In this document: positions 1 through 22,311 of the stretch, in pieces
How positions within the stretch are numbered: the first letter of the stretch is position 1
How the letters are laid out: every line of letters starts with the position of its first letter
Origin: Acidimicrobiia bacterium
GTDB lineage: Bacteria; Actinomycetota; Acidimicrobiia; Spongiisociales; Spongiisociaceae
Assembly: GCA_041576165.1 (NCBI GenBank)
Contig: JBFGLM010000067.1
Span: 1 to 22,311 of the forward strand
DNA: 22,311 bases
Direction: 5' to 3'
Notes under the pieces: generated by a model
Told to the model about the DNA's origin: nothing
Databases searched by the model: none
The model's input: only the letters and a program-made list of their open reading frames with translations
Translations under genes and position numbers: made by a program

Positions 1-97
1 AACCCGCCGACGGCGCGGCCGCGGACGGGGCAGCTGCCGGCGCGGTGGAGTGCTCGGTGGCCGACCCATTGTCGAACGTATCGAAAACATCGAACAT
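1..97 (-). CDS. 5' end of a probable DNA-damage-inducible gene running off the left edge (MFDVFDTFDNGSATEHSTAPAAAPSAAAPSAG...); possibly a DUF222/HNH (13E12-like) protein
   Basis: Open frame on the minus strand from ATG at 97 to the window edge. ATG is 7 nt after a TATGGT -10 and lies inside an SOS box. The 'MFD/MFE' start within an SOS box is typical of actinobacterial DUF222-HNH genes. Identity cannot be verified from 32 codons. Confidence 0.5.
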   Translation of the reverse strand, partial: MFDVFDTFDNGSATEHSTAPAAAPSAAAPSAG

Positions 98-105
98 ATG
101 TTCGA
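90..105. promoter_or_regulatory. LexA SOS box (actinobacterial type)
   Basis: TCGAAC-ATAT-GTTCGA, a perfect palindrome matching the TCGAAC-N4-GTTCGA consensus. Confidence 0.9.
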
Positions 106-126
106 CCATACCAAACAACCACGACA
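105..126 (-). promoter_or_regulatory. RecA-NDp/PafBC-type promoter
   Basis: Minus strand reads TGTCGT-ggttgtttgg(10 nt)-TATGGT versus the consensus TGTCGG-N10-TANNNT; ATG follows 7 nt later. Confidence 0.65.
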
Positions 127-146
127 GAAAACACCCCCTCGTGCGA

Positions 147-611
147 TCAGGCGGATTCCGCAGTCGCTGGAGGGGGATAGCGATCGCGGACGGTGAATGC
201 GGCAGCCGTCGGCCCGTGATCACGCAGGTGCGTCAATCGTTCGATCGCCCGGGCCGTGGTGGGTTGGTGGCCGGCCGGGACCCACCAAAGGACCAGGTGC
301 GGAGCTTCATGGCCGTCGAACCACTCTGCCCGCCGCCGTAGCACGTCCAGATGGGCCGATTTGTACACGTAGGCTCGAAACGATTCGATCGACTCCCACA
401 CGCTCAAGTTGATGATCACAAGCGGGTCTCCGAACACATCGATCTCAGTGGCATTACCCGACTCGTCCTGGAGGCGCCACACGAATCCGGGGGAGTCCTC
501 TGCCAGCTGATTGATCGGGTCCAGCAATGCCACGAACTCGCTGGTCGCTGGATGATCGATTGGATGAAGAAGCCGCGCGACGTTGAGCTGAGCAATGTGC
601 CAGAGAGCCAT
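147..611 (-). CDS. DUF3291 domain protein
   Basis: HIAQLNVARL, LAEDSPGFVWRL, NLSVWESIESFRAYVY, H..VLRRRAEWF, VLWWVPAGHQPT motifs. Start placed at ATG 611, 8 nt downstream of TAAGGT. Confidence 0.85.
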   Translation of the reverse strand: MALWHIAQLNVARLLHPIDHPATSEFVALLDPINQLAEDSPGFVWRLQDESGNATEIDVFGDPLVIINLSVWESIESFRAYVYKSAHLDVLRRRAEWFDGHEAPHLVLWWVPAGHQPTTARAIERLTHLRDHGPTAAAFTVRDRYPPPATAESA

Positions 612-646
612 GTTCACCAACCTTACGCACCCCGCGGCGCCGGCGC

Positions 647-995
647 TCACTCGCAATGGTCGAGGTACCCGCGGTGTGGGGCGCTCCCGGTCAACACCTC
701 ATAGCCAGTCGCGAATCCGGCACTCGTGCGGTCGGCCAAGGCGACGTGCGGGTAGAGCGGGAAGTCGGACACACCCAAGTCGACAATTTCGGCCGCGTGC
801 TCGATACCTCGGGCCTCCCATGCGAAGCTGGCGTCCTCCCACGTCACCATTCCCCGCATATCCACGAACGCCGCCCGGGAATTCTCGTCCACTTTGCTGG
901 TCGGCCCAGACGTGGGCCAGCTCGTGCAGCAATGCGTGTCGCCGCCACGTGTCCTGAAAGACCGGGCTGTGCTGGAAGTCGGTGTTGACAGCCCT
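647..995 (-). pseudogene. Frameshifted, N-terminally truncated HExxH (zincin-like) hypothetical protein
   Basis: One frame gives ...RRHALLHELAHVWADQQ. An extra A at 893-895 (CAG CAA A GTG) shifts the continuation VDENSRAAFVDMRG...GIEHAAEIV...YEVLTG into another frame. An in-frame TGA lies at 996-998 upstream. Confidence 0.6.
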
Positions 996-1094
996 TCACC
1001 GAGCCTATCGGTTCTTCGTCCAACGTCGATCAAGGGGGTCACTGCGAGCGGCTGACCTGGGTTGCACTGACACGCCGTCCCTATGGTTCACCGG

Positions 1095-1907
1095 ATGTCA
1101 GCGGATGGAACATCCGACCGCACGACGGCTAGAGCCCATCACACTCACACGCGCGCTCTAGCGCGAGCAGCCCTAGTGGCGCTGGCGATCGTCCCGCTCG
1201 GCCATGAGTGGCTCGCCGTTGGGATTCTCGGGACCCTGATCGCGGCCCTCGTCTTGCTGGCCGGGATTCGCCAGGCAGACCGACCGGCGGTGCGGGTGGC
1301 GACACTGACGCTGCTGATGGTCGCGGCCGCCGTGTTAGGGCTTCCCTTCGGCGTCTGGCTGGCGGTCGGGGCCATGTGGCTGGCGAGCAGGCGCTTCGGG
1401 CAGCTTGCGCCCGGCTCCGGCTGGCTGCCAGCGGGCCGCTCCACACCGGCGGCCTGGTGGCTGACCGGGCTCACCGTCACCATCGCCGCCGTCGGGCTGA
1501 CCTGGTGGGCGTTCACGACCGAAGAATTCGGGCCGACGACGTTGGAACTGGTGGAGGCACTGCGAGAGCTCCCCGGCGCTGTTCTCGCCGCGGCGCTCGT
1601 GATCTTCGTGGTCCTCAACGCGCTCACAGAAGAGATCGCGTACAGAGGCTTAGTCTTCGAAGCCGCCTCGGCCGGCTTCGCGCCACCGATCGCCGTGACC
1701 GCGCAGGCAGTCGCGTTCGGAACGCTGCACATCGCCGGCTTCCCCGGTGGCGCCGTCGGGGTGGGCCTCACGTTCTTCTACGGTCTGGCACTGGGCGCCG
1801 TGCGCCACCTGACGGGTGGCATGCGGCTACCGGTCATCGCACACATGGCAGCCGACGCCACCGTGGCCGGGCTGGTCGTTGCCGTCCTGCTTCCTCGATT
1901 CACCTGA
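1095..1907 (+). CDS. CPBP family intramembrane glutamic endopeptidase (CAAX protease/Abi family)
   Basis: Multiple TM segments; EExxxR motif (NALTEEIAYRG), FxxxH (AFGTLH) and HxxxD (AHMAAD). Start 1095 preferred because TATGGT lies 7 nt upstream (alternative 1083). Confidence 0.9.
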   Translation: MSADGTSDRTTARAHHTHTRALARAALVALAIVPLGHEWLAVGILGTLIAALVLLAGIRQADRPAVRVATLTLLMVAAAVLGLPFGVWLAVGAMWLASRRFGQLAPGSGWLPAGRSTPAAWWLTGLTVTIAAVGLTWWAFTTEEFGPTTLELVEALRELPGAVLAAALVIFVVLNALTEEIAYRGLVFEAASAGFAPPIAVTAQAVAFGTLHIAGFPGGAVGVGLTFFYGLALGAVRHLTGGMRLPVIAHMAADATVAGLVVAVLLPRFT

Positions 1908-1921
1908 GCCGGCGCTCTGCC
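1874..1921 (+). repeat. Direct repeat copy 1 (3' end of the CPBP gene plus trailer)
   Basis: ggtcgttgccgtcctgcttcctcgattcacctgagccggcgctctgcc aligns to 2870-2916; the first 16 nt are identical. Confidence 0.85.
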
Positions 1922-1993
1922 GCCTCATGCCATCCGCCTCTGGCCGGATACGGCCGGGAATGACGACACTGGCTATGAGGAAAGGAGGGCTGC

Positions 1994-2785
1994 ATGACAG
2001 CAACCCCCACCCCTCCGATGAGCTGGCACCGACCAGCGCCGGGGCCCGCGAGACCGAGCCGAATCTGGATGGTGGTCACAGCAGGCCTGGCGGTGGTTCT
2101 CGTGCTCGGCTGGCTGGTCCTGTCACGATCCGGTGACGACGGGTTCACTCACGTCTACGAGCTGAACGGCAGCCTCGAGGATGAGAGAGGCGGCGCCGAG
2201 CTGGTAGCAACCGGCGGCACGATCGGACCGAATGGGTTCCTCTTCGAGCGCGGCGATGGCTTGACCGCGAGCGTCGACCTGGGCGAGAGCTTCACCATCG
2301 AGCTTCGGGTGCGTATCGACGAATCAGATCATGGGGTCAAGCTCCTCGACTTCCATGACCTGTGGAGCGACGGCGGCTTCTATGTGTACGAGCAGACGCA
2401 GTTGATGTACTGGTTCTCAGCCGGATGCGCCGGTCGAGTAGACCACCCCCAAGGATGCCCGGAGGGCTACACCCGCCAGCCGTTGGGCGGATTCCCTGAT
2501 GCGGTGGTGCCCGGCTCCTTCATGACGGTCACGCTCGAACGCGACGGGGACACCGGTTTGGTGAGCGTCGACCTCGACGGCATCGCTCAGACCTGGGAAG
2601 TTGTCTATCCGCCGTGGGCCACCCCTGCGGAAGCGACCGAGGTCCGCGTCGAGCACGTCGATGACTTTCTGGGCGAGACTGTTCAAAGGGATGCGAAGCT
2701 CCTCCACATCCTTCTCGACGACCCGTGGACGAGAACCGAAACGGGGAGCGGCGAGCTCGACTACGTCAAGATCGCCGTGCGATAG
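1994..2785 (+). CDS. Membrane-anchored LamG/concanavalin-A-like domain protein
   Basis: Strong RBS AGGAAAGGAGG; N-terminal TM helix; HVYELNGSLED..GG, FTIELRVRID and KLLDF...SDGGFYVY resemble LamG-like jelly-roll domains. Confidence 0.6.
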   Translation: MTATPTPPMSWHRPAPGPARPSRIWMVVTAGLAVVLVLGWLVLSRSGDDGFTHVYELNGSLEDERGGAELVATGGTIGPNGFLFERGDGLTASVDLGESFTIELRVRIDESDHGVKLLDFHDLWSDGGFYVYEQTQLMYWFSAGCAGRVDHPQGCPEGYTRQPLGGFPDAVVPGSFMTVTLERDGDTGLVSVDLDGIAQTWEVVYPPWATPAEATEVRVEHVDDFLGETVQRDAKLLHILLDDPWTRTETGSGELDYVKIAVR

Positions 2786-2827
2786 CCGGGCAGGGTTCAC
2801 GTCGAGGAGGCCCGCAGGAGGCCGAGC

Positions 2828-2852
2828 GTGGGCGCGACCTGGATGCGCCCAC
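2828..2852. terminator. GC-rich hairpin after the LamG-like gene
   Basis: gtgggcgc-N9-gcgcccac inverted repeat between convergent genes; no U-tract. Confidence 0.45.
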
Positions 2853-2869
2853 CGGGGGGAGCTCCGGCA

Positions 2870-2916
2870 GGTCGTTGCCGTCCTGTTTTCCCGATTCGCC
2901 TGACCCGTCGCCTGCC
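2870..2916 (+). repeat. Direct repeat copy 2 (orphan copy of the CPBP C-terminus)
   Basis: ggtcgttgccgtcctgttttcccgattcgcctgacccgtcgcctgcc; reads VVAVLFSRFA* versus CPBP VVAVLLPRFT*. Confidence 0.85.
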
Positions 2917-3573
2917 TCAGACGTAGATGTTGATGTCGGCTCCATCCATGATCGACATGAAGGTGAGGTACTCGACGACCGGCATGTCGTCGAAGATGAA
3001 GTCTTCCGGCTTCACCTTGAACGGTTCGAGCGAGCCGCCGCACACGTAGAACCTCGCCCCCAGCTCGTGCAGCTGGCTGAGTTTTTCCTGGGCGGGAATG
3101 TGACCGGCTTTGGTCATGCCGGCTTGGGCAAAGCGGGTGAACGGGCGCGCCCAGCCTGGCATCTTCGGCCGGAAGCCTCGGGTCACCACCCGCACAGCCG
3201 GTCCCTGGAAGTAGATATGTACGTCAATGCCCTCGAGGGCGGCGCCCAGTGCAAACCCGAGCGGCGACAACAAGTCCAGCAACCCCGCCTGGGAGATGAC
3301 CATCGCGAGTTTCGAATCGCGGGCGATCGGGTGGCCTTTCTCGATGAGAAAGCGGTGGCCGGGCGCGGTTCCTTCCGACGCCAGCAGCGCGTGCCCCACC
3401 GAGCGACACCATGTCGCAATGTCGGACTCGAACGGCTCGAATTCGTCGGTGAGGACCTCCAGCACCTCACCCGCGGACATCTCCTCGAGCGCCTCAGCCG
3501 CTTCGAATACCACGAACGTCGTGATGGTCTTGCCGCGGCCGTCGAGCGACCGATCGGCAGTGATCGTTGTCAT
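2917..3573 (-). CDS. TusA/SirA-like domain fused to a DsrE-family domain
   Basis: N-terminal LDGRG...GEVLEVLTD...DIATWC..GH...FLIEK (TusA fold). C-terminal VHIYFQGPAV...GARFYVCGGS...TF...AD (DsrE/DsrF). RBS GGAGG. Confidence 0.8.
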   Translation of the reverse strand: MTTITADRSLDGRGKTITTFVVFEAAEALEEMSAGEVLEVLTDEFEPFESDIATWCRSVGHALLASEGTAPGHRFLIEKGHPIARDSKLAMVISQAGLLDLLSPLGFALGAALEGIDVHIYFQGPAVRVVTRGFRPKMPGWARPFTRFAQAGMTKAGHIPAQEKLSQLHELGARFYVCGGSLEPFKVKPEDFIFDDMPVVEYLTFMSIMDGADINIYV

Positions 3574-3676
3574 CTTCCACCTCCGCCATTACGGCTGGAG
3601 CACGCAGCCCGGAGGGGCGGGAACACCGCTCCCGGTGGGCCTCGCCCCGAGCCCGCGTGCCTGATCGAACCATCTA

Positions 3677-4591
3677 TCACTGCTGCTGCAGCGGCTCCTC
3701 GACCGGTGCCGGCCGTGCCCGCATACCGCGAATTGCCATGAGGGCCAACGCGCCGGAACCCAGGAATCCGGCGATCAGCACGATCGCAGGACCGAGGGCG
3801 GGGATCAGTCCCACCACGATCAACATGAGCAGGCCCAGGAATGCGGCCAAGTAGGGATGGCCGACTCCGCCTTCTCGGGCTACCACGTACTCGCCCAGCC
3901 GGATCCCGCTCACGAGGAATCCGAGGAAGCCCATAGCCGGGAGGATCACCAGGAAGATCGTGAGCGCGATCGGTATCCCGACGACAGTGGCAAACAGCAG
4001 GCCACCCACGATGGGCAGCGCGATCCACAGGACCAAACCTGCTCCGATGGTGGCGCCGACCTCAGTGGACAGGGTCCGACCCGCGCGGCGGGCGAACTCG
4101 GGAGCCACGGCCGCCATGACCTGGCCGCCGATGAGGACCAGCAGGGCCCAACCGATCGTCAACAAGACACCCAGGAGCCAGAACCCGCTGGCGACCTCCC
4201 AGGCGACCTCTTCTTGGATCGTCCCGCGTACGACGGCGCCGGGATCCCGCATGAGAGTGGCATCGACGGTATAGACGTCGCCGGTAATAACCGTCTCAGG
4301 GCCCAGGGTGGCGTCGCTGCTCACGACGACCAGCGTCTCGACGGTCGCCCCGAGGAACTCGGCGCTCCCGTCGACCACCACGACCGTGTTCGCATCACCG
4401 GCGAAGGTGAGGTCACCGTTGACGACCACGACTACACCGTGGGACTCGCCTTCGGGAACGGTCACATCCCCGTTGACGCGGACCAGGACGCTCTCATCTC
4501 CGGTGTTGGTTGCGGTTTGCGCCCCGGCCGGGCCCGCCAGAATGGATGCCCAGACGAGGGCGGCTATCAGAACGTACATAACTTTGCGCAT
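3677..4591 (-). CDS. Membrane protein with signal peptide, bactofilin/polymer-forming-like beta-repeat ectodomain and a C-terminal multi-TM region
   Basis: Signal peptide ending AGA-Q; V/G-rich repeats (VNGDVTV, VVVVNGDL, ITGDV, VRGTI); about 5-6 TM helices with TVVGIP and LIPALG motifs. Confidence 0.7.
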   Translation of the reverse strand: MRKVMYVLIAALVWASILAGPAGAQTATNTGDESVLVRVNGDVTVPEGESHGVVVVVNGDLTFAGDANTVVVVDGSAEFLGATVETLVVVSSDATLGPETVITGDVYTVDATLMRDPGAVVRGTIQEEVAWEVASGFWLLGVLLTIGWALLVLIGGQVMAAVAPEFARRAGRTLSTEVGATIGAGLVLWIALPIVGGLLFATVVGIPIALTIFLVILPAMGFLGFLVSGIRLGEYVVAREGGVGHPYLAAFLGLLMLIVVGLIPALGPAIVLIAGFLGSGALALMAIRGMRARPAPVEEPLQQQ

Positions 4592-4689
4592 GCATCACCG
4601 CCAGGTTGCTCTCGTTTCACGGTATTCCTGGAGCCGGCAAGCGTTGAGGGCCGTTGGTCACCAACTTGCCCACGGTGGTCGGAGGGCCG

Positions 4690-5136
4690 CTAGTCGGGAA
4701 GGTTGCTTTCGATCAAGAGCCGGAAACGTTTGAGGTTCGCTCGCCAGATCGCCGCCAATATCGGCCGGGCCACCCGCTCACCGATAGGCCCGGCGAAATA
4801 CCAGGGGAAGTACAGCTGCTCGTGCCAGGTGAACCGGGTCTTGACCGGGCCTACCTCTTCCAACCGGAATTCGCCCGTGCCGGTGAACAGGCCCCGGTGG
4901 CTCACGGTGATTCGGCGCGGCTCGTCGATGTCGATTACCTCGATCACGTCGACGGTGCGCAAAGGTCCGACCCGGGTCTCGACTGCCATCGTTGTCCCCA
5001 CGCCCGAGCGCTCGTCCGTCAGGAACTCAATCGAAGCAGCATCGGCCATCCATTCTGTGTGGGACGCGAAGTCGGCCGCGTATTCCCATACCTCTTGGAT
5101 CGGGGCGGCGATTTCCGTTGAGACGACGACGGCCAT
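4690..5136 (-). CDS. SRPBCC (START/polyketide cyclase-like) family protein
   Basis: I.AP..EVW...AD....EW, GVGT, G.GEFRL..., TRFTWHE, NLKRF..L pattern. Confidence 0.85.
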   Translation of the reverse strand: MAVVVSTEIAAPIQEVWEYAADFASHTEWMADAASIEFLTDERSGVGTTMAVETRVGPLRTVDVIEVIDIDEPRRITVSHRGLFTGTGEFRLEEVGPVKTRFTWHEQLYFPWYFAGPIGERVARPILAAIWRANLKRFRLLIESNLPD

Positions 5137-5228
5137 GGACCGACGTTAAACGAGTTGTCGCCTTCGATGGCGCCAAGTGGCCGGGCGCGACTATCGGTTC
5201 CGATCGGGTCACCGGTACTGTTGGGCTG

Positions 5229-6596
5229 ATGCGTCGTTTTCTCTTCACGCTGCTCAGCCTTGTCTTGGTTGCGTCCGCTTGCTCCTCGGGCGACGATTCG
5301 GCACCAACAACCGTGCCCGTCGATGACCTGTCGAACGCAGTGGGGGACCTGACTACATCGACCGTGGCGGCGCCGGAACCTGCTGCGACGTCAACGACGC
5401 AGGATCCGGACTCCGGGATCAGCATCACGACCGAGCCGGCTGGCGGAGTGGAAGTGATCGGGACCTCACTGTCGAGATTCGATGAGCGGTCGATCGACCT
5501 AGAGGTGGGCCGGCCCGCCCCATCCTTCTCCGGCCCCGGCTTCGAGGGGAACCTCATCGAGGTCACGCCCGGAACCCGGCCCATGGTGGTCCTGTTTCTG
5601 GCGCACTGGTGTCCCCATTGTCAGGCCGAGGTCCCCGAGTTGCAGGCCTTTATCGGTGAGAACGGTCTTCCGGAAGGCGTCGACTTCGTGGCCGTGGCCA
5701 CCGCCAACGATGCCAGCCGAGACAACTATCCGGCTGATGAGTGGCTGGAAAGGGAAAACTGGACCCCGGTCACCATCATGGACGACGATGCGTCAAGCAT
5801 CGGCGAGGCATTCGGGCTGAGCGCGTTTCCGTACTACGTGTTCCTAGATGCCGAGGGTTTGGTAGGCGGCCGTTTCACTGGGGGCCAGCCGCCCGAGGTC
5901 ATCGCGTCGGGCATGAGGACCCTGGCCGGCGGTTTCAGCGCAGCGCCCGCAGAGACGACAACTACGACCGCAGCAGCGGCTCCGGAGGCGTCAGGTATCC
6001 CGTCGTCGCAGCTCGAGGCGTTTCGAGCCCAGCCCACTGCGTGTGGAAGTTCGCTCCCGGCTCTGCCTACGAGCGAGCAGTACGTCGAGCCAGGTGATGC
6101 CGGGCTCGCGGGCCCGTCCCAGCTCGTCCTGACCACGTCGTGCGGCGAACTCACCATCGAGCTGGATCTAGAACGCGCCCCGATCACCGTGAATGCCATG
6201 GCTTTTTTGGCTGAGGAAGGGTACTTCGACGGCACTGCCTGCCATCGGTACATCAGCGGGTTTGTTCTGCAATGCGGTGATCCGAGCGCCAGCGGCAGGT
6301 CGGGGCCGGGTTACTTCCTGCCTGACGAGTTCCCAGAAACAGGATTCGTCTATGAGCGTGGAGTCGTGGCGATGGCCAACGCCGGCCCCGGCACCGGCGG
6401 GAGCCAATTCTTCATCGTGACCGGCGACGCGAGCCCGCTTCCCAACCAGTTCACTGTGATCGGCACGGTGGAGCTGTCTGAGGAGTTCCTGGCTTCGCTC
6501 GATTCCCTGCCGCTGGGTGTTGGCTCCTTTGGCGAGACCTCACGACCGCTCGAAACCGTGTACATCGAAGAGGCGGTCGTGTCCCGCACGGGGTGA
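5229..6596 (+). CDS. Lipoprotein fusing a TlpA-like thioredoxin (WCPHC) with a cyclophilin-type peptidyl-prolyl isomerase
   Basis: Lipobox ASA-C; FLAHWCPHCQAEVP plus AFPYYVFLD (cis-Pro); Thr/Ala linker; APITVN, YFDGTACHR...QCGDP...GPGY, MANAGPGTGGSQFFI. Start 5229 is 7 nt after TACTGT. Confidence 0.85.
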   Translation: MRRFLFTLLSLVLVASACSSGDDSAPTTVPVDDLSNAVGDLTTSTVAAPEPAATSTTQDPDSGISITTEPAGGVEVIGTSLSRFDERSIDLEVGRPAPSFSGPGFEGNLIEVTPGTRPMVVLFLAHWCPHCQAEVPELQAFIGENGLPEGVDFVAVATANDASRDNYPADEWLERENWTPVTIMDDDASSIGEAFGLSAFPYYVFLDAEGLVGGRFTGGQPPEVIASGMRTLAGGFSAAPAETTTTTAAAAPEASGIPSSQLEAFRAQPTACGSSLPALPTSEQYVEPGDAGLAGPSQLVLTTSCGELTIELDLERAPITVNAMAFLAEEGYFDGTACHRYISGFVLQCGDPSASGRSGPGYFLPDEFPETGFVYERGVVAMANAGPGTGGSQFFIVTGDASPLPNQFTVIGTVELSEEFLASLDSLPLGVGSFGETSRPLETVYIEEAVVSRTG

Positions 6597-6690
6597 CGAG
6601 GCTGCTTCAGCCCCCTGTGTCCAGGTTCGGGCACTGCGCGAAGTAAGATTGGTATCGCGCTCCAAATTGCCGCAGCCCCGGCGAGGAGAC

Positions 6691-7278
6691 ATGCCCAGGA
6701 CACGCGCGTTCAAGCCAACCGAAGTGGCGGAAAAGGCCATGAACGTCTTTTGGCGTCAGGGCTACGAGGCAACCTCCGTCGAAGATCTGGTCGAAGCCAC
6801 CGGGCTGTCGCGATCATCGATCTATCAGGCGTTCGGGTCCAAGCAGGGACTCTTCGACGCTTCGCTCGAGCGTTATCTCCAGGGTGTCACCCAGCTACTG
6901 GCGCCGCTCCAGGGCGGCACCGGGGGTCTCGACGACGTCGTGGCGTTTTTTGGCGCTTGGCGGCAACTGCTGGTGGATGAGAGCGGCGCGTCGCTCGGAT
7001 GCCTGATGGTCAACTCGATTGCTGAGTTGGCAGCTACCCAACCATGGGTGCGGGAGATCGGCGATTCGTATCAAGTGCGCCTGCGGGATTCGTTTGTGCG
7101 GGCGCTGGCCGTGGCCTCGGATCGGGGTGAGATCCCGGCCGACACGATCAGTCGGCGGGCGGATGTGTTGTCCTGGCTCATGATGGGTCTGTTCATCGCC
7201 GCTCGGGGCCAACCTCCCAAAGTGATCGACGCCTGCATAGAAGAGGCTGTCGCAGAGGTCGCCAGCTGGCGTCAGTGA
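6691..7278 (+). CDS. TetR/AcrR family transcriptional regulator (ComR/NemR-like)
   Basis: MPRTRAF...AMNVFWRQGYEATSVEDLVEATGLSRSSIYQAFGSKQGLF HTH; GCLMVN; RBS GAGGAG. Confidence 0.92.
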   Translation: MPRTRAFKPTEVAEKAMNVFWRQGYEATSVEDLVEATGLSRSSIYQAFGSKQGLFDASLERYLQGVTQLLAPLQGGTGGLDDVVAFFGAWRQLLVDESGASLGCLMVNSIAELAATQPWVREIGDSYQVRLRDSFVRALAVASDRGEIPADTISRRADVLSWLMMGLFIAARGQPPKVIDACIEEAVAEVASWRQ

Positions 7279-7451
7279 CGGTGTCCCGGCCCGCTGGTTG
7301 TAAGAGCGTCAGTGGCGCGGGCGCCTCTTGCCAGACGACTGTCATTGTTCCGCTCTGGGCCTGACCGCTCGGGCCACGGCACCCGCTTTAGGGCTCATTG
7401 CCATTCGCCCTATCCGCGGTGCCTCTGAGTTCGTGGGACAATTCCGTCCCT

Positions 7452-8630
7452 ATGTATTACGTGGACCATGCCGCAACGACGCCGATGCGCCCAGGCGTGT
7501 GGGAGTCGATGGAGCCGTTCGTCGCCGAGGCGTTCGGCAACTCATCTGGCAGCCATTCGGTATCGCGTCGCGCCAAGAACGCCTTGGAGGAGGCCCGGGA
7601 ACGGGCAGCCGTCGTCCTGGGAGCCAAGCCGCTCGAGATTGTGTTCACCGGAGGCGGCACCGAAGCGGACAATCTGGCAGTCAAGGGGTCGGCGCTGGCG
7701 TCCGGACGGAAGGGCAGGGTGATCACATCGCCGACGGAGCATGAGGCGGTGCTCGAGTCGGCCGCCTTTTTGAAAACGGTCGGGTGCGGCGTTGCCGAGA
7801 TCGAAGTCGACGGCTTCGGCCGGGCGGATCCCGAGCGCGTCGCAGCATTGGTCGATGATGCCACTGCGGTCGTCTCGATCATGACTGCCAACAACGAAAC
7901 CGGAGTGATGCAGCCGGTCGCTTCTGTCGCCCGCTCGGTCAAGGCAGCGCATTCCGAGGTCGCCGTCCACACCGACGCCGTCCAGGCCTTCGCCTCGGTC
8001 GACCTCGACGTCGATCAGCTGGGCGTGGATCTGCTGGCACTGGCCGGCCACAAGTTCGGCGGTCCCAAAGGCGTTGGCTTGCTGTATGTCCGGAACGGGA
8101 CGCCGTTGGAGGCCGTCGTGCACGGCGGCGGGCAGGAGCTGGGCCGCCGGTCGGGCACCCACAACGTCATGGGAGCGGTTGGATTGGTGACAGCGATGGA
8201 ACTGGCAGCCGAGGACCGACCCAGCTTTCGCACGCGGGTCGCCCGCGAGCGTGACGCGTTCGAGCTCCGCCTCACCGAGCTGCTGGGTGACGTTGTGTCC
8301 ACCGTGGGCGCAGCGGAGCGACTGGTGCAGCACAGCCACGTGCGGATCCCGGGCGTGCGGAATGAGACGCTGCTCGTCCGGCTGGATGCGGCCGGGGTAG
8401 CAGCGTCAGCGGCGTCCGCCTGTCAGTCGGGCGCGGCCACGGTTTCCCACGTCCTCGAGGCCATGGGCTACACGCCGGACGAGGCGCGAGAGTGCCTGCG
8501 GTTCTCGTTCGGCTGGACGACCCGGCCGGGGGAAGGGGCGGCAGTGGCCGAGCTGGTGGCAGCTGAGGTGGCAGAGCTGCGGGAGGGCCGTCGGTCTGCC
8601 GGCTTGGGCGCATCCGGGGATCCGGCATGA
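7452..8630 (+). CDS. iscS: Cysteine desulfurase (IscS/NifS group I)
   Basis: YVDHAATT, FTGGGTEADN, ANNETG, HTDAVQ, GHKFGGPKG (PLP Lys), GGGQE..RRSGT, SAASAC (catalytic Cys); ATGA overlap with mnmA. Confidence 0.93.
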   Translation: MYYVDHAATTPMRPGVWESMEPFVAEAFGNSSGSHSVSRRAKNALEEARERAAVVLGAKPLEIVFTGGGTEADNLAVKGSALASGRKGRVITSPTEHEAVLESAAFLKTVGCGVAEIEVDGFGRADPERVAALVDDATAVVSIMTANNETGVMQPVASVARSVKAAHSEVAVHTDAVQAFASVDLDVDQLGVDLLALAGHKFGGPKGVGLLYVRNGTPLEAVVHGGGQELGRRSGTHNVMGAVGLVTAMELAAEDRPSFRTRVARERDAFELRLTELLGDVVSTVGAAERLVQHSHVRIPGVRNETLLVRLDAAGVAASAASACQSGAATVSHVLEAMGYTPDEARECLRFSFGWTTRPGEGAAVAELVAAEVAELREGRRSAGLGASGDPA

Positions 8631-9691
8631 GCAGCGTGCTGGTAGCGATGTCTGGGGGAGTCGATTCATCGGTCGCTGCCGCCCTCATGAAGGAACAGGG
8701 CCACAATGTGATTGGGGTGACGCTGAAGCTGTGGGAGGGCCCGGGCGGTGCTGCCCCGACCGCCGGGTGTTGCACAGTCTCCGACGCCGAAGACGCTCGC
8801 CGGGTGGCGGCGCAGCTCGACATCCCCTACTACGTGTTGGATCACACAGACGTCTTCATGGACGGCGTCGTTGACCGGTTCATCGACGACTACGTGAGCG
8901 GGATGACCCCTAACCCATGCATCGAATGTAACCGGACGGTGAAGTTCACCGAACTCATGACCCGGGCCGCTGATTTCGCGTGCCAGGTCGTCGTCACCGG
9001 CCACTACGCCCGGGTCCGCCAGGAGCGGGAATCGTGGCGACTGTTCCGCGGAGTCGACCGCGCCAAGGACCAGTCGTACGTGTTGAGCATGCTGGGCCAG
9101 GCCCAACTCGGCCGGATCTGGTTCCCGGTTGGCGAGCTGACGAAGGCCGAAGTGCGCCGAATCGCCGCCGGTCTCGATCTACGCACCGCGGCCAAATCCG
9201 AAAGCCAAGACATCTGTTTCGTCGGCGATCGCGACTACCGCGAGTTTCTGGCCGAGCATGCTCCCGACCTCGGTACGCCGGGGCCGATCGTGGACCGCGA
9301 ACGCAGGGTGGTGGGCACGCATAGCGGGGTCACCAACTTCACGGTCGGGCAGCGACGGGGACTCGGTATTGCGTTTGGGGAGCCCCGTTTTGTGACCGGG
9401 ATCGATCCGGCCACGGCCACGATCACCATCGGACGCCGCTCCGACCTCGAGGTGGAGCGGTTGGAGCTACGCGATGTGACCTGGGTAGCGCGCCCGGTGG
9501 CGGAGGGGGAACCGGTCACGGTCCAGTATCGGGCCCACGGAGCCGCAGCCGCCGCTCGGGTCCGATTTGATGGATCTGGTGTCACGGTCAGCTTCGAACA
9601 GCCGCAACTGGCGGTTGCGCCGGGCCAGACCGCCGCCATCTACGTCGGAGACGAGGTGCTGGGCGGGGGCATCATCACCGGAAGCGCCTAG
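8627..9691 (+). CDS. mnmA: tRNA 2-thiouridine(34) synthase MnmA
   Basis: AMSGGVDSSV PP-loop, TPNPCIECN, TGHYAR, KDQSY, SQDICF, TVGQRRGLG, APGQ. Confidence 0.97.
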   Translation: MSSVLVAMSGGVDSSVAAALMKEQGHNVIGVTLKLWEGPGGAAPTAGCCTVSDAEDARRVAAQLDIPYYVLDHTDVFMDGVVDRFIDDYVSGMTPNPCIECNRTVKFTELMTRAADFACQVVVTGHYARVRQERESWRLFRGVDRAKDQSYVLSMLGQAQLGRIWFPVGELTKAEVRRIAAGLDLRTAAKSESQDICFVGDRDYREFLAEHAPDLGTPGPIVDRERRVVGTHSGVTNFTVGQRRGLGIAFGEPRFVTGIDPATATITIGRRSDLEVERLELRDVTWVARPVAEGEPVTVQYRAHGAAAAARVRFDGSGVTVSFEQPQLAVAPGQTAAIYVGDEVLGGGIITGSA

Positions 9692-9737
9692 AGGTTTGAC
9701 CGGCTCCCATCGTGGGTACGCTGGCGCAAAACCTCCC

Positions 9738-9766
9738 TTGACAGCTGCACGTCTTATCACTATATC
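9738..9766 (+). promoter_or_regulatory. Housekeeping-sigma promoter of hsp20
   Basis: TTGACA (9738-9743)-17 nt-TATATC (9761-9766) in an AT-rich patch; the -10 is imperfect. Confidence 0.6.
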
Positions 9767-9785
9767 TGAGTGTATATGACTCAGA
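9765..9785. promoter_or_regulatory. HAIR-like operator (HspR-type inverted repeat)
   Basis: TCTGAGT-gtatatg-ACTCAGA versus canonical CTTGAGT-N7-ACTCAAG; overlaps the predicted transcription start upstream of a small heat-shock gene. Confidence 0.75.
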
Positions 9786-9846
9786 AAAGTGTAGCTGGCA
9801 GTCACCTGCTACGTATCTGGATGGTCACAGAGAAAGGAGGGCACGG

Positions 9847-10266
9847 ATGATGCGTGTTGCTAACCCGCTGGCAGAGATGGATCGTCTCACGGCTTCCCTT
9901 TTCGGAGGCATGAGCGGCGCATTGATGCCCATGGACCTGTACGAGAGTGACGGAACCTTCATCGCTCGTTTCGACCTGCCCGGGATTGACCCGGACTCGA
10001 TCGAGCTCACCGTTGAGAATCAGATGCTGACCGTGACCGTCGAGCGGCCGGGCGAGGACACTGAAGGAGCCAACTGGTTGGTTCGCGAGCGGCCCGCCGG
10101 CAAGCACAGCCGTCAGCTGCGGCTGGGCTCGAGCCTCGACGGCGGCGCGATCGAAGCCAACTACGACAACGGCGTCTTGACCGTGATCATCCCGGTTCGG
10201 GAAGAGGCCAAGCCGCATCGGGTATCGATCAAGTCCAGCCAGAAAGAACCGGCGCTGACCGGCTGA
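9847..10266 (+). CDS. Hsp20/alpha-crystallin small heat shock protein
   Basis: MPMDLY, FDLPGIDP, LTVTVER, RERP.G..SRQL.LG, IEANYDNGVLTVIIP; RBS AGAAAGGAGG. Confidence 0.95.
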   Translation: MMRVANPLAEMDRLTASLFGGMSGALMPMDLYESDGTFIARFDLPGIDPDSIELTVENQMLTVTVERPGEDTEGANWLVRERPAGKHSRQLRLGSSLDGGAIEANYDNGVLTVIIPVREEAKPHRVSIKSSQKEPALTG

Positions 10267-10326
10267 GCGGTTGGCGGCGTACTGCCGCCTAGCCCCGTGC
10301 CGTCCCCGAGGACCGGGCTCAGTTTG
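10263..10326 (+). terminator. Branched stem-loop after hsp20 (possible terminator or stabiliser)
   Basis: ctgagc...gctcag closes two inner hairpins (ggcggc/gccgcc and gtcc/ggac), followed by TTTG. Confidence 0.4.
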
Positions 10327-10371
10327 TGCGCTGGCCCTCTCGGGGGCGGCACGACGTGAGAGGTTTCTCCG

Positions 10372-11484
<1,113 letters not shown>

Positions 11485-11523
11485 CAAGGAACGAGCGAAA
11501 CGGAATCAGAGGAGATAACGCAG

Positions 11524-12702
11524 ATGCGACGACTCAGTACTCGCAGCGTCGTTTTTGTGTTGGCGCTGCTCATGGCCCTGTCCGTTCCCGCCTGGGCGAC
11601 AGCCCAGGTGGCAGACGCACCGGTCCAGGCATCCGATGTAGAGGTGTCCACGCCATTCGTCGGTGTCACGGTCAAGCCCGGCGAGACAGCGAGCTTCGAC
11701 TTGGACATCCTCGGGCCCGTGGACGAGCGGGTGAGCGTGAAGATCGAAGGTCTCCCAGAAGGATGGGCGGCCGACCTTCGCGGCGGCGGCTTCACCGTCG
11801 AAGAGATCCTGATCCCGCCCGCGGGCATGGTGGAGACCGAACTCAAGATAGATGTTCCGGTGGCGGCCGCTGAAGGTATCTACCAGGCAGTGGTGATGGC
11901 AGACGGGAACCGCATGACCGACCGGCTCGACCTAGCCGTACGGGTGGCGGCCGATGCCGGCGGCGGCGTTGCGCTGACCGCGGAATTCCCCGAATTGCGC
12001 GGTCCCGCAGATGTGACCTTCACCTACAACCTGGAGCTCGCCAACGAGACGTCGGAGGAGATCCAGTTCGGGCTCCAGACCCAGGGTCCTCCCGGCTGGA
12101 TCATCGAAGCCCGCCCCGCAGGTCAAACTCGTGCGTCCACTGTGACGGTGGCCGGCGGCGAAACCGAGCGACTGACCGTGGAGGTCGATCCGCCGGACTT
12201 CGCGACCGCCGGGACTTACCCAGTTGCGGTGCAGGCTGCCGGTAGCGGCCAGACGGCTGGCGCCGAGCTGGCTGTTGAGATCACTGGGAACTTCGACATG
12301 GCCCTGTTCACGGCGGATGAGCGCCTCAATGCCACCGTAGAAGCCGGCCAACCCAGCGAGCTGCCGCTGGTGGTGGCCAACCGTGGTACCGCGCCGTTGA
12401 CTGATCTGAGCTTCGGAGCCACCCCGCCCTCCGGATGGGAGGTGACGTTCGCTCCGGAATCGGTCGACCGGCTCGAACCCGGTTCGACGGCCGAGGTGGT
12501 GGCCACGATCACCCCATCTGAGGAAGCGATTGCGGGTGACTACAGCATGACGTTGCGAGCCAACACGGCCGAAGTGAACCAGCAGGTCGACATCCGGACG
12601 ACCGTGGAAACCTCAACGCTGTGGGGCCTATTCGGCGTTGGCATCATCCTGGCTGCGCTGGTCGCACTGGTGCTGGTCTTCCGCCGCTTCGGCCGGAGGT
12701 GA
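11524..12702 (+). CDS. NEW3/COG1470-type repeated Ig-like surface protein with a C-terminal membrane anchor
   Basis: Signal peptide; three repeats (GLPEGW, GPPGW, PPSGWEVTF.P); N.GTAPL; AIAGDY; C-terminal TM helix then RRFGRR; RBS GAGGAG. Confidence 0.85.
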   Translation: MRRLSTRSVVFVLALLMALSVPAWATAQVADAPVQASDVEVSTPFVGVTVKPGETASFDLDILGPVDERVSVKIEGLPEGWAADLRGGGFTVEEILIPPAGMVETELKIDVPVAAAEGIYQAVVMADGNRMTDRLDLAVRVAADAGGGVALTAEFPELRGPADVTFTYNLELANETSEEIQFGLQTQGPPGWIIEARPAGQTRASTVTVAGGETERLTVEVDPPDFATAGTYPVAVQAAGSGQTAGAELAVEITGNFDMALFTADERLNATVEAGQPSELPLVVANRGTAPLTDLSFGATPPSGWEVTFAPESVDRLEPGSTAEVVATITPSEEAIAGDYSMTLRANTAEVNQQVDIRTTVETSTLWGLFGVGIILAALVALVLVFRRFGRR

Positions 12703-12706
12703 ACCC

Positions 12707-13672
12707 ATGCCGGACACTGCAACGACATTGATCGAAGCCGCCGGCCTCACCAAGCGCTACGGCGACGTGGAGGCCGTCCGCGACCTCGATCTGACCGTCC
12801 GGGCCGGAGAGGTGTTCGGCCTCCTTGGCCCGAACGGCGCGGGCAAGACGACCACGATCCTCATGCTGCTGGGGCTCAGCGAGCCCTCCGCCGGCGTGGT
12901 GCGGGTATGTGGACTTGATCCCGCCCGAGACCCGCTGGCGGTCAAGCGTCAGGTCGGCTACCTGCCCGACGCGGTCGGGTTCTACGAGCAACTCACCGGC
13001 CGCCAGAATCTGCGGTACACCGCCGAGCTGAATGAGATCCCTCCAAGCGAAGTGGCGGAGCGGATCGAATGGACACTGGAACAGGTAGGCCTGACGGCCG
13101 ATGCCGACCGCCTGGTGGGCGAGTACTCCCGGGGTATGCGACAGCGGCTGGGTATCGCCGATGTCCTGATCAAAGATCCGGCAGTGGTGATCTTGGACGA
13201 GCCGACCTCTGCCATCGACCCTGAGGGTGTTGCGGCCATGCAGCGGCTGATCGTCCGGCTCGCCCGCGACGAAGGCCGGGCCGTGTTGCTGTCCAGCCAC
13301 CTGCTGCATCAGATGCAGCGGATCTGCGACCGGGTGGCGATCTTCGTCGGCGGCCAGGTGATCGCGCTAGGAAGCCCGTTTGAGCTCGGACAGGCGCTGT
13401 CCAACGGCCGGACCGTCCACGAGATCACGGCCGATGCCCAGCACCACGAGGTCATGGCCGCGCTGGCCAACGGCTTTGGGGACAGGGTCGTCGATGTGGA
13501 GCAGATGATGCCCGGAAGGTGGCGGGTCAGCCTGCCGGCAGACGAAAGCCGGCGGCTCGTACGGGTGCTGGTCGACGGGGATGTCGAGTTGCGCGAGGTG
13601 CGCGACCTGGGTTCGGACCTGGATCAGGTGTATCACCGCTACTTCGACGAGCGTCAGGGGGTGGCGGTATGA
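12707..13672 (+). CDS. ABC transporter ATP-binding protein (CcmA/ABC-2 type)
   Basis: Walker A GPNGAGKT, signature YSRGMRQR, Walker B ILDEP, H-loop SSHLL; RBS GGAGGT before ATG 12707. Confidence 0.95.
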   Translation: MPDTATTLIEAAGLTKRYGDVEAVRDLDLTVRAGEVFGLLGPNGAGKTTTILMLLGLSEPSAGVVRVCGLDPARDPLAVKRQVGYLPDAVGFYEQLTGRQNLRYTAELNEIPPSEVAERIEWTLEQVGLTADADRLVGEYSRGMRQRLGIADVLIKDPAVVILDEPTSAIDPEGVAAMQRLIVRLARDEGRAVLLSSHLLHQMQRICDRVAIFVGGQVIALGSPFELGQALSNGRTVHEITADAQHHEVMAALANGFGDRVVDVEQMMPGRWRVSLPADESRRLVRVLVDGDVELREVRDLGSDLDQVYHRYFDERQGVAV

Positions 13673-14649
13673 CCGTCACCGGACTGCGCACCGGCTGGAC
13701 CAGGCGCAAGCCGGGCTGGGCCGTCATCGCCCGCAAGGAGTTTGCCGACCACATCCTGTCCATTCGCTTCGTGGCGCTGTTGATCTTGCTCAGCCTGGTG
13801 GCGCTGTCGACCGTGTATACGGCGGCGGGCGCGCTGCGCGACGTTGCCCAGAACGCGTCCGGTTCGGCCGGCTTGTTCCTGCGGTTGTTCACCGTGCAGG
13901 CCGAGCCGATCCCCCTGTCGTTCATGACGTTCCTGGGGTTCCTGGCTCCGATTCTCGGTATAGCGTTCGGCTTCGACGCCATCAACAACGAGCGGGCCCA
14001 GGGCACCCTGTCCAGGCTGGTCAGCCAGCCGATCCACCGCGACGACGTCATCAACGGAAAGGTCGTAGCCGGCCTGGGTGTGGTCGGGCTGCTCGCAGCC
14101 ATCATCACCTCGATCGTGGCCGGACTCGGGATCGTGTTGCTGGGCATCACTCCCGAGGCCGGAGAGGTGGCAAGAATCGCCGTGTGGATGATCGCGCTGG
14201 TCGCCTTCGTGGGCGTGTGGTTGGCGTTTGCCGTGCTGTGCTCGACCGCAATGCGCCGGCCTTCGACTGCGGCGCTGGTCGCCATCGGGGTGTGGCTGGT
14301 ACTGACGCTCTTCGGCGGGTTGCTGGCGCAGGTGACGGCCGATGCGTTGGCGCCGGTGGATGCCGGCGACCCAGTCAGCATCCTGGACAACGCCCGCCTT
14401 GAACAGTCCCTGTCCCGCGTGTCGCCGATCGTGCTGTACGAAGAGGCAGCGACGGCGCTGCTCAATCCAGAGACTCGGACCCTGGGCTTGGTCACATTCG
14501 GCCAGATCGACCGGGCTCTGGTGTCCGACCTGAGTCTCCAGCAGAGCCTGCTCCTCGTGTGGCCGCAACTCGTCGGCTTGATCGCTACGACCATCGTGAT
14601 CTTCGCGATCGCCTACGTGGTGTTCATGCGGCAGGAAGTCCGCGCCTGA
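13669..14649 (+). CDS. ABC-2 type permease (NosY-like)
   Basis: IARKEF.D, GFDAINNERAQGTL.RL.SQPI.R..VI.GK, about 6 TM helices, C-terminal FMRQEVRA; ATGA overlap with the ATPase. Confidence 0.9.
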   Translation: MTVTGLRTGWTRRKPGWAVIARKEFADHILSIRFVALLILLSLVALSTVYTAAGALRDVAQNASGSAGLFLRLFTVQAEPIPLSFMTFLGFLAPILGIAFGFDAINNERAQGTLSRLVSQPIHRDDVINGKVVAGLGVVGLLAAIITSIVAGLGIVLLGITPEAGEVARIAVWMIALVAFVGVWLAFAVLCSTAMRRPSTAALVAIGVWLVLTLFGGLLAQVTADALAPVDAGDPVSILDNARLEQSLSRVSPIVLYEEAATALLNPETRTLGLVTFGQIDRALVSDLSLQQSLLLVWPQLVGLIATTIVIFAIAYVVFMRQEVRA

Positions 14650-14665
14650 AACGGTGGTGGAGGAA

Positions 14666-14698
14666 GCAGCGGGCCGTCCCGCGTGGGCGGCCCGCTGC
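14666..14698. terminator. Bidirectional hairpin terminator between convergent genes
   Basis: gcagcgggccgtcc-cgcgt-gggcggcccgctgc, 14-bp stem with one G-U pair. Confidence 0.75.
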
Positions 14699-14700
14699 CG

Positions 14701-15786
14701 TCAGTTCGCCGTTACCGGTTCCGCATCTTCGGTCACGTTGTTAGTGAACGTGGTCGCGTCGTTATCGATTGCGACCGATCCGTAGAAGCCCGTCCCGGCG
14801 AAGAATATGTTGTCACCGACTGTTACGTCCGTCATGGGGTAGTCGGTCCCGGCCACGATCGAGAAAAGCGTGTACGCGCCACCGGCCATGGCGTTCTCCG
14901 ACACCGTCACTGCGGCGATGTCGCCCAAATCCGGTTTGATGATGATGGCAGCGTTTGCTCCGTCCACGCTGGAATCGATGAAGTTGCAGCGGATGCTCAA
15001 CCCGAAGTTGCCTCCTTGCAACTGCAATCCGTCGGCGTGGCGAGCTGCGCCGGACGACAGCTTGGCTCCGGTGGCCAGGTCGTGGATCCAGTTGGCCTCG
15101 ATCAAGTGCCCGGTCCCGCCGGGTTTGAAGCCGTCCTCGCCTCCCGAGATGTCGTTGTTGCGGATGGTCCAATTGCTGGACTCGGTCCGCAAGAAGATCG
15201 TCGCGGCCTCCCCGCCCCGGAATCGGTTGTATTCGAGCAGGCCGCCATCACCGTGTCCGTCGAGCACGTACCAACTGTCCGCGGTGAGTTCCCGGTTGAT
15301 CTCGGAGTCCCGCATCGTGAGCGTGGCCCCCTCCTCCATGAAGATCCAGGCATTGTCGGCCGCGACCCGTTCGATCACGACCGACGCGCCGCGCTCAACG
15401 CGAATCATCACGTCGCCCGTGATATCGAAGTCAGTGAGCTGCGCGCCGTCCGCGAGGATCACCTCGCGCTCGCGGAGGCGAACCCCATCCGGGGCGTTCT
15501 CCGATCGCAGAAGCCCGCCGGTGCCGGGCTGCATCCGGGGCCCGGCATTGGCCGGGATAGCGTCAATCGGCATGCCACATACTCGAGGCATCGGCCGCGC
15601 CGGATTTGCCGCCGAGGTGGGTGCCGTACGTTGTTCGACTTCCACAAACGTCGCCACCGCCGCGGTCGAGCTCGCTGCCGGGGCCCGGGCGGAGGTTGTA
15701 GCCGTGGGGGCCGCCTCCGGTTCGGCCTGGGCGCACGCAGCGACGACGACCAGCCACAACACCAGCGTCCGGGTGAGGTTCCGCAA
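14701..15786 (-). CDS. Lipoprotein with right-handed parallel beta-helix domain
   Basis: Lipobox VAA-C after a hydrophobic stretch; Ala/Thr/Pro linker; Asn-ladder repeats (IRNNDISGGEDG, IEANWIHD, HADGLQ..GG, VTVSENAMAGGAY, VTVGDNIF). Start uncertain: TTG 15786 chosen, ORF open to 15990. Confidence 0.7.
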   Translation of the reverse strand: MRNLTRTLVLWLVVVAACAQAEPEAAPTATTSARAPAASSTAAVATFVEVEQRTAPTSAANPARPMPRVCGMPIDAIPANAGPRMQPGTGGLLRSENAPDGVRLREREVILADGAQLTDFDITGDVMIRVERGASVVIERVAADNAWIFMEEGATLTMRDSEINRELTADSWYVLDGHGDGGLLEYNRFRGGEAATIFLRTESSNWTIRNNDISGGEDGFKPGGTGHLIEANWIHDLATGAKLSSGAARHADGLQLQGGNFGLSIRCNFIDSSVDGANAAIIIKPDLGDIAAVTVSENAMAGGAYTLFSIVAGTDYPMTDVTVGDNIFFAGTGFYGSVAIDNDATTFTNNVTEDAEPVTAN

Positions 15787-15869
15787 TCGTCTGGCGCGCT
15801 GGCGTGGATGGTCCGGATGGGTGCGAGAGGGCCGAAGCTCTCCCGATCGCTGTTCGAAGGTTCTGCTGA

Positions 15870-18047
<2,178 letters not shown>

Positions 18048-18050
18048 TGT

Positions 18051-18602
18051 GTGCGAACGTGGGGGACGCTGGCATTGCTGATGACGGTGACCGGCACCGT
18101 CGCGTGCACCGGCGGCTCAGCCACGGACGGAGATATCGAGCTCCCGGCCGAGATGTTCGAGGCGCTGGACAGCCCGGTCCTGACCGGGGACGAGCAGCAG
18201 GCGATCCTCGCCGGCGACCAGCCGGGGCCTGCCTACAACTCGGATCCCCCGACGAGCGGACCGCACGCGGATGACTTTGCAGACTGCGGCGTCTACCGGG
18301 TGGAGATTCCGGACATCTACCAGGTCCACTCCCTCAAGCGGGGCACGGTCATCGTGCAGTACCGACCGACCTTGCAGGCGGCCTCCCGCCAGACGCTCGA
18401 GGACCTGACCCGGGCGCTCGGCCGCAACATAATCGTGGCGCCGCGAAGCGGACTGACCGCGCCGATCGTTCTGACGGCCTGGACCCGCCGGTTGGCACTC
18501 CCCGAAGCAGACGCCGATATGATCAGAGCCTTCCACGAGCAGTTCACAACGGACGCTCCCGACTACACGGACTGCCCGCTGACCGTGACGCTGGCCGAGT
18601 GA
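18051..18602 (+). CDS. DUF3105 domain lipoprotein
   Basis: Lipobox TVA-C; YNSDPPTSGPH, CGVY, VH.L..G.VIVQY, PIVLTAW. Confidence 0.8.
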   Translation: MRTWGTLALLMTVTGTVACTGGSATDGDIELPAEMFEALDSPVLTGDEQQAILAGDQPGPAYNSDPPTSGPHADDFADCGVYRVEIPDIYQVHSLKRGTVIVQYRPTLQAASRQTLEDLTRALGRNIIVAPRSGLTAPIVLTAWTRRLALPEADADMIRAFHEQFTTDAPDYTDCPLTVTLAE

Positions 18603-18604
18603 AG

Positions 18605-18624
18605 TCAACCCGCTAGCGGGCTGA
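18605..18624. terminator. Short hairpin between convergent genes
   Basis: cccgctagcggg perfect palindrome (18609-18620) with flanking tca/tga. Confidence 0.4.
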
Positions 18625-19029
18625 TCAGAACACCCGGAACGTCCATTCGTACTCGCCGACGTCGGGCAATCCGGTCACGGACGTCCACCGGACTCGTACG
18701 CGATGCTCGCCTCGATCCCATTCGACGAAAAGGCGGTCGATGCCAGGGCTCCACGAATACACCCCGGTCCCCTCGATGAACAGGACTTCTTGTTCTGGCA
18801 GCAGGATGTCGTCGACCCAGATCTGGATTTCGTACCCGATGTCCATGTCGACCTCGATCCGGGCCTGGCGCAACACCGTTTCCTGCGGAACCGGCGAAAT
18901 ACCCTCGATCGGAGGCGGGAGACCTATGTCGTCACCCTCCGGCGAGCCAAACATGAACGCAGCGGCTGCCACCAGTACGAGCGCGAGGGTCAGTGCGCCG
19001 TAGATCAGCCTGTACTTAGCCGGTGTCAC
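18625..19029 (-). CDS. Hypothetical membrane-anchored protein with a small beta-sandwich-like ectodomain
   Basis: GTG 19029 lies 7 nt after TAGACT; N-terminal TM helix; ISP...., GEHRVRVRW...YEWTFRV. Confidence 0.7.
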   Translation of the reverse strand: MTPAKYRLIYGALTLALVLVAAAAFMFGSPEGDDIGLPPPIEGISPVPQETVLRQARIEVDMDIGYEIQIWVDDILLPEQEVLFIEGTGVYSWSPGIDRLFVEWDRGEHRVRVRWTSVTGLPDVGEYEWTFRVF

Positions 19030-19123
19030 CGGCGGCAGTCTACGAGTGCTGTCGGCTACGGCGACACGGAGGGTCACCACCCCAGGCGACACCCGCGCCG
19101 GCGGCGTCGCTACCCTGCCCGGC

Positions 19124-20269
19124 ATGCGAACCAACCAGGTGCTCGTCGGGCTCGGCTCGCATGCGATTGCCGAGATTCAGGAGAGGGTTCGGGCAATGCG
19201 CAACGCCGGCGAGCCGTTGGTCGATTTCTCTGTGGGTGACCCGCGGGAGCCAACGCCGTCGTTCATCAGGGAGACGCTGATCGCCTCTGTCCCGGAGGTT
19301 TCCCAGTACCCGACGGTGCACGGCCTGGCGGAGTTGCGCGAAGCAGTCGCGGCGTATGTGGGTAGGCGGCTCGGCGTTGTAGTGGATCCCGACACTCAGG
19401 TGCTGCCGACGCGGGGCTCCAAGGAGGCAATCTTCTCTTCGCACCTGGCCTTCGTCGATCGGGACAGGGGAGATCGAGTGGTGTGGCCGACGCCCGGTTA
19501 TCCGATCTACGAGCGAGGCTCCCGGTTGGCCGGAGCCATCGCCAATCCGGTGCGACTCGGCGGCGATTTCATATTCCGGGCGGACATGGTGGCGGACGAG
19601 GCGTGGAGCAACGCGGCGATGGTCTGGATCTGCAGCCCGCACAATCCGGCCGGATCGATCATGCCGGCCGCCGAGATGGAGGCGTTCCACACGCGCTGCG
19701 TCGCCGCCGGCGCCGTCCTGTGTAGCGACGAGTGCTACCTCGACTTGTACGAGGAGGAGCCCCCGACGTCGGTGCTACAGGTCGCCGGTCCAGAGCTGAG
19801 AAATGTGCTGGCGTTCTTCAGCCTGTCGAAGCGCTCCGGCATGACCGGCTACCGGAGCGGAGCGATCGTTGGCGACGTAGGGGCCATCGGGCTGCTCCGG
19901 TCGCTTCGGACCGGGACTGGAACCGCTTCGACGGAACCCGTTCAGCGGGCCGCCGCAGCTGCGTGGAGCGATGATGCGCACGTCGCGGAACGGCGCGAGA
20001 TCTTTGTCCGTAAGCGTCGAATCATCGCCACGGCCTTTGCCGATCTCGGATACGAGATCGTCGGGTCAGCGGCCGGGATCTACCTCTGGATCCGGGTGCC
20101 AGACGATCTCGCGATCAGCGAGCAGTTGTTGGAGCACGGCGTCGTGGTGACCCCCGGGCGTGCCTTCGGTGCGGGGGGCGAGGGTCACATCCGGCTGGCG
20201 CTGGTGCCGGCCGAGGACCAATGTGAAGCTGCGGTGGAGGTGGTGCGAAAGTGTCTCGGCGGGAACTGA
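19124..20269 (+). CDS. dapC: Class I/II PLP aminotransferase, N-succinyldiaminopimelate aminotransferase by context
   Basis: DFSVGDP.EPT, YPT..G..ELR, GSKEAIF, PGYPIY, SPHNPAG, SDECY, SLSKRSGMTGYRSG; operon with dapD and dapE; ATG 7 nt after TACCCT. Confidence 0.85.
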   Translation: MRTNQVLVGLGSHAIAEIQERVRAMRNAGEPLVDFSVGDPREPTPSFIRETLIASVPEVSQYPTVHGLAELREAVAAYVGRRLGVVVDPDTQVLPTRGSKEAIFSSHLAFVDRDRGDRVVWPTPGYPIYERGSRLAGAIANPVRLGGDFIFRADMVADEAWSNAAMVWICSPHNPAGSIMPAAEMEAFHTRCVAAGAVLCSDECYLDLYEEEPPTSVLQVAGPELRNVLAFFSLSKRSGMTGYRSGAIVGDVGAIGLLRSLRTGTGTASTEPVQRAAAAAWSDDAHVAERREIFVRKRRIIATAFADLGYEIVGSAAGIYLWIRVPDDLAISEQLLEHGVVVTPGRAFGAGGEGHIRLALVPAEDQCEAAVEVVRKCLGGN

Positions 20270-21057
20270 TCGAAGCGGCATACGCCGACACGGAACACCT
20301 GGCCCACGCCAGGGACGCCGTGTTCGAGACCATCGAGGATCTCGACAAGGGCCGGGTTCGCGTCGCCGAGAGGCGGGATGGAACCTGGAGTGTGAATGAC
20401 TGGGTCAAACAGGCCATCCTGCTCTACTTCCGGCTCACCGACGTGGAAGTCATGCAATCGGGGCCGTTTCAGTACTACGACAAGATTCCCACCAAACAGA
20501 ACCTGGCTGAGGCAGGTGTCAGGGTGGTGCCGCCGGGGACCGTTCGATACGGCGCGTTCTGTGAGCCGGGAGTGGTGGTGATGCCGGGCTACGTCAACCT
20601 CGGAGCGTATGTGGGCACAGGCACCATGGTCGACACTTGGGCGACTGTGGGCTCGTGCGCCCAGATCGGATCCAATGTGCATCTGTCGGGCGGGGTCGGG
20701 ATCGGCGGAGTGCTCGAGCCCCCCAACGCCCGCCCGGTGATCGTCGAGGACGGGGCGTTCATCGGGAGTCGCTGCATCGTGGTCGAAGGCGTACTGATCG
20801 AAGCGGGGGCCGTGCTGGGCGCCAACACTACGATCACCGCCAGCACACCCATCATCGATGTCACGTTATCGACCCCCCAGGAGTTCCGCGGTCGAGTCCC
20901 GGCCCGGTCGGTGGTTGTTGCCGGCACCCGGGCCAAACAATTCCCCGGGGGTGAGGTCCAGCTCCAGTGCGCCTACATCATCGGCCGCCGCACGGCCTCG
21001 ACCGATGAACGAACCTCGCTCAACGAGGCGCTGCGGACGTTCGAAGTGCCAGTGTGA
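20251..21057 (+). CDS. dapD: 2,3,4,5-tetrahydropyridine-2,6-dicarboxylate N-succinyltransferase
   Basis: LDKG.VRVAE, WVKQAILLYFR, DKIP.K, TMVDTWATVGSCAQIG.NVHLSGGVGIGGVLEP hexapeptide repeats; RBS GGAGGT. Confidence 0.97.
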   Translation: MSRRELIEAAYADTEHLAHARDAVFETIEDLDKGRVRVAERRDGTWSVNDWVKQAILLYFRLTDVEVMQSGPFQYYDKIPTKQNLAEAGVRVVPPGTVRYGAFCEPGVVVMPGYVNLGAYVGTGTMVDTWATVGSCAQIGSNVHLSGGVGIGGVLEPPNARPVIVEDGAFIGSRCIVVEGVLIEAGAVLGANTTITASTPIIDVTLSTPQEFRGRVPARSVVVAGTRAKQFPGGEVQLQCAYIIGRRTASTDERTSLNEALRTFEVPV

Positions 21058-22109
21058 CGCAGCATATGACGCTGGTAGACACGCTGCGATGGCTGGTGGA
21101 TGTCCCTTCGGTCACCGGATACGAAGCGGAACTGTGCACCGCAATCGCCGGGCGGCTAGCCGGCATTCGGCGGCCCCAGGTAAGGGTCGGTAACACGCTG
21201 GTGGTCGGCGCCCCCGACGACCGTCCCTTGGTGCTCCTAGTGGGCCATATCGATACGGTGCCGAATCAAGGTCAGGGTCCCGCTCGGATCGAAGGCGGCC
21301 GGATGTTTGGGTTGGGTACCTCCGACATGAAGGGCGGCGTGGCCGTGATGACCCACCTCCTGGAGGAGGGCGAGGCACAGTCCGGTCGTTACAACGTCGC
21401 CGGTGTGTACTACGACCGGGAGGAGGGGCCACCAGATGAGAACGGCCTCATCCAGACGGTGGCCGAAGTCGACTGGCTGGCCGGCGCCGCCTTCGCAATC
21501 GTGCTCGAACCGACCGATCTACAGCTTCAGCTCGGGTGTCTGGGGTCGATGAATGCCCGGGTGTCGTTCAACGGCGTGGCGGCCCACAGCGCACGGCCCT
21601 GGTATGGGGAGAATGCCATCACCAAAGCGGCTCCGTTCCTGGCGGAGATGGAGCGCAGGACTCCGGTCGAGGTCGAGGTGGGCGGGCTGGTGTTTCGCGA
21701 AGTCATGACCGTCACCCGGGCAGCCGGGGGAGTGGCCGACAACATCGTCCCCGCGTCGTTCGAGATCAACCTGAATTACCGTTACGCCCCCGACAAATCG
21801 GTGGCTGACGCCGAGGCGGTGCTCATCGAAGCTACCGCCGCCGCGGACTCAGTTGAGATCGGTGGGATTGCCATGGCGGCGCCGGTTGTCTCGGATCACC
21901 CGATGCTGGTTGATCTCGCCGCCGCAACCGGGGCCAAGCTGGCGCCCAAACAGGCGTGGACCGATGTGGCCCGGTTTACCGAGATCGGGGTGCCCGCAGT
22001 CAACTACGGACCTGGAGAAACCGCGCAGGCTCATCAGGTGACGGAGTCGATTCCACTCGCCAACCTCGATGTCGCCTATGAGGGGATCCGCCGCTTCCTG
22101 CTGGCGTAA
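21054..22109 (+). CDS. dapE: Succinyl-diaminopimelate desuccinylase (M20)
   Basis: GHIDTVP, GLGTSDMKGG, EEG, EPT, AHSARPW.G.NAI, WTDVARF, NYGPG...AH; GTGA overlap with dapD. Confidence 0.93.
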   Translation: MTQHMTLVDTLRWLVDVPSVTGYEAELCTAIAGRLAGIRRPQVRVGNTLVVGAPDDRPLVLLVGHIDTVPNQGQGPARIEGGRMFGLGTSDMKGGVAVMTHLLEEGEAQSGRYNVAGVYYDREEGPPDENGLIQTVAEVDWLAGAAFAIVLEPTDLQLQLGCLGSMNARVSFNGVAAHSARPWYGENAITKAAPFLAEMERRTPVEVEVGGLVFREVMTVTRAAGGVADNIVPASFEINLNYRYAPDKSVADAEAVLIEATAAADSVEIGGIAMAAPVVSDHPMLVDLAAATGAKLAPKQAWTDVARFTEIGVPAVNYGPGETAQAHQVTESIPLANLDVAYEGIRRFLLA

Positions 22110-22126
22110 CAGCGCGGACGTCCGGT

Positions 22127-22311
22127 TTACTGGTCGCCGTCGGCGGGCGTCATGTCCGGTTCGGGAGGAAACCCGGGCCGGCCGGCGTCGACCCACTGGG
22201 CGAATGCAGCGTCGTTCCCGATGTCGAAGCCGGCAGCCTGCGAAGCGACATAGCGATAATGGAGGAAGTCGCAGTAGCCCTGAATCGGATCTCCTGACGG
22301 ATTCTCCGCCC
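22127..22311 (-). CDS. 3' end of a gene entering from the right, resembling the DUF4032 C-terminus
   Basis: Minus-strand frame ...AENPSGDPIQGYCDFLHYRYVASQAAGFDIGNDAAFAQWVDAGRPGF...DQ*, stop TAA at 22127-22129. Confidence 0.55.
   Translation of the reverse strand, partial: AENPSGDPIQGYCDFLHYRYVASQAAGFDIGNDAAFAQWVDAGRPGFPPEPDMTPADGDQ

Follow-up and report, generated by a model that had tools for sequence, protein, structure and literature searches.

The window, a 22,311-nucleotide stretch of DNA from an Acidimicrobiia bacterium, carries five co-oriented genes between a promoter-like region and a terminal hairpin. The last three, encoding a NEW3 protein, an ABC ATPase and a permease, are hereafter called the triad. 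The features of the locus are as follows.

9738-9766, plus strand: promoter-like TTGACA-17 nt-TATATC, by direct reading, within the 155-nt gap after mnmA
9765-9785, plus strand: HAIR-like palindrome TCTGAGT-N7-ACTCAGA, by direct reading, with the core CTGAG-N9-CTCAG
9777-9804, plus strand: composite word TGACTCAG..TAGCT..AGTCA, common to the dnaK promoter of the same genome
9847-10266, plus strand: hsp20, 139 aa, alpha-crystallin family (PF00011)
10273-10353, plus strand: two stem-loops 3′ of hsp20 (10273-10289 and 10296-10353), from folding against shuffles
10372-11484, plus strand: htrA (Trypsin_2 and PDZ_2), for a serine protease that has one PDZ domain and is probably a lipoprotein
11524-12702, plus strand: NEW3 gene (NPCBM_assoc/NEW3 and FixG_C in Pfam)
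12707-13672, plus strand: ABC ATPase gene (ABC_tran), its ATG start lying 23 codons within a longer TTG ORF
13669-14649, plus strand: permease gene (ABC2_membrane_2, PF12679), its start overlapping the ATPase stop by 4 nt
14666-14698, no strand assigned: 14-bp GC-rich hairpin, flanked by the permease gene and the beta-helix gene that converges on it

The ORF listing and translations reproduced exactly the intergenic gaps of 105, 39, 4 and -4 nt given in a preliminary description of this DNA, and Pfam searches bore out the identities it had assigned, namely Hsp20, HtrA, NEW3, ABC ATPase and NosY-like permease. The hairpin it had placed at the end of the locus was also present, in the interval that separates the permease stop codon from that of the convergent gene (z -3.1; 2/200 shuffles as stable). 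This hairpin carries no U tract, and the terminator scan made no call there. The convergent beta-helix gene (14701-15990) found no match in any of 80 triad loci.

The hsp20 gene, one of two in the host genome, encodes a protein with an alpha-crystallin domain at residues 33-128 (PF00011, 1.8e-18). Upstream of it, TTGACA (9738-9743) and TATATC (9761-9766), separated by a 17-nt spacer, form a sigma-70-like promoter. A strict promoter scan of 9500-16100 made no call, because the scan demands T as the last base of the second hexamer. The promoter is overlapped by a perfect 7-N7-7 inverted repeat, of which CTGAGT-N7-ACTCAG has a single exact copy in the 5.1-Mb genome. This palindrome matches 10/14 positions of the Streptomyces HAIR consensus. 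We found CTGAG-N9-CTCAA at the same gene in loci L007 and L008 (11 to 12/14 against the Streptomyces consensus), while L118 retains the left half only. TTGACA followed by the CTGAGT word lies 5′ of the orthologous hsp20 in L007, L008, L117, L118 and L119, and the core [CT]TGAG-N9-CTCA[AG] has only 3 copies in 1.12 Mb of triad loci.

On C3 of the same genome, the genes dnaK-grpE-dnaJ-dnaJ precede an ORF of 141 aa whose N-terminus is MerR-like; this is hspR, which closes the dnaK operon as is typical of the HspR/HAIR regulon of Actinomycetota (the dnaK operon, clpB, Mycobacterium acr2). The dnaK promoter contains half-site words, with no copy of a half-site pair at the spacing of the window palindrome. 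The composite word has two occurrences in the genome, in the window and upstream of dnaK, its pattern having been derived post hoc from these two sites. The inverted repeat of the window has the HAIR core spacing and overlaps the hsp20 promoter, whereas its half-sites are CTGAG/CTCAG rather than TTGAG/CTCAA. The N9 core spacing is that of the published bifidobacterial HAIR, TTGAGysw-N6-CTCAA. HspR control of an Hsp20-family gene is established, in that HspR represses acr2 in mycobacteria (PMC8223512). With an hspR-ending dnaK operon in the genome and a palindrome that is unique there, the HspR-type operator proposed earlier at hsp20 is plausible.

A strong fold follows hsp20: the 121-nt stretch 3′ of the gene folds at -70.7 kcal/mol (z -4.2; 0/200 shuffles as stable). 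A stem-loop had been expected here at 10263-10326; its existence was confirmed but its position was not, the actual hairpins being a short one at 10273-10289 and a long one at 10296-10353. No Rfam family matched either of them. The long hairpin ends 18 nt before the htrA ATG, and the distance from hairpin to next start is 18 to 28 nt in the window, L007, L008 and L027. Strong hairpins were found at the matching position in L007, L008, L118 and L027. The htrA-NEW3 interval contained no terminator-like fold in any of the three loci examined, namely the window, L007 and L008. Because the stem-loop stops 18 nt short of the htrA start, htrA probably depends on read-through. The spacing of the genes and the position of the hairpin suggest that all five are most likely transcribed as a single unit, driven by heat shock and expressed at two levels. 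To our knowledge, HspR-type control of a protease and ABC module 3′ of hsp20 has no prior description.

Alternatively, the genes might be mere neighbours. On this account, hsp20 would be a monocistronic HspR target ending at the hairpin, htrA and the triad would be transcribed from a weak promoter in or just after hsp20, and the triad would be an ordinary lipid, glycan or drug ABC-2 exporter that takes no part in heat stress or in the quality control of proteins. The strong hairpins 3′ of hsp20 in 5/7 folded hsp20-bearing loci are consistent with it, and given the U tract of one of them, that of L027, the hairpin could be a full terminator. However, with 18 to 28 nt between hairpin and next start in four loci, there is no space for a downstream promoter.

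We then consider the triad across genomes. The ATPase gene came next after NEW3 in 75/75 loci with room for it, the permease gene was next in line in 67/67 loci with room, and among further Chloroflexota-class loci the ATPase gene followed NEW3 in 29/29 with room. These results show that the NEW3-ATPase-permease triad is an autonomous, strictly conserved module. It had been called uncharacterised, and our literature search likewise found nothing on it.

The linkage to htrA is of another kind. The HtrA protein carries Trypsin_2 (9.7e-35) and PDZ_2 (2.6e-12) domains in Pfam, and its translation reads LLLPAC near the N-terminus and places the His, Asp and Ser in TNFHV, DLALL and GNSGGP. It thus shares the trypsin-like domain, the His-Asp-Ser triad, at least one PDZ domain and the export signals of HtrA/DegP envelope proteases such as the mycobacterial HtrA-like proteins. 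Unlike that family, it has a single PDZ domain, lies under every NCBIfam equivalog cut-off (262 bits against 416 for TIGR02037) and is encoded in a pair with hsp20, a pairing found in six genomes. The preliminary description proposed an integrated five-gene system, in which the triad would extract damaged membrane or surface proteins and pass them to HtrA while Hsp20 holds clients on the cytoplasmic side. The tight spacing in the window, the identical five-gene order in L007 and L008, and the predicted location of both HtrA and the NEW3 ectodomain outside the membrane agree with this proposal. However, htrA lies directly 5′ of the triad in only 2/72 other loci (the same L007 and L008), the hsp20-htrA pair occurs without an adjoining triad in three genomes (L117, L118, L119), and NEW3 lies 3′ of htrA in 1/30 loci around the best HtrA relatives within the taxonomic order, that one being the window's own. 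Moreover, hundreds of genomes hold the triad without an adjacent protease. The expectation that the triad would be linked to htrA elsewhere was therefore largely refuted by the first two of these results, on which a dedicated partnership of HtrA and the triad is unsupported, and we consider the integrated system improbable. Judged from gene order, hsp20-htrA appears to be a pair conserved in its own right, which came to lie beside the triad as a lineage-specific event.

The NEW3 protein matched NPCBM_assoc/NEW3 (4.2e-31) over two stretches, and FixG_C. It comprises a signal peptide, three Ig-like domains, a C-terminal membrane helix and a conserved FRRFGRR tail, and its AlphaFold2 model (mean pLDDT 91.9) has a helix at 365-389; matches of the model in the PDB were to generic tandem-Ig proteins only. 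The NEW3 protein is a single-pass membrane protein with three Ig-like domains outside the cell. No invariant residue in the alignments is Cys, His or Met. The gene has one copy in the host genome and is single-copy per genome where checked. Just N-terminal of the membrane helix lies a conserved TV.TS motif, and beyond the helix a basic tail, an arrangement that may resemble the tripartite shape of C-terminal sorting signals.

Such a likeness would fit a rather different reading, in which NEW3 is the cargo or product: an adhesin with Ig-like domains displayed on the surface, or a layer protein associated with the wall, which the ABC-2 pair would insert, display or turn over. Some look-alike clusters are indeed named S-layer domain proteins. 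However, the surveyed triad loci contain no conserved sortase- or peptidase-like gene in the module, and the near-invariant cytoplasmic tail, the 75/75 linkage to the ATPase gene and the single copy fit a stable subunit better. Structure prediction of the NEW3-permease complex placed NEW3 on the permease with a score of 0.51 against 0.00 for the best control, a mark reached by 116/157 solved complexes and 2/215 mismatched pairs, with only 18/157 solved complexes passing at scores of 0.60 or below. The runs agreed in at least 94% of contacts, with partner pLDDT of at least 81. This prediction weakly suggests that NEW3 is a permease-bound subunit, and it too argues against NEW3 as cargo, a reading that we regard as very doubtful.

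The ATPase (ABC_tran, 2.2e-29) has a readable Walker A, signature, Walker B and H-loop, and its best NCBIfam matches are exporter ATPases of the DrrA/GldA/NodI type, which serve ABC-2 systems. The permease matched PF12679 at 5.2e-38, with NosY (7o0y_D, E 2.4e-7) as its nearest solved chain. The two proteins thus combine the intact ATPase motifs and PF12679 permease of NosFY-type ABC-2 systems, and neither reaches the curated cut-off of any named subfamily in NCBIfam. A DrrAB-type drug exporter was rejected, as the ATPase reached 230 bits against a cut-off of 312 for the DrrA subfamily (TIGR01188). The GldA-GldF-GldG system of Bacteroidota gliding motility resembles the triad in its ABC-2 ATPase, PF12679-type permease and large extracytoplasmic accessory protein, but the triad hosts are Actinomycetota and Chloroflexota, the ATPase (TIGR03522, GldA: 3.3e-54, 184 bits, cut-off 403) and permease (TIGR03518, GldF: 4.4e-6, 27 bits, cut-off 288) are far under the cut-offs, and the NEW3 accessory protein found no GldG match among Pfam and NCBIfam profiles; this candidate was rejected as well.

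The triad also resembles NosDF2Y2, which serves nitrous-oxide reductase assembly and is built of the NosF ATPase, the NosY ABC-2 permease and NosD. Each module has three genes, one for the ATPase, one for a PF12679 permease and one for an extracytoplasmic partner, and PMC13685413 describes an ATP cycle of NosDFY that alters the conformation of the outer partner, with transmembrane transport not seen. The partner of the window is a membrane-anchored tandem-Ig NEW3 protein, whereas that of NosDFY is the periplasmic beta-helix NosD. NosDFY proper was rejected on this ground, the adjoining beta-helix gene not being conserved at triads; neither nosZ nor nosL was found within the window. Our reading is that the triad is an ABC-2 machine akin to NosDFY but with a new outer subunit, and that in this locus it has been placed under a heat-shock promoter.

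The upstream neighbours were counted in 72 loci, each with at least 600 nt upstream of the triad. Intact hsp20 lies directly 5′ of the triad in 5/72 (L007, L008, L017, L027, L078), which fall at three places on the NEW3 tree, and bpa lies directly 3′ of the permease gene in 8 loci of one clade; related loci are non-independent, and the hsp20 adjacencies may represent just two events and those of bpa one or two. When all six-frame ORFs in 1.12 Mb were searched with an Hsp20 profile, the only additional copy was that of L056, located 3.1 kb 3′ of the triad; L007 and L008 carry bpa 2.5 kb downstream. In L078 the order is hsp20-hspR-NEW3 behind a 12/14 HAIR match, the HspR-like ORF matching the 141-aa ORF of C3 at 8e-14. 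In L012, the sequence 5′ of NEW3 can be aligned to the promoter that precedes hsp20 in L017. Mycobacterial Bpa is described as a proteasome activator that delivers HspR to the proteasome, thereby removing HspR (PMC8223512). By our estimate, about 0.1 hsp20-triad adjacencies are expected by chance, given that each of the four genomes in which hsp20 was counted has 2 copies. Thus, hsp20, hspR and bpa stand at the triad more often than chance, far above that figure.

This recurrence and the homology of the L012 region to an hsp20 promoter argue against the genes being mere neighbours. In favour of that account, the best ATPase matches are DrrA, GldA and NodI exporters, and the triad's neighbours vary between loci, most being unrelated (PNP and PabB, MscL and PBP1a, cytidine deaminase, redoxin and others). 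No hsp20 was found within 1.5 kb in more than 60/72 triad loci and in 29/29 other Chloroflexota loci, and the HAIR-like core was absent 5′ of every NEW3 gene lacking hsp20 in the 1.12 Mb searched, indicating that the triad is not generally HspR-controlled. We consider mere neighbourhood unlikely, though the least so of the alternatives. The stress link proposed in the preliminary description thus stands in part, as heat-shock genes recur at the triad in different lineages but most triads have unrelated neighbours. Such recurrence suggests that the machine contributes to upkeep of the cell envelope under heat or proteotoxic stress.

Taken together, we tentatively favour, at a probability of roughly 45%, a heat-shock-driven unit comprising a NosY-type machine with a NEW3 subunit, next to which htrA is a local juxtaposition, with a role in the envelope under stress. 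In this model, the sigma-70-like promoter overlapped by the HspR-type palindrome would drive hsp20, and the stem-loop behind the gene may attenuate transcription or stabilise the hsp20 3′ end while not fully halting the polymerase. HtrA and the triad would then be made from the same promoter at a lower level. The NEW3 protein would be bound to the permease as a subunit, and, by analogy with NosDF2Y2, cytoplasmic ATP hydrolysis might reshape or shift the outer Ig stalk; as an alternative output, a lipid- or glycan-like substrate might be expelled past it. The machine may aid envelope upkeep under heat or proteotoxic stress.

A bolder proposal, which we hold to be a long shot, is that the triad performs ATP-powered quality control outside the membrane. 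The Ig stalk would act on damaged exported or membrane proteins, or on wall polymers, by gripping, unfolding or dislodging them, the machine would be wired to the HspR-Bpa circuit, and HtrA, joined to it in the lineage of the window, would dispose of the released material. If true, cytoplasmic ATP would drive extracytoplasmic quality control in bacteria whose extracytoplasmic space lacks ATP.

The window comprises the entire 22.3-kb contig C67, one of 161 in a 5.1-Mb genome bin, and carries five plus-strand genes between mnmA and a convergent beta-helix gene. The preliminary description had given intergenic gaps of 105, 39, 4 and -4 nt for the five genes, which match our ORF coordinates exactly.

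Features of the five-gene region
8627-9691: mnmA, upstream flank of the five genes
9738-9743: TTGACA of a promoter-like element, followed by a 17-nt spacer and TATATC, within the 155-nt gap before hsp20
9765-9785: perfect palindrome TCTGAGT-N7-ACTCAGA, after TATATC
9847-10266, plus strand: hsp20 (Pfam HSP20, 1.8e-18)
10273-10289 and 10296-10353: two hairpins downstream of hsp20 (z -4.2; 0 of 200 shuffles as stable)
10372-11484, plus strand: htrA (Pfam Trypsin_2 plus one PDZ)
11524-12702, plus strand: NEW3 protein gene (Pfam NPCBM_assoc in two stretches, plus FixG_C)
12707-13672, plus strand: ABC ATPase gene (Pfam ABC_tran, 2.2e-29)
13669-14649, plus strand: ABC-2 permease gene (PF12679, 5.2e-38)
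14701-15990, minus strand: convergent gene for a probable exported right-handed beta-helix protein (PF13229, 4.3e-6)

HtrA has a lipobox-like signal (LLLPAC) at its N-terminus, and its His, Asp and Ser motifs are readable in the translation. No named NCBIfam subfamily was matched above its curated cut-off, and a PADLOC search for defence systems returned only generic trypsin and ABC matches. The closest solved relative of the permease is NosY (7o0y_D, E 2.4e-7) of NosDFY, the ABC complex for nitrous-oxide reductase assembly. NosD, the partner of NosY, is a beta-helix protein like the convergent gene product; this likeness is probably a coincidence, because no relative of the gene was found in any of the 80 triad loci. 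A 534-aa ORF at 4992-6596 (plus strand), 3 kb upstream of the cluster, fuses a thioredoxin-like Redoxin/AhpC domain to a cyclophilin-type prolyl isomerase domain, and its product may be an exported folding catalyst.

We found that the triad of NEW3 protein, ATPase and permease stands alone as a module. A one-genome-per-species scan identified 295 relatives of the NEW3 protein, and the best 80 of the 295 loci were analysed. Within these best 80, the ATPase gene followed NEW3 in 75 of the 75 loci with room for it, and the permease gene came next in 67 of 67. In the Chloroflexota class that contains locus L078, 99 of 301 sampled genomes encoded the NEW3 protein, and NEW3 was followed by the ATPase in all 29 loci with room. 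In the window's own class, Acidimicrobiia, the protein was present in 38 of 401 sampled genomes, one of which (G254) is flagged as unpublished. Twelve loci of one clade were flanked by purine-nucleoside-phosphorylase-like and PabB-like genes, those in Chloroflexia by MscL and PBP1a, and others by cytidine deaminase, redoxin, Lgt and more. Ten loci (L018, L019, L022, L025, L029, L034, L039, L072, L075 and L080) are labelled 'uncultured Acidobacteriota', yet they stand among Acidimicrobiia on the NEW3 tree, with very short branches; these labels may be wrong.

An alignment of 66 NEW3 relatives showed an N-terminal signal peptide whose A-Q cleavage region is conserved, repeated P.GW and AGDY motifs, and a C-terminus in which a conserved TV.TS is followed by a hydrophobic helix and a nearly invariant FRR(F/Y)GRR tail; no Cys, His or Met occurred among its invariant positions. 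In the AlphaFold2 model (mean pLDDT 91.9, pTM 0.66), three Ig-like sandwiches cover approximately residues 40-141, 149-253 and 259-362, and residues 365-389 form a helix. Foldseek with this model retrieved only generic tandem-Ig proteins (ciliary, integrin and pilin chains among them), and the only PDB match of the sequence profile was a weak one to the NEW3 domain of a GH20 enzyme. Complex prediction for the permease with mature NEW3 scored 0.51 against 0.00 for the best control. Among solved complexes, 116 of 157 reached the mark, and among mismatched pairs 2 of 215 did; only 18 of the 157 solved complexes passed at scores of 0.60 or lower. Contact agreement among runs was at least 94% and partner pLDDT at least 81. 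The prediction weakly supports a position of NEW3 on the permease and, together with the strict gene linkage, leads us to infer that the NEW3 protein is a transporter subunit.

The preliminary description had tentatively placed HtrA and the triad in one envelope proteostasis system. This part did not hold: htrA is not a conserved partner, being found ahead of the triad in only 2 of 72 other loci with at least 600 nt upstream (L007 and L008), and the hsp20-htrA pair also occurs with no adjoining triad. Therefore, what looks like a five-gene "system" has been put together locally from two or three separate units. Using the window's HtrA as query against 151 genomes of the order (E <=1e-70), we identified matches in 27 genomes at 30 loci; two of these genomes, G705 (L138) and G709 (L133), are flagged as unpublished. 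The hsp20 gene was immediately ahead of htrA in four of the 30 loci (the window's, L117, L118 and L119), and NEW3 lay downstream of htrA in the window's own locus only (1/30). These observations describe hsp20-htrA as a conserved pair in its own right, which adjoins the triad in three genomes. The L119 genome has the pair with no triad at that locus; about 290 nt past htrA, an ORF at 2827-3654 (plus strand) of L119 encodes a DnaJ J-domain together with a CXXCXGXG zinc-finger domain. By predicted gene content, the pair there is part of a small chaperone cluster. An htrA-NEW3 adjacency across a contig break was considered for genome G279, in which htrA is 90 nt away from a contig end and NEW3 (L006) is 243 nt away from the start of another contig. 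It was ruled out, as those 243 nt hold the end of a different ORF with no HtrA match.

In the window's own family, no NEW3 relative was found in five sampled genomes and no HtrA relative in 18, and the best relatives of both proteins belong to other families within the order. At 5.1 Mb the bin exceeds the 2.3-4.1 Mb of its kin, and it has an estimated contamination of 7.5% and two copies of the proteasome activator gene bpa. C67 may derive from an organism other than the one named for the bin; alternatively, the genes may have arrived by transfer.

We further surveyed the triad loci for heat-shock genes. An intact hsp20 lay immediately upstream of NEW3 in 5 of 72 loci (L007, L008, L017, L027 and L078), and an Hsp20 profile run on all six-frame ORFs in 1.12 Mb of loci added one copy, 3.1 kb downstream in L056. 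The hsp20-adjacent loci fall at three places of the NEW3 tree, which was built by a quick method with SH-aLRT support only: the window's 14-row clade, L027 and the Chloroflexota locus L078. L027 comes from a genome flagged as unpublished (G402), on which three observations rest: the adjacency of hsp20 and NEW3 in L027, the hairpin with a U tract there, and the finding of two hsp20 genes in G402. Without unpublished genomes there are adjacencies in 4 of 71 loci at two tree places, and the conclusions stand. By our estimate, about 0.1 such adjacencies would be expected by chance in roughly 100 loci, with two hsp20 copies in each of the four genomes checked. Because related loci are not independent, the adjacencies may represent only two or three events. 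The order in L078 is hsp20-hspR-NEW3, hspR being the heat-shock repressor gene, behind a 12-of-14 match to HAIR, the HspR operator. In eight loci, all of one clade, bpa directly follows the permease gene; in L007 and L008 it is found 2.5 kb downstream, and in the window's genome it is on contigs other than C67. In mycobacteria, HspR is delivered to the proteasome by Bpa (PMC8223512). In L012, the sequence upstream of NEW3 can be aligned to the promoter and leader of hsp20 in L017.

The proposed heat-shock link of the triad stands in part: hsp20, hspR and bpa recur, but more than 60 of the 72 triad loci have no hsp20 neighbour, and none of the 29 other Chloroflexota triad loci had hsp20 within 1.5 kb. 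The HAIR-like core was seen at three sites in the 1.12 Mb, and no NEW3 gene lacking hsp20 had it upstream. Five loci (L013, L014, L016, L023 and L028) have ORFs of 17-24 codons directly upstream of NEW3, with good ribosome-binding sites and Hsp20-like starts (MLRF.., ..DPF.., ..ERLD). With an Hsp20 N-terminus profile, three of the five ranked in the top 40 of 27,046 six-frame segments, at scores of 4.6 to 6.0 bits and E-values of 15 to 40, a hint that these ORFs may be remnants of deleted hsp20 genes.

Two other upstream elements were observed. In two Acidimicrobiia clades (L018, L020, L022, L024, L025, L029, L034, L037 and L038; L049, L055, L058, L061, L064 and L071-L076), an AT-rich motif in GC-rich DNA, (G/C)TTTA(T/C), 12-15 nt and GGG(T/C), lies about 60-110 nt upstream of NEW3, its spacer differing by 3 nt between the clades. 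The motif is similar to the GTTT..GGGTA promoters recognised by stress sigma factors of the SigB/SigF type. In three loci (L014, L023 and L028), a conserved CCTCTCTC, located some 10-90 nt ahead of NEW3, pairs by eye with the ribosome-binding region GAGAGAGAGG across an inner hairpin, a pairing that could hide the NEW3 ribosome-binding site in the manner of a thermometer or attenuator.

The palindrome before the window's hsp20 agrees at 10 of 14 positions with the Streptomyces HAIR consensus. The exact CTGAGT-N7-ACTCAG occurs once in the genome, and the same genome encodes the regulator, in dnaK-grpE-dnaJ-dnaJ-hspR. The published bifidobacterial HAIR consensus has N9 between pentamers, a spacing equal to that of the palindrome core; its half-sites are TTGAG/CTCAA, whereas those of the window are CTGAG/CTCAG. 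The words CTGAG, TGACTCAG, TAGCT and AGTCA are common to the dnaK and hsp20 promoters of the window's genome. As a composite pattern, defined post hoc from these two promoters, they occur at these two genome sites only. Orthologous hsp20 genes have CTGAG-N9-CTCAA in L007 and L008, ACTCA-N4-TGAGT in L117 and L119, and the left half only in L118. The Hsp20-family gene acr2 of mycobacteria is under HspR control (PMC8223512). The operator had been called HAIR-like; the core spacing and the presence of hspR agree with this, but the half-sites deviate and the dnaK promoter has no palindrome of the same spacing. Altogether, an HspR-type operator at the window's hsp20 is a plausible prediction. A promoter and terminator scan of 9500-16100 called no promoters and one terminator-like site, inside the permease gene, which is fewer than in shuffles.

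Only 18 nt separate the end of the second hairpin after hsp20 from the htrA ATG, and no start codon lies further upstream in that frame. Strong hairpins were identified at the same place in L007 and L008 (ending 19 nt before htrA), in L027 (with a U tract, ending 28 nt before the NEW3 start) and after hsp20 in L118, and not in L017 or L119. So little room is left downstream that transcription of the next gene must either pass through the hairpin or start at a promoter ahead of it. A full stop of transcription at the hairpin is conceivable; from fold and position we infer attenuation or 3'-end stabilisation, which would give high hsp20 and lower downstream expression. The htrA-NEW3 junction showed no terminator-like fold in the window, L007 or L008. 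Rfam at gathering thresholds gave no match in the whole window, and at permissive E-values only chance-level matches in 9650-10450, with no ROSE-type thermometer and no riboswitch.

NosY-type ABC-2 modules with an outer partner are common in genomes, and NosDFY is, to our knowledge, almost the only one that is understood. We place the triad among these NosY-type ABC-2 modules, with the NEW3 protein as a putative outer subunit of a new kind. Our literature search, which mostly excluded subscription journals, found no paper on the triad, in agreement with the earlier remark that it has no established substrate. For NosDF2Y2, PMC13685413 describes that ATP binding and hydrolysis alter the state of the periplasmic partner, with no solute transport seen. 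By analogy, the triad would most likely couple ATP hydrolysis to movement of its outer Ig stalk, or else expel a lipid- or glycan-like substrate past the stalk. In the window's lineage, the triad and HtrA appear to have been set behind a heat-shock promoter. The negative result for HtrA is also useful, separating the triad from the local five-gene assembly. That hsp20, hspR and bpa recur beside the triad offers a concrete and testable first handle on its role, in heat or envelope stress. If the machine does use cytoplasmic ATP to act on proteins or polymers outside the membrane, this would bear on how bacteria that lack a periplasmic energy source maintain their exported proteome.
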